A DNA stretch of 64,000 bases from Acidimicrobiales bacterium. GTDB lineage: Bacteria > Actinomycetota > Acidimicrobiia > Acidimicrobiales > SZUA-35. Every line of letters starts with the position of its first letter. The first letter of the stretch is position 1. The translations under genes were made by a program, and so were the position numbers. Shown here one piece after another: positions 1-64,000 of the stretch. The stretch is taken from the NCBI GenBank assembly GCA_047638695.1, contig JBLINY010000012.1, forward strand, positions 1,559-65,558, given 5' to 3'. Below the pieces are notes generated by a model that saw nothing but the letters and a program-made list of their open reading frames with translations, was not told the DNA's origin and made no database searches.

Positions 1-51
1 AGGGTCGCCATCGCCGTATGCGGCCCAACGAGCGGAACCTAGGAGCTGCCG

Positions 52-987
52 ATGTCATCTGTCGTCTTTGGTGTGGGGGCCTCCCACACCACACTCATGA
101 ACACGAAGTGGGACGAGGTCGACCACCTCGATCGAGCACATGCATTCCGTGACGGCCTGGCAACAGCCAAAGCAGCGTTGACGGAGGCCGAGCCCGACCT
201 GATCGTGATCGTGGGCACTAACCATTTCCGTGGCTTTTGGCTTGATCTGATGCCGTCGCTCACGATCGGTGTCGGTGAGGTGGTGGCGGCCGGTGAACAC
301 GGGACGCCGAGTGGTCCGCAACCGGTAGATCCTGAAGCTGCCGTCGCCCTCTGTAACCACGTCATGGCAGCTGACTTCGATCTGACGTTCTCGCTCCGGT
401 TGCAGGTCGATCATGGCATCAGTCATGCCATCCAATACCTGGTTCCTGACGGCACGCCGACCGTGCCGGTTGTGATCAATGTTTTCGCGCCGCCGCTGCC
501 ATCACTGCGGCGTTGTCTCAGCCTCGGCCATCACCTGCGCGCTGCCATCGAAGCCCTTCCCGGCGATCGGCGAGTGGCCGTAGTCGGAACCGGCGGGCTT
601 TCCCATCAGCTTCCGTTCCCCGATTGGCGTTCGCCTCAGAGCGACGACGACGAGTTCCTCGTTGAGTCTTGGCTGAACGGGCGTGGCGATTGGCAGCAAT
701 ACGAACAGCGAAGGCGAGCCCTGATCGTTGGCTCACCACCAGAGATAAACGAGGACTTCGATCGGGGTTTCCTGGCTCGTCTCGAGGCGGGGTCGCTGGC
801 CGGCTTTCCTGATGATGTCTCCGACGGTCAGCTCGTGGAGCTGGCAGGAAATGGTGGCAATGAAGCACGGCCGTGGTTGGCGATGGCAGCGGCGTGCGGG
901 CACCGACGCTTCGACACCGTGGCCTACTCGCCCATGGCCGAATGGCTCACCGGCATGGCGGTGTCGATGACGACTGACGCTTCGTGA
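52..987 (+). CDS. LigB/MhpB-family extradiol ring-cleavage dioxygenase
   Basis: SH near N-terminus, NHF, VDHG and GTGGLSH motifs typical of class III extradiol dioxygenases; AGGAG RBS upstream. Confidence 0.85.
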   Translation: MSSVVFGVGASHTTLMNTKWDEVDHLDRAHAFRDGLATAKAALTEAEPDLIVIVGTNHFRGFWLDLMPSLTIGVGEVVAAGEHGTPSGPQPVDPEAAVALCNHVMAADFDLTFSLRLQVDHGISHAIQYLVPDGTPTVPVVINVFAPPLPSLRRCLSLGHHLRAAIEALPGDRRVAVVGTGGLSHQLPFPDWRSPQSDDDEFLVESWLNGRGDWQQYEQRRRALIVGSPPEINEDFDRGFLARLEAGSLAGFPDDVSDGQLVELAGNGGNEARPWLAMAAACGHRRFDTVAYSPMAEWLTGMAVSMTTDAS

Positions 988-1841
988 CGATTTGGATCGA
1001 TCTGATTCAGACGCCGCATCAGATCGGCATGATCGATGCTGGTGGCGTTGACACCAGGGCGCTCGTGGCCGGCGACGGACCCGATGTGCTGTTTCTCCAT
1101 GGCACGAGTGGGCACATCGAAGCCTTCACTCGAAACATCGGACGTCATGTGTCAGCTGGTTATCGATGTCACGTCATCGATCTACTCGGGCATGGTTACA
1201 CGGCCAAACCCGACTACCCGTACGAGATTCCCCGCTACGTCGAGCATGTGCTGGCCTACCTCGACGCCGCTGGTATCGACCGTGTGCACCTGGTGGGCAC
1301 GTCGCTGGGTGGCTGGGTGTCAGCCCACCTGTCGTGGACTCACCCCGATCGGGTTGCGAGTCTTCAACTGATCTCCTCCGGTGGCAGCGTTGCTACGCCT
1401 GAGGTGATGGCCAAGATCAAGAACAGTACGACGGAGGCAGTGATGACCGACGATGTCGCGGTCACCCGAGCGCGTCTCGAACTGCTGATGTTCGACCCGG
1501 CCAACATCACCGATGAACTGGTGCAGATTCGCCATGACGTCTATCACCAGCCCGAATTTCGCCAGAACCTGCACAATATGCTCTGTCTCCAAGAGATCGA
1601 GATCAGACGCCGCAACATTATGACGCCCGAGGATTTGGGAAAAATCTCGGCGCCGACGTTTGTGATCTGGGGGAGTGACAACCCGTTCGGCGAGATTCCT
1701 GAGGCCACGAATATTCATCAGGCCATCATCGGTAGTCGCCTTGAGCTGGTCGCCGAAGCCGGCCACTGGCCGTACTACGAACAGCCTGAGGTCTACAACG
1801 CGTTGAGCATCGACTTCCTCAACGAGGTCGAAGGGCGATGA
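984..1841 (+). CDS. Alpha/beta hydrolase, meta-cleavage product hydrolase (MhpC/BphD-like)
   Basis: LHG, GTSLGG nucleophile elbow, GHW catalytic His; GTGA overlap with the dioxygenase. Confidence 0.8.
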   Translation: MTIWIDLIQTPHQIGMIDAGGVDTRALVAGDGPDVLFLHGTSGHIEAFTRNIGRHVSAGYRCHVIDLLGHGYTAKPDYPYEIPRYVEHVLAYLDAAGIDRVHLVGTSLGGWVSAHLSWTHPDRVASLQLISSGGSVATPEVMAKIKNSTTEAVMTDDVAVTRARLELLMFDPANITDELVQIRHDVYHQPEFRQNLHNMLCLQEIEIRRRNIMTPEDLGKISAPTFVIWGSDNPFGEIPEATNIHQAIIGSRLELVAEAGHWPYYEQPEVYNALSIDFLNEVEGR

Positions 1842-2629
1842 CCGAGATCCGATTCGGCTACGTCGCCACTGCCTTTGGGCAGCTGCACTATGCCGAGTCT
1901 GGAGACCCCGACGGCAAACCGCTGCTGTGTCTTCACCAGACTCCACGGTCGTGGGATGAGTTCCGAGAACTCCTGCCGCTGCTCGGAGCGGAGCGCCGGG
2001 CGATTGCGATGGACACCCTCGGAATGGGGCAGTCGGCTCCGCCATCAGGGCTAGCCTCAATCGAGGCCTATGCAGCCGGCGCTGTGGCCTTGCTCGATGC
2101 TATGGGTATCGAACGGGCGTCGCTGCTGGGCCATCACACAGGTGGCGTGATTGCCATCGAGCTGGCGGCATCGGCTCCAGGTCGGATCGATCGGATGGTC
2201 CTGACCTCGACTGCCTGGGTCGATGCCGCATCCCGAGAAAGACGTAAGCACCGTCCACCGATCGACGAAGTGGAGCAACAGCCTGATGGCACGCACCTGG
2301 CTGAGCTTTGGCAGCGGCGGCAACCCATCTATCCACCAGATCGGCCCGATGTGCTCGAACGCTTTGTCCACGACGCTTTGGCCGCTCGAGACCCCGAGGA
2401 AGGCCACCTAGCGGTGGGCGCATATCGCATGGAAGAGCGGGTTGGGTTGGTGCAGGCGCCCGTGCTCGTCGTGGGAGCTTCGAACGACCCGTACGCGTTC
2501 GGCGAGATGGAGCCGCTCGCTGCTCGGCTCGCTAATGCTTCAACTGCTGTGATCGATGGCGGCATGGTGGGATTGCTAGAAGACAAGGCGACCGAGGTAG
2601 CCGCCCTCACCCTGGACTTCTTACGCTAA
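1838..2629 (+). CDS. Alpha/beta-fold hydrolase (atypical elbow GHHTG)
   Basis: LHQTP, DTLGMGQS, LLGHHTGG; ATGA-coupled to the previous gene. Confidence 0.8.
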   Translation: MTEIRFGYVATAFGQLHYAESGDPDGKPLLCLHQTPRSWDEFRELLPLLGAERRAIAMDTLGMGQSAPPSGLASIEAYAAGAVALLDAMGIERASLLGHHTGGVIAIELAASAPGRIDRMVLTSTAWVDAASRERRKHRPPIDEVEQQPDGTHLAELWQRRQPIYPPDRPDVLERFVHDALAARDPEEGHLAVGAYRMEERVGLVQAPVLVVGASNDPYAFGEMEPLAARLANASTAVIDGGMVGLLEDKATEVAALTLDFLR

Positions 2630-2632
2630 TTG

Positions 2633-3469
2633 TCAGAGGCGGGCGAGGAAGTCGGTGGTGAGTCGATGGCCTCGGTCGATGAGGTCGGCGGTGCCGTTGA
2701 AGTTGAACGAGCCATAACCATCGGGGGTCGCTCGAGGGAGCCGGACCACCAACCGGTCGGGGGCAAGGTCCTCGGTGTCGGTTGCTGCCTGGCTGCGCAG
2801 CATCAACGATGCCGTGTTCAGGAGGCGGCCAACCGGTCGGTTGGACGGACGGGCGATCTGGTTCGGAGTGGCATCCAGGACGACGACCGTCGCTGCTCCG
2901 GTTCGAAGGGCGGGTCGAATCGGCACGTTGGCGGCGACGCCGCCGTCGATGAACTCGCGCCCATCGATGGTGACGGATGGAAAGATGCCGGGGATAGCGG
3001 TGCTGGCCATGAGGGCTCGGTCGGCTCGCCCCCGGTTCAATAGCACCACCTCGCCGGTGGCGGCATCGGTGACAACGATGGAAAGCGGGAGTCTCAGATC
3101 TTCGATCTCGGTGACAGGTAGATGATTGGCCACCAGCCGCTGAAGCGAATCGGGTTCGCTGAGATGCGATCCGCGCGAGCGCAGAAAAGTGACAACGGCT
3201 CGACGGCGACTGCCCCCGAAAACGGTCGCTTGATCGATGGCCCGCCACACCTCATCGAGCCGGTCTGCCGCATCATCGGGGTGAGCGGAAACGACCGCTC
3301 CGTTCAGAGCACCGACTGAGGTGCCGACAACGAGGTCGGGCCGGATGCCGGCCTCAGTCAGCGCTCGGAGCATGCCGACCTGTGACGCCCCCCACGAACC
3401 GCCACCGGAAAGGGCGAAGGCCAGTGGCCGCGGCCAGGTGTCCGGCCGCCCGTTGGTGTGGGCCGGCAT
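2633..3469 (-). CDS. Patatin-like phospholipase
   Basis: GGGSWG, GTSVG and DGG motifs; start reassigned to ATG at 3469 (TGATG overlap with the MFS stop). Confidence 0.9.
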   Translation of the reverse strand: MPAHTNGRPDTWPRPLAFALSGGGSWGASQVGMLRALTEAGIRPDLVVGTSVGALNGAVVSAHPDDAADRLDEVWRAIDQATVFGGSRRRAVVTFLRSRGSHLSEPDSLQRLVANHLPVTEIEDLRLPLSIVVTDAATGEVVLLNRGRADRALMASTAIPGIFPSVTIDGREFIDGGVAANVPIRPALRTGAATVVVLDATPNQIARPSNRPVGRLLNTASLMLRSQAATDTEDLAPDRLVVRLPRATPDGYGSFNFNGTADLIDRGHRLTTDFLARL

Positions 3470-4752
3470 CAGGTCTTGGCGAGGACGGGGGCCGGCGTGT
3501 TGGCTAAGCGATCTTGTTTCGACGTCCCGGCCAGCGGGAGCAACAGAGCAAACGATACGAAGGCCAAAGCCATGGCGATGACCAAGGTTGCGGTGTAGTC
3601 GACCCGGTCGATCAGAAATCCCATCGTCGGCGGGCCGACAAGTCCGCCGACTCCGGCCGACGTGTAGAGCGCACCCAAAATTCCCCCGAGGCCGGCCGGG
3701 CCGAAAAGCTCGGCCGCTACCGCCGGTGCCAGCGCGATGAATCCGCCATACGACACTCCCATCGCGACCGCGAATACCAATAGGGGCGGGTAGGAGTCGT
3801 CGGCTGCGATCCAAATCAGAAAGCTGATCGACAAGGCCAAGATCGACCCCTGGTAGAGCCGAACCACCGGGATCCGACCAGCCAATGTGCCGAGTCCGAG
3901 CCGACCAACAACCGACGCCAGTCCGATGACGCCGAGCAGTAGTCCGGCCGAGCCACTGCTGCCGTGGACTTTCAGATAGTCGCCCATGAAGACGAAGGGC
4001 ATGAACAAAGGAAAGGACAGGATCGACATCGAGGCATACAAAATCCAGAACGGCTTCGAGGAGCGAATGACGGTCAGCAGCTGAGGTGGAGCGGCCGTCG
4101 TCATGCTGGGTGGCCGCTGGGCGAGGAAGGCGGCCAGCGTCAGCAGCGCACCCGATGCCACGGCCATGATCACGTACGTCTGGCGCCATCCGTACCGAAC
4201 GATCAGTCGTTCGACGATCGGAGCGTTTACGAGGGTGCCCACGCCGATGCCGGCGACAGCGATGCCGATGGCGGTGGTGCGTCCTTTTTCGAACCAGCCA
4301 CCAACCGCAGCGACAACCGGCACGTACCCGCAGGCGACGCCGATGCCGACTCCGAGTCCGTACGTGACGTAGCCGAGCTGAAGGCTGTTCACCTTGCTGG
4401 TGGCGAAGAGACCCAGCGACATACAGACGGCACCGAACAGCATGACGGGTCGGGGCCCGATGCGATCGGCGATCTTGCCGCTGAACACTCCGAGGCTGAA
4501 ATAGAGGAAGGTGGTGACGGCAAAGAAGAAGGCTGTTGCGCCTCGTTCGCTTCCGAATTCGTCGGCCATCGGGCCGAAGAAGCCGCCGAAGCTGTAGGCG
4601 ACACCGAAGACCGTATAGAGGCTGAGGAAGGCGGCGAACACCATCATCCAGCCTCGAGGGCCATCGGTTGCCAGCGTCTTGCCAGCCGGTGCGGCCACCC
4701 CGACGTCAGAGGGCCGAGCGGCGGCCCTCTTGATCGTCGTGATGTTTCTCAT
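3469..4752 (-). CDS. MFS transporter (MCT/OFA-like)
   Basis: About 12 hydrophobic segments, GKIADRIGPR motif A; start taken at ATG 4752. Confidence 0.9.
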   Translation of the reverse strand: MRNITTIKRAAARPSDVGVAAPAGKTLATDGPRGWMMVFAAFLSLYTVFGVAYSFGGFFGPMADEFGSERGATAFFFAVTTFLYFSLGVFSGKIADRIGPRPVMLFGAVCMSLGLFATSKVNSLQLGYVTYGLGVGIGVACGYVPVVAAVGGWFEKGRTTAIGIAVAGIGVGTLVNAPIVERLIVRYGWRQTYVIMAVASGALLTLAAFLAQRPPSMTTAAPPQLLTVIRSSKPFWILYASMSILSFPLFMPFVFMGDYLKVHGSSGSAGLLLGVIGLASVVGRLGLGTLAGRIPVVRLYQGSILALSISFLIWIAADDSYPPLLVFAVAMGVSYGGFIALAPAVAAELFGPAGLGGILGALYTSAGVGGLVGPPTMGFLIDRVDYTATLVIAMALAFVSFALLLPLAGTSKQDRLANTPAPVLAKT

Positions 4753-4754
4753 TC

Positions 4755-5891
4755 CTACCTGAAGGCCCGGAAGCAGTCTCGCACATCGCCGACGAAGGTT
4801 TCGGGCACTTCGAAGGCCGCGAAGTGGCCACCTTTGTCGAACTCGTTCCAGTGGCGGATGTCGGTGAACGCGCCCTCCACCCACTTCCGAACTGGCGGCA
4901 CGATTTCTTTCGGGAACACGGCGAAGCCGGATGGGATCGAGACCGTGTGGCGAGTGCCCTTGCTAAAGCTCTCCCAGTACATGCGGCCTGAAGAGGCACC
5001 ATTCCCGTTGATCCAATACAACATGACATTGTCGAGCAACTCGTCGCGAGTCAGGACGTTTTCCGGGTGGCCGTCACAGTCTGTCCAGGCCCAGAACTTT
5101 TCGAGAATCCAAGCCGCTTGCCCGGTGGGCGAGTCGACTAATCCGTAGCCCAGAGTTTGGGGTCGGGTGGCTTGTTGTTTCGAGTATCCGGAGTCCCACG
5201 TCTTGTAGTACGCCATGCCATCGAGGGCTCGTTGCTCCTCGGCTGTGGGCTCACCTTCGATCTTTGGTCGGGCTCCCATGGCCAAGGTCGTGTGGATCGC
5301 GGCGCAATGGGTGGGATCGGTGGCGCCGATGGCGGTGGTAACGGCCGAACCCCAGTCGCCACCTTGTGCGAAGTAGCGCTCGTATCCGAGACGGTTCATC
5401 AGTGTGGTGAAAACTTCGGCGACTTTGTCTACTCCCCAACCGGTTTCGGTTGGCTTGCCCGAGAAGCCGAAACCGGGCAGCGATGGCGCAACGATGTGGA
5501 ACGCGTCGGCCGCGTCGCCTCCGTGGGCGGTGGGATTTACCAGGGGTTCGATGACCTTGTGGAATTCGACGATCGATCCGGGCCAGCCGTGGGTGATGAT
5601 CAGCGGGACGGCGTTCTCGTGCGGCGACCGCATATGCACGAAGTGGAGGTCGAGGCCGTCGATGTTCGTGGTGAACTGGTCGAATCGATTGAGGGCCGCT
5701 TCCCGGGACCGCCAGTCGTAGTCGGTGGCCCAGTACTGGCAAACCTCTTGGACGTACGCAAGCGGAATCCCTTGCGACCAGTCGTCGACAAGCTCGGCCT
5801 CGGGCCAGCGGGTGTTCTCGAGCCGTCGCCGCAAATCATCAAGCAGAGCATCCGGCACGTCGATGGTGAAGGGCGTAATCGTATCAGACAT
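4755..5891 (-). CDS. Epoxide hydrolase (microsomal-type, EHN domain)
   Basis: HGWPGS, QGGDWG, GGHFAAFE motifs. Confidence 0.93.
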   Translation of the reverse strand: MSDTITPFTIDVPDALLDDLRRRLENTRWPEAELVDDWSQGIPLAYVQEVCQYWATDYDWRSREAALNRFDQFTTNIDGLDLHFVHMRSPHENAVPLIITHGWPGSIVEFHKVIEPLVNPTAHGGDAADAFHIVAPSLPGFGFSGKPTETGWGVDKVAEVFTTLMNRLGYERYFAQGGDWGSAVTTAIGATDPTHCAAIHTTLAMGARPKIEGEPTAEEQRALDGMAYYKTWDSGYSKQQATRPQTLGYGLVDSPTGQAAWILEKFWAWTDCDGHPENVLTRDELLDNVMLYWINGNGASSGRMYWESFSKGTRHTVSIPSGFAVFPKEIVPPVRKWVEGAFTDIRHWNEFDKGGHFAAFEVPETFVGDVRDCFRAFR

Positions 5892-5939
5892 GTCGGGAGC
5901 GTATTGCCTTTGCCCCCCTTCGTCCCGTTCAGGTCGCGT

Positions 5940-6131
5940 TCAGCTGGTCTTTCCCTGGTAGCGATAGAGGGCGCCCCCGAGGCGGTGGGCCACCTGGCGT
6001 CGGAGTGTCGGAGGCTCGAGAACCTCGACGTGTGGTGAAAGCGAAAGAAGATCGATCGTGGTCGCAGCGATGGTTCCGAGGCGGAATGTGGCCTCGAGCC
6101 AGCCATCGGGGTCGGGTGCAACGGCTCGCTT
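5940..6131 (-). pseudogene. Remnant C-terminal (WCX-like) segment of a WYL-domain transcription regulator
   Basis: Hand translation KRAVAPDPDGWLEATFRLGTIAATTIDLLSLSPHVEVLEPPTLRRQVAHRLGGALYRYQGKTS*; DGW...VEVLEP.LR is typical of YafY/PafC C-termini; no credible start or WYL core upstream. Confidence 0.6.
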
Positions 6132-6205
6132 GACTCGAAGCGCTCGGATTGGCCGAGGTAGAACACAACGCCCGGAACAATCGGATGCGTGCTGTCGGAG
6201 ATTGC

Positions 6206-6724
6206 TCAGGCGGGGGCTTGGGCCGACATGATCCAGTCGACGACGTCATTGCCATCACGGGAGCCCCACACCCCGACCTGGCCGCGAACGGCTGATCGGG
6301 TGACTGGTTCGACCCGGCGCCACTCGGTGGCGACGACACGATGGGCGATGAGCCAGTCGCCGTCGCGGTTCTCGAACCGGTCGACGTAGCGGATGCCAAA
6401 CACATCGTCCTTGCCGGTGCCATCGTCATCGATGCGGTGGTGGTAGGCCACGGCATAGGTCTCGGCTTTGGCAACGTCGTTGTCGACCTCAATCAGCATG
6501 TTCCCCATGAAGTGCATGGTCGCCGTCCATCGCGGCAAGAACTTCTCGCACATGGAGATAAAACCGTCGATATCACCGGCGTAGCTGCCGTGATCGTCAT
6601 AGGCGTCGGGGTGGTAGCACGAGCGGACCAGATCGAAGTCGAGCCGGTCGACACCCCGGGCGTAGCGAAGGATGACGTCGGCAATCTCTTGGCGGGCGAG
6701 TAGGTCGTTTGTGGTGAGTGCCAT
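6206..6724 (-). CDS. SnoaL/NTF2-family protein
   Basis: RYARGVDRLD...YHPDA.DDHG...RYVDRFE.R.G.W.IAHR; start at ATG 6724. Confidence 0.88.
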   Translation of the reverse strand: MALTTNDLLARQEIADVILRYARGVDRLDFDLVRSCYHPDAYDDHGSYAGDIDGFISMCEKFLPRWTATMHFMGNMLIEVDNDVAKAETYAVAYHHRIDDDGTGKDDVFGIRYVDRFENRDGDWLIAHRVVATEWRRVEPVTRSAVRGQVGVWGSRDGNDVVDWIMSAQAPA

Positions 6725-6738
6725 GTCCGATGGTCTAG

Positions 6739-7341
6739 CTACCGCTGGGCCACGGCGCCAGCAGCAACGAGAGCAGCCGTGGCGTCGGCAAGGTTCTCCG
6801 AGATTGGTTCGCCGGTCAGCAGGAGTCGAACCCATATCGGACCGATGACCGACTCTGTGATGAGGTTGGCATCGGCATCGGGTGGTAGCTCGCCTCGATC
6901 GATACCTCGCTGGACGATCACTGCGCACTGACAAATTCGGTCGAGCCAGTACCGCTGCATGCTTTGGGCCAGCTCCGGAGAGGTGAGTGCGGCGCCAACG
7001 ACTGCTCGTGTGCGGCCTCCGTTCACCGGTGCGCCAACCAGGGCCGCCACCTGCCGAGCGAGCTGTTGCAGGTCGGTTCTGAAGGAACCGGTGTCGGGAA
7101 TCGGAACGTTCTCTTCACTTTGCAGTGACGCGGCGTCAGCGATCAGTTCCGCCTTGGTCGGCCATCGTCGATACACGGTTGTCTTGTGGACGCCGGCGTT
7201 GGAGGCAACGCGGTCGATGCTGAACGCTCCGTACCCGAAAGCGTCGAGCTCGGCTGCGGCGGCGAGAAGCACCGCACTGCGTACCCGGGCCGCTCGACCT
7301 CCCGGTCGCTTTTCACCGACGCGTGATGCTTCATCTGCCAC
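6739..7341 (-). CDS. TetR/AcrR-family regulator
   Basis: HTH SIDRVA..AGVHKTTVYRRWPTKAEL. Confidence 0.93.
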   Translation of the reverse strand: MADEASRVGEKRPGGRAARVRSAVLLAAAAELDAFGYGAFSIDRVASNAGVHKTTVYRRWPTKAELIADAASLQSEENVPIPDTGSFRTDLQQLARQVAALVGAPVNGGRTRAVVGAALTSPELAQSMQRYWLDRICQCAVIVQRGIDRGELPPDADANLITESVIGPIWVRLLLTGEPISENLADATAALVAAGAVAQR

Positions 7342-7354
7342 CTGTTGGATCTTA

Positions 7355-7416
7355 TCGCACTATGAGTTGCGTTTGTGGTCTTTGGCCGGCATCATAATTC
7401 GCAACAAAAGTTGCGA
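7355..7416. promoter_or_regulatory. Two candidate TetR operators in the divergent intergenic region
   Basis: Perfect palindrome TCGCAAC-AAAA-GTTGCGA (7399-7416) and degenerate 18-mer TCGCACTATGAGTTGCGT (7355-7372) between tetR and the SRPBCC gene. Confidence 0.7.
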
Positions 7417-7443
7417 TAACGAGCCCATGATCAGGAGTCCGAT

Positions 7444-7908
7444 ATGAAGCACGAGCTGACCACGACGATCGAGATTGAGGCCACGTCCGATGAGGTATGG
7501 GCTGTGCTTACTGACCTCAAGGAATACCCAACGTGGAACCCGTTTATCGTCTCGGCGAGCGGTTCGGTTGTGGTTGGGCAACGGTTGACCAACCGCATGC
7601 AGCCGCCCGGCGGCAAGGCCATGGCGTTCAAGCCGACGGTTACCGAGGTCGTTGCTAGCCAGACGTTCGAGTGGCTTGGTCGTTTGGGCCTCCCCGGTCT
7701 CTTCGACGGGCGCCACCGATTTGAGCTGAAGACCACAGCCTCTGGCGGAACATTGCTGCGGCACTCCGAGAAGTTCAGCGGGCTTCTGGTGCGAGCGTTC
7801 CGCTCGTCGCTCGAGAAGCAGACCAAGGCCGGTTTCAAAGCCATGAATGTGGCACTCAAGCAGCGGGTTGAGGGCTCAGTTAAGGGCGCCAGCACCAACG
7901 GTGGCTAG
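7444..7908 (+). CDS. SRPBCC/polyketide cyclase-dehydrase family protein
   Basis: IEIEA..DEVWAVLTD...YPTWNPF...FDGRHRFEL; AGGAG RBS. Confidence 0.9.
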   Translation: MKHELTTTIEIEATSDEVWAVLTDLKEYPTWNPFIVSASGSVVVGQRLTNRMQPPGGKAMAFKPTVTEVVASQTFEWLGRLGLPGLFDGRHRFELKTTASGGTLLRHSEKFSGLLVRAFRSSLEKQTKAGFKAMNVALKQRVEGSVKGASTNGG

Positions 7909-7943
7909 ATGCCACGCCTGGTTCGACGGGGTAGAACCTTTGG

Positions 7944-8447
7944 ATGACTGACTTCCCGCTTCCGAACAGTTCGACCGATCTGGACGGCCAGGTGGCCTTG
8001 GTCACCGGCACCACGTCCGGCCTCGGTCGGCGATTCGCGAAGGTATTGGCAGCATCTGGAGCCCGAGTCGTGGTGACCGGTCGACGTTATGAACGGCTCG
8101 AAGAGTTGGCGGCCGAGATTCGAGCTGACGGTGGCCAAGCGGCTCCAGTGTAGGTCGACGTCACCGACGCCGATCAGTTGGTATCGATGGTCGACCAGGC
8201 CGAGGCCCTTGCCGTCGAGTGGGTCAAGTTTGGCATCAACGTCAACGGCATCGCACCCGGAGCTTTTGCGTCTGAAATGATGGATGGGTTGCTCGAACGT
8301 CTCGGAGATTTCAGCAAGCACTTTCCGCGCCAACGACTGGGTGATCCGGCTCAGCTCGATAGCACTCTGCTCTATCTCTGTTCACCTGCATCGGAGTTCG
8401 TCACCGGCACGGTGGTGAAGGTTGATGATGGCCAAGGTCCCCGATGA
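7944..8447 (+). pseudogene. SDR oxidoreductase pseudogene (in-frame TAG plus large internal deletion)
   Basis: TGTTSGLG Rossmann motif; TAG at 8151-8153; VDQAEA fused directly to LAVEW..GINVNGIAPG, with the NNAG and YxxxK segments missing. Confidence 0.85.
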
Positions 8448-10361
8448 CGGACCAGGCGGCCGACAAACCGAAGCCGGCCAGCGCCTTCACCCTGGAGGCC
8501 AACGCCCGAGTCGCCGATGCCCTTTCGCTCGATGACCTCGACTTTGAACGGGCTAGTCGGGGCCTCCTAGCGACCCACGAGACCGGCAAGATCACACATA
8601 AACACGGCACGGCGTGGGATGTGAGTCGGTACGACTTCATCCGGAACAACGTCGAGCCGCCAGAGTCGGTAAACCCGAGTCTTTGGCGTCAGGCCCGATT
8701 GAACTCGAACCATGGCCTGTTCGAGGTGGCCGACGGCATGTGGCAGGCCCGGGGCTACGACATCTCCAACATCACCTTTCTTCGTGGCGACACGGGCTGG
8801 GTGATCATCGACCCGCTTACCACCGAGGCAACGGCTGCTGCTTGTCTTGAGTTGGCCAACGCAACCTTGGGTCACCGGGATGTGCGGGCCGTCATCTATA
8901 CCCATAGTCACGCCGACCACTTCGGCGGCGTCGAGGGTGTCACCTCCCACGATGCTGTTCGGAACGGTGAGGTGCGAGTCATCGCACCCGAGGGTTTCCT
9001 CCGAGAAGCGGTAAGTGAGAATGTCATCGCCGGGCCGGCCATGGCCCGCCGAGCTGCTTACCAGTTCGGTCCGCTGTTGCCACCGGGCCCACGAGGGCAC
9101 GTCGACTCGGGTCTGGGGCAGGCGATTCCGACAGCACCATCTGGGCTGATTGCTCCGACCGAGGACATCACCCACACCGGTCAGCAGCTAACTGTCGACG
9201 GTATTCGGATCGTGTTTCAGATGACTCCTGAGGCCGAAGCCCCGGCCGAGATGAACTTCTTCTTCCCTGATCGGGGTGGCTGTGCATGGCCGAGAACTGC
9301 AGCCACAACATGCACAATCTGGTTCCGATTCGCGGTGCCCAAGTTCGTGACTCGCTCAACTGGTCCAAGTACATCAACGAAGCGATCGAGTTGTTTGGTT
9401 CAGAAACCGAACTGATGTTGGCCAGTCATCACTGGCCTCGCTGGGGGCGTGACGACGTGCACGGTTTCCTACGCCAGCAGCGCGACATGTATCGGTTCAT
9501 TCACGACCAGACGATGAGGCGGGCCAATAGGGTTGGACCGCGCTGGAGATCGCCGAGGACCTCGAGATGCCGTTCGAGTTCATGGCCGAAGGCCACACTC
9601 GCGGTTACTACGGCTCGATCGTGCACAACGTGAAGGCCGTGTACCAACGCTACTTGAGCTGGTACGACGGCAACCCGGCTCGGCTGCACCCGCACCCACC
9701 CGTCGAGGCAGGTAAACGGTACGTCGATCTTGCGGGTGGTGCTGACGCCCTGTTGGCCAAGGCGCAGGCCGCATTCGACGATGGCGACTACCGATGGGTC
9801 ACCGAGCTGGTGAATCACTTGGTCTTCGCCGATCCATCGAATGTGGCGGCTCGTCAACTGCAGGCTGACGGGTTGGAGCAGCTCGGCTATCAGGCGGAGT
9901 CGAGCACCTTTCGGAACGCGTATCTGACAGGCGCTCAGGAGCTTCGGAATGGCAAGCCCGATTCACGCGAGATCAGACGCCGCAATCTGGTCGAGGCGCT
10001 GACGGTTGATCAGGTCTTCGACACCATCGCAATCAGGCTCAAGGCCGAAGAGCTTGAAGGGCAGCGGATCTTCATCGATTGGACCTTCCCCGATCTCACC
10101 GACACCGATCAACCAACCGAATGGATGCTCGGGCTCGAGAATCGGGTGCTGCACTACACCTCCGGCCGCCACCAAACTGACGCCGCGGTCTCCGTGACCC
10201 TGACCAAAAAGACGTTGAGCAACATTATGATGGGAAGGACGACGTTCGGCGACGAGATCAATGCGGGGACCATCACGATCTCTGGCGATGTCGAAGCCCT
10301 GCTGGTGATCTTCGGCAATCTCGAGACGTTCGTCTCGGGCTTTGGCCTCGTTGAGCCATGA
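8444..10361 (+). pseudogene. Alkyl/aryl sulfatase (SdsA1/YjcS-like: MBL + dimerisation + SCP2 domains), split by two frameshifts
   Basis: YTHSHADHFGG, EAPAEM, SHHWP, RGYYGS, WYDGNPA motifs spread over three ORFs; breaks at G-runs near 9273-9276 and 9530-9532; could be sequencing error. Confidence 0.85.
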
Positions 10362-10401
10362 GGTTGAGCCATGAGGTTGAGCCATCAGATTGAGCCATGA
10401 G
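10350..10401. repeat. 13-bp tandem repeat x4 (GTTGAGCCATGAG) containing the sulfatase stop codon
   Basis: Units at 10350, 10363, 10376, 10389. Confidence 0.95.
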
Positions 10402-10422
10402 CCGGAGGGTTAAGGTCGGCGT

Positions 10423-11271
10423 GTGCAGACCATGATCGTTGAGATAGCGCAGGGTGCACTCACGGCCGACGTTGCCGGGCCGGCCGACGGCCAGCCGGTG
10501 CTGTTTCTGCATGGTTTCCCCCAAACCCGTTACACGTGGCGGCACCAGTTGCCGGCGCTGGCTGACGCCGGGTTTCGAGCTGTCGCTCCCGATCAGCGGG
10601 GCTACTCGTCTGGGTTGCGGCCCACCTCGGTCGAGGCGTATCACGTCGACCGCCTGGTTGCTGATGTCGTCGAGCTGGCCGAGCTACTGGGCTCGCCGGT
10701 GCATTTGGTCGGCCACGACTGGGGTGGGCAGGTCGCATGGCTCGCTGCGGCGCGACACCCGGAGTCGCTTCTCTCGCTGACGGTACTGTCGCGGCCGCAT
10801 CCAGCTGCTTTTGCTGCGGCTTTCAATACCGACCCTGACCAGGCCGATCGATCCAAGCATCATCGAAAGTTCGATGATCCGGCAACGGCCGACTTGTTGT
10901 TGGAAGACAATGCTCGTCGTTTGCGTCGAATGCTGAGCGCCAGCAATGTTCCGGATGCTGACGTGGATGGGTACCTGCGAGTTCTCGGCGACCGTGCAGC
11001 TCTCGATGCGGCTCTCAACTGGTATCGGGCCGCAACCGGTTCAGGTCTCCGGGCAGCCGATACGCCGGACGTCAGGGTGCCGACCCTCTATCTGTGGGGC
11101 AGCGGCGATCACTCGGTCGGGCGAACGGCGGCCGAGGGCACCGCTGCACATGTTCGTGGCCAGTACCGCTTGGTCGAGGTCGAGGGCGGCGGTCATTTCC
11201 TGACCGACGACGGATCGAATGAACAGGTGACTCGAGAACTGCTCGGCCATCTGCACAGAACTTCTACCTAG
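10423..11271 (+). CDS. Alpha/beta hydrolase (soluble epoxide hydrolase-like)
   Basis: LHGFP, APDQRGYS, VGHDWGG, GGHF; TAAGGT -10 six nt before GTG. Confidence 0.9.
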   Translation: MQTMIVEIAQGALTADVAGPADGQPVLFLHGFPQTRYTWRHQLPALADAGFRAVAPDQRGYSSGLRPTSVEAYHVDRLVADVVELAELLGSPVHLVGHDWGGQVAWLAAARHPESLLSLTVLSRPHPAAFAAAFNTDPDQADRSKHHRKFDDPATADLLLEDNARRLRRMLSASNVPDADVDGYLRVLGDRAALDAALNWYRAATGSGLRAADTPDVRVPTLYLWGSGDHSVGRTAAEGTAAHVRGQYRLVEVEGGGHFLTDDGSNEQVTRELLGHLHRTST

Positions 11272-11314
11272 AACATCTGCATAGAAGCTCTGCATAGAAG
11301 GTCTGCACAGCAGC
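11250..11314. repeat. Imperfect 13-bp tandem repeat x5 (approx. TCTGCAYAGAASN) spanning the hydrolase stop
   Basis: tctgcacagaact/tctacctagaaca/tctgcatagaagc/tctgcatagaagg/tctgcacagcagc. Confidence 0.85.
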
Positions 11315-11350
11315 ACCGCCCCTTTCGGTGGAAGCTCCTTCGGCAGGCGT

Positions 11351-12580
11351 TTAGAAGAAGGGGCTGACGTACACGGCCGGTTCGTTGGCCGGCGTGACCG
11401 GTGCCGGTGTTGCCCGTAGACGGGCCATGGCGAGTACGCCCAGCATTGGCCCGGGCACCAAGAGCAAGAAGGCCCACCCCCAACTCGATTGATCGCGAAC
11501 AAAGGGGACGAGGTAGATGGTGAAGATCGTCAGTATGAAGCCCAATGCCAGCTGAACGGTGAGGGCCGTGCCGACGAAACGTTGATCTGCGACCTCGGTG
11601 ACGATCGTCGAGAACTGGGCAGAGTCGGCCACAACCCAGAACCCCCAAATCAAGCCAAACACCACTACGAGAGCGGGTCGTTCGACCAAGAAGCCGATGA
11701 AGGCGGCAACGGTTCCAGATGCCGCCATGGCCACGCCGGCCGCGGTCGTTCGGCTTGTGCGGTCCGAGATCAGGCCACCGACAACCGAACCACCAGCACC
11801 AGCGCCGATAATGGCGAAGGTCAGCAGTGCAGCCTTCGCAGGGCTGTCGAACACGTCGGCGGCGAAGGCCCCGATCCAGGCCCACATCGCGTATAGCTCC
11901 CACATGTGGCCGAAGTACCCGGCACTGGCCAGCAGCAAGCGACGGTCGCTGAGCACCTCGCGGATCTGGCCCGGGTGGAAGCGGGCTGACGGGAAAACAT
12001 GCGGACCGTCCTTGGCGATTCGATCAGCGATGAGACCGCCGGTAATCGTGAGTACCGATGTGAGACCGATTACGAGCTGCCATGGAGGGCTGCCGATACT
12101 CCGGATGAGATGGGGGAGTGCGGACCCGAGCGTAAGGGCACCCACCATGACACCGAGCGCCAGGCCACGGCCGGTGACGAACCATCCCGACATTGCCTTC
12201 AACGCCGGCGGGTAGACCGCGGCGAGAGCCACGCCAACCAGGAGGCGGGACTGGACAGCGAAGGGCACGCCGTCGGTTACGAGAATCAGTGCGTTGGCCA
12301 CGGCCGCTCCAATCGAGCCGTAGAGCACCAGACGACGAGAGGGCACTCGGTCGGCGAGGTTGAATGTCGCCGACAGGATGGCGCCGATGACGAAGCCGAT
12401 CTGCACTGCTACGGCCAGCAGACTGGCCGTGTTCGAGGTCAGGTCGAGTTCGTCCCGTAGCTGTGGCAGTACTGCCGCGGTCGAGAACCAGGTGGTCATC
12501 GACAGCACCATGGCACCGGCCAGAATTCCCAGTTGGCGCCATCGCTCGGGGTCGGCTTCGGGGACGGTATGGACGGCCAT
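11351..12580 (-). CDS. MFS transporter
   Basis: Multiple TM segments; GYFGHMWELYAMW and DSAQFS motifs. Confidence 0.9.
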   Translation of the reverse strand: MAVHTVPEADPERWRQLGILAGAMVLSMTTWFSTAAVLPQLRDELDLTSNTASLLAVAVQIGFVIGAILSATFNLADRVPSRRLVLYGSIGAAVANALILVTDGVPFAVQSRLLVGVALAAVYPPALKAMSGWFVTGRGLALGVMVGALTLGSALPHLIRSIGSPPWQLVIGLTSVLTITGGLIADRIAKDGPHVFPSARFHPGQIREVLSDRRLLLASAGYFGHMWELYAMWAWIGAFAADVFDSPAKAALLTFAIIGAGAGGSVVGGLISDRTSRTTAAGVAMAASGTVAAFIGFLVERPALVVVFGLIWGFWVVADSAQFSTIVTEVADQRFVGTALTVQLALGFILTIFTIYLVPFVRDQSSWGWAFLLLVPGPMLGVLAMARLRATPAPVTPANEPAVYVSPFF

Positions 12581-12624
12581 GTCTCTGCAACCCTGTCATG
12601 CCTGGGAGGCTTCCGATTGGATTG

Positions 12625-12659
12625 TGGCAACGGTCAGTTAGCGACGGTCAGTTGGCAAC
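12625..12659. repeat. 14-bp direct repeat x2.5 in a divergent intergenic region
   Basis: tggcaacggtcagt/tagcgacggtcagt/tggcaac. Confidence 0.7.
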
Positions 12660-12764
12660 CGCGGTTCGCAAGAGCACTAAAGCAACATGAAGAGGTCGAT
12701 AGCTAGCGAGAGTCCCGATTGCACGCCACACTGAGGCTCAGGCCGAAACCCGCGAGGAACATCT

Positions 12765-14033
12765 GTGTCGAACGAAACGCCCGCCGAGATCGAAACACTC
12801 ACCAACGAGTTCGTTGACGAGCATTGGGATCCAGACATCACGGTGGAGGAGTGGTGGGGCCGTCTTGCCGCGGCTCGCCTGATCAACACCGCGCTGCCTG
12901 TCGAAGCCGGCGGTCGAGGGTGGAACGGTGCGCAGGCCGCATCATCGAACAAGGTGCTCGCTGACCGCCGAGTCGTCGGCCCGCCAACCGGACTCGGCAT
13001 GCTCTTGGCTGCTCCGACCATTGCCCACAACGGCACACCGGAACAGATCGCTCGATGGGTGCCATCGATTCTCGACGGCACCGAGTCATGGTGTCAGCTC
13101 TTCTCAGAGCCTGGATCGGGTTCCGACCTCGCAGGGTTGCAAACCAAGGCAGTGCGGGATGGCGACGAGTGGATCATCACCGGCCAGAAGGTATGGACGT
13201 CGATGGGAGCAGAAGCCGACTGGGGCATGCTCATCGCCCGTACCGACCCCGACCTGCCCAAGCATCAGGGCATCACCTACTTCGGCTTTCCTATGGATCA
13301 GCCGGGCGTCGAGGTACGCCCGCTCACCGAGATGACCGGAAGGGCCCTTTTCAACGAGGTCTTTCTCGAAGAAGCTCGAGTCCACAACGACAACATCATC
13401 GGCGAGCGCGGCAGCGGCTGGCGAGTGGCGAACTCAACACTGATGTTCGAGCGATCGGGTATTGGCGGAGGTCACGGTGGCGGCTATGGCAGTGCGTCTC
13501 CAGGCAAAATCGTCGGCCACCTCGATCGGCGAGTCGGCGATTTCCTCGGCAAGTCGGGGGCCATCGGTGCGGGGGCCGTCGGTCGTCGGGTGCTCGGCCT
13601 ACTGAGCGATGAGGCAGCCGCCCGAGGGAAGGCGGATGACGCGGTGATCCGCGACAAGTTGGCCCGCCTACACATGCTGCACCGCATCACCTCTATGACG
13701 GTCAAGCGGCAGGCGGCAGAACGGAAGAGCGGCCGGAAGAACACTGGGCTCGGTGCTGGTGTGGAAGGCAACTTGGCCAAGATCGCCAACACCAAGCAGA
13801 TCGAGCTGGCCCGAGATCTCGCCGGTGACATTCTGGGGCCAGACGCCGTCATCGTCGGTAAGGGCGCTGCCACTGCTGGTTACCTCCAGGAGCTGATCCT
13901 CTTTTCTCCGGCCCCTCCGATCTACGGCGGCACCGACGAGATTCAGCGAAACGTGATCGGCGAGCGCGGCCTCGGGTTGCCAAAAGAGCCCGGCCCGTCG
14001 AAGGACACTCCCTTCACCGAACTCCCGAAGTAG
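12765..14033 (+). CDS. Acyl-CoA dehydrogenase
   Basis: WCQLFSEPGSGSDLA, GQKVWTS, FNEVFL, IYGGTDEIQRN. Confidence 0.95.
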   Translation: MSNETPAEIETLTNEFVDEHWDPDITVEEWWGRLAAARLINTALPVEAGGRGWNGAQAASSNKVLADRRVVGPPTGLGMLLAAPTIAHNGTPEQIARWVPSILDGTESWCQLFSEPGSGSDLAGLQTKAVRDGDEWIITGQKVWTSMGAEADWGMLIARTDPDLPKHQGITYFGFPMDQPGVEVRPLTEMTGRALFNEVFLEEARVHNDNIIGERGSGWRVANSTLMFERSGIGGGHGGGYGSASPGKIVGHLDRRVGDFLGKSGAIGAGAVGRRVLGLLSDEAAARGKADDAVIRDKLARLHMLHRITSMTVKRQAAERKSGRKNTGLGAGVEGNLAKIANTKQIELARDLAGDILGPDAVIVGKGAATAGYLQELILFSPAPPIYGGTDEIQRNVIGERGLGLPKEPGPSKDTPFTELPK

Positions 14034-14048
14034 CCCGAAGCAGTCAAA

Positions 14049-14089
14049 TTGTCCTTCTGAAGCACCGTGACGGTGCTTCAGAAGGACAA
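14049..14089. repeat. 41-bp REP-like palindrome, copy 1, between convergent genes
   Basis: TTGTCCTTCTGAAGCACCG-TGA-CGGTGCTTCAGAAGGACAA, perfect 19-bp arms. Confidence 0.9.
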
Positions 14090-14104
14090 GTTCGGTTGGT
14101 GGAG

Positions 14105-14881
14105 CTAGCGGTCGAGACGGGCTTGGAGCTTGCGCATGCCCTTCAGCCACTTTTCTGACTCGTTGGTTTTGAATTCCATCCACTCCTGAGCGATTTCGTC
14201 AGTGAGGATCAAGAAGCGTTCCTCGGCGAATGCATCGGTCACCTGCTGGGCTACTTCTTCCGGCTCTTTCAACGGGCCGGCGGCCGAGCGGGCCCACTCG
14301 CTATCTGCCGCACCGCCCAACATCGGTGTGCGCACGCCAAGGGGTGCCAGCAGGTACGTGCGAATACCCTTGTCGTGGTAGGTGATCGACATCCACTCGG
14401 CCAAGCCGACCACGGCGTGCTTGCTGGTGGCGTACGGCGCGTTGCCGTGACTGGTCAGGATGCCGGCCATCGAAGCCGTGTGCTGGATGTGGCCCTCGCC
14501 TCGGGCCAACATGGCTGGCAGGACGGCGCGGATGGCGTAGACGTGGCTCATCACGTTGACGTCCCACTGCTTCTGCCATTCGCCTATCGGCGTGTTCAGG
14601 GGATCGCCTCCGGAGGCAATACCGGCGTTGTTGCAGAGCACATCGATGGGGCCGTGGTCGGTTTCGACTCGTTGCATCATCTGGGTCATCTCGGCTTCGA
14701 TACCAACGTCGACGGTCTCGGCTTGGCCGCCGATGGCGGCAGCCACCGCGGCAGCGTTGTCAGCATCGCGGTCGACGACGACCACCTTGCGGGCTCCGTC
14801 GGCATGGAAGCGCTCGCAGAGGGCCTTGCCAATGCCGCTTCCTCCACCTGTGACTACGCACACCCGGTCTTTGACCTGCAT
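14105..14881 (-). CDS. SDR oxidoreductase
   Basis: TGGGSGIG, NNAG, YATSK. Confidence 0.93.
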   Translation of the reverse strand: MQVKDRVCVVTGGGSGIGKALCERFHADGARKVVVVDRDADNAAAVAAAIGGQAETVDVGIEAEMTQMMQRVETDHGPIDVLCNNAGIASGGDPLNTPIGEWQKQWDVNVMSHVYAIRAVLPAMLARGEGHIQHTASMAGILTSHGNAPYATSKHAVVGLAEWMSITYHDKGIRTYLLAPLGVRTPMLGGAADSEWARSAAGPLKEPEEVAQQVTDAFAEERFLILTDEIAQEWMEFKTNESEKWLKGMRKLQARLDR

Positions 14882-14937
14882 ATCTGTCCCCTTGCTCGCT
14901 GTTCGGCTGTTCTATGGCCAGCGGAGGTCGCCAGCGC

Positions 14938-16164
14938 TTATCGCTCTGGCCGAGAAGCTACTCGCCGCATGATCTCGAGGGAACCGGCGAGAGCGAGCAC
15001 GATCGCCATCACGTAGAAAACGATGGAGAACGACTGGAAGTAAGGCCGATCGAGCCGCAATCGGTCGAAGATGCGACTCGATGCATTCACGCCGACCACG
15101 ATGCCAATCGTTCGAGTCGTGAGCGAAAGACCAGATCCGAGACCCTGTTGATCGGCGGGCAGCGCCCCCATCACCGTTGCCATGTTCGGCACGGAGAACG
15201 CTCCGAGCCCGAGCCCGACGGCGGCCAACCCGAGGGCGATGACGAACCCGCTCGGTTCAGTTCCTGCCACGCCGCCGATAAAGGCCATGCCTGCTGCCAT
15301 GAGCAGGATGCCGCCGGCCACCAGCCAGCCCGTGTAGCCGCGGTCGCTGAAGCCACCGACGCGGGGCGAGACGAGCGCGGTCGCCATGGGAGACGCTGCA
15401 AGCACCAGGCCAGCAAGCAGAATGCTGATCGACAGTTCGTCGATGAGAAGAGATGGCACGAGAAGCCACGTCGCGAACATGGCGCCGTTTGCTACAACGG
15501 CCAGGACGTTTGCGGCTACGAAATCTCCAGACCGGAGAAGTTGCTTCCACGGCGTGGTCCGCGAGGTGACGGCGGACTGCTTCGAAGCCGGAGCTTCGGC
15601 GAGAGCGCCGAGCGATCGAGCCATCAGCAGAACGACCACAGCAAGCGGCAGCCGGAACCAGAAGACACCACGCCAACCAGCGATATCGACCAAGGGACCG
15701 CCAACGATCGGCCCGATGGCCAGGCCAATTCCGGCGCTGGTCTGAAACAGGCCAACGGCTCGGCCTCTCGCGTCGAGACCGGTTGCCAGTGCGATGAGCG
15801 CCGGCGCCGATGCCATCACCAAAGCGGTGCCAAGCCCTTGCACAACCCTTCCAGCCAGAAGGGTCAAGAGGTTCGGTGCCGCAGCGCAAAGGGCCAGACC
15901 GATCCCGGCCGCTACGGCGCCAGCCGCCATGACCGGACCGTGCCCATGTCGGTCGCCCAGTCGACCGGCGATGATCAAAGAGATGCCATAGGACAGAACG
16001 AAGCAGGTCACTACCCACTGGAGGTCGCTGACATCGAGCTCGAACGCGTCCGTCAGTGCAGGGAACGCGATATTCAGCGCTGTGTCGAGCGACCCAAATG
16101 CGCCGGCCAGCACAGCCAACGGAACCGATCGGTTCGTTGCGGTAGTCGCCGTTGCGCTGAGCAT
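14938..16164 (-). CDS. MFS transporter (drug:H+ antiporter-like)
   Basis: D.TALNIAFP, GRLGDRHG, GWRGVFW. Confidence 0.85.
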   Translation of the reverse strand: MLSATATTATNRSVPLAVLAGAFGSLDTALNIAFPALTDAFELDVSDLQWVVTCFVLSYGISLIIAGRLGDRHGHGPVMAAGAVAAGIGLALCAAAPNLLTLLAGRVVQGLGTALVMASAPALIALATGLDARGRAVGLFQTSAGIGLAIGPIVGGPLVDIAGWRGVFWFRLPLAVVVLLMARSLGALAEAPASKQSAVTSRTTPWKQLLRSGDFVAANVLAVVANGAMFATWLLVPSLLIDELSISILLAGLVLAASPMATALVSPRVGGFSDRGYTGWLVAGGILLMAAGMAFIGGVAGTEPSGFVIALGLAAVGLGLGAFSVPNMATVMGALPADQQGLGSGLSLTTRTIGIVVGVNASSRIFDRLRLDRPYFQSFSIVFYVMAIVLALAGSLEIMRRVASRPER

Positions 16165-16248
16165 TGGTGGCTGACCCTAGGGCAGGTCGCCCGGCAGAGC
16201 CTTTCTGCTGTCGTTGATAGGTACGTGCCCTTTCGTAGACTGATCGGT

Positions 16249-16545
16249 ATGAGCCATAAAGAAGCACCCGCATCCGAGCACACAACGCTGGTTGCAGCGG
16301 GCGCACAACTGGTGGATGTGCGGCAACCGGATGAAGTGGCGGCGGCGTCGGTGCCTAACTCGATCTTCATCCCGCTGGGCGCACTGCCCGATCGGGTGGG
16401 TGAGCTCGATCAGAGCCGGCCGGTCGTACTGCTCTGCCGTAGCGGTGGCCGCAGCGGTAAGGCGGCGGAGTTCCTGCTGGCGAACGGTTTCGATGATGTC
16501 ACCAACCTGGTCGGCGGCATGATGAGCCTCGGCCTTCAAGACTGA
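16249..16545 (+). CDS. Rhodanese-like domain protein
   Basis: LVDVRQPDE, CRSGGRS, NLVGGM; TAGACT -10 just upstream of ATG. Confidence 0.9.
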   Translation: MSHKEAPASEHTTLVAAGAQLVDVRQPDEVAAASVPNSIFIPLGALPDRVGELDQSRPVVLLCRSGGRSGKAAEFLLANGFDDVTNLVGGMMSLGLQD

Positions 16546-16629
16546 GCTCGGACGTCTTAGGTCCTGTCGCGTCAGACCCGGTAGCAGCGCCGTCGGCGCC
16601 ACTGCGGTATCCGATCCTTCCCGTTGCCC

Positions 16630-18669
16630 TTAGTAGCGCACCCGGGGCGGGAGATTGAACTGGGCACGGAAGGTATTCTCGGTGTGCAGGCGGTCGTTGG
16701 GATCAGCGTCGCTGGCATCACTGATGGGCCCGGTCTTTGGGTGGCCTTCGTTGTCGTCATCGAAGACGAGACCGGTGACACTCAGCTCTGAGTTACTCGC
16801 AGCGACAGGTGTTGCGCCGTCGGGCTCAAAGACCGTATTGCCATGGATGTCGGTCTGATTCGTGATGCCGCGATCCCGTTCACCTGTCACAAAGTCCGTG
16901 GCGTGGAGAATTTCGTGTTCGAAACCAACGATGGGTGGTCGGTCCCTCCAGGCCCGATCCTCCACCGGATCGAGTTCGGGGACAAAGGTGGTGTTGTTGT
17001 CGGCGTCGTAGAGCACATAGGCATCGGCTCCCGGACCCGGTGACCCGTCTGGCCGTTCGGCCACATCGTCCGCGTAGATCTCCGGAATTGCGGCCGCATT
17101 GCCTTGCTCGCTCTTGATGATGGTCACCGAGTGACCCGTCCCGTTTACGATCTCTCCGTTTGAGTCTTCAACCGGAATAGCTGCCCGGTCGACGTTTGCA
17201 AGTACTGCATCGCCCTCGGGCGTCGACCGCATGACCTCCAGGTCAGATTCGACCCGTGCGACGAACTCCGGCCCTGCTCCGGGGTCAATAGTCATCGAGG
17301 CGCCACGGTCCGGGTCGATCGTCACGATTTCGGTTTGAGCGTTGTCTTCGACAATGATCTCGTCCGATTCCTGGGCAATGACTCGATCCTGGTCGTTGCC
17401 AAAGGAGTTGTAGTCGACGACAAGATCCTGTCCGCTCGCGGTCACGACGACATCGTCTCCATCACCGCCGAAGAGGCGGTCGTCGCCCGATCCTCCAGCC
17501 ACGACGTCGTTCCCATCGCTTCCGTGAACCGTGTCGCTGCCAGCGCCGCCGTCGATGTAGTCGTTGCCACGGTCACCGTTGATGCGATCGTCACCGTCCA
17601 GGCCGTAGATGGTGTCATCACCCGGCCCACCACTGACCGCGTCGTTCCCGGCTCCGCCGGAGACGTAGTCGCGGCCGCGACCGGCATCGATGGTGTCGTT
17701 CCCGTCGCCTCCGATGATGGTGTCCTGACCGTTGCCGGCGCTGATGGTGTCGTTGCCGTCGCCGCCTTCGACCCTAATGTCCTGTGTCACCCGGCTTCCG
17801 GTGTTCGTGAGGAGCGCACCGCCCGGACCCAGAATGGCGAGTGGCTCGGTGGAGATGCTGTCGTCTCCCATGCCGGCGTCGATCACAAGCTTCTGTGACT
17901 CCTCGATCGTGAGTTCGATGTCGATCCCGTTCACCTGGACTGTGAGCCGACCATCTGCCTTCTGGTCAATACGAAAGTCGTCGGCCTCATCGGTCCCCTC
18001 GATGCGAAACTCAGTGGCCGATGTGATGATCGTGATCTGAGCTTCGTCCGCAGCCACGGTGAGTTGGAGGGTGCGGAATGCGGTGGCTGTTTCGGTGTCG
18101 AGCATGGCGGTGATGCCGCCGGGGTTGCCGAAGATTGTTGCTGCTATGTCGCCTGGTTCGTAGGTGCCGAGGTGTTGTTGGGCGAGTTGGTCGCCGAGGA
18201 TTTGGTGGGCCGCTTGTTCTTGGAATCGGATTTCGTTGAATTCTTGTTGTGAAGTGTCGAGGGCTTCTTGGGCGGTGACGGTTTGTTCGGTGGCGGAGGC
18301 GACTGCTTGGTGTGCGGCTTCGACGGCTGCGTTGGCTGTGTCGATGGGGTTGCTGTCGCCGTCGGGGCCGGGTTCGGCTGCTGCTTGGGCTGCGAGGGCG
18401 GCTGCGAGTTGGGCTTGTCCTTGGGCGAGTGTTTCTTGGGCGGCGGGGAGGGCGGCCATGAGGTCGGCGACGTTTTGGATGACGGTGGTCATGGCGGTTG
18501 CGGTTGATCGGGTGGAGCCGGTGAATCCTGTGGTGCCGATGGTGCGGAGTTGGCCGACGGCTTGGTTGCCTGCGTTTCCGACGTCTTGCACTCGGAACTG
18601 GGCGTCGCGGAAGTCGGTGGGGTTTGATTGGAGGGCTGGTTGTTCGAGGTTTGCCCAGTTGTCACTCAT
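16630..18669 (-). CDS. Secreted effector-like protein: helical N-terminus + RTX Ca-binding repeats + M91-like Zn metallopeptidase
   Basis: About 13 GGxGxDx(I/L/V)x nonapeptides; C-terminal PPIVGFEHEILH...E..VTGL...TENTFR..FNLPPR..Y. Confidence 0.8.
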   Translation of the reverse strand: MSDNWANLEQPALQSNPTDFRDAQFRVQDVGNAGNQAVGQLRTIGTTGFTGSTRSTATAMTTVIQNVADLMAALPAAQETLAQGQAQLAAALAAQAAAEPGPDGDSNPIDTANAAVEAAHQAVASATEQTVTAQEALDTSQQEFNEIRFQEQAAHQILGDQLAQQHLGTYEPGDIAATIFGNPGGITAMLDTETATAFRTLQLTVAADEAQITIITSATEFRIEGTDEADDFRIDQKADGRLTVQVNGIDIELTIEESQKLVIDAGMGDDSISTEPLAILGPGGALLTNTGSRVTQDIRVEGGDGNDTISAGNGQDTIIGGDGNDTIDAGRGRDYVSGGAGNDAVSGGPGDDTIYGLDGDDRINGDRGNDYIDGGAGSDTVHGSDGNDVVAGGSGDDRLFGGDGDDVVVTASGQDLVVDYNSFGNDQDRVIAQESDEIIVEDNAQTEIVTIDPDRGASMTIDPGAGPEFVARVESDLEVMRSTPEGDAVLANVDRAAIPVEDSNGEIVNGTGHSVTIIKSEQGNAAAIPEIYADDVAERPDGSPGPGADAYVLYDADNNTTFVPELDPVEDRAWRDRPPIVGFEHEILHATDFVTGERDRGITNQTDIHGNTVFEPDGATPVAASNSELSVTGLVFDDDNEGHPKTGPISDASDADPNDRLHTENTFRAQFNLPPRVRY

Positions 18670-18944
18670 GACCGCAACTCCGCAGCGAGAGCAGCGTCGG
18701 TCTCTGAGAGAGCCGCCATGACCTGCTGCAGCAGGTTGGCGGTGGCCAGGCCGAGCTGCTCGTAGTCGGCGAGACGATTGCGCCAGTTTTGCTCGAGCGT
18801 GCCCATCCCGGTGTCGATCGCCGGGGCGTTGCCGAACGATGTGGTCGGAAACTCGAGTGCTGAGACGACGCCGGTTACGGCATCTTCGACCTCAGCAGTA
18901 GCCGCATCGATTGCGCTGGTGCCGGCTTCGATCGTCATTCCCAT
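18666..18944 (-). CDS. Small helical protein, WXG100/EspC-like type VII secretion target
   Basis: 92 aa, helix-turn(SFG)-helix layout, C-terminal LSETDAALAAEL; GGAAAGGA RBS; ATGA-coupled to the RTX/M91 gene. Confidence 0.55.
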   Translation of the reverse strand: MGMTIEAGTSAIDAATAEVEDAVTGVVSALEFPTTSFGNAPAIDTGMGTLEQNWRNRLADYEQLGLATANLLQQVMAALSETDAALAAELRS

Positions 18945-19017
18945 GATGTCGTTCCTTTCCCGGAGATCACTTCGATCTCGAACACTCATGAACGTACGGA
19001 CCGCTAGCTCAGCGAAA

Positions 19018-19037
19018 CATGGGGACGGCTCCCCCTG
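19018..19037. promoter_or_regulatory. Palindromic site upstream of the small-protein/RTX operon
   Basis: CATGGGGA-CGGC-TCCCCCTG (7/8 arm match), centred about 30 nt upstream of a minus-strand TACGTT -10-like hexamer (18991-18996). Confidence 0.35.
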
Positions 19038-19061
19038 GTCCGTTCGATCTACGCTGGCGAA

Positions 19062-20012
19062 ATGGGCATCAACATCGAACCGCTGGGACCATTATTTGGA
19101 GCCAAGGTCAGCGGTTGCGACCTGGGCAATCTCGACGAGCGCACCTTTCTCGATATCCGTGGGGCCCTGGTCGAACATGAGCTGCTGGTCTTCGAGGGAC
19201 AACCCATCACGGCCGACGACCAGGTCGCGTTCGGCCGCATGTTCGGCGATCTCAGTGTTAGCCCGTTCTCGCCGAGCTCCGATGAAGTACCCGAGCTCAT
19301 CGTGCTCGATAATCACGGCGAGGCGCCTCGCCCTCTCACCGATGTCTGGCACAGCGACGAAACGTTTCGAGCCGAACCGCCGATGGCGACCATTCTCCGC
19401 TCTCGGATCAGCCCCCAGTTCGGCGGCGACACGATGTTCGCCAGCATGACGGCCGCGTACGATGCACTCAGCGATCGGATGAAGCAGTACCTCGCCGGGC
19501 TAACGGCCACCCATGGTCATGGCCGATTCGGGCAGATCCTGGCTGACGATCCCGAACGCCTCCACATTCTGCAGCGGGTACAGCGCGAACATCCGGTGGC
19601 GCATCACCCGGTGGTGCGAATCCACCCCGAGTCAGGTCGGTCGGCGATCTTCGTAAACGCTCACTTCACTACTCGCATCGATGGTTTGAGCGACGATGAG
19701 AGCAGCGCCATCCTCGACTTCTTGCTTCGTCAGCCGCTGGTAGCCGAATTTCAAGTGCGGGTGTCCTGGCGACCGGATCAGCTGGTGATGTGGGACAACC
19801 GTTCGGTGCAGCACTATGCCCCCAACGACTATTTGCCGCAGCGGCGACGTATGGAAAGAGTCACCATCCGAGGTGACAAGCCCATTGGTGATGGATCGTC
19901 CGATGGCCCTGTCACAGCTGTCCGGGGCATCGAGCCTCGACACACAGGCACGTCGATCGGCGGTGATGGTCGCGAGGTCGCGGCGACTCGGGCAATGGGA
20001 AGCGATCGTTAG
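19062..20012 (+). CDS. TauD/TfdA-family alpha-KG dioxygenase
   Basis: WHSD, GGDTMFA, HPVVRIHPESGR, WDNRSVQHYA. Confidence 0.93.
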   Translation: MGINIEPLGPLFGAKVSGCDLGNLDERTFLDIRGALVEHELLVFEGQPITADDQVAFGRMFGDLSVSPFSPSSDEVPELIVLDNHGEAPRPLTDVWHSDETFRAEPPMATILRSRISPQFGGDTMFASMTAAYDALSDRMKQYLAGLTATHGHGRFGQILADDPERLHILQRVQREHPVAHHPVVRIHPESGRSAIFVNAHFTTRIDGLSDDESSAILDFLLRQPLVAEFQVRVSWRPDQLVMWDNRSVQHYAPNDYLPQRRRMERVTIRGDKPIGDGSSDGPVTAVRGIEPRHTGTSIGGDGREVAATRAMGSDR

Positions 20013-21250
20013 TCACTGCCTGTTGGGACATTGCTTGTTGGGACATTGCTTGTTGGGACATTGCTTGTTGGGACACTGCCTGTTGGGACATTGCCTGTTG
20101 GGATGTCGGCCCAGAGGCGTCGGGCAATCACCACGTTCTGAATCTCGGTTGTGCCGTCGACATAGCCGGTGAGGCGGGCTGCCTCGAGGTGGCGGGGGAG
20201 CGGGTTGTCGACCGACCGCTTGTATCCGGCGGCACCCATGGCCTGCATGCAGTCGGCCACCCGCTGTTGAGCCTTGCGGGCTGCGAACTTCTTAGCGTGA
20301 GCGGCCATCAGCGCGGCGTCATCGCCGTCTTGAAGCAGTCGCGCCGCTCGGTATGTGAGAAGGCGAGTGGCCGCTAGATCGGTGGCGACGTCGGCCAAGA
20401 GCCATTGCACGCCCTGTTTGTCGGCGATCGTGCCACCAAAGGCCTGCCGTTGCTTGGTGTGAGCCAGTGCGACGTCGAGCGACCGACGCATGAGGCCACA
20501 ACACATCGCACCGACAAGGGTTCGGGCCAAGTCGATGGCTTCGAGCGCAGCGGCGAAGGCCTCGCCGACGGGAATGAGTGTGTTTTCTACACCAACCCGT
20601 ACGTCGTTGAAGGCAAAACCTCCCGTGCCTGATGCGTGGGCGCCCATCATTTCGTAGGGGTCGGAACGGACCACCCCTGCCAGGTCAGCATCGACCACAA
20701 TGGCGACGATGCCCCGGTGTCCAAGTGCTGGATCGGTTTGGGCATAGACGTTCAAGAGCCCAGCATCGCTGGCGTTCGTGACCCACGCCTTCTCGCCATT
20801 GACAACCCACTCGTCTCCATCACGCCGAGCCGACGTGGTGATGGCTGCAGCGTCGGACCCGGCACCTGGTTCGGTCAACAGGAAGGCGCCTAATCGGTCA
20901 CCCGAAACCAGGGCAGGGAGCACCGTGTCGAGCAGATGGTCGTTTCCGTTCGAGGCGACCGCTCGGGCCATGTTGTTGTGCACGACCAAGCTGAAGGCGG
21001 CCGAAAAATCAGCCGCAGTGAGCTCCTCCATCACTCGTGCCAACGTCACTTCCCCGAGACCTCGGCCGCCGAGTCGTTGTGGAACGAGCAAAGCCAGGAG
21101 GTCGGCATCGGCTGCGGCGGTGAACGACTCGCGGGCGAAACGTCGCTCGCGTTCCCAGTCTTCGGCCAGCGGATCGACTATCTCAGCGGCCAGGCGCTTG
21201 GCCGAGTCGATGACAGCTTGCTCGGGCGGGGTGACATGGTCGTCGGCCAT
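20009..21250 (-). CDS. Acyl-CoA dehydrogenase with a repeat-derived C-terminal tail
   Basis: LTEPGAGSDA, NGEKAWVTN, RQAFG, DGTTEIQ; start at ATG 21250. Confidence 0.92.
   Translation of the reverse strand: MADDHVTPPEQAVIDSAKRLAAEIVDPLAEDWERERRFARESFTAAADADLLALLVPQRLGGRGLGEVTLARVMEELTAADFSAAFSLVVHNNMARAVASNGNDHLLDTVLPALVSGDRLGAFLLTEPGAGSDAAAITTSARRDGDEWVVNGEKAWVTNASDAGLLNVYAQTDPALGHRGIVAIVVDADLAGVVRSDPYEMMGAHASGTGGFAFNDVRVGVENTLIPVGEAFAAALEAIDLARTLVGAMCCGLMRRSLDVALAHTKQRQAFGGTIADKQGVQWLLADVATDLAATRLLTYRAARLLQDGDDAALMAAHAKKFAARKAQQRVADCMQAMGAAGYKRSVDNPLPRHLEAARLTGYVDGTTEIQNVVIARRLWADIPTGNVPTGSVPTSNVPTSNVPTSNVPTGSD
20014..20103. repeat. 15-bp tandem repeat x6 (CAYTGCYTGTTGGGA), coding (N/S)VPT(G/S) on the minus strand
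   Basis: Units at 20014, 20029, 20044, 20059, 20074, 20089. Confidence 0.95.
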
Positions 21251-21281
21251 GTGAGCGATGGTAGGGCGGCCTTCGGGTCGA

Positions 21282-21322
21282 ACCTGGCCGCCAGCTCGGA
21301 CCTGGCCGCCAGCTCGGACCTG
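21282..21322. repeat. 18-bp tandem repeat x2.3 in a divergent intergenic region
   Basis: acctggccgccagctcgg twice plus acctg. Confidence 0.85.
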
Positions 21323-21351
21323 ACAAGACTCCCCGAAGTCAGCTACCAACA

Positions 21352-21837
21352 GTGCCGATGAACGTTGATCCGAACCGGCCATGGGCCACGACCGAACCAG
21401 GGCAGTTGGTAGCCAAAGGACACCTGGCCGGTGATGTGCTCGAAGCCTGGAAGTGGAAGATTGTCGAGACTGCCCCGGGACTGCTGGTGGTTGAGGCAGG
21501 CTTGCCCGAGAAGCTGCTGAACCCGCAAGGCCAACTCTTTGGTGGTTTCACGCCGACCTATGTCGACTTCGTCTCGCTGTACACCGTGCACTCCACTGAC
21601 CCTGACGCCGATCCCACGTCACCCCGGCACTGGCTGACCACGATCAACATGCGTTGCGACTATTTCGAACCGATCGTGGGCCCGACCTTCACCATCAAGG
21701 GCGAGCTTGTGAATCAGCGGGGACTCTCGTCACTGGTGTCGACAAAATTCTTCCAGGGTGACGAGATGGCAGCCCACGCCCTGACGACTCTGCGCAGCCT
21801 CCCATCGGTGCAGACCGAGCCGGCGAGACAGAACTGA
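21352..21837 (+). CDS. PaaI-family (hotdog) thioesterase
   Basis: LLNPQGQLFGG...TINMRCDYFEP; start could be ATG 21358. Confidence 0.8.
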   Translation: MPMNVDPNRPWATTEPGQLVAKGHLAGDVLEAWKWKIVETAPGLLVVEAGLPEKLLNPQGQLFGGFTPTYVDFVSLYTVHSTDPDADPTSPRHWLTTINMRCDYFEPIVGPTFTIKGELVNQRGLSSLVSTKFFQGDEMAAHALTTLRSLPSVQTEPARQN

Positions 21838-22598
21838 TGACCGACCTGATTGTGATCGAACGCCCGGTCGAACGCGTTGCCCACGTTGTCCTAAATCGTC
21901 CGGAGCGAAGAAACGCGCTTATCGGTCCGCTGGCCGACCAGCTCGGTGACGCCCTTGAGTCGCTCAATGCCGACGATTCGGTCAGCGTGGTTGTCATTCG
22001 CGGCGCGGGGCACGCCTTCTGTTCCGGCCTTGATCTGAAAGCCTTCAGTGAAGAGCCGCAGCCCGATTGGGTTCCGATATTCGCTGAAAAGTGGCAGCGG
22101 GTCCACCGGGCGTTGTTCAACTCTGACCGGATCGTCATCGGCGCACTTGAGCGTGCGGCCGTTAACGGCGGGGCGGCCCTCGCTCTGGCCTGTGACTTCC
22201 TGGTAGCTGGTGATGGTGCATTCCTACAGGTAGGTGAGATCCAGCAGGGCATGGCCGCGCCGATGAATATGGCCTGGCTCCGCCTGCGGCACAGCGAAGC
22301 GCTAGCTGCGCGGATCGCGCTCCTGGGTGATCGCCTTACCGGATCGCAGCTGGTAGATCTCGGTATCGCCCTTGTCTCGGTGCCTGATGGCGACGGCCAC
22401 GAGAATGATGTTGTCGAGGCCGCTGACCAGTTGGCCGGTCGTTTGGCTGCTCACGATCCGATGGGTGCCAAGCGAATCAAGGCATCGCTGCGGCGAACCG
22501 GTCGTCCGGAGTCGGCCGAAGATTGGTTTGCCCAGGCGGTAGCCGCTGATCCGCTTGCCGGGGTTCGACTGAAGCCCAGAGCAGCCGAGAACAAATAG
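21837..22598 (+). CDS. Enoyl-CoA hydratase/isomerase
   Basis: LNRPERRNAL, FCSGLDL, GGAALALACD. Confidence 0.92.
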   Translation: MTDLIVIERPVERVAHVVLNRPERRNALIGPLADQLGDALESLNADDSVSVVVIRGAGHAFCSGLDLKAFSEEPQPDWVPIFAEKWQRVHRALFNSDRIVIGALERAAVNGGAALALACDFLVAGDGAFLQVGEIQQGMAAPMNMAWLRLRHSEALAARIALLGDRLTGSQLVDLGIALVSVPDGDGHENDVVEAADQLAGRLAAHDPMGAKRIKASLRRTGRPESAEDWFAQAVAADPLAGVRLKPRAAENK

Positions 22599-22632
22599 TG
22601 TTGGCCCTTCCGTGTAGGTCGGCGGCGATGGG

Positions 22633-23721
22633 TCAGCGTGCGAGGTTGGCTACAACCGCTTCGGCCTCTGCCACAACGGCGGCCATGACTTCGGCAACCG
22701 GACGAACTGTTCGGGCGTAGCCAATGCCCTGTCCCGCCCCGGAGTGCAGCAGCGGCTCCACCCCATGTTCGTCGATGGCCCCGAGCAGATCGCCGACGAG
22801 TACGTCCTGATAGGGCATCTTCAGTGGGGTTGGCGCGTTCTCGGCCTCCCACTCGTCGCTCCAAGCGGAGCGGATCTGGCGGAAGGTCTTTCCGCTCTCG
22901 CTACGGGTGATGACGGTGTCGGCCGAGGTGGCATTCAGCAGCTTCTCGACTAATGCTGGCTGCATGTGGCCCGCGTGCTCGGTCGTCGTGAGCCAGATGG
23001 TGCCGGCCCATACGCCCTGAGCCCCCATGGCCAGGGCTGCAGCCATATGGCGTCCGGTGGCGACGCCGCCGGCGGCAAGCACAGGAATGTCGCCGCAGGC
23101 ATCGACGATCTGCGGGACCAGGGAGAAGGTGCCGATGGTGCCGGTGTGCGCTCCTGCTTCGGCGCCCTGGGCCACGATGATGTCGACACCGGAGTTCACG
23201 GCCCGATGCACATGGCGGGGGCTTCCGATCAGCGCAGCGGTTGCCTTGCCCAACTCCTTGGCTTTCTCCACCGCTGGTCGCGGCGCACCAATACCGCACG
23301 CGAACAGGTCGACATCGCTGGCCATGACCGCTTCAAGTTGTTCGGACTCGATCTCGGCCGACCGGATGAAGCGAGTACGCATACCCGGTCCGCTTGGCTC
23401 GGGCACCTCGAATTTGTCGATGATGTTCTGAACGAACGCCTTGTGTTCGGCTGGCACGTGACGTTCGATGGCCTCGCGACTGTTGTGTTCGGGCATGCCA
23501 TCGGGCAACACGAGATCTACGCCGAACGGCTTGTCACCGACAAGCCGTCTGATTTGGGCAAGCTCGTCGGCGATTTCGTGGGGGAACCGCCGGGTTGCGC
23601 CGTAGACGCCGAGCCCTCCGGCATTGGTTATGGCGGCAACGGTGCCGATGTCATGGGCGAAGCCGAACATCGGGTGTTCGATGCCGAACCGTCGGCACAC
23701 GTCAGTGGTTAGTCGTCCCAT
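22633..23721 (-). CDS. Nitronate monooxygenase-family flavoprotein
   Basis: VAQGAEAGAH, PVLAAGG, GAQGVW.GT. Confidence 0.9.
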   Translation of the reverse strand: MGRLTTDVCRRFGIEHPMFGFAHDIGTVAAITNAGGLGVYGATRRFPHEIADELAQIRRLVGDKPFGVDLVLPDGMPEHNSREAIERHVPAEHKAFVQNIIDKFEVPEPSGPGMRTRFIRSAEIESEQLEAVMASDVDLFACGIGAPRPAVEKAKELGKATAALIGSPRHVHRAVNSGVDIIVAQGAEAGAHTGTIGTFSLVPQIVDACGDIPVLAAGGVATGRHMAAALAMGAQGVWAGTIWLTTTEHAGHMQPALVEKLLNATSADTVITRSESGKTFRQIRSAWSDEWEAENAPTPLKMPYQDVLVGDLLGAIDEHGVEPLLHSGAGQGIGYARTVRPVAEVMAAVVAEAEAVVANLAR

Positions 23722-23759
23722 GTGGATGTCTCCAGTTTGAGCTTCATCTGAGTTCTAGA

Positions 23760-24962
23760 TCATCGCTCGGTGTGCCGCCGAAATTCGCGACGAGCAATGC
23801 CCATCAAGTGCACCTCATCGGGGCCGTCTGCGATCCGGAGCGAACGAAGCGAGGCGTACCAGTGAGCCAAAGGTGTGTCATCGGAGACGCCCGCTGCCCC
23901 GAACACCTGGATGGCGCGGTCCACGACGGTGGTGGCAGTTCGCATCACCTGCACCTTGATCAACGACATGTGCGGCGCTGCTGCTTTGTCACCCTGCTGG
24001 TCCATCAGCCACGCTGTTCTCAACGTGAGTAGTCGGGCGGCCTCGATCTCGATTCGGGCCTCTGCCACCCAGTCCATCACGTTGGCTCGGGTACTCACCG
24101 CAGCGCCGAATGTGGAACGGGTGGGAGCCCGCTCGCACATCAGACGCAGGGCCTCTTCGGCGATGCCGATGATGCGCATGCAATGCTGAACCCGGGCTGG
24201 GCCGAGTCGCGCCTGGCCGATGGCGAAACCGCCGCCGACCTGGCCCAGCACGCTGTCGTTCGGTACTCGCAGGTTCTCAAGGGTGAGTTCGACATGGCCA
24301 TCGGGATCGAGATAGCCGAACTTAGGCAAGTTGCGAACAATGGTGAGGCCCTCGGCCTCGATCGGCACGATGAACTGGGTATGGCGGGTATGGGCCGACC
24401 CTTCGGGGTCGGTGCTGGCCACAGTCATGAGGTATGCGCACTGAGGATGCAGCACGCCGCTGATGTACCACTTGCGTCCGTTGAGCACCCAATGGTCACC
24501 ATCGAGAGTTGCCGTTGAAGCAATGTTCGAAGCATCGCTGGAAGCGGTGTGCGGCTCGGTCATGGCGAAGGCCGACTTGATCTGGCCATCGAGTTGAGGT
24601 TCGAGCCAACGTTCCTTCTGAGTATCGCTTCCATAGATGATCATGGCGTCGCCATTGATGTTCGAGGGCGCATCGCAATTGGTGGCCTCTTGGGCCAGCG
24701 GGTGGATACCCATCATTTCGGCCAGCGGTGCATAGTCGACAAAGGAAAGACCGGGCCCGTAATCCGGGTGACGAACACACAGGTTCCACAGCCCGGCGGC
24801 TCGGGCCGAAGCTTTCAACGCTTCGATGGTTGGTGGTTGCTGATCCGGATGCCGCTTGCGCTCGACATCGGCGGTAGTCGCGGCGGGCACCACCTTGGTG
24901 GCAATAAAATCGGCAAGCTGCTCGCCCAGCTCGTTTGATCGGGATGACCGTTCGAAGTCCAT
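23760..24962 (-). CDS. Acyl-CoA dehydrogenase (ACAD10/11-like)
   Basis: FAMTEP..ASSDA, LNGRKWY, RLGPAR..HCMR, LRIADGPDEVH. Confidence 0.93.
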   Translation of the reverse strand: MDFERSSRSNELGEQLADFIATKVVPAATTADVERKRHPDQQPPTIEALKASARAAGLWNLCVRHPDYGPGLSFVDYAPLAEMMGIHPLAQEATNCDAPSNINGDAMIIYGSDTQKERWLEPQLDGQIKSAFAMTEPHTASSDASNIASTATLDGDHWVLNGRKWYISGVLHPQCAYLMTVASTDPEGSAHTRHTQFIVPIEAEGLTIVRNLPKFGYLDPDGHVELTLENLRVPNDSVLGQVGGGFAIGQARLGPARVQHCMRIIGIAEEALRLMCERAPTRSTFGAAVSTRANVMDWVAEARIEIEAARLLTLRTAWLMDQQGDKAAAPHMSLIKVQVMRTATTVVDRAIQVFGAAGVSDDTPLAHWYASLRSLRIADGPDEVHLMGIARREFRRHTER

Positions 24963-24971
24963 TTGAGCGTC

Positions 24972-26174
24972 CTAGTTCTTCAACAGATCGCGGTACGGCG
25001 TGTCTCGGTCTGGCCCCGGCTCGCTGGGGAGGCCGAGCGCTCGCTCGCCGAGCGTGTTGCGCTGAATCTCATCGGTCCCTCCGCCCAAGCTCATTCCTCG
25101 ACAATTCAGCATGTGGTAGGCGAAGTAGTCGTCGTCAGCGTGCCGGTCGACCGACAGGTCGGGGTCCCAGGCTGGTGATGCCGGGAAAGCGAGCGCGGCG
25201 GCCAAGTCGGCGGCCGCCCGCCCCTGTTTGGTGCGCCAGAGCTTGCCGATCGACGGGTGTAAGTCACGGGCTCCGATCCAACCGACCACCTTTTCGCCCG
25301 AATGCAGACGGGCGAGCTGCTGGCGAACGATTGGGTCATGCGACCGTCCGACTCGCTCGGCCAGCTCAATGAGCTGCGCTACCGGAATAGGTGACCGGCC
25401 TGCCTTTGAACGCTGGGTCGCCGAACCACTCATGGAGCCGGCTCCAGTCTGCAGGCGCTCGTGGCCCAGAAGGGCAACGGCTGTTGCCCAGCCGCCGTTG
25501 ACCTCGCCGACCACCCAATCGCGGGGAATGCGAGCTTCGTCGATGAAGATTTCGTTGAACTCGGCCTCGCCCGTCATCTGGACGAGCGGCCGGACGTCAA
25601 CTCCCGGCTGTTCCATGGGCAGGATGAACATGGTGATGCCACGGTGCTTGGGCAGGTCAGGGTCGGTACGGGCGAGAAGAATGGCGTACTGACTGTTCTG
25701 GGCACCCGAGGTCCAGACTTTCTGGCCGCTGACGATCCACTCGTCGCCATCGAGGTCGGCTTTCGTCGCCAGTGAGGCCAGATCGGAACCTGATCCGGGT
25801 TCGGAGTACATCTGGCACCAGATCTCGTCGCCTCGGAGACCGGCCTGCAGGAATCGCTGTTTCAATTCGTCGCTGCCGTGATCTCGAACGGTTGGCATAG
25901 CCATGCCAACTCCGATGCCGAATGCTGCGTCTTCGCGAGGTATGCGGCCGCGGCTCAGGTCCTTGTAGAGCTGTTGATGTTCTGCCGGTAGTTCTCGCCC
26001 GCCATAGGCCACCGGGTAGTCAAGGGCAGCCAGACCACAGTCGTAGAGTGCGCTACGCCATGCTCGGGCCCGGCTCAGGGCGCCGGCCACGCCCTCGAGC
26101 GCATCGGGCAGAGTCTGGTCGAAGAATGATTCGACCTCTTGGCGAAATGCAGCAAGTGATGGCGCAGGCGTCAT
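24972..26174 (-). CDS. Acyl-CoA dehydrogenase
   Basis: WCQMYSEPGSGSDLA, GQKVWTS, GGGTDEIQRN; paralog of 12765-14033. Confidence 0.93.
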   Translation of the reverse strand: MTPAPSLAAFRQEVESFFDQTLPDALEGVAGALSRARAWRSALYDCGLAALDYPVAYGGRELPAEHQQLYKDLSRGRIPREDAAFGIGVGMAMPTVRDHGSDELKQRFLQAGLRGDEIWCQMYSEPGSGSDLASLATKADLDGDEWIVSGQKVWTSGAQNSQYAILLARTDPDLPKHRGITMFILPMEQPGVDVRPLVQMTGEAEFNEIFIDEARIPRDWVVGEVNGGWATAVALLGHERLQTGAGSMSGSATQRSKAGRSPIPVAQLIELAERVGRSHDPIVRQQLARLHSGEKVVGWIGARDLHPSIGKLWRTKQGRAAADLAAALAFPASPAWDPDLSVDRHADDDYFAYHMLNCRGMSLGGGTDEIQRNTLGERALGLPSEPGPDRDTPYRDLLKN

Positions 26175-26187
26175 GAGCCGAATCTAC

Positions 26188-27033
26188 CTATACAGGACGG
26201 TCGCCGATCAGGGTGACCCGTTCGACCCGGCGGTTGTGGCCACCGTGATCGGGCACGGCGTAGTGCTGAGTACATCGATTGTCCCACTGAGCAATGCTGT
26301 TCGGCCGCCAGCGAAAGCGGACCTGAACCTCGGGAATGGTCGATTGTTCGAACAGGCGGTAGCGGAGCTCACGACTTTCGTCGGGCGTCATGCCATCGAT
26401 GGTCAGCATGAAGTTCTGGGCCATGAACAGGCCTTTGCGGCCAGTCTCCGGGTGTGTCCGAACCAGCGGGTGCTTCTGGTCGGGAAACTCCTCGCGAGTT
26501 TCGGCTAGCTGCTCGGCCGTCTGCCCACGACCGAAAACCTTGGCGTAGGAGTGGATGGCGTAGAGCCCATCGATCTCTTCTTTGATCTTGTCCGGCAGAA
26601 GTTCGTATGCCAGTTCCATGTTGGCGAAACACGTGTCGCCGCCGTAGGCGGGAAAGACACGACCGAGCAGGATCGACCCCAATGGCGGGCACTCACGGAA
26701 GGTGACGTCGGTGTGCCATGACTCGGCCGCGACGAACGCATCGGGCTTCGAGTCGATGACCAGGATCTCGGGATGGCCGTCGACCTGTGGGCTGAACGGA
26801 TGCACTTCGAGCTGGCCAAACGCACGGCCGTAGGTGAGATGTTGCTCGTGGGTGAGGTTCTGTTCGCGGAAGAACAGGACTTTGTGATCGAGCCACGCTT
26901 GCTTGAGTTCGGCAACGATCTCGTCGTCAAAGTCGCGCAGGTCTACGTTGGCGATCTCAGCACCGATCGAACCCGTGAGTGGTTCGACCTGGATCCGGTT
27001 GAAGTCCCTTATCGATGTTGCATCGACTCGCAT
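26188..27033 (-). CDS. TauD-family dioxygenase
   Basis: WHTDVTF, GGDTCFA, HPLVRTHPETGR, WDNRCTQHYA; start at ATG 27033. Confidence 0.93.
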   Translation of the reverse strand: MRVDATSIRDFNRIQVEPLTGSIGAEIANVDLRDFDDEIVAELKQAWLDHKVLFFREQNLTHEQHLTYGRAFGQLEVHPFSPQVDGHPEILVIDSKPDAFVAAESWHTDVTFRECPPLGSILLGRVFPAYGGDTCFANMELAYELLPDKIKEEIDGLYAIHSYAKVFGRGQTAEQLAETREEFPDQKHPLVRTHPETGRKGLFMAQNFMLTIDGMTPDESRELRYRLFEQSTIPEVQVRFRWRPNSIAQWDNRCTQHYAVPDHGGHNRRVERVTLIGDRPV

Positions 27034-27087
27034 GATGGTCCCCTTCAGACGTCGTGAGGGCAAGCGTAGGGGATGCCCTGGGATGCG

Positions 27088-28326
27088 TCAGGTGTCGGAG
27101 CCGTTGGTGGCCGGTCGCCGGGCCCACATCGCAAAGGCGAAACCGGCAGCGCCGTAACCGGCGTACGCCACGGCGAGCGGAGTGACCGAACCGTCGATAG
27201 CTCGATCGACGAAGGTCGCCAGAAACGCACCGCCACCCATGCTGATGGTGCCAAGCACAGCCGACGCGGTGCCGGCGAGGTCACCCATAGGTTGCATCGC
27301 CTCGGCCATGAGCAGCGGATTGATGAGCGTGCGGAGGGCGTTGATAACCGTGAGGGCGGCGAACCAGCCAAGGAACGGCGGTACGCCGTCGCTGGCCCAG
27401 CACCACCATGCCAGGACGGCCGAGAACAGCAGGGTGACGGGCATAACCCTGACGATCACTCGGTCGGCGCCGAGCGCCTTGACCCAGCGGCTGCCCATAA
27501 AAAGGAACAAGCCCATGACGAGACTCATGGCCGCGAAATAGTACGCGAACTGATCACCGCGGTCGTAGACGTCGTCAAACAAGAGCTGGCTGCTGGCCAA
27601 GAAGGCGGCAAACCCACCGAAGTCGAACATGACGGCGATGGCGGAACCAATTGTTCGCCGAGTGGTGACAACGGCGACGATGGCACCTCGGGTACGAGCC
27701 AGGGTAAGAGGCCGGCGTCGCTCGACGGGAAGTGGTTCGGGCAGTCTTGTGAGCCACAGGGCAAGTGCGACCGTGAGCAACAGAGGCGCCGCTAGGACCA
27801 ACCGCCATGATCCGAAGGTAAGTACGCCTTTGCCGAGCAGGGGCGCGATCGCTGGAACGACCATGAACACGGCCTGCACCAGGGACATGATGCGAGCGAG
27901 CTGGGTGCCCTCGTAAAGATCGCGGGCGATGGCCATCGACAGAGCGCGAGGTCCAGCCGCGCCGACCCCCCATACGAACCGGCTGAAGACGAGGATGCCA
28001 AAGGTTGGGGCCAAGGCCGAACCGAGGGCGCCGAGAGCGTAAAGGCCGAGGCCGGCGTAAAGCACGGGCTTACGCCCGAAGCGGTCGGTGAACGGGCCGT
28101 AGAACATCTGAGCGCTGGCCAACCCGAGAAAGTAGAGCGTGACCGTGAGCGCCACCCGAGGCGAGTCAGGGGCCATCCCCAGGCCGGCTCGGATTTGGCC
28201 GAAAGCCGGCAGCGCCATGTCGATGCCGAGCGCAGTGGTGGCGCTGATGGCGGCGAGGATGCCGACGAGTTCCCGTTCGCTGGTGGAGCGCCGCGATGTG
28301 GCCGGACCTGCAGGAGGAAGGCTCAA
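27088..28326 (-). CDS. Bcr/CflA-family multidrug MFS transporter
   Basis: IDMALPA, GPFTDRFGRKPV, ARDLY.G, APLLG; probable TTG start overlapping the upstream TGA. Confidence 0.88.
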   Translation of the reverse strand: MSLPPAGPATSRRSTSERELVGILAAISATTALGIDMALPAFGQIRAGLGMAPDSPRVALTVTLYFLGLASAQMFYGPFTDRFGRKPVLYAGLGLYALGALGSALAPTFGILVFSRFVWGVGAAGPRALSMAIARDLYEGTQLARIMSLVQAVFMVVPAIAPLLGKGVLTFGSWRLVLAAPLLLTVALALWLTRLPEPLPVERRRPLTLARTRGAIVAVVTTRRTIGSAIAVMFDFGGFAAFLASSQLLFDDVYDRGDQFAYYFAAMSLVMGLFLFMGSRWVKALGADRVIVRVMPVTLLFSAVLAWWCWASDGVPPFLGWFAALTVINALRTLINPLLMAEAMQPMGDLAGTASAVLGTISMGGGAFLATFVDRAIDGSVTPLAVAYAGYGAAGFAFAMWARRPATNGSDT

Positions 28327-29177
28327 CGCGATGTTGTTTCGCGGAACTTTCGGAAACTGAGGAAGGCGAAGATGATGATGATCCCGAAGGACCAAAGAAA
28401 CGCCTCGGTGATGGCGCCTTCGGCCGGGAGGCCGTTGTAGAGGGCCCGCCCGGCGTTGGTGACGCGAGTGAAGGGGTTGTTCTCGGCGACCGGCTGGAGC
28501 CAGCTGGGCATGGTGTCGGTGGGGACGAAGGCCGACGACACAAACGTGACCGGGAACATCCACAGGAAGCCGAGGGAGTTGGCGGCCTCAACCGACTTCA
28601 CCGACAATCCGACCAGAGCTTGCACCCAGCTAAGGGCGAAGGCAAAGAGGAGAAACAGCACGGTGGCGACGAAGGCTTGCCAGAGTGTGCCTTCAAACCG
28701 GAAGCCGACGGCGAACGCGACCACGAGCATGATGATGAAGGTGAACGTGTTCTTCACGAGATCGGCGATGGTGCGGCCCAAAATCACAGCCGACTGTTGC
28801 ATCGGCACGGACCGCAGGCGATCGACCAAACCCTTCGAGAGATCTTCAGCCAGACCAATGCCGGTGGTGGCCGATCCGAAAACGACGGTCTGAGCCATGA
28901 TGCCGGGCAACAGATACTGGTTGTAGTTGGCAAAGCCGGGAGCAACGATGGCGCCCCCGAAGACATAGACGAACAACAGCACGAACATGATCGGCTGGAT
29001 CGTGGCGAACGCAATGAGTTCGGGGTTGCGGGGGACGACCCGAAGGTGGCGTTGGGCCTCGGTCCAGGCATCTCGTAGCAGCCATTGCGGACCGTTCGGT
29101 ACGTCGGGGCGACGACTCATCGTCGCGGCAGCATCGGTGCCTTGAACGCCGTCGCTCCTCGCCTCTGCAGTGCTCAT
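28323..29177 (-). CDS. ABC-2 permease (DrrB-like)
   Basis: QPIMFVLLFVYVFGGAI, YLLPG, SSAFVP..TMP.WLQ. Confidence 0.92.
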   Translation of the reverse strand: MSTAEARSDGVQGTDAAATMSRRPDVPNGPQWLLRDAWTEAQRHLRVVPRNPELIAFATIQPIMFVLLFVYVFGGAIVAPGFANYNQYLLPGIMAQTVVFGSATTGIGLAEDLSKGLVDRLRSVPMQQSAVILGRTIADLVKNTFTFIIMLVVAFAVGFRFEGTLWQAFVATVLFLLFAFALSWVQALVGLSVKSVEAANSLGFLWMFPVTFVSSAFVPTDTMPSWLQPVAENNPFTRVTNAGRALYNGLPAEGAITEAFLWSFGIIIIFAFLSFRKFRETTSR

Positions 29178-30139
29178 GAGGTGCTCTCGCTCTGGCTTTC
29201 GTCGGTGGCCTTCGAGCCAGTAAGGCTGAGAAAGACATCGTCGAGGCTTGGCCGTCGAAGCTCGACATCCACCACGTTGCAGAGCGCTCCATCGAGGGCT
29301 CGGATGGCCTCGGGCAACACACCGCCGCCGGCCGATATCGGCACCAGGAGCTGCGGGGGAGTCTCAGTGGTCTCGATCTCGCCAGATGAGACTGGCTGAA
29401 GAGCCTCGGTCGCTCGGGCCAGGTTGGCAGCATCGGCGATGGTGACAACCAAGCGGTCGCCGCCGATGCGGTCCTTCAACTCATCAGCAGTGCCCTTGGC
29501 GATGACCTTGCCCCGGTCGATCACCAGAATCGAATCGGCCAAAGCTTCGGCCTCGTCCAGATACTGCGTCGTTAGAAAGGTGGTTGTGCCTTCCGAGCCG
29601 AGCTCTTCGATCAGCTCCCACATGGCCAGCCGGCTACGAGGATCGAGGCCGGTGGTTGGTTCATCGAGGAACAACACCGAAGGGCGGGCGATCAGGCTCA
29701 TGGCGATGTCGAGCCGCCGGCGCATGCCACCCGAATACTCGATGACGACACGCTCGCCTGCGTCGAGCAGATCAAAGCGCTGGAGTAGCTCTTTGGCCCG
29801 GGCTCGCCCGTCGGTCTTCCGCATGTGGAACAGCTGGGCGATGTACTCGAGGTTCTCTCGGCCCGTCAGCCGTTCTTCGACCGCCGCGTATTGGCCGGTG
29901 AGACCTATGCGAGCCCGCACTTTGTCAGGTTCCGCTGCCACGTCGATGCCATCGACGAGCGCTCGACCTTGATCGGGTTTGATCAGCGTCGTCAGCACTT
30001 TCACGGTGGTTGTTTTGCCTGCACCATTCGGGCCGAGCACGCCCAGCACGCTGCCCTGGGGCATCTCGAGGCTGAGTCCATCGAGCGCCCGTGTCTCGCC
30101 GTAGACCTTGTGGAGATCGATGGCCTCGACAGCAAGCAT
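29174..30139 (-). CDS. ABC ATP-binding protein (DrrA-like)
   Basis: GPNGAGKTT, YSGGMRRRLD, LFLDEPTTGLDP. Confidence 0.95.
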   Translation of the reverse strand: MLAVEAIDLHKVYGETRALDGLSLEMPQGSVLGVLGPNGAGKTTTVKVLTTLIKPDQGRALVDGIDVAAEPDKVRARIGLTGQYAAVEERLTGRENLEYIAQLFHMRKTDGRARAKELLQRFDLLDAGERVVIEYSGGMRRRLDIAMSLIARPSVLFLDEPTTGLDPRSRLAMWELIEELGSEGTTTFLTTQYLDEAEALADSILVIDRGKVIAKGTADELKDRIGGDRLVVTIADAANLARATEALQPVSSGEIETTETPPQLLVPISAGGGVLPEAIRALDGALCNVVDVELRRPSLDDVFLSLTGSKATDESQSESTS

Positions 30140-30148
30140 GGGGTGAAA

Positions 30149-30847
30149 CTAGCGGCCCAGGATCAGCTGCGCGACCTCTTTTGGATGACTGAACATCAAG
30201 AAGTGAGGTCCGTCGAGCTCGTGGTAGTCCCAGGTTGAGCTAGCGGCGCAGACATCGGCGTACTGCTGAAACCGAGAGGGCTTGTCCGCTGTGGCGAAGA
30301 TGAAGGTTTTGGGCAGCTCATCGGGGAGTGAAACCTGCCAGTCGGCGCTGAGGCACGCAGCCGACTGAGGCATCACCCGGTCGTAGAACCAGCGGGCCCC
30401 TTCGTCGCTGCCGATTATTTCGGGCGCCGGGTCGTAGAGCTGGAACGGAACCATGCCTCCTTCGACGGAGCGGTTGGCAGGTTGCGGTGGTGTTTCGGCA
30501 ACCGGGGCGTGGGCATCGAGGTACACCAAACCGGAAACGCGATCGCTCAGCTGCTCCCACGCCTGGGTGATGACGCGGCCGCCGTAGCTGTGACCCACGA
30601 GCGTGACCTCGGTGAGGTCCAGGGTGTCGATGACACCGACGACGTCTGCCACGTGATCGGCCAGCGTGACATGAGGGCCCGAAAGGTGGCGCTTGGCTCC
30701 GTGACCGGTGAGGGAAATGTTGTGCACCGGGCGACCGCTGGCCAGAAGATCGGCCATCACCGGCAGCCAGGACCACTCGCCAACCCATGCGCCGTGTACG
30801 AGCACGATCGCTCGCTGGCGTAGCTCGGCGGCTGGTGGGTAGCTCAT
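30149..30847 (-). CDS. Alpha/beta hydrolase (esterase)
   Basis: VLVHGAW, VGHSYGG, HFLMFSHP; start at ATG 30847. Confidence 0.88.
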   Translation of the reverse strand: MSYPPAAELRQRAIVLVHGAWVGEWSWLPVMADLLASGRPVHNISLTGHGAKRHLSGPHVTLADHVADVVGVIDTLDLTEVTLVGHSYGGRVITQAWEQLSDRVSGLVYLDAHAPVAETPPQPANRSVEGGMVPFQLYDPAPEIIGSDEGARWFYDRVMPQSAACLSADWQVSLPDELPKTFIFATADKPSRFQQYADVCAASSTWDYHELDGPHFLMFSHPKEVAQLILGR

Positions 30848-32121
30848 GTCGTGGGCTCGACGGCTGCGCTCGGTGCGATCGTCGGCGGTGCGTTGTTCAG
30901 CGTCTCCATGGCAAAACCAGCGGCTTGTTTGTAGCGGGCCATGAAGTCCTCGATTTCGGCCGAAGGGATGACGTCTTCGATGTGGGTAAAGATGCCACCA
31001 CACCTCTCGTCGACTACTCCGAGGATGCCGATCGGTCCGGCGCCTCGATTGCGCAGCACGAGCGCCGACAAGTCTTCGATCAGCTGGTCCTCGTAGCTCA
31101 GCAGCGCTGCTGGGCTGAGGCCATGCTCGACCATGGCCGCGCCGATCACCCGGGCATCGACAATGGCTTGGCTGGCGCCGTTCGAACCAACGGGATACAT
31201 GACGTGGGCCGCATCTCCCATGAGAGCCACTCGGCCCTCTACCCAATGATCAACGGGGTCACGGTCGACCATTGGATACTCGAACACCTCGCTCGAGCCT
31301 CTCACCATGGCCGGGACGTCAAGCCAGTCGAATATCCAATCTTCGAACTGCGGCATGAAGGTGTCGATCGAGACCTGCTTGTTCCAGTCGCTGGTCGGCC
31401 AGCCGCCGTCGGTGTCGAAGGTGAGTTCGGTGATCCAGTTGATCGTGGCCAAACCGGTGTCTGGATCGGGCTGGCTGATTGGATAGCAGACGACTCGCTG
31501 GTCGAGATGCCCAGCGAGCACGAACGAAGCACCGGAACGGATCGGCACGCCGGTTGACGTGCCACGCCACATGATGGCGCCACCCCACAGCGGCTCGCCT
31601 TCTGCGGGGTACATCTGACTACGAAGAGCCGAGTGCAAGCCGTCGGCCCCGATGAGGACGTCGCCCGACTCGCGGAACGTCTGGTCGTCGGCGGTCTCGA
31701 TGATGGCGACTGCTTCGTCGCCGACATTTTCGAACCCGACAACTCGATGGCCGGTCATGACCGAATCGGGCCCGAGGCGATCAAGCACGGCTTCGTAAAG
31801 CATCATCTGTAGTTGGCCCCGGTGAACGGAGTACTGCGGCCACTTGTAGCCGGCTAGAACGCCTCGTGGCTCGGCCCAGACGTCGTTACCGCTACGCCCG
31901 ACCAGGGCCCATTCCTTGGTCTCAACGCCGATGGTGTCGAGCTGGCCTTCGAATCCGAGGTCGTAGAGCTCGCGAACGGCGTTCGGCTGGAGGTTGATGC
32001 CGACACCGAGAGGTTTCAGCTCGCGGACCGACTCGAACACCTTGGCGGGGATCCCAAGTTGATGGCAAGTGAGTGCCATCGTCATTCCGCCGATGCCGCC
32101 ACCGGCAATCAGTACCGTCAT
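30844..32121 (-). CDS. FAD-dependent monooxygenase
   Basis: GGGIGG, GADGLHS, GDAAHVMYPVGSNGASQ. Confidence 0.92.
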   Translation of the reverse strand: MTVLIAGGGIGGMTMALTCHQLGIPAKVFESVRELKPLGVGINLQPNAVRELYDLGFEGQLDTIGVETKEWALVGRSGNDVWAEPRGVLAGYKWPQYSVHRGQLQMMLYEAVLDRLGPDSVMTGHRVVGFENVGDEAVAIIETADDQTFRESGDVLIGADGLHSALRSQMYPAEGEPLWGGAIMWRGTSTGVPIRSGASFVLAGHLDQRVVCYPISQPDPDTGLATINWITELTFDTDGGWPTSDWNKQVSIDTFMPQFEDWIFDWLDVPAMVRGSSEVFEYPMVDRDPVDHWVEGRVALMGDAAHVMYPVGSNGASQAIVDARVIGAAMVEHGLSPAALLSYEDQLIEDLSALVLRNRGAGPIGILGVVDERCGGIFTHIEDVIPSAEIEDFMARYKQAAGFAMETLNNAPPTIAPSAAVEPTT

Positions 32122-32222
32122 AGACGATCACCCTAGGGCCCCTCATTCGAGCAATCGCCCCACAGCACCGAGCTCGAGTCATCTGCCAGGATCCTTCCGG
32201 CGCGGCCAGCTAGCGTGCGCTC

Positions 32223-33383
32223 ATGAAAGAACAACTTGACGAACTGCTTGGCGGCGCCATCGACCGAGGCGACGTACCGGGCGTGGTTGCTGTCACCTTC
32301 GACCGCGACGGACTGACCTACGAGGGAGCATTCGGCGAGAGAGTGTTGGGCTCGGGCGTTGACATGACGGTCGACACGACCGGAGCAATCTTCTCGATGA
32401 CCAAGGCGATCACGGGTGCCGCCGCCATGCAGTGCGTGGAGCGGGGCGAGCTATCGCTGGATACACCTGCCGGCGCCATATGCCCTGATTTGGCAGACGC
32501 CCAGGTGCTGGAAGGATTGGCCGACGACGGCACGCCCCAGCTGCGTCCAGCTTCTACGCCAGTGACGCTTCGGCACCTCCTGACGCATACCTCGGGTTTC
32601 GTCTACGACATCTGGGATGCCGACTTCGCCGCCTATCTGCAGGCCACCGGCAAGCCGAGCGTCCTATCGCTGCAGTTGGATGCGTTGCGGGTCCCGCTGA
32701 TGTTCGATCCCGGCACCAGGTGGGAGTACGGCACCGGTATCGATTGGGCCGGGCAGATGGTCGAAGCCGTTTCAGGCAAGACCCTCGGGCAGTACTTCCA
32801 AGCCAACCTGTTCGATCCGCTGGGCATGGCCGATAGTGGCTTCGCTCCAACCGAGGCGATGCTGTCGCGGGCAGCCGGGATGCACGCTCGTCTGCCCGAC
32901 GGTGGCCTCGCCCCAATGGACCTTCCGGCACCGGATAACCCCGAGTTCGAGATGGGCGGCGGCGGCCTGATGTCGACGATGGGCGACTACGCCCGGTTCT
33001 GTCGCATGGTGCTGAACGGCGGGGAGCTCGACGGGACCCGGGTAATGTCTGCCGACACCGTCGATCTGATGTGCACCAATGCCATGGGCGATATCCGAGT
33101 GCAGAACCTGGTGTCGACCAATCCGGCGTTCAGCAATGATGCCGAGTTCTTCCCCGGGCTCGAGAAGTCGTGGGGTCTCACGTTCCAGATCAACGAGGCC
33201 GAGGCACCCACCGGCCGCCCGGCTGGTGGCCTCAGCTGGGCCGGTCTGGCCAACAGCTACTTTTGGATAGACCGCACCAACGGCATCGGCGGCGCCTACC
33301 TGACGCAGATCCTCCCGTTCGCCGACCACAAGTCGATCGGCCTGTTCCAAGACTTCGAAACCGCCGTCTACGCCAACCAATAA
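32223..33383 (+). CDS. Serine hydrolase, beta-lactamase/esterase family
   Basis: SMTK, LLTHTSG, WEYG, WAGLANSY; leaderless, TAGCGT six nt upstream. Confidence 0.92.
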   Translation: MKEQLDELLGGAIDRGDVPGVVAVTFDRDGLTYEGAFGERVLGSGVDMTVDTTGAIFSMTKAITGAAAMQCVERGELSLDTPAGAICPDLADAQVLEGLADDGTPQLRPASTPVTLRHLLTHTSGFVYDIWDADFAAYLQATGKPSVLSLQLDALRVPLMFDPGTRWEYGTGIDWAGQMVEAVSGKTLGQYFQANLFDPLGMADSGFAPTEAMLSRAAGMHARLPDGGLAPMDLPAPDNPEFEMGGGGLMSTMGDYARFCRMVLNGGELDGTRVMSADTVDLMCTNAMGDIRVQNLVSTNPAFSNDAEFFPGLEKSWGLTFQINEAEAPTGRPAGGLSWAGLANSYFWIDRTNGIGGAYLTQILPFADHKSIGLFQDFETAVYANQ

Positions 33384-33390
33384 CCGCCGA

Positions 33391-33494
33391 CTTGGCTGCC
33401 TGAACCCCCGCTCCCTCAACTCTGGCTGTCTGAACCCCCGTAGTTGGGGTTTCAGACAGCCAGAGTTCGTTTTGCGGCGGCGGGAACAGCCAAG
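33391..33494. repeat. 104-bp nested palindromic element (left flank)
   Basis: Ends CTTGGCTG/CAGCCAAG; direct units at 33392 and 33422, inverted units ending 33462 and 33492; perfect 17-bp arms 33418-33434 and 33451-33467. Confidence 0.9.
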
Positions 33495-33565
33495 CGGGGG
33501 CCGCAGGGGCGGTGCGCGGCCTGGTGTTGGCGGCCGCTGTCACACCTGGTTGCAAGACTGGCGCG

Positions 33566-34597
33566 GTGCGGGAAACACCGGATCAGATTGTGACAAGAGT
33601 GGCTGGACCTACAGCGGGTGCGTGTCGGCGGACCGATCTGGTCGAGGCCGGAATGAGTGGCAGCGCGATTGAACGAAGACTGGCGAGCGGTTACCTCGTC
33701 GCGATTACGCGGGGGCTCTATGTGGCGCCCGTCCTCGCCAACCCTGATACGCCGCTCAACATGGCTGTGCTTGGGGTGCCCCATGCTGTCGTGTCGCGGT
33801 TCTCGGCCGCAGCGCTGCACGGTATGTCGCTGACGTACCCCGATCAGGTGCATGTAACCGCGCCCAAAGGTGCCGGTCGGTTCCTCGAAGGTGTCGTCGT
33901 GCATGAGACCCGCCTGCTGCGGGATGAGGACGTCACCGAGGTGCGAGGTTTGGCGGTGACTTCTCCCGAGCGGACCCTGGTCGACCTTGCGGCCCACCTC
34001 CGCTTGCCCCGTCTGCGGCACCTTGTCGACTCCCACTATGCAGGACGTACTGCGGGACCCTTTTTGGCTTGCGTGCAGGGGCTGGCCCGTCCTGGCGTTC
34101 CCGGCTCTCGCATGCTGCGACAGCTCGCCTCACAGCTGGGGGAAGGGGATCCGCTCCCGGCTTCGGAGCTCGAACACCGGATCTGGCTTGGTTTGAACGT
34201 CAACGGGATCTCCGGCTTTCGACAGCAGCTGGCACCACCTTGGTACGACGGACGCCGCGGCATTGTCGACTTTGGCGCCCCCGACATCCGCATGATTATC
34301 GAGGGCGATGGACGGAGGTTCCATGACAGCCAGCAGGCAATGGCCGACGATCATCGCCGTGATCGTCTAGCAGCTCGTCACGGTTGGCTTGTCCTACGAG
34401 TGACGTGGCACGAGATCGTGCATCGGCCGGGGGCGACCTTCAGCGACCTGGCCGAAATCGTCTCGGCCCGCCGCACCGCCTCGAGCAGAGCGTCGGGCGC
34501 CGCAGCGACCAGCAGAGGTTCGGGTGCCGCCGTCATGACCGAATTGCCCTCCCGCTTGGCTGCCCGAACCACCGCCTCCGACGGTTTGGCTGCCTGA
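33566..34597 (+). CDS. AbiEi N-terminal wHTH + DUF559/Vsr-like nuclease domain protein
   Basis: RGLY, SAAALHG, VTSPERTLVDLA, SELE, VDF....RMIIEGDGRRFH...D.RRD....GWLVLRVTW; start GTG 33566 (alternative 33512); stop lies inside the right element. Confidence 0.85.
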   Translation: MRETPDQIVTRVAGPTAGACRRTDLVEAGMSGSAIERRLASGYLVAITRGLYVAPVLANPDTPLNMAVLGVPHAVVSRFSAAALHGMSLTYPDQVHVTAPKGAGRFLEGVVVHETRLLRDEDVTEVRGLAVTSPERTLVDLAAHLRLPRLRHLVDSHYAGRTAGPFLACVQGLARPGVPGSRMLRQLASQLGEGDPLPASELEHRIWLGLNVNGISGFRQQLAPPWYDGRRGIVDFGAPDIRMIIEGDGRRFHDSQQAMADDHRRDRLAARHGWLVLRVTWHEIVHRPGATFSDLAEIVSARRTASSRASGAAATSRGSGAAVMTELPSRLAARTTASDGLAA

Positions 34598-34658
34598 ACC
34601 ACCGCAAGCGGTGGTTCAGGCAGCCAGTCTGCGGTTTGCGGGGGTTGGAGCAGCCAAG
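34555..34658. repeat. 104-bp nested palindromic element (right flank)
   Basis: Ends CTTGGCTG/CAGCCAAG; direct units at 34556 and 34586, inverted units ending 34626 and 34656; perfect 19-bp arms TGGCTGCCTGAACCACCGC-AA-GCGGTGGTTCAGGCAGCCA. Confidence 0.92.
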
Positions 34659-34706
34659 AGGTGGGTTCAAGAGGTGGGTTCAAGAGGTGGGTTCAAGAGG
34701 TGGGTT
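34655..34706. repeat. 13-bp perfect tandem repeat x4 (CAAGAGGTGGGTT) covering the P450 3' end and stop
   Basis: Units at 34655, 34668, 34681, 34694. Confidence 0.95.
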
Positions 34707-36009
34707 GTGCGGCGTCGGCTGGGTCCCACTCGACGATGAATTGCTCGGGGCCTCGGAAGGTGATGTTGGGAGACGACCAAATCTCTTGCTCGGTCATCCG
34801 CAGCGACGGCATCCGCTCGACCAGCGCCTCGAGCACCAGGACCGCCTCGAATTTCGCCAGGTTGGCGCCGAGGCAATAGTGCATGCCCTTACCGAAGGAG
34901 ATGTGCTGCGCCGCGTTTGATCGGTGGATATCGAACTCGTTGGGCTTCTCGAAAATGTCGGGCTGGCGGTTCGCTGAGGCGAAGTTCATGAAGATCTGGG
35001 TGCCGGCGGGAATGTCGATGTTGCGCAACGTGGTGGCGCGGGTGGTGAGCCGACGCCAGCTGATCTGGCTCGACTCGTAGCGCAGGACTTCCTCGACCGC
35101 GTTCGGAATGAGTGAGGGATCAGCAACAAGCTGGTCCCACTGATCGCTCCGGGGGAGTAGGCAGAGCAGGGTGTTGCAGATGAGGCTGGTGACAGCCTCG
35201 TGACCGGCGAAGGAGAGGCCATAGATAATGGACTCGACCTCTCGGTACGTCAGCTCGTTCTCGTCGGCGTCGTGTGCGGCCAAAAGCTCGGACGTGAAAT
35301 CGTCGCCGCGGTTGTCTCGCTTCGACGCCGTGAAGTCGCGACAGTAACGCCAGTACGCCACCATCTTCTCGGCGATGGCCGCTTGCTCCGTTGGTGTTGG
35401 CTTGCCCCAGGAGAAGGCCTTGCGCTCGCCGCACCAGTTCTTGAGGTCTTCGTCGTCGGCTTCGGGAAATCCGATGAACCGAAAAACCGTTTCGCCCGGA
35501 AGCGGAAAGGCGAAGGCTTCGATGAACTCGAGCGGCCCACCGGACTCGCCACCGGCGAGGAACATGTCATCGATCAACTCGTGGCTGCGCCGGCGGACAT
35601 AGGGCTCGAGCGTCTTGAGGCGCCTTCTGGAGAATCCCAGGCGCGTGTGCTTGCGAATGCGGCCGTGGTCGGGAGCTTGCCTGTTCGACATCACCTTCTG
35701 CGGATCGAAATCGGGGACGCCGATGACCGCCTGAGCCTCGGGCGCAACCGGGAAGACGGGATCTTGCACGTTCTCCGACGAGTACGTGTCTGAGTCGTTG
35801 AAGACTTCGAGGATGTCGTCCATTTCGGTGATGACGACGTAGCCCAGCTCCTGGGCGTAGAAGATGGGGCTGTCTTCTCGCAGCTTGGTTGCGATCGGGT
35901 ACGGGTCGGCCAGGTAGTCGTCGTTCAACGGACTCCACGTCTGATGAACCGGACAACCGGCAGGTGCCGGTGGCGCGTCGCCTCGAAGCTGGTGGTACTC
36001 GTCGGCCAT
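34693..36009 (-). CDS. Cytochrome P450
   Basis: AGHEA I-helix, EEVLR (ExxR), FGKGMHYCLG heme-binding motif. Confidence 0.96.
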   Translation of the reverse strand: MADEYHQLRGDAPPAPAGCPVHQTWSPLNDDYLADPYPIATKLREDSPIFYAQELGYVVITEMDDILEVFNDSDTYSSENVQDPVFPVAPEAQAVIGVPDFDPQKVMSNRQAPDHGRIRKHTRLGFSRRRLKTLEPYVRRRSHELIDDMFLAGGESGGPLEFIEAFAFPLPGETVFRFIGFPEADDEDLKNWCGERKAFSWGKPTPTEQAAIAEKMVAYWRYCRDFTASKRDNRGDDFTSELLAAHDADENELTYREVESIIYGLSFAGHEAVTSLICNTLLCLLPRSDQWDQLVADPSLIPNAVEEVLRYESSQISWRRLTTRATTLRNIDIPAGTQIFMNFASANRQPDIFEKPNEFDIHRSNAAQHISFGKGMHYCLGANLAKFEAVLVLEALVERMPSLRMTEQEIWSSPNITFRGPEQFIVEWDPADAAQPTS

Positions 36010-36071
36010 GGAGAGTGAGGGTAGGTCAGCCTGGAGCTGACGGCCCGCCCTGTCGGCTGTAGGTTCAGGCG

Positions 36072-36545
36072 GTGCAGATTCCAGAGAATGCCCAAGCGTC
36101 CTTTGAGGCGTCGATCGAAATCGCAGCTAGCCCTGCCGAGATCTACGCCATGGTCTCCGACATCACTCGGATGGGTGAGTGGAGCCCGGAGAACGTCGGC
36201 GGCGTATGGCTCGACGGCGGCACCGGGCAGGTCGGCGACCGTTTTGAGGGAAACAACCGTTCCGGCGATCGTGAGTGGAGCCGAGAATGTGAGGTGGCGA
36301 GGGCCGATCCCGGAGCCGATTTCACGTTCGTGGTGGGCAGCGTCGAAGCCAATTGCACGTGGTGGAGCTACGAGATGGAGTCCGTGGGCGACGGCGCTCG
36401 GCTGACCGAGCGATGGTGGTATGTGAACAAGACGCCCGGCCTCGCCGCAGCGACCCCCGAGCAGTTACAAAGCCGTATCGACATGACCCAGGGCATGCTG
36501 GACGCCACCGTCGCCGGCCTCAAGAACGTGGCGGAGAAAGCGTGA
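36072..36545 (+). CDS. SRPBCC-family protein
   Basis: VSDITRMGEWSPE, GDRFEGNN; leaderless, TAGGTT upstream. Confidence 0.88.
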   Translation: MQIPENAQASFEASIEIAASPAEIYAMVSDITRMGEWSPENVGGVWLDGGTGQVGDRFEGNNRSGDREWSRECEVARADPGADFTFVVGSVEANCTWWSYEMESVGDGARLTERWWYVNKTPGLAAATPEQLQSRIDMTQGMLDATVAGLKNVAEKA

Positions 36546-37009
36546 GTCACGAAGCACGCATGAAGGCAGCCGGAATCGTGCTCCCCGAGGGCTATCCGCC
36601 AGCCGGGCTCTACGTCAGCGCTGTCCTGGTCGACAACCTTTTGCACGTTGGTGGCCATGGCCCCGTCGGGCCGGACGGTCGAGTCATGGGCAAGGTTGGC
36701 AGCGACATCGACCTTGCTGGCGCCCAGGAGGCTGCACGACTGACCGGTTTGCAGATCTTGCGGTCGGTTCGGGCCGAACTTGGCAGCCTCGATCGCGTCA
36801 TTCGCGTTGTGAAGCTCTTCGGCATGGTCAACTGCGCCCCCGGCTTCAACCAGACGCCTGAGGTAATCAACGGCTGTTCGCAACTGATGCACGACGTCTT
36901 CGGTGAGGCCGGGGTTCACACCCGGTCGGCCGTCGGCATGGCCGAACTTCCATTCAATATTCCAGTAGAGATCGAGGGTATTTTCCACGTGGGTGAAGGC
37001 AATGAGTAA
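36542..37009 (+). CDS. RidA/YjgF-family protein
   Basis: GKVG, VVKLFGMVN, INGCS, G.HTRSAVG..ELP.NIPVEIE. Confidence 0.9.
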   Translation: MSHEARMKAAGIVLPEGYPPAGLYVSAVLVDNLLHVGGHGPVGPDGRVMGKVGSDIDLAGAQEAARLTGLQILRSVRAELGSLDRVIRVVKLFGMVNCAPGFNQTPEVINGCSQLMHDVFGEAGVHTRSAVGMAELPFNIPVEIEGIFHVGEGNE

Positions 37010-37550
37010 CAACAGCTCGTCGACGTGGGCGGGGCCCACACATCAGGCCCTGATTGATGCTGGCATCAGCATCGTTGGCTACGTACCCGATGGGGGTTTG
37101 ACCGATCTGATCGTGGCGCTCGACGCCGACGATCGGATGAAGACCGTGCGGCTGACCACCGAAGAGGAAGGCGTCGCCCTGGTCGCTGGCGCCTGGCTGG
37201 GTGGAGCCCGGGCAGCCTTGTTGATGCAGAGCAGTGGCGTCGGCAACTGCACCAACATGCTCAGCCTCCTCGAGACCTGCGCCGTGCCTGCCCTTCTACT
37301 CGTCACGATGCGCGGCCAAGACGGCGAATCGAATCCATGGCAATTGCCGATGGGTCAAGCCGCTGGACAGACCATGGAGCTGATGGGGGTCGACGTTCGT
37401 TCGGTCGGTTCGGCCGACGCTGTGGCCGCCGAAGTCACCCGGGCCTGTCACGATGCCTTCGAAGCCGATGGCGGAGCGACTGCTGTGATGGTCGAACAAA
37501 AGGTGATCGGTGTGAAGTCATTCTCCGGTGACAACGAAGGAGAAGGCTGA
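37002..37550 (+). CDS. ThDP-dependent decarboxylase alpha subunit (sulfopyruvate/phosphonopyruvate decarboxylase ComD-like)
   Basis: YVPD, TTEEEGVA..AGAWLGG, MQSSGVGN, MRG..GE.NPWQ.PMG. Confidence 0.85.
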   Translation: MSNNSSSTWAGPTHQALIDAGISIVGYVPDGGLTDLIVALDADDRMKTVRLTTEEEGVALVAGAWLGGARAALLMQSSGVGNCTNMLSLLETCAVPALLLVTMRGQDGESNPWQLPMGQAAGQTMELMGVDVRSVGSADAVAAEVTRACHDAFEADGGATAVMVEQKVIGVKSFSGDNEGEG

Positions 37551-38128
37551 TGCTTGATCGACGAAAAGTCACTGCTGCGTTGTTGGCTGATCGGGGTGAC
37601 CTGCTCGTGATCGCCGGCTTGGGTGCTCCTAACTGGGATGTCACTGCTGTTGGTGACAACGACCTGAACTTCCCGCTGTGGGGAGCCATGGGTGGCGCCG
37701 CCATGACCGGCCTTGGGGTGGCTCTGGCCCAACCCGACCGTCGGGTTCTGGTGATCACCGGTGACGGCGAGGCCCTGATGGGGCTGACGGCGCTGTCGAC
37801 GATCGGCGCCAACGCCCCTGGCAACCTCGCTATTGCCGTGCTTGACAACGAGCGCTACGGCGAGACCGGCATGCAGGTCACCAATACCTCCACCGTCGAC
37901 TCACCGGGTACTGACTTGGCTGCCGTTGCGCTGGCCTGCGGCTTTGTCGCCGCAGTCACCGCGAGCGCCGATGCCGACATGGGCGGCGCGGTGGAACTCA
38001 TGCGCTCGACCCCCGGTCCGACGATGGCTGTCTTCAAGATCAGTGCCGATGTGCCGCCTCAGGTGGTGCCGTCGCGCGACGGGCCCTACCTGGTTCAGCG
38101 CTTCCGCTCCGCCCTCGGCATTTCCTAA
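37550..38128 (+). CDS. ThDP-dependent decarboxylase beta subunit (ComE-like)
   Basis: GAMG, GDGEALM...DNERYGETGMQ ThDP-binding motif. Confidence 0.85.
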   Translation: MLDRRKVTAALLADRGDLLVIAGLGAPNWDVTAVGDNDLNFPLWGAMGGAAMTGLGVALAQPDRRVLVITGDGEALMGLTALSTIGANAPGNLAIAVLDNERYGETGMQVTNTSTVDSPGTDLAAVALACGFVAAVTASADADMGGAVELMRSTPGPTMAVFKISADVPPQVVPSRDGPYLVQRFRSALGIS

Positions 38129-38163
38129 GAACTGTTTCCTAGACCTGAACGAACATCCGAAAA

Positions 38164-38204
38164 TTGTCCTTCTGAAGCACCGTCAGGGTGCTTCAGAAGG
38201 ACAA
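38164..38204. repeat. 41-bp REP-like palindrome, copy 2, between convergent genes
   Basis: TTGTCCTTCTGAAGCACC-GTCAG-GGTGCTTCAGAAGGACAA; 39/41 identical to 14049-14089. Confidence 0.9.
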
Positions 38205-38219
38205 GAAGCTCGGGTGGGG

Positions 38220-38864
38220 TTAGCGGATGGGGTTTTTGTAGGTGTCGAGGTAGGTGATCTCTTCGACGGGGGCTCGAGTGGCTGCCTTGAAGTCGGTACC
38301 GAGGGTGTAGGCCACGGGCAGGAGGCCGGCCTGGCTCATGTGGTCCGGAATGCCCAGGAGCTCGGCTGCCTCAGCCTCTGCTCCGAGGTGCAGGGTGGTG
38401 TAGCAGCTGCCGAGGCCGCGGCTCCGCAGCGCCAGCTGGAAGCTCCACATGGCCGGAATGATCGAGCCGAGAAGGCCGGCGGCCGAGTTGGTTGTGTCGT
38501 CGTCGAGACGGCCGATGATAAGCGGGATGACCATGACAGGGACCTCGCCCAGCTTCTCGGCCAGGAAGTTGGCTGAGTCCATCACCCGGCCGGTCTGGGT
38601 TCCGGCATCGGCTGCCTTGGCTGCGTCAGCCAGGTAGGCGCCACCGATCTTCCGGTAGATCTCGGCCAACGCTTCCTTCTTCTCGGCGTCGCGGACAACC
38701 ATCCAGCGCCAACCTTGACGGTTTGATCCGGTTGGGGCCTGGATCGCAAGCTGCAGACACTCGAGCAGCACGTCGTCCGGTACCTCGCGGTCGAAGTCGA
38801 GACGCTTCCGGACGGCCCGTGTGGTCGAGAGAAGTGCGTCGGTCTGTGCAAGGTCGAATTCCAT
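38220..38864 (-). CDS. Nitroreductase-family protein
   Basis: TTRAVRKRLD, QAPTGSNRQGW, LALRSRGLGS. Confidence 0.9.
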   Translation of the reverse strand: MEFDLAQTDALLSTTRAVRKRLDFDREVPDDVLLECLQLAIQAPTGSNRQGWRWMVVRDAEKKEALAEIYRKIGGAYLADAAKAADAGTQTGRVMDSANFLAEKLGEVPVMVIPLIIGRLDDDTTNSAAGLLGSIIPAMWSFQLALRSRGLGSCYTTLHLGAEAEAAELLGIPDHMSQAGLLPVAYTLGTDFKAATRAPVEEITYLDTYKNPIR

Positions 38865-38890
38865 GGGCCGGATTCTGCCATGCTCAGGTC

Positions 38891-39740
38891 ATGAATGGCA
38901 CCGGGGTTGGTCGCGTCGTCGCGTCTCGCCATGCGGACTTCAACGAGGGTGATGTCGTTCGGGGCATGACCAATTGGCAGAATTATGTGGTGATGGCAGC
39001 CCCAGAACTCCAAAGAGTCGATGGGTCGGGCGACCCGGCGCTGCACCTCGGAGTGCTTGGAACCAACGGACTCACCACCTATTTTGGCCTGACCGACGTT
39101 GGTGATCCGCAGCCGGGGCAGACCGTTGTGGTGTCGGCCGCTGCCGGCTCGGTTGGTCACATCGTGGGTCAGATCGCCAAGGTGAAAGGTGCACGCGTCG
39201 TTGGTATCGCTGGCTCGGACAAGAAGTGTCGGGTGCTTGTTGACGAGCTTGGCTTCGATGCCGCGATCAGTCGCAAGGCAGATGATTTTCGCGATCAGTT
39301 CAAAGCTGCGACTCCCGACCGCATCGACGTCTACTTTGACAACACCGGTGGTGAAATCCTGGGCAGCGCCCTTTTCCGGATGAACACCCACGGTCGCATT
39401 GTTTGCTGCGGTGTCGTGAGCCAATACGACACATCATCGCCGGGGCCGGGGCCGGGGCCGGGACCACGGGGGATTCCCGGGTTGCTTGTCAACAACCGAG
39501 TTCGCATGCAGGGTTTTCTCATCTTTGACTACGCCGACCCGCTTCGAGGCGGCGCGAGCTGAAATGAGTGACTGGATCGACGGCGGCCAGCTTGTTCCTC
39601 GGGTGTCGGAATTCGATGGTCTGGCGTCGGCCAGGCGGGCCTTCGTCGAGCTGCTCGCCGGCGGCACAGTCGGAACCACCATTGTTCGTGTATCGAAAGA
39701 GCCGAAAGAAAATCTGAGGAGAAGTGCAAGATCTCGATGA
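38891..39740 (+). pseudogene. NADP-dependent oxidoreductase (CurA/prostaglandin reductase-like), 5'-truncated and frameshifted
   Basis: Begins mid-domain (MNGTGVGRVVAS); VSAAAGSVG, YFDNTGG, CG.VSQY; extra C at 39538-39540 shifts DYADR-FEAA. Confidence 0.8.
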
Positions 39741-39787
39741 TGTCCGCGTTGTGAGGTGCAAAACCCAACACATCAAGGCGGATCATC

Positions 39788-40381
39788 ATGAACACGAACA
39801 CTTTCCTCAAGAACCCCCTCGCCAAGAACGCTCTCGCCAAGAAGGCTGGCCTCACCCGTGCGGCGGCGGCCGCTCTCGGACTCGGACTCTCTCTCGGCCT
39901 TCTCGCCGGGCCGGCAGCTGCAGCCGATCGAGATGTGGCGACAGAACGGACTGATGAAGTTCATCCGCTCAGCGGACGGGCCGACGACACCCGCAGACTG
40001 GAAGTGCTACATCTGAACTGTTTCGTCGCTGACGGCGATGACGCCATCCGAGCACACATCGGGTGCGAGTGGCGCTCGGCCACGAACGACCGCGCCGCCG
40101 GCTACCAACTGTGGCGGATCCTCGACCGTGGTGAACGCGAGCTCGTCGGTCGGGTCGGCCTCGATGTCACGAGCCTCCGTGACATCGTGCCGGCTGGCAC
40201 CAAAGCCGTTCGTTATGCCGTCGTGGCCGTGAGTGAGAAAGGGAACGTGGTTGGCCAGTCGCGTGTGCAGAAGATCGTGCTGCGCATCGACGACAATGAA
40301 CAGGACGTCCGGCCGACGGAGGTCGACGTTCAGCCGGTCCGAGCAGCGGCAAAGGCTGCTTGGCCGCTCGACGTTCGCTGA
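39788..40381 (+). CDS. Secreted hypothetical protein with an FN3-like beta domain
   Basis: Basic N-terminus, hydrophobic stretch and PAAAA cleavage-like site; W...AGY...YAVVAV..GN..GQS. Confidence 0.65.
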   Translation: MNTNTFLKNPLAKNALAKKAGLTRAAAAALGLGLSLGLLAGPAAAADRDVATERTDEVHPLSGRADDTRRLEVLHLNCFVADGDDAIRAHIGCEWRSATNDRAAGYQLWRILDRGERELVGRVGLDVTSLRDIVPAGTKAVRYAVVAVSEKGNVVGQSRVQKIVLRIDDNEQDVRPTEVDVQPVRAAAKAAWPLDVR

Positions 40382-40424
40382 GCAGCGAGTCTCTGCGTCT
40401 ATTCGGTCATCGCTGCTTCCAACA

Positions 40425-41069
40425 GTGTCCACCCTTGCCCACCGGCTGCCGACAAGGCTCGTGCTCGTGAGTTCACCGCCCGACGCTCGGCTCGACGTCG
40501 ATTCTCTCTCGCTCGTAGCCGAGCGAGAGCTGGTCGACCGGGCGCGGGTGGACCCCGAGGCATTCGGCGAGCTGTACCGGCTGTATGTCGATCGTGTGCA
40601 CCGCTACGCCTGGCGGCGATCGGGCAACACGCAAGTAGCCGAAGACATCACGGCTGCGACGTTCGAAGCCGCTCTTAGCAATCTGCATCGGTTTCGATGG
40701 CGTGCGGAAGGCTTTGCCCCCTGGTTGTTCCGCGTTGCTGCCAATCAAGTGATTGCCCATCACCGCCGGGAGGCCCGACCGACTGGTGATCGCGGCCAAC
40801 TGGCGATGGCCAGACTGCACAATGCTGATGTGGAAGACGATCTGGGTCACCTGCTCGATGACCACGGTGACCTGCGAGTGGCACTAGCCCAGCTCAATCC
40901 TCGGTACCAACGAGCGATCGATCTTCGGTATCTGGCCGATCTTTCGACCGACGAAGCAGCTCGGGCTGCGGGATTGACGAAGCCGGCCTTCTCCGTGCTT
41001 TTGTCGAGAGCTCTGAAGGCTCTGCGCAAAGAACTTCAACGATCCGACCAGGAAGGAGCCCAGCCATGA
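40425..41069 (+). CDS. ECF sigma-70 factor
   Basis: AFGELYRLY, AEDITAATF, WLFRVAAN, region-4 HTH LSRALKALR; start uncertain (40425 or 40467). Confidence 0.9.
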   Translation: MSTLAHRLPTRLVLVSSPPDARLDVDSLSLVAERELVDRARVDPEAFGELYRLYVDRVHRYAWRRSGNTQVAEDITAATFEAALSNLHRFRWRAEGFAPWLFRVAANQVIAHHRREARPTGDRGQLAMARLHNADVEDDLGHLLDDHGDLRVALAQLNPRYQRAIDLRYLADLSTDEAARAAGLTKPAFSVLLSRALKALRKELQRSDQEGAQP

Positions 41070-41941
41070 CCTCCGACGACGATCTGAGGCCGAAGGGCAA
41101 GATGGCTTCGAACCATGGGATCGAACAGCGACTCGAGTCTCTCGGATCGGAGCGAGGGCCGGATGTAGACGGTGCCTTCGCCAATCGACTCGAGGCTGAT
41201 CTGCGTTTGGCCATGGCCGATCGAACGGGATCGACCAGGCGCCCGCTGTGGCAGCCGGTGCTCGCCGGTGCAGCCGCTCTTCTCGCCATTGTGGTTGGTG
41301 TTGCAGTCCTCGCCAACAGTGGGTCGAATGGTGTGGACATCGAGCCCGCAACGAGCGTGCTGAACACTGATGTGGCCACGACGGCGGGCTCCGCTGTTGA
41401 CCCCACCGCTGTTGATTCCGACTCCGATGATGATGGATCGCCCACAACGAGTGGGTCTGGCCCGACCGCTACCGCCGAGCGTGGCTCAGATTCGGGCGAT
41501 GGCCGAAGCGATGGCTCGACGACGAGCCCCGAGACAACGCGTCCAACGGGAGGGGCTGGCAACACCACCGTGCCGGTCGGCCCAACCACCTCGCTGGACC
41601 CAACTTCTGTTCCCGAGAGAACAACGACGACGTCGGCCACGCGATCTACCGACGGCCCAGCAACAACGACGCCGATGTCGATCGGCTTGACCCTCAGCTC
41701 CGCGGGCGACACAACGCTGCGTCTCGATTGGGAGTTGGTCGGCGACGTAGCGCATGCAGGCTGGAGGGTCGAAGCAATCGCGGGCGACAGAACCACCACG
41801 ATTCTGGTGCTGCGCGACGCCGGCGCACGGACGGCAACGATCGAACGTATCGCCGGCCGCGTCGGCTATCGGGTCTCCGCCGTCGACATCGACGGGAACA
41901 AGCTGGGATCCAGCGAGACAGTGACGGCAGCGGAGTCGTAG
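41066..41941 (+). CDS. Putative membrane anti-sigma factor (short cytoplasmic part, TM, S/T/D linker, FN3-like domain)
   Basis: ATGA-coupled to the sigma factor; single TM VLAGAAALLAIVVGVAVL. Confidence 0.65.
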   Translation: MTSDDDLRPKGKMASNHGIEQRLESLGSERGPDVDGAFANRLEADLRLAMADRTGSTRRPLWQPVLAGAAALLAIVVGVAVLANSGSNGVDIEPATSVLNTDVATTAGSAVDPTAVDSDSDDDGSPTTSGSGPTATAERGSDSGDGRSDGSTTSPETTRPTGGAGNTTVPVGPTTSLDPTSVPERTTTTSATRSTDGPATTTPMSIGLTLSSAGDTTLRLDWELVGDVAHAGWRVEAIAGDRTTTILVLRDAGARTATIERIAGRVGYRVSAVDIDGNKLGSSETVTAAES

Positions 41942-41950
41942 TGTCGGGAC

Positions 41951-42163
41951 ATGGCCAACATCACTGACGATGAAGCCCTGGCTACGGTCGGGGTGCTCCT
42001 ACGAGCGGCGGGGCTTGACGTCCCCGAGGAAGAGGTACAGCGACTTGCTGGTCTGTACCCCGGTCTTCGACGCTCAGCCGATCGCTTCCACCAGGTCGAG
42101 GTCGGCGATGAGGTGCCGTCAGCGATCTTCCGAGCCGGCGATGTGAATCGAGAGAACCGATGA
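41951..42163 (+). CDS. Small amidase partner protein (GatC/AtzG-like)
   Basis: 70 aa helical, ends EVPSAIFRA, ATGA-coupled to the amidase. Confidence 0.55.
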   Translation: MANITDDEALATVGVLLRAAGLDVPEEEVQRLAGLYPGLRRSADRFHQVEVGDEVPSAIFRAGDVNRENR

Positions 42164-43557
42164 GTAATCCCTGGACCATAGAGACAGCAGCGAGTGCGCT
42201 GCGAGCTGGTGAGACGACGTCGGTTGCACTAGTTGAGCAGGCTCAGACTGCAGCCGATCAGCTCGACCCCCAGATGGGCACCTGGATCGACCGTTACAAC
42301 GAACAGGCGCTGGCTCGTGCCGATGAAGCCGATGCCGAACTGGCGGCAGGCAACGACCGGGGCCCCCTTCATGGCATTCCTTTGGGAATCAAAGACATCA
42401 TCAGCACCGACGAGGGTCCGACGACGGCGCAGAGTCTGACGTTGCCCGCGTCGTGGGGAGAGGCCGGCGATGGTCCGTTGATGACCCGTCTTCGCGACGC
42501 TGGCGCTGTGGTGATGGGCAAGACAACCACGATGGAGTACGCCATCGGGCGCCCTGATTTTTCGAAGCCGTTCCCGGTTCCTCGTAACCCGTGGAACCTC
42601 GAGCGGTGGACCGGCGGATCGAGTTCGGGCACCGGTAATGGGGTGGCGTCGGGCCAGATTCTGGGCGGGCTCGGCACCGACACCGGAGGCAGCGTTCGTC
42701 TCCCGGCTGCCTACAACGGCATTAGTGGCCACAAGCCAACCTTTGGTCTCGTTCCAAAGTCGGGCTGTGTACCGCTTGGCATGAGCTACGACCACATTGG
42801 CCCGATGGCCCGGTCGGCCTGGGATTGTGCGGCCATGCTCACCGTGATGGCCGGAGCTGATCCCAGCGACCGAACCACCGTCGATCGAGCCCCTGTCGAC
42901 TACGTTTCGTCGCTCGACCGAACACTCGACGGGTTGAAGATTGGTGTGATCTCCAACGAGCGAATGGTAAGCGGCAGCTCCGAACCGACGATGGCGGTGT
43001 TCGATGAAGCCGTCGGTGTCTTGACCGAGGCCGGAGCCACCGCGCATCCCTTCGAGGTCCCGCTGTACGACGAGATCTGCGCCGGCGCCTTCCTGGCCCT
43101 CGAAGCCGAAGCGTTCGCCTGGCACCGCAAACTCCTGGCTGAACGCTGGGATGACTACGGGCGCCCGACTCGACTCACCATTGTGCAGGGAGCGTTGATC
43201 AGCGCCAGTGATCTGGTGCAGATCGAGCGGGTTCGCCAGATCGCTCGGCGACAGATTGTCGAGAAGATGGATGCCGAGGGCATCGACGTGCTCGTCAGCC
43301 CGACGACGGGGTACGCGGCCACCCCGTTCAGTGGCGCCGACCCCAAGGCCATCTCGAACCGAGCCCTTCACACGTCGGCTTGGAACAGCACGGGCGCTCC
43401 GGCCTTCTCGGTGCCGATGGGCCTCGATCCCGATTCGCTACCTCTCGGTCTTCAGATCGTCGGGAGACCCTTCGCCGACGATCTGGTGCTGGCCATCGGC
43501 CACGCGTACCAACAGCGCACCGACTGGCATCTCCGCAAGGCACCACTGCATGGGTGA
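42160..43557 (+). CDS. Amidase (amidase-signature/GatA family)
   Basis: GPLHGIPLGIKD, GGSSSG, GTDTGGSVRLPA. Confidence 0.93.
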   Translation: MSNPWTIETAASALRAGETTSVALVEQAQTAADQLDPQMGTWIDRYNEQALARADEADAELAAGNDRGPLHGIPLGIKDIISTDEGPTTAQSLTLPASWGEAGDGPLMTRLRDAGAVVMGKTTTMEYAIGRPDFSKPFPVPRNPWNLERWTGGSSSGTGNGVASGQILGGLGTDTGGSVRLPAAYNGISGHKPTFGLVPKSGCVPLGMSYDHIGPMARSAWDCAAMLTVMAGADPSDRTTVDRAPVDYVSSLDRTLDGLKIGVISNERMVSGSSEPTMAVFDEAVGVLTEAGATAHPFEVPLYDEICAGAFLALEAEAFAWHRKLLAERWDDYGRPTRLTIVQGALISASDLVQIERVRQIARRQIVEKMDAEGIDVLVSPTTGYAATPFSGADPKAISNRALHTSAWNSTGAPAFSVPMGLDPDSLPLGLQIVGRPFADDLVLAIGHAYQQRTDWHLRKAPLHG

Positions 43558-44387
43558 GGGCAATCGGCCCTCATCCGGCACGGTCGCCGAGCACTACGAG
43601 CGCAACGACAGCATCGTCGAGGCCATCGTGGCCGCGATTGAGGGTAGCGGTCTTGATGCCACCGATGCGGCCAATTTTGCCGGAGCCGAGGAGTTCCACC
43701 TCGGGGGCCGGTCGACAGCCGACGCCCTCATCGCCGACCTCGCGCTCGATGCAGCAGGCGTTCACCTTGATGTTGGATGTGGCATCGGTGGCACTGCTCG
43801 CCGTATCGCCGTATCGCCGTATCGCCGCCTCGGTGGGATGTCGGGTCGTCGGTGTGGATCTCACGCCTCGGTTCGTCGAGGCCGCTCGTCAGCTGAGCGA
43901 TCGTGTTGGTCTCGGCGCCCTCACCGACTTTCGAGTCGCTGACGCAGCGAAGCTTGCTATGCCCGCCGACACGTTCGCGTCGGCATCGCTTCTGCACGTC
44001 GGCATGAACGTTGCCGACAAGCCGGCTTTGGTGGCTGGCGTGGCCCGAGCTCTGGCCCCGGGCGGCCGGTTCGCCATCTTTGATGTGATGCGAGTGAGCG
44101 ACGGAGTCCTCTCCTATCCCATGCACTGGGCGACAGACCCGGCAAATAGTCATGTCGAGTCTCCCGAGAACTATCAGCACCACCTAACCCAGGGCGGCTT
44201 TACGGTTGAATCGGTTGTTGACCGCACCGAGATGGCAATGACCGCGGCTGCCGCCGAGAATCCTCCGCCGGTACATCTCGGCCATCTGATGGGCCGGGAC
44301 TTCGGTTCGATGATCGCCAACCTCTTGCCCGCGGTGAAGGCGGGCACGCTGGCACCGATTCAGATTGTCGCTCGTCGCAACGACTAG
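43550..44387 (+). pseudogene. Class I SAM methyltransferase frameshifted by an 8-bp repeat expansion
   Basis: EEFHLGG, LDVGCGIGG in one frame; VVGVDLTP, HVGMN, PGGRF in another; (CGCCGTAT)x3 at 43799-43822; removing 16 bp restores 274 codons. Confidence 0.88.
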
Positions 44388-44406
44388 GCCACCCGGACAG
44401 GAAGGA

Positions 44407-44781
44407 CTAGGCAGTGAGCGGGGAACCATCGGCTCGTTCGTTGAAGGCGAAGTCTTCGACTGGCTTACGGCTGAGCTTCGTGAGCTGCTTCGGAGGTTTG
44501 CCTAGCGTCAGCATGGCGCACACCGCCTCGTGCGATTCGAGTCGGAGGAACTGCTGCACCTCTGGCTCGGCCGAGCTGAGCATGGTGGTGAGGGCGCCGC
44601 CGTAGCCGGCGTTTCGAGCTCCAAGCAGAATGTTGTGGCAGAAAGGATAGATCGATGCGCCGCCGCCGCTCGGCGCAAACCGAGCGTTGTCGAGGATGTC
44701 GTACAGAACCGCGTTTGGCAGATCGTCGTCGGTGAACTCGTGAGCCGCGAACGTGGTTCGCATGACATCATTCAGTTCCAT
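44407..44781 (-). pseudogene. Nitroreductase with an in-frame internal deletion
   Basis: ARFAPSGG fused directly to GASIYP..NILLGAR; only 124 aa, central region missing. Confidence 0.75.
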
Positions 44782-44838
44782 CTTGCTGACCTGTCGCTAG
44801 CTGACCCGATCGAGCCGAGGCCCGATCGGGCCGACCAT

Positions 44839-46554
44839 TTAATTGATTCCCGTACCCTTGGTGTCGGTACCTGAGCGAAGAACATTGCCGGGACGGTTCT
44901 CGGTGAACTCGTCGTTGTGCACGATCTCTTCGCCGTTGCAGAACACGTGGTTGTAACCGTCGGCGCCGCCGTAGAGGCGCCAGGCCCCACCCGGAAGGTC
45001 GTAGCGGGCCTCGATCTTCCGCAGCGCAATCTCGTCGGGGTCAATAACGTTGACGTCGGCGTGGAAGCCCTCGGTGAGCTGGCCCCGACTCTGAATGCCG
45101 TACATCTGGGCCGGGGCATCGGTGATGTAGTGCACTGCCTGTTCCCAGCTCACGAGGTCACGGTCTTTCACCGCTGACTGCAGCATCGACGTGGTGGCGT
45201 TGAAGGTGGTGAGGAGATCGAGGTGGGCGCCGGCATCGGTCCCGCCAACCATGGTGCGTTCATCGGCCCAGATCTCGGTGCGGAGCTTCCAGGTCTCGTC
45301 GTCGTCGCCCCGGACCGGTGAGTACAGGCCGGTCTGGAGCTTGTCTTCGACCACGATGTCGCACAGCACATCGAAGGCGGCTCGGCCTTCTTCTTCGGCG
45401 ATCTCGCCGATCGTGCGTCCGATGTACTGCTGGTTCTCCTCGCTGAACGACTCGCCGACCGTAAGCACATCCCACTTGGCCACGCCGCGCAGCGGGCTCG
45501 GACCTTGTGCCAGTTCGGCTAGCTCGCGGCGTTTGTCGGGATCGGCCAGCATCTCGAGCTTCTCATCGGCCGGCAGGGCCATTGGCTCGCGCCATCCGTT
45601 TAGGGCATCCAGGACGAAGCCATTTTCGAACGACAGGCGTGCAGTGACAGGACACGGCACGGTGAGGGCGATGACCTCGCCGCCGTTCGCCTTGGCATAG
45701 TCGCTTGCGCCGAGGTTGTTCTCCATTACGTCGAGTTGCTTCGGCGAGGTGCTTGCCGCGATCAGGTTCCAGTTGAGCGGGCGGTTGGCAGCGGCCGACA
45801 TCTTGGCGATCAGTTGGATCCGATCTTCGGAGAAGCGGCCAACGGCGGGAATGAACTCGAGCGACGTGCCGTCGTAGTCGGCGCACACACCGGCAAGCTC
45901 GATGAGCTCGTCGGTTGTGCAGTGACGGCTGGGCACGGGCTGGCCGTTAGGGTCGTTGTGGGTGGTGGCCCACGATGAAGAGAAGCCAATGCCGCCTTCC
46001 TCGATCGAGGAACGCAGCAGCTGCTTCATTGCCTCGAGCTCTTCCGGCGTTGACTCTTGGCCAACCGAGCGCTCGCCCATCACGAGGCGGCGGATGGCGC
46101 TATGGCCCACCATGAACCCGGTGTTGATGGCGAGGGTGCCATCGAGCTGGTCCAGCCATTGGCCGAAGCTGGCCCAGTTCCAGGGCACGCCCTGTTGTAG
46201 CGACTCGAGGGGCATGCCCTCGACCCGGCTGAGCATGCGCATGAGGTAATCGCCGTGCTCGGGTGCCATAGGGGCGATGGTGAAGCCGCAGTTGCCACCG
46301 ATGATGGTGGTGATGCCGTGCAACGGCGAGGGGCTGAGGGTCGTGTCCCAATGCGCCTGGGCGTCGTAGTGGGTGTGAACGTCGATGAACCCGGGGGTAA
46401 CCATTTTTCCGGTGGCATCGATGGTTCTGGCCGCGTCGGTGTCGATCGAGCCGATGGTGGCGATTTTGCCGTCCTTGATGCCTACGTCAGTTTGTTGACG
46501 TGGACCTCCGGTGCCATCGATGACCGTGCCGTTCTTGATCACTACGTCGTACAT
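44839..46554 (-). CDS. N-acyl-D-amino-acid deacylase family amidohydrolase
   Basis: PGFIDVHTHYDAQ, GNCGF, DAGAH. Confidence 0.92.
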   Translation of the reverse strand: MYDVVIKNGTVIDGTGGPRQQTDVGIKDGKIATIGSIDTDAARTIDATGKMVTPGFIDVHTHYDAQAHWDTTLSPSPLHGITTIIGGNCGFTIAPMAPEHGDYLMRMLSRVEGMPLESLQQGVPWNWASFGQWLDQLDGTLAINTGFMVGHSAIRRLVMGERSVGQESTPEELEAMKQLLRSSIEEGGIGFSSSWATTHNDPNGQPVPSRHCTTDELIELAGVCADYDGTSLEFIPAVGRFSEDRIQLIAKMSAAANRPLNWNLIAASTSPKQLDVMENNLGASDYAKANGGEVIALTVPCPVTARLSFENGFVLDALNGWREPMALPADEKLEMLADPDKRRELAELAQGPSPLRGVAKWDVLTVGESFSEENQQYIGRTIGEIAEEEGRAAFDVLCDIVVEDKLQTGLYSPVRGDDDETWKLRTEIWADERTMVGGTDAGAHLDLLTTFNATTSMLQSAVKDRDLVSWEQAVHYITDAPAQMYGIQSRGQLTEGFHADVNVIDPDEIALRKIEARYDLPGGAWRLYGGADGYNHVFCNGEEIVHNDEFTENRPGNVLRSGTDTKGTGIN

Positions 46555-46643
46555 GTGAGATCCCCTTGGTCGGTGCCCCGAGTCTAGATCCCGCTCGCGG
46601 CTGGCAACGAAATTCGATTAGCCGGCGCGGTACGGTCGGGGCG

Positions 46644-46895
46644 ATGTTCAAGTGGGATCAGCTCGACACGATGACTCGGGCAGCCGTTGGGGCGACCGGC
46701 GCCATGTTGCTGCTCATCATCATTCCGCCCTTCGGGCTGTTATGCGGCGTGGCCGCCATGGGGCTGGGTGCGGTCGCGTTTAGACAGGCCGGCGCCGACG
46801 GCCGGGCTAACCCAACGGCGCAGTGGTGCATGATGATCTCCGGCGTCGTGATCTTCCTGCTTATTGCCGGAAACATTCTTTACGCCCGCAGCTGA
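46644..46895 (+). CDS. Small membrane protein
   Basis: 2-3 hydrophobic segments; TACGGT -10 just upstream of ATG. Confidence 0.6.
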   Translation: MFKWDQLDTMTRAAVGATGAMLLLIIIPPFGLLCGVAAMGLGAVAFRQAGADGRANPTAQWCMMISGVVIFLLIAGNILYARS

Positions 46896-46901
46896 ACGCA
46901 A

Positions 46902-48053
46902 TCAGTCGAACGCGATGATTCCTCGAATGTTCTTTCCGTCGCGCATGTCCTGGTATCCCTCGTTGATTTGGTCGAGGGTGTACCGCTTGGTGATGAGCTC
47001 ATCGAGCAACAATTGGCCACCCTGGTAAAGGCGGAGCAACTCGGGGATGCGGCTGCGGGGGCTGGCCGAGCCGAAGATGGTGCCTTTCAACTCCTTCTGC
47101 ATGAGCGTCAACATCGCGAGGTCGAGTTTCACATCGTGCTGATCCATCGGGGCCACAGCGGTGGCAACCACGGTCCCTCCCTTGGAGCAGAGGTCCATCG
47201 CCGGTTGGATGAGATCGCCATACAGCACACCGGGTGTGAGGATGACCGCGTCAGCCATTCGGCCCCACGAGAGGTCGTTGACCAGCTGCATGGCGTCAGC
47301 CATTGAGGAGGCAGCATGTGTGGCCCCGAACTGCATAGCCTTTTCTTGCTTCCACTCGTTGGGGTCGACGGCGATGATGTGCGCCGCGCCCGCTGCTTTT
47401 GCCCCCTGCACGGCGTTCGAGCCAATGCCACCGCAACCAACGACCACGACGGTATCGCCGGCGGTCACTTCGGCCCGGCTCACGGCCGAGCCATAGCCGG
47501 TAGCGACGCCACAGCTGACGAGACACACGACATCGAGGGGAAGATCGGGTTCGACCTTGATGATCGAGGCCTCGGCTAAAAGCATGTGTTCAGCGAAGGT
47601 GCCCAGCTTCGCCAGCGTGCCGAGATTGCGGCCGTCGCTGGTGTGAGTCCGAAAGGTGCCGTCGGTGACCATGCCGCCGCCGAACGTTCCGCCTCCGAGG
47701 TCGCATAGATTCTGCATGCCGTCGGCACAGGGTTTGCATACGCCACACGAGGGAACGAACGAGCAGCTGATGTGGTCACCCGGCTTCACACTGGTTACGC
47801 CGGGGCCAACCTCGACGACGACGCCCGACCCTTCATGGCCGCCGATGATGGGGAAGATTGTGCCGCCGGGAATCTGTTCCAGGAGCTCGGGCGGTGGCAC
47901 CAAGTCTCCCGTCACGAGGTGTTCGTCTGAGTGGCAAAGGCCAGCGAATGAGGTCTTCACCAAGACCTCACCTGCTTTGGGAGAATCGATCTCGATCTCC
48001 TCGACGCTCCAATCTTGACCAACCTCATGCAGTATCGCTGCTCGCGTTTTCAT
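46902..48053 (-). CDS. Zn-dependent alcohol dehydrogenase, NDMA-dependent nicotinoprotein type
   Basis: GLCHSDEH, GGHEGSG, CGVC..C.......C, INEGYQDMRDGKNIRG. Confidence 0.88.
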   Translation of the reverse strand: MKTRAAILHEVGQDWSVEEIEIDSPKAGEVLVKTSFAGLCHSDEHLVTGDLVPPPELLEQIPGGTIFPIIGGHEGSGVVVEVGPGVTSVKPGDHISCSFVPSCGVCKPCADGMQNLCDLGGGTFGGGMVTDGTFRTHTSDGRNLGTLAKLGTFAEHMLLAEASIIKVEPDLPLDVVCLVSCGVATGYGSAVSRAEVTAGDTVVVVGCGGIGSNAVQGAKAAGAAHIIAVDPNEWKQEKAMQFGATHAASSMADAMQLVNDLSWGRMADAVILTPGVLYGDLIQPAMDLCSKGGTVVATAVAPMDQHDVKLDLAMLTLMQKELKGTIFGSASPRSRIPELLRLYQGGQLLLDELITKRYTLDQINEGYQDMRDGKNIRGIIAFD

Positions 48054-48082
48054 AGGTCCCCCTTGATGGATGTGTACGAAAG

Positions 48083-49153
48083 TTAGTCCCAGGCCTGAAG
48101 CACGGGGAGAACCTCTTTGGCGAACAGGCGCATGCTCTTCTCGGCTTCATCCATGGGAATGCCGCCATAGCGGAAGCAGGTGGCGAGTTCGAAGGGGCCG
48201 AGTAGCTCACGGCGAGCCTCGAATGTCGCGAGCACCTCGTCGGGCGTTCCGTGGGCTGTTGCTTTCATGAACCCGTCGAGGAAGCCGCTTTCGCCGATCT
48301 TGGCGAGGATTTTGGCCGCCTGAGCGTAGGCGTCGTAACCCTCGGTCTCGGCGAAGTGGCTACCGGCGACCTCGTAGTGGTCGAGCACACTGGCCAGGTA
48401 CAGACCCATGTGCTGGTTGGCCAGTTCCTGCGCTTTCGCTCCGTCGGCGTGGCACATCATGAAGTCGGCGGTCATTGGTGGGGGAGCGTCAACCCCATGG
48501 AACTCTTTGAACAGCTCGCGGTATCGAGTGATGGAAGGCATGCGCGCATCCCATGACCGGTCGGCGAACATCACCATGCGGGCGGCCAACCGCGCCGCTG
48601 ATTCGACGGAATCGTCCGAACTGGCAACGGCGTAAAGGCGGTCGCTGAACGACCGCTCGGGGCGGGGCCGAATCTCGGCCCGCGGTTGTGGGTAGTAGGG
48701 ACCGTTACCTTCGATGAAGCCAGTCTCGAGGGCTTCTTTCACCATCACCGAGCCCTCGTCGAATCGGCCGCGTGACTCGCTCATCTCAATGCCACGGAAG
48801 TTGGCGTACTCGCGTCGAGACAAACCCCGGCCCATACCGAACCGAACGCGCCCGTCGGAGAGGTGATCGAGCATGGCGATCTTCTCGGCCACTTGGAGCG
48901 GCTCGTTCCATGGCATGATCACCGCTGCGGTGCCGAGGTCGATGCGGCTGGTAGCGGCGGCCAGGTACGACAACAGCTGGGTGTTGTCAGGGCAGAACGA
49001 GTAATCGAAGAAGTGGTGCTCGGCGGGCCAGATCACGTCGAAGCCGAGTTCCTCGGCCAACAGGGCAAGGTGGATCTCGTCCTTGTAGACCTGTCCGTCG
49101 GTAATGCCCTCCCAGCCAGAGCTGGCGAAAACAAGCTGCATACCTACATCCAT
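48083..49153 (-). CDS. LLM-class flavin-dependent oxidoreductase
   Basis: AEELGFD.IW.AEHHF, LDHLSDGRVRFGMGRG; start at ATG 49153. Confidence 0.9.
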   Translation of the reverse strand: MDVGMQLVFASSGWEGITDGQVYKDEIHLALLAEELGFDVIWPAEHHFFDYSFCPDNTQLLSYLAAATSRIDLGTAAVIMPWNEPLQVAEKIAMLDHLSDGRVRFGMGRGLSRREYANFRGIEMSESRGRFDEGSVMVKEALETGFIEGNGPYYPQPRAEIRPRPERSFSDRLYAVASSDDSVESAARLAARMVMFADRSWDARMPSITRYRELFKEFHGVDAPPPMTADFMMCHADGAKAQELANQHMGLYLASVLDHYEVAGSHFAETEGYDAYAQAAKILAKIGESGFLDGFMKATAHGTPDEVLATFEARRELLGPFELATCFRYGGIPMDEAEKSMRLFAKEVLPVLQAWD

Positions 49154-49206
49154 TGATGGACCCCCGAAGTCGACTGAGCGCAAAGCTAACGGCTACAAAC
49201 GGACCC

Positions 49207-50370
49207 ATGGCAATCGAGAACGCTCCGATCGATGTCGAGGCGGTCGACCTCGCGCTCTCCACCACCCGCGCCGTGCGTCGCCGGCTCGATCTCGGCCGAG
49301 ACGTCGACAACCAGATCATCCTTGATTGCATCGATGTTGCCGAGCAGGCCCCCAGCGGCGGCAACCAGGGCAGCCGGCGATGGATCATCGTGCGAGATCC
49401 AGCGATGAAGGCCCGCCTCGCCGACATCTACCTCGAGGCAGCCGGGAAGTGGATGATCGAGTCTCGGGACAAGATCGCCGGTACTGGACACCCCCAAGAG
49501 CAGGTGATGAACTCGGCCGCGTTTCTGGCCGAGAACCTGGCCGACGTCCCGGCCATTGTCATCCCCACCATCATCGGCAAGCATGACGGCAACGGCCGTC
49601 CGGGGTTGTTCGACTCGGTCATTCAGTCGGCTTGGAGCTTTTCGGTAGCGTTGCGGGCTCGCGGCCTTGGCTCAGCCTGGACCACCGCCATCTTGAATAA
49701 GGAAGACGACATCGCCGAGCTGCTCGGTATCCCCGAAGGCATGACCCAGATCGCCATGTTGCCCGTCGGCTGGACAAAGGGAACAGACTTCAAGATGGCC
49801 CCCCGTCTGCCGGCCCGAGAGATCAGCTATTTCGATCGTTACGCCCACACCTGGGAACACGGCCCGAGCGACCCGCCGAAGCACAGTGACGGAGCCGGCA
49901 CGGTGGTCGAGGTCGATATCAAGGCCAAGCCCGCAGCGGTGTGGCCGTTCGTCTCCGACATCAGCTTTGGCGGCCAGTTCAGCGAAGAGTTCGTGGGAGC
50001 AAGCTGGGACGAAGGTCAGGAGCCAGGAACCGGTGCCACCTTCACCGGATCGAACACCCACCCGGCCATTGGCGAATGGGACGTTCCGTGTTTCGTCACA
50101 GCTTTTGAGGAAGACCGGGTCTTCGCCTGGTCGACATCTGACCCCGAGAACCCCGGAGCCCGATGGAAGTTCGAGCTGGCCGGTATCGCGGGCGCAACCC
50201 GTCTTCGCTACAGCATGATCATTGGACCTGGGCCTTCGGGTATCTCGGCCGCTATCGAGTCGATGCCAGACAAAGAACCGAAGATCCTCAGCCGCAGGCT
50301 CGACGAACACCGGGCCAATATGCAGAAGGTTCTTGACGGGATCGTGGCCGCTGTGGCCAGCGCAAAGTGA
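49207..50370 (+). CDS. Nitroreductase-SRPBCC fusion protein
   Basis: N-terminal TTRAVRRRLD/QAPSGGNQ/LRARGLGSAWTT; C-terminal VWPFVSDI...GATFTGSN...W. Confidence 0.85.
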   Translation: MAIENAPIDVEAVDLALSTTRAVRRRLDLGRDVDNQIILDCIDVAEQAPSGGNQGSRRWIIVRDPAMKARLADIYLEAAGKWMIESRDKIAGTGHPQEQVMNSAAFLAENLADVPAIVIPTIIGKHDGNGRPGLFDSVIQSAWSFSVALRARGLGSAWTTAILNKEDDIAELLGIPEGMTQIAMLPVGWTKGTDFKMAPRLPAREISYFDRYAHTWEHGPSDPPKHSDGAGTVVEVDIKAKPAAVWPFVSDISFGGQFSEEFVGASWDEGQEPGTGATFTGSNTHPAIGEWDVPCFVTAFEEDRVFAWSTSDPENPGARWKFELAGIAGATRLRYSMIIGPGPSGISAAIESMPDKEPKILSRRLDEHRANMQKVLDGIVAAVASAK

Positions 50371-50449
50371 GAATGGTCCAGGTGACCCTGCCCCATGTGA
50401 CAGGGCTCGAGGAAGAGATTCGCGTGCCAACAACAAAAGGGAGAGCCAA

Positions 50450-51643
50450 ATGACAACGGCCAAAGAAGTCGTCAAGATCGATGTTGGTGGCGCTTCCGAC
50501 GCACTGGTGGAGCTGTCGCATCGGATCTGGGGTCACCCCGAGCTGGCGTTCGAAGAGGAGCGAACCTCCGATGCCGCGGCCTCGGCCCTATCGGATGCCG
50601 GGTTCGACGTGCAGACCGGCGTCGCCGGTCTTCCTACCGCTTTCTCCGCCAGCTACGGAACGGGCGATCTGACGGTCGGCATTTGCGCCGAACTCGATGC
50701 GTTGCCGGGAATCGGCCATGCCTGCGGTCACAACGTCATCGCTGCAGCCGGCGTTGGTGCCGGCATTGGCCTTGCCCGCATCGCCGATGATCTCGGCATC
50801 ACGGTGCGAGTGTTGGGAACACCGGCCGAGGAGATCGGAGGTGGCAAGATCATCATGCTCGAGCAGGGAGCGTTCGACGGCCTCCACCTGGCGATGATGG
50901 TGCATCCCTCACCGGTTGAGGGCGACGACTTTCCGACGCTCGCCATCAGCCAGTGTGACTTTCACTTCCACGGCCGAACTGCTCACGCGTCGGTGTCACC
51001 GAACTTGGGAATCAACGCTGCCGACGCCATCACGGTGTCGCAGGTTGGTCTCGGCCTTTTGCGTCAACATCTCGAGCCGGGCGACCAGCTGCACGGCATC
51101 GTGGTGAACGGGGGCGAGGCTGCCAACATCGTTCCCGGCGAGGCGACGGCTCGCTATTTTTGGCGGGCACCATCATTGGAGGCTTTGGCCAAACTCGAAC
51201 CGAGGGTGAAGGCCTGCTTCGAAGCCGGGGCTATGGCCACCGGTGCCACCCTCGACATTGAACCTCTGACGCTGCCCTACTCAGAGTTCGAGGCCGACCC
51301 GGAGCTCCGGCAGCTGTATCGCGACAATGCCGAGACGCTGGGACGACGCTTCGGTGATCGACCGACGACCGCAGCCGGCTCCACCGACATGGCCAACATC
51401 AGCCTGATGATGCCGACGATTCATCCGATGCTGGGCCTCAATTCGTTTCCGGCAGTGAACCATCAGCCCGAGTTCGCCGACTTCTGTAAGACACCCGTCG
51501 CCGACCAGGCAACGATCGAAGGAGCAATCGCCATGGCCTGGACGGTGGTAGATGCGGCCGAGAAAGAATCGACTCGGTCACGTCTTCTGGCCGCCGAGTC
51601 CACGACCTACAGCGGCCGTTCCAGCTACCCCTGGAGATTCTGA
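50450..51643 (+). CDS. M20 metallopeptidase/amidohydrolase (Acy1L2/AbgB-like)
   Basis: PELAFEE, ELDALPGIGHACGHN, GTPAEE.GGGK, GSTDMAN. Confidence 0.92.
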   Translation: MTTAKEVVKIDVGGASDALVELSHRIWGHPELAFEEERTSDAAASALSDAGFDVQTGVAGLPTAFSASYGTGDLTVGICAELDALPGIGHACGHNVIAAAGVGAGIGLARIADDLGITVRVLGTPAEEIGGGKIIMLEQGAFDGLHLAMMVHPSPVEGDDFPTLAISQCDFHFHGRTAHASVSPNLGINAADAITVSQVGLGLLRQHLEPGDQLHGIVVNGGEAANIVPGEATARYFWRAPSLEALAKLEPRVKACFEAGAMATGATLDIEPLTLPYSEFEADPELRQLYRDNAETLGRRFGDRPTTAAGSTDMANISLMMPTIHPMLGLNSFPAVNHQPEFADFCKTPVADQATIEGAIAMAWTVVDAAEKESTRSRLLAAESTTYSGRSSYPWRF

Positions 51644-51652
51644 GCCGCTCAG

Positions 51653-52132
51653 CTAGCGCCAGGCCTGCACGAGGCGAGTCATCTCCACTGCGACCAGGGC
51701 TGCCTCTTCGCCGACGTTGTGGCCGCCCGGTCCTTCGCTGCGGACAAGGGCTTGTTCGTCGTTCTCGACCGTGACAAGACCAAAGGCAATCGGCACGCCT
51801 GTGTCGAGCTGGGCACGGAGGACGCCTTCGGCCGCGCCTTCTGAGACCAGCTCGTAGTGAGTGGTCTCGCCTCGGATCACTGCGCCGATGCAAACAACGG
51901 CATCGATTCGGCCCGACTCCGCAATGGCCTTCGCCGCCAACGGGATCTCGAGGCAGCCAGGAACCGGTACCTCGGTGATATCGGTGACCCCAAGGTCGGC
52001 CAGTCCGCGTTGGACCCCACCAGCGAGTCGCTCGACGATGGTCGTATTCCAACGGGCTCGGACAATGGCAACCCGCAGTCCAGCGCCATCGAGCCCGTCT
52101 GGGGTTGTTGCTCGTTCGTCTCCACTAGCCAT
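51653..52132 (-). CDS. ribH: 6,7-dimethyl-8-ribityllumazine synthase
   Basis: ARWN..IV, VPGCLEIP, GAVIRGETTHYELV, GVPIAFG. Confidence 0.95.
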   Translation of the reverse strand: MASGDERATTPDGLDGAGLRVAIVRARWNTTIVERLAGGVQRGLADLGVTDITEVPVPGCLEIPLAAKAIAESGRIDAVVCIGAVIRGETTHYELVSEGAAEGVLRAQLDTGVPIAFGLVTVENDEQALVRSEGPGGHNVGEEAALVAVEMTRLVQAWR

Positions 52133-52160
52133 GGGACCAACGTACTGGCGCGAGGCGAGC

Positions 52161-52898
52161 TCAACGCCAGGCGAAGACCGGTTGCTCGAGCTCATCGACT
52201 CGCACGAGGTCGCCGTCGTAGGCGACGGCCCGGAACTGATACATCACGGCCCCCGTCGGGGCGTGAATGAGATCGCCTCCGACCGGCATCTGCACGACTG
52301 GCCGGTCGCTTTCTGGAATCTGGACGAACCGGGGCGAGTCTGGGCGTGTGAGTTCACGAAGCGAAACCCGATGGATGGACGAGACCTCGTCTGGGTTGGC
52401 GACCGGTTCGGCATGGCTTCCGCCCCAGAACACGTAGGCCGACATGACATAGCCCGATCGGGTTGGGTAGTCGTCGAGGCGGCCCAGTAGATCGTCTTCA
52501 TCTAGGTCGAGGCCAATCTCCTCTTGGATCTCGCGCAGGGCAGCTTCGAGCGGCGTCTCGCCGTCGTCGACCCTCCCGCCGGGCAGAGCCCACTGCTTGG
52601 CGTGGGCGGAGAGGCGCGAGCCGCGCCGAGTAAGCAAGATGGCTGCCCCGCCAGCGCAGCCATCGACCTTGCCGGTGAAGTCGTAGTCGTCGAAGAGGCC
52701 CGGGGCTCCGTCCAGCTCTTTGGCTCGATCGATGTCGGTGGGGTCGACCCCGTGGAGCTCAGCGTCGCTGTCGACCAGCACTACTCCGACGGCTGCGTGA
52801 CGTCGACCCTCGAGCGGATGCTCACGCAGATCATGGTCGGCCAGGTTGGAGACAATCCGCTTGCGTAACTGTTCATCAAAGACGATGTCGTCGGCCAT
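52161..52898 (-). CDS. Nudix hydrolase (CoA pyrophosphatase-like)
   Basis: LLTRR..L.AH..QWALPGG.VD.GE....AALRE..EEIG. Confidence 0.9.
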   Translation of the reverse strand: MADDIVFDEQLRKRIVSNLADHDLREHPLEGRRHAAVGVVLVDSDAELHGVDPTDIDRAKELDGAPGLFDDYDFTGKVDGCAGGAAILLTRRGSRLSAHAKQWALPGGRVDDGETPLEAALREIQEEIGLDLDEDDLLGRLDDYPTRSGYVMSAYVFWGGSHAEPVANPDEVSSIHRVSLRELTRPDSPRFVQIPESDRPVVQMPVGGDLIHAPTGAVMYQFRAVAYDGDLVRVDELEQPVFAWR

Positions 52899-53002
52899 CG
52901 AGCGAGTCTGTCCCGAAAGGCGCCATTGAGGCGAAACACAACCTTCATGAACGACTTTTGTACCCCGGCGTCGGCACCCAGCCGAGTTAGTCCGTTGAGC
53001 TC

Positions 53003-53728
53003 TCAGCCGAGCGGAAGCCGATGCATCGAGGGAGCGTTGTCATTGCTCTCACCCCAATATTCAGGCAGGCGTAGGTAGCCGACCCGAGGAAGCTCCTGCG
53101 CCAACGGAAGGCCTTGAAACTCTTTGAGCCGCTGGATGGAGCGAATGTGGGTGAGCTGTTCATAGAACACCATCCACAGCGAGCCCTCGAGGTTGTATCT
53201 GATGTATCCAGGTCGATCCGGGTCAGCGCCCGCCCCGCGGGCGAGTGTGGTGATGACGTGCTGCCAGAAGTAGGTTCCGCGGATTGACGTTTCGTCGGCC
53301 CGGAGTTCTTCGATGGATCGCTCGCTGACCAGCCGCTCGAGCCAGCCGATACCGGTCTCCATCTTCTCGATGAGGTCGGGTACGTCCCAGTACAGGTCCT
53401 CGTCAAGCAGCCGGTCGTACTTCATTTCCGGCCCGAGGTGATGGTGTTTCCACACGATTGGTTCGGGAGCGTTGCCGTCTGGCCAGAGCAGGTGCGAACA
53501 CCGGCGGTGAGTGAACACAAGTGCATCCCACGCGGTGTGCGAGACCTGCCGCCGGATAGACCACCACATCCACTCCTTCTCTGGACTGGTGTCATCCACA
53601 TCGAGCTGTGCCTCGGTGAGGCCCGCGACCTCGGTTCTCATCCATTGAACCAGGCGCCCATACGGCGGCATGGCGCCGATTGAAGCATCTTCTGGCATTT
53701 CGACGATTTCGTTGCTGACGTAGGCCAT
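53003..53728 (-). CDS. Hypothetical protein, DinB-like
   Basis: GLTEAQLD, WSIRRQVSH, C-terminal H..SI.R; genome-typical codon use. Confidence 0.55.
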   Translation of the reverse strand: MAYVSNEIVEMPEDASIGAMPPYGRLVQWMRTEVAGLTEAQLDVDDTSPEKEWMWWSIRRQVSHTAWDALVFTHRRCSHLLWPDGNAPEPIVWKHHHLGPEMKYDRLLDEDLYWDVPDLIEKMETGIGWLERLVSERSIEELRADETSIRGTYFWQHVITTLARGAGADPDRPGYIRYNLEGSLWMVFYEQLTHIRSIQRLKEFQGLPLAQELPRVGYLRLPEYWGESNDNAPSMHRLPLG

Positions 53729-53730
53729 GT

Positions 53731-54753
53731 TCAGTTGGCCTCGCTTGCGAGTTCGGCCCGAACCCGGGGGAGAACCTCATGGGCCAAGCGCTCGAGGTTC
53801 GTTGTCATGAAGTCGGGATCGACCCCGGGTGGAAGTCCCGATGATGCAACGTCAGTGACACCGTAGGTACGCGAGAACGACACCAGCTCTGCGACGCATT
53901 CGTCGGCGGTACCCATGAACGAGGATTGTGGAATACCTCCCGGCTCACCCCATCCGTAGTCGTCGGGGGTCTCCTTCATGAAATGGGTGTAGACGCTCAT
54001 GCGGAATCGCTCGGCCTCGCGGAGCATCGGCCAATCTCGCTCGCGGTCGTCGCTTACGTAGAACGAACGAATAATGCCAACGCGATAGTCGGACGGATCA
54101 CGACCATCGGCTGCCACCGCTGCACGGTAGGGGTCCAGTACTTCGCCTTGTTTGCCTTGAGGAAGTAGGTGGGTGCCGAAGCGAGCGGCCCGCTTGGCGC
54201 CGGCCTCGCTCATGGCGGCAATCCAGAGGGGCGGGCCTCCTGGCTGCACCGGCTTCGGATGGACCTCGATGTTCTCGAACTGATATCGCTTGCCTTCGAA
54301 GCTGAACGGGCCGTCGGCCCACGCCAGGCGAAGGACGTCGATGCCCTCCTCGGTCATCGAGACTCGGTTCTTCAGGGGGACACCGAAGGCCTTGAACTCC
54401 TCGGGCACGTAGCCCATCCCAATGCCTAACTCCATGCGACCATTGCTCAGGTGGTCGAGGACTGCCATCTCTTCGGCCAAGCGGATTGGATGGTAGAAGG
54501 GCAGCAGCGCGATGTCGGTGGAGATCCGTATGTTCTTGGTGAGAGCGGCGATGGCGCCGGCGACAGGCTGGAAGGCCGGGAGGTAGCCATCCTCTAAGAA
54601 GTGATGCTCGGTGAACCACACATGATCAAGTCCGAGCTGATCGGCCAGCACCGCCTGCTCAAGTGTCGCCGCGTACACATCGGTCATCGTCATGGCGCTT
54701 CCTGGCACCCGACGACAGTCGTACATCAGGCCAAAGCGGAAAGAGGGAAGCAT
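53731..54753 (-). CDS. LLM-class flavin-dependent oxidoreductase
   Basis: ADQLGLDHVWFTEHHF, HPIRLAEE, SNGRMELGIGMGY; start at ATG 54753. Confidence 0.9.
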   Translation of the reverse strand: MLPSFRFGLMYDCRRVPGSAMTMTDVYAATLEQAVLADQLGLDHVWFTEHHFLEDGYLPAFQPVAGAIAALTKNIRISTDIALLPFYHPIRLAEEMAVLDHLSNGRMELGIGMGYVPEEFKAFGVPLKNRVSMTEEGIDVLRLAWADGPFSFEGKRYQFENIEVHPKPVQPGGPPLWIAAMSEAGAKRAARFGTHLLPQGKQGEVLDPYRAAVAADGRDPSDYRVGIIRSFYVSDDRERDWPMLREAERFRMSVYTHFMKETPDDYGWGEPGGIPQSSFMGTADECVAELVSFSRTYGVTDVASSGLPPGVDPDFMTTNLERLAHEVLPRVRAELASEAN

Positions 54754-54826
54754 CCTCGGATCGTAGATGGCCCCGAGCAGCCCGTGCGAGCTGCTCTGCA
54801 ACCCCGTGATGTCACGTGGGCGATGG

Positions 54827-55414
54827 TCACCAGGGCCGGCCCCAGGTATCCCAATCGAAGGTCTCGATCCCGGTTTCGTTGAGCCTCCAAATACTGGCTT
54901 CGGCCTTTCCGCCGACGATGTCGAGATAGCCAATGGTGCCGTACTGCACATTGAGGTTGTGGGGGTAGGTGGGGGAGCCCGGATTGACGCAGAGGATGCC
55001 GTCGATCTCGGCGATGTGCTCAACGTGGGTGTCGCCGTGAACAATTACGTCGGGGTTGCGTTCTCGGTCGGGGTAGAGGCGATCGAGGGCACGCAGCACG
55101 GTGAAGTTCGGGTGCATCTCGGGGATCGGAACGGCGTGGGTGAGGGCGACGAGTACACCATCGAAGTCGATCATCCAATGCTCTTTGAGGCTGGAATGGT
55201 CGGGTTGCACATCTCGCCCTGACGAGCCGTCGTCGCCGTTTCCTCGCGCGCCCCAAACCGGTGCTCGGGTCGCTAGTTCTTCGATGACCGCGAGGTCGTA
55301 AATATCGCCAGCGTGCAGAATGCCATCGCAATCGTTGAACTGGTCGTAGACATGGGGCCAGAGTTCGGGCATGGCCTCGGGAATATGGGTGTCAGAGATC
55401 AGGCCGATGCGCAC
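54827..55414 (-). CDS. Metallophosphoesterase (YfcE-like)
   Basis: ISDTH, HAGD, RGNGD, GDTH, NPGS. Confidence 0.9.
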   Translation of the reverse strand: MRIGLISDTHIPEAMPELWPHVYDQFNDCDGILHAGDIYDLAVIEELATRAPVWGARGNGDDGSSGRDVQPDHSSLKEHWMIDFDGVLVALTHAVPIPEMHPNFTVLRALDRLYPDRERNPDVIVHGDTHVEHIAEIDGILCVNPGSPTYPHNLNVQYGTIGYLDIVGGKAEASIWRLNETGIETFDWDTWGRPW

Positions 55415-55419
55415 CGGAC

Positions 55420-56457
55420 TCAGGCCCCGCTCGGGTCGACCAGAACCTTCAGCGCCGTCTGTTCTTTGTTGGCCATTGCCTCGATGGTCGCCGGCAGGTC
55501 GTCGAGGGTGATTGTGGCCTCGTGGAGCGCATCGGCCTTCAGCCGACCTCCCATGATGAGGCTGCCCACGCGGGTTGCCTCGGCAATGGTGAAAACGAGT
55601 GAGGTGGTGATTGTTATTTCCTTCGTCATCCACCGATTCGTGCGAACTTCGGTCGGCGCTCCGGAGACGCCGACCATGCACACGGAACCACCGCGGCGCA
55701 CCAGGTTGATCGATGCCTCGAGGGTCTGGGGAACACCAGCGGCATCGAAGGCAACGTCGGCACCGAGCCCGCTTGTTAGCTGGCGAACCTGTTGGCGAGT
55801 ATCGGGTCCACCATCGAGCAACACGTCGGCTCCCAACTCACCGGCCCGCTCCCTCCGCCGCTCGTCGGGTTCGACAACAATGAGTAGCCCGGCTCCAGCC
55901 AACTTGGCGCACTGAGCTGTGAGCTGGCCAATCGGGCCAGCCCCAACAACTACCACCACATCGCCGGGGCGCTGCAAGCTCTGGCGAACGGCGTGGAAGG
56001 CCACCGCGGTTGGTTCGACCAGGGCTCCCTGCACCGGTGTGATGCCCTGAGGCATCTTGGCCAGACGAGATGCCTCGAGACCGATCAGCGGGGCGAAGCC
56101 GCCGTTCGGTGAGCGGTCGTCGTCAAGGCCTGTGTAGTTGCGCTGCGCCGGGCGGCAGTATTGGGGATGGCCGGCGACGCAGTAGTGGCACGCTCCACAA
56201 CCGGCGGAGATACCCGCCATGACGACATCGCCTTCCTCGACCCCTACGGCGTCCTTGCCGACCGCAACGACTTCGCCGAACCACTCGTGGCCACAGAGCT
56301 GTGGCGAGTAGTCCCAGCCCTCGACGTAGGCATGGATGTCGCTGCCGCAGATGCCGCACATCTTTACCTCGACGACAACGCCAGCAGGGCGAGGTTCGGG
56401 TTCGGGAACATCGATGAGTTCAAACTGACGGAGACCGGTGATGAGTCCTGCACGCAT
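55420..56457 (-). CDS. Zn-dependent dehydrogenase (butanediol/threonine DH-like)
   Basis: CGICGSDIH, GHE, CGAC.YC.......C, GAGPIG. Confidence 0.9.
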   Translation of the reverse strand: MRAGLITGLRQFELIDVPEPEPRPAGVVVEVKMCGICGSDIHAYVEGWDYSPQLCGHEWFGEVVAVGKDAVGVEEGDVVMAGISAGCGACHYCVAGHPQYCRPAQRNYTGLDDDRSPNGGFAPLIGLEASRLAKMPQGITPVQGALVEPTAVAFHAVRQSLQRPGDVVVVVGAGPIGQLTAQCAKLAGAGLLIVVEPDERRRERAGELGADVLLDGGPDTRQQVRQLTSGLGADVAFDAAGVPQTLEASINLVRRGGSVCMVGVSGAPTEVRTNRWMTKEITITTSLVFTIAEATRVGSLIMGGRLKADALHEATITLDDLPATIEAMANKEQTALKVLVDPSGA

Positions 56458-56513
56458 GGGCGCCGACACTAGGCGAGGCATCGCCGACAGCACAGGTCGA
56501 CGTCCCGTTGCCG

Positions 56514-64000: not shown

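What the first reader, a model, noticed from the sequence alone, without database searches (positions are those of the whole stretch)
33391..34658. Orphan AbiEi/DUF559 nuclease gene bracketed by twin 104-bp nested palindromes: candidate REP/RAYT-like selfish system
Seen: both flanks (33391-33494, 34555-34658) are exactly 104 bp and end in CTTGGCTG...CAGCCAAG. Each has four copies of a ~19-bp unit (approx. TTGGCTGCCTGAACC(A/C)CCG) arranged direct-direct-inverted-inverted with a 30-bp period, giving a long central hairpin. The spacers differ between flanks. Arm changes are compensatory (left TGTCTGAA/TTCAGACA, right TGCCTGAA/TTCAGGCA), so structure and spacing are conserved more than sequence. 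The gene's stop lies inside the right element. Known: AbiEi wHTH domains bind inverted repeats; DUF559 is a Vsr-like PD-(D/E)XK fold; REP hairpins flank their HUH RAYT gene. No AbiEii toxin is adjacent. Inference: the protein recognises, cuts or propagates these palindromes, like RAYT but with an unrelated nuclease fold.
Basis: partly seen in the sequence, partly recalled or inferred. Interest (0 to 1): 0.9.

Follow-up and report, generated by a model that had tools for sequence, protein, structure and literature searches.

The report
Nuclease gene bracketed by its own palindromes
A DNA-binding nuclease gene in an uncultured actinobacterium sits between two copies of a 104-base nested palindrome that also occurs alone elsewhere in the genome, and most of its relatives are flanked in the same way by palindromes of their own, which points to a repeat-and-nuclease partnership like REP/RAYT built from unrelated parts.

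Summary
Two gapless 104-nt nested palindromes (33391-33494, 34555-34658) bracket a single-copy AbiEi-fold/DUF559 (Vsr-like) nuclease gene. The genome has only 8 copies of this element; the 6 solo copies lie at gene 3' ends.

The pattern is general. In 49 of 68 homologous loci from 44 Acidimicrobiales assemblies, the upstream and downstream flanks share a hairpin repeat. None of 239 shifted-position controls reached that score, and the threshold was the 99th percentile of 272 mismatched pairs. Each paralogue has its own hairpin family, with 19 to about 40 sites per finished genome. Flank similarity between loci disappears below 50% protein identity. In two non-syntenic pairs, homology stops at the outer hairpin edges.

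No HUH (RAYT-type) transposase was found in 4 of 5 hairpin-bearing genomes. Arm length and arrangement match the 23-bp inverted repeats that AbiEi and Rv2827c are reported to bind.

A new point: the genes carry a PafBC-type DNA-damage promoter, the same motif as upstream of this genome's recA.

Binding, cutting and propagation are not tested. The compensatory-change claim is not statistically supported in the 8 copies. Pairs of solo hairpins also flank ordinary genes occasionally. I found no published description.

The parts
33391..33494 (.). Left 104-nt nested palindrome: four ~20-nt units, 30-nt period, 4-nt central loop. It starts 8 nt after the stop of the upstream beta-lactamase-family gene.
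   Evidence: CM score 87 bits
33538..33559 (+). PafBC-type promoter: -26 element TGTCAC (33538-33543), 10-nt spacer, -10 AAGACT (33554-33559). The -10 lies 6 nt before GTG 33566, which predicts a leaderless, DNA-damage-inducible transcript.
   Evidence: motif in 39 of 68 homologous loci against 6 of 186 control windows; published consensus tGTCgg(N10)tA(N3)T, PMC8635444; same TGTCACACC...TATGGT upstream of this genome's recA
33566..34597 (+). AbiEi-fold/DUF559 nuclease gene. The probable start is GTG 33566 (343 aa); the longest ORF starts at 33512 (361 aa). The last ~40 codons are low-complexity, not conserved, and run into the right element.
   Evidence: homologues begin at the residue matching 33566; D253, E264, D266, H271, D280 invariant; pLDDT 87; below 50 for residues 342-361
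33569..34156 (+). AbiEi-like two-domain DNA-binding module (winged helix plus AbiEi C-terminal domain).
   Evidence: 6y8q AbiEi E 4.5e-7; 1zel Rv2827c E 1.6e-5; PADLOC AbiEi 2.4e-23
34163..34453 (+). DUF559 / Vsr-like PD-(D/E)XK nuclease domain with conserved acidic and histidine residues.
   Evidence: PF04480, 35.9 bits, cut-off 20.6; 3hrl 1.2e-13, 3r3p 4.1e-5; 3r3p, 3hrl, 1cw0 Vsr
34555..34658 (.). Right 104-nt nested palindrome. It contains the gene's stop codon. The convergent P450 gene ends 35 nt further on.
   Evidence: CM score 97.9 bits, the best in the genome
34655..34706 (.). Four tandem copies of a 13-nt G-rich unit that abut the right element and overlap the last codons of the P450 gene. 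G-rich tracts to the right and C-rich tracts to the left of such hairpins recur at other loci.

Best explanation
This is a cognate pair: a sequence-specific nuclease and a palindromic repeat family. It is organised like REP/RAYT but built from unrelated parts.

The protein joins a complete AbiEi-type DNA-binding module to a Vsr/DUF559 nuclease. AbiEi-type modules are reported to bind one monomer per ~23-bp inverted-repeat arm. I infer that each ~20-nt arm of the palindrome is one binding site, so two monomers sit on a simple hairpin element and four on the 104-nt nested element. This would place the nuclease domains to nick or cut at or beside the palindrome.

The gene sits between two copies of its own element. 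Further copies lie alone at gene 3' ends: 6 in this genome, and 17 to about 40 in the finished genomes searched.

The gene is driven by a PafBC-type promoter, so I infer it is switched on by DNA damage or single-stranded DNA.

Cutting at a palindrome followed by repair from another copy would copy or homogenise the elements. It could also carry the hairpin-gene-hairpin unit to a new site.

Shown: the anatomy, the gene-palindrome association, its paralogue specificity, the dispersal, the promoter motif, the fold and the conserved catalytic residues. Inferred: binding, cleavage, damage induction and propagation.
For: (1) Rarity. There are 8 copies in 5.15 Mb, and 2 of them bracket the only AbiEi-DUF559 gene.

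(2) Generality. In 49 of 68 usable loci (of 80 fetched, from 44 assemblies) the gene's own upstream and downstream flanks match above the 99th percentile of 272 mismatched pairs. The 239 shifted-position controls reach at most 20, so none passes. In a first set, 8 of 12 loci scored 33 or more. The repeats fold as hairpins of ~44-61 nt, or as nested or tandem forms of ~97-120 nt.

(3) Specificity. Flank similarity between different loci is 0% above threshold below 50% protein identity, 48% at 60-80% and 2 of 2 above 80%. In a Mantel test, 0 of 300 permutations reached the observed value.

(4) Unit boundaries. For L077/L079 (78% identity, no synteny) homology runs 2887-4104, and the hairpins lie at 2887-2983 and 4004-4100. 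For L079/L092 homology runs 2837-4129, with hairpins at 2839-2938 and 4031-4130.

(5) Dispersal. Hairpin families have 19, 22 and about 40 sites in two finished chromosomes. In the sampled loci the solo copies are mostly in convergent or tandem intergenic regions at gene 3' ends.

(6) Co-occurrence. The 104-nt model finds copies in 6 of the 7 relatives whose best protein match is E 1e-60 or better (29 sites in G004). It finds copies in 3 of the 33 others. G004 also has a 65%-identical partial orthologue whose stop is overlapped by an element.

(7) The gene does not behave like an insertion sequence. Paralogues within a genome are at most 67% identical, and several orthologues are syntenic.

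(8) No Y1/HUH transposase was found in 4 of 5 hairpin-bearing genomes.

(9) The protein. The AbiEi fold and the Vsr/I-Bth0305I-like nuclease fold are both present, with invariant D/E/D/H residues.

(10) Precedent for binding. AbiEi binds two 23-bp inverted repeats 3 bp apart, and Rv2827c binds four (PMC7319586, passages read).

(11) Promoter.
Against: No biochemical or population evidence shows binding, cutting or movement.

Covariation in the 8 copies is not above shuffles.

Copy numbers (8 to about 40) are far below typical REP families.

Pairs of solo hairpins also bracket ordinary genes: a permease in this genome, a DUF3179 gene in G004, and two unrelated genes in G041. Bracketing alone is therefore not proof.

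A second hairpin family in this genome (15 sites) has no cognate AbiEi-DUF559 gene in the 93%-complete assembly.

19 of 68 loci show no matched flanks. Outside the class only 6 of 20 do.

In G041 the two copies flanking the L056 gene are not each other's closest relatives: 84% to each other, against 86-87% to solo copies.

Co-occurrence across relatives is confounded by kinship.

No empty site could be recovered for this locus.
Confidence: 0.5

Rival explanations
1. A hairpin-homing selfish gene. The palindromes are pre-existing host elements (terminator-like hairpins at gene 3' ends). The AbiEi-DUF559 gene is a homing-endonuclease-like cassette that cuts a cognate palindrome. It is then copied into the break by repair, using the palindromes on both of its sides as homology arms. 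The hairpins are targets, not passengers.
For: The nuclease domain resembles the catalytic domain of the homing endonuclease I-Bth0305I (3r3p). The hairpin-gene-hairpin unit is found in non-syntenic contexts, with homology ending at the outer hairpin edges. AbiEi-DUF559 genes sit next to pup in two genera in opposite orientations. A hairpin family exists in this genome without a cognate gene.
Against: No near-identical gene copies occur within a genome (at most 67% identity). Several orthologues are syntenic, which indicates vertical descent. The hairpins have 8 to about 40 sites while the gene has one copy per family. No site with a gene-free allele was recovered.
Confidence: 0.2
2. A regulator or repair nuclease with no mobility. 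The upstream palindrome is an AbiEi-type operator for autoregulation, and the downstream one is a terminator or second operator. The solo copies are further binding sites or plain U-less terminators. The family resemblance reflects co-evolution of a DNA-damage-induced site-specific nuclease with its sites. The elements are not propagated by it.
For: AbiEi and Rv2827c autoregulate through 23-bp inverted repeats. The upstream repeat ends a median of 18.5 nt before the -26 promoter element. Solo copies lie at gene 3' ends, as terminators do. The promoter is of the PafBC type.
Against: This does not explain why the same repeat lies on both sides of the gene in 49 of 68 loci while neighbouring genes lack it. 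It does not explain why families of 19 to about 40 near-identical copies (up to 96% identity) are dispersed. It does not explain why nested and tandem forms arise. Operators downstream of convergent genes make little regulatory sense.
Confidence: 0.15
3. An orphan antitoxin or anti-phage defence nuclease. The flanking palindromes are incidental repeats of the genome.
For: PADLOC AbiEi models match at 2.4e-23. The AbiEi fold is present. DUF559-like domains occur in defence proteins; there is a weak ProA hit.
Against: There is no AbiEii/DUF1814 partner beside it. No other defence gene was identified in the two neighbouring genes. The flank statistics rule out incidental repeats.
Confidence: 0.07

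Closest known systems
REP/REPIN elements with their RAYT (REP-associated tyrosine transposase)
   Same: A single-copy gene per family is flanked by its own extragenic palindromes. Dispersed solo copies lie mainly between convergent or co-directional genes at 3' ends. Paired and nested forms fold into longer hairpins. There are several gene/repeat families per genome. Descent is mostly vertical (REP distribution and RAYT flanking from the abstract of PMC3733652).
   Different: The protein is unrelated. It is an AbiEi winged-helix module plus a Vsr-like PD-(D/E)XK nuclease, not an HUH Y1 enzyme, and no PF01797 match was found in 4 of 5 genomes. The elements have arms of 20-25 nt and no GTAG or CGTC tag on reading. 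Copy numbers are 8 to about 40, not hundreds. Recognition is probably of double-stranded arms rather than single-stranded hairpins (inference). The promoter is of the PafBC damage type.
AbiEi / Rv2827c antitoxins of type IV AbiE toxin-antitoxin systems
   Same: The two-domain fold is the same. The cognate DNA consists of inverted repeats of about 20-23 bp, either two separated by a few bp or four within about 130 bp (PMC7319586, passages read).
   Different: There is no AbiEii toxin. A nuclease domain is fused at the C-terminus. The repeats lie on both sides of the gene and are dispersed in the genome. They end upstream of the promoter rather than overlapping it.
Vsr / DUF559 nucleases and the EDxHD homing endonuclease I-Bth0305I
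   Same: The nuclease fold and conserved acidic and histidine residues are shared. PMC3424549 lists Vsr, DUF559 and a group I intron homing endonuclease in one PD-(D/E)XK clade (passage read).
   Different: This gene is not in an intron or intein and is not linked to a cytosine methyltransferase at this locus. Its targeting module is AbiEi-like.
PafBC regulon of the actinobacterial DNA-damage response
   Same: It has the bipartite promoter tGTC..(N10)..tA(N3)T with no -35 element (PMC8635444, passages read). The same motif lies upstream of recA in this genome. Two adjacent WYL-domain genes are present.
   Different: Membership is inferred from the motif only. I could not see whether AbiEi-DUF559 genes are listed in published regulons, because the supplements are closed.

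Membership tests
REP/RAYT system | The associated gene encodes an HUH Y1 (IS200/IS605-like) tyrosine transposase | tested here: not met
   Pfam finds only DUF559 and AbiEi domains. PF01797 is not found in G000, G002, G004 or G041; there is one hit in G161.
REP/RAYT system | The gene is flanked by copies of its own palindromic repeat | tested here: met
   (49 of 68 loci)
REP/RAYT system | Many dispersed extragenic copies of the same repeat in the genome | tested here: inconclusive
   Dispersed solo copies exist, but only 6 here and 17 to about 40 in finished genomes. This is far fewer than typical REP families (typical numbers recalled).
REP/RAYT system | A conserved unpaired GTAG (or CGTC) tag at one end of the repeat | tested here: not met
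   All 8 copies begin C(T/C)(T/C)GGC and end symmetrically, with no GTAG or CGTC tag on reading. The tag definition is from the abstract of PMC3733652.
AbiE type IV toxin-antitoxin | AbiEi antitoxin fold (N-terminal winged helix plus C-terminal domain) | tested here: met
AbiE type IV toxin-antitoxin | An adjacent AbiEii (DUF1814 nucleotidyltransferase) toxin in an operon | tested here: not met
   The neighbours are a beta-lactamase-family gene and a P450. The gene is bounded by the two palindromes.
DUF559 / Vsr-like PD-(D/E)XK nucleases | A Pfam PF04480 match above the gathering score | tested here: met
   35.9 bits against a cut-off of 20.6
DUF559 / Vsr-like PD-(D/E)XK nucleases | Conserved catalytic acidic and histidine residues, and the fold | tested here: met
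   D253, E264, D266, H271 and D280 are invariant in 20 sequences. The fold matches 3hrl, 3r3p and 1cw0. That these are the catalytic residues is inferred from the family, not assayed.
Homing endonuclease genes | Located inside an intron or intein, or inserted in its own recognition site within a conserved gene | tested here: not met
   The gene is intergenic, between complete palindromes.
PafBC (RecA-independent) DNA-damage regulon | A -26 element GTC and a -10 tAnnnT with 10-nt spacing, directly upstream of the transcription start | tested here: met
PafBC (RecA-independent) DNA-damage regulon | Induction by DNA damage that depends on PafBC | not testable with these tools
   No RNA run holds the locus. 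WYL-domain genes are present, but their identity as PafBC was not established.
MITE / insertion sequence | Target-site duplications, and a transposase of a known family | tested here: not met
   No duplicated flanking bases were seen on reading the 8 copies or the unit ends. No transposase domain is present.

The most novel reading that the evidence does not exclude
AbiEi-DUF559 proteins are a large family in Actinomycetota: 13,526 clusters at 50% identity, and 45 of 121 sampled genomes. They may be the enzymes of a second, independently evolved palindrome-and-nuclease symbiosis, analogous to REP/RAYT. In this reading a double-strand-binding AbiEi module reads each arm of its private hairpin family, and a Vsr-like nuclease cuts there when PafBC senses DNA damage. 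Repair then copies, nests and disperses the hairpins. This would give actinobacteria a damage-triggered, self-renewing set of 3'-end hairpins. It would also assign a function to a very common domain of unknown function.
Probability: 0.4. Interest if true: 0.9.

Novelty: new variant of a known kind. Interest (0 to 1): 0.82.

Why it matters
REP/RAYT is so far the textbook case of a vertically inherited nuclease with its own population of palindromic repeats. Some REP super-families are reported to lack any dedicated enzyme (abstract of PMC3733652). A second system built from an unrelated DNA-binding module and nuclease would show that this arrangement evolved more than once. It would also give a testable function to the DUF559 and "orphan AbiEi" genes that are annotated by the thousand in Actinomycetota. 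It could explain families of U-less hairpins at gene 3' ends in these genomes. Finally, it would link such elements to the PafBC DNA-damage response. Each protein comes with its presumed ~20-bp recognition arms written next to it, so the family is also a ready-made set of natural protein-DNA specificity pairs.

Tried and rejected
Known RNA families: Rfam gives only sub-threshold microRNA-like hairpin hits, at most 36 bits against gathering scores of 45 or more.

Chance flanking by an abundant repeat is rejected. The element has 8 copies and the homologue survey is decisive.

Classical REP/RAYT is rejected because no HUH enzyme was found.

An integron attC site was considered because attC sites are imperfect palindromes that flank gene cassettes. 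By recall, the GTTCTG...CAGAAC ends seen at many loci do not fit the attC core sites. The palindromes flank single genes, not cassette arrays. I did not search for an integrase, so this is rejected on reading only.

MITE is rejected: no target-site duplications.

Empty site: P450 orthologues (78-83% identity) in G001, G002, G003 and G005, and hydrolase orthologues (61-83%) in G002-G005, have other neighbours and no 104-nt element. G004 has a different short palindrome after the hydrolase. No conclusion is possible.

Plasmids: no tblastn match at 1e-8.

Reads: no RNA holder is listed. The four runs laid are all contigs. One run has a contig that covers the hydrolase, the left element and the gene up to 34560 without a difference. 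One 247-nt contig at depth 3.3 in another run joins 34552 to 34655, with 16 other letters in place of the right element. This might be a strain without that element or an assembly artefact at a palindrome, so it is not used as evidence.

Decayed AbiEi-DUF559 genes between other hairpin pairs: none found by profile search of six frames.

Covariation as proof of structure: not significant.

Literature: searches for DUF559 with palindromic (3 papers), DUF559 with AbiEi (0), DUF559 alone (25 papers; one listed and read as titles and abstract starts only), RAYT/REPIN/endonuclease/Actinobacteria, Acidimicrobiia/palindromic/repeat/intergenic, and AbiEi/nuclease domain/palindrome. None turned up a description of DUF559 or AbiEi-nuclease genes flanked by cognate palindromes. 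The library lacks most subscription journals, and supplements were closed. Supplementary PafBC regulon tables might list such genes.

Full report
WHAT IS THERE

The window comes from a 5.15-Mb, 258-contig, 62% G+C assembly. Its protein's relatives are almost all from Acidimicrobiales metagenome-assembled genomes.

At 33391-33494 and 34555-34658 lie two 104-nt elements. They are 73% identical to each other as direct repeats, and each is an inverted repeat in itself. A profile search and a covariance model both find exactly 8 copies in the genome. Two are at this locus and 6 are solo, on contigs C223, C22, C32, C37, C81 and C4.

All 8 copies align without a gap. The layout is unit 1-20, spacer 21-30, unit 31-50, loop 51-54, then the mirror image.

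The solo copies lie a few tens of bases (about 270 nt at C4) past the stop of a gene. Two are in convergent gaps, and none is in a divergent promoter region.

Between the two elements is one ORF, 33512-34597. Homologues start at the residue that corresponds to GTG 33566 and end about 40 residues earlier. The extra tail is low-complexity, is modelled with pLDDT below 50, and runs into the right element, where the stop codon lies.

THE PROTEIN

- Pfam gives DUF559 above its cut-off, plus AbiEi_1 and AbiEi_4.
- PADLOC's AbiEi models match at 2.4e-23.
- The AlphaFold model (pLDDT 87) has two parts. The first ~200 residues superpose on S. agalactiae AbiEi (6y8q) and M. tuberculosis Rv2827c (1zel). 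The last ~100 superpose on the I-Bth0305I homing-endonuclease catalytic domain (3r3p), the DUF559 protein 3hrl, and Vsr.
- D253, E264, D266, H271 and D280 are invariant in 20 diverse homologues.
- The gene is single copy here. The only other DUF559 is the tail of a helicase.
- No AbiEii gene is adjacent. The neighbours are a beta-lactamase-family hydrolase and a P450.
- The family is very large: 13,526 clusters at 50% identity with E up to 1e-3. It was found in 45 of 121 sampled Actinomycetota genomes, or 40 of 116 without five unpublished ones.

IS THE BRACKETING MORE THAN CHANCE?

With 8 copies among roughly 5,000 intergenic regions, the chance that both gaps around one named gene are occupied is of the order of 1e-6 (my arithmetic).

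The stronger test is comparative. I fetched 80 homologous loci from public genomes. Of these, 68 had enough flank on both sides; they come from 44 assemblies. For each locus I aligned the 460 nt around the gene's start against the 420 nt around its end.

- The score exceeded the 99th percentile (25.3) of 272 mismatched pairs (upstream of one locus against downstream of another) in 49 of 68 loci.
- 239 control pairs at the same spacing, shifted 1.8-2.4 kb along the same loci, reached at most 20.
- An earlier set of 12 loci from relatives gave 8 of 12 with scores of 33 or more. That set partly overlaps the 68.

The shared sequences fold as hairpins. They are single (~44-61 nt), tandem, or nested like the one in the window (~97-120 nt). 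Many begin (C)CGTTCTG and end CAGAACG(G).

Nineteen of 68 loci show no matched flanks. Outside the class, 6 of 20 loci from 13 other Actinomycetota genomes exceed the maximum (15.5) of 380 mismatched pairs. The habit is therefore widespread but not universal.

SPECIFICITY AND UNIT BOUNDARIES

Hairpins differ from paralogue to paralogue. Between loci, flank similarity above threshold is:

- 0% for protein identity below 50% (2,257 pairs);
- 9% at 50-60%;
- 48% at 60-80%;
- 2 of 2 above 80%.

In the Mantel test, 0 of 300 permutations reached the observed value. Part of the signal at high identity is plain synteny.

Where related genes sit in unrelated contexts, nucleotide homology stops at the outer edges of the hairpins. 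For L077 against L079 it runs 2887-4104, with hairpins at 2887-2983 and 4004-4100. For L079 against L092 it runs 2837-4129, with hairpins at 2839-2938 and 4031-4130. Other orthologue pairs are syntenic over the whole 7 kb. Paralogues within one genome are at most 67% identical.

So the gene behaves like a vertically inherited single-copy gene that occasionally relocates as a hairpin-gene-hairpin unit. It does not behave like a multiplying insertion sequence. No target-site duplication is visible.

DISPERSAL

In the finished chromosome G041, the hairpin of one paralogue (L056) has 19 sites: 2 flank the gene and 17 lie elsewhere. That of another paralogue (L034) has 22 sites, at up to 96% identity. 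In the finished chromosome G161, a nested 113-nt family has about 40 sites.

The covariance model of the window's element finds:

- 29 sites in the same-genus genome G004;
- 8 in G002, 5 in G013, 4 in G015;
- 1 each in G017, G005, G020, G022 and G035;
- none in 31 other relatives.

Hits fall in 6 of the 7 genomes whose best protein match is E 1e-60 or better, and in 3 of the other 33. Kinship confounds this comparison.

G004 also has, at a contig end, a partial orthologue that is 65% identical over 122 residues. Its stop is overlapped by an element, as in the window.

PF01797 (the RAYT/TnpA fold) is not found in G000, G002, G004 or G041. There is one hit in G161.

RESULTS AGAINST A SIMPLE READING

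- Hairpin pairs also bracket ordinary genes: a LivH-like permease in this genome (second family), a DUF3179 gene in G004, and two unrelated genes in G041.
- A second hairpin family with 15 sites exists in this genome without a cognate AbiEi-DUF559 gene in the 93%-complete assembly.
- The two copies around L056 are not each other's nearest relatives.
- Covariation in the 8 copies of the window's family is not above shuffles.
- No empty site could be found, because the hydrolase and P450 orthologues of same-genus genomes have other neighbours.

A NEW FEATURE: THE PROMOTER

Between the left element and the start lies TGTCAC-N10-AAGACT, with the -10 element 6 nt before GTG 33566. TGTCA(C/T) occurs in the 200 nt around the start in 39 of 68 homologous loci, against 6 of 186 control windows. 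In the 39 aligned sequences printed, most continue with a -10 nAnnnT after about 10 nt, a few bases before ATG or GTG.

This matches the PafBC consensus tGTCgg(N10)tA(N3)T, a -26 element that replaces the -35 (PMC8635444, passages read). The recA gene of this genome has TGTCACACC...TATGGT upstream, next to a sequence that looks like a LexA box (recalled consensus). Two adjacent WYL-domain genes are present.

I infer DNA-damage induction and a leaderless transcript. The upstream hairpin ends a median of 18.5 nt before the -26 element (43 nt in the window), so some autoregulation is possible.

HOW IT MOST LIKELY WORKS

AbiEi binds two 23-bp inverted repeats 3 bp apart. Rv2827c binds four such repeats within 131 bp, one binding event per repeat (PMC7319586, passages read). 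The arms here are ~20-25 nt, separated by 3-6 nt, and come in twos or fours. The simplest reading is that each arm is one AbiEi-type binding site on double-stranded DNA, and that the fused nuclease cuts at or near the element.

The organisation is that of REP/RAYT: a single-copy gene between its own palindromes, private families per paralogue, solo copies at 3' ends, and nested and tandem forms. Neither the protein nor the repeats meet that family's defining features (no HUH enzyme, no GTAG tag). So it works like a REP/RAYT system but is not a member.

Whether the protein spreads the hairpins, homes into them, or only acts at them is open. I put these at about 0.5, 0.2 and 0.15.

NOVELTY

Six literature searches found no description of DUF559 or AbiEi-nuclease genes flanked by cognate palindromes. 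The abstract of PMC3733652 notes that one REP super-family lacks a dedicated transposase, so the question of other enzymes is open.

Noticed in passing
window 14041-14098 and 38156-38212 (G000:C12:15599-15656 and 39714-39770): A second, unrelated hairpin family (arms TTGTCCTTCTGAAGCACC..., about 44-58 nt) has 15 sites in the genome, two of them in this window. No cognate AbiEi-DUF559 gene was found. One pair (G000:C4:68703 and 69781) brackets a LivH-like permease gene.
   Followed up: partly
window 34655-34706: Four exact tandem copies of a 13-nt G-rich unit start inside the end of the right element and overlap the last codons of the P450 gene. C-rich tracts to the left and G-rich tracts to the right of the hairpins recur at other loci (L009, L010, L011, L015, L017, and solo copies on C37 and C81).
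   Followed up: no
G000:C7, about 57000-57300, upstream of recA (56128-56913, minus strand): The recA upstream region carries a PafBC-type motif (TGTCACACC, then TATGGT after the spacer). Upstream of that is a palindrome that resembles an actinobacterial LexA box (recalled consensus). This suggests dual SOS and PafBC control, as in mycobacteria.
   Followed up: partly
L008 (G004:C329) and L018 (G014:C60): In two genera, an AbiEi-DUF559 gene with its hairpins lies directly beside the 3' end of the pup gene (the translated end reads ...IQKGGQ / ...IQKGGE), but in opposite orientations relative to pup.
   Followed up: no
window 34383-34727, in run X4: One 247-nt contig at depth 3.3 from an aquatic metagenome joins 34552 to 34655, with 16 other letters in place of the 102 nt of the right element. 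It also has small deletions in the gene's low-complexity tail. This could be a strain without that element or an assembly artefact at a palindrome.
   Followed up: no
G041:C1 solo hairpins (L100-L105): Within one family, the outer GTTCTGTC and the inner CGCGTCGATATCGACGCG are constant, while the middle of the stem differs between copies with matching changes on both arms (for example CTCCCACG/CGTGGGAG against CTTGGACG/CGTCCAAG). The conserved parts could be contact points, and stem symmetry appears to be maintained.
   Followed up: no
G000:C3:6140-6295: A low-G+C perfect palindrome lies directly upstream of an ORF with a weak AbiEi_4 match (413-aa open frame). This may be an ordinary AbiE-type operator and antitoxin elsewhere in the genome.
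   Followed up: no
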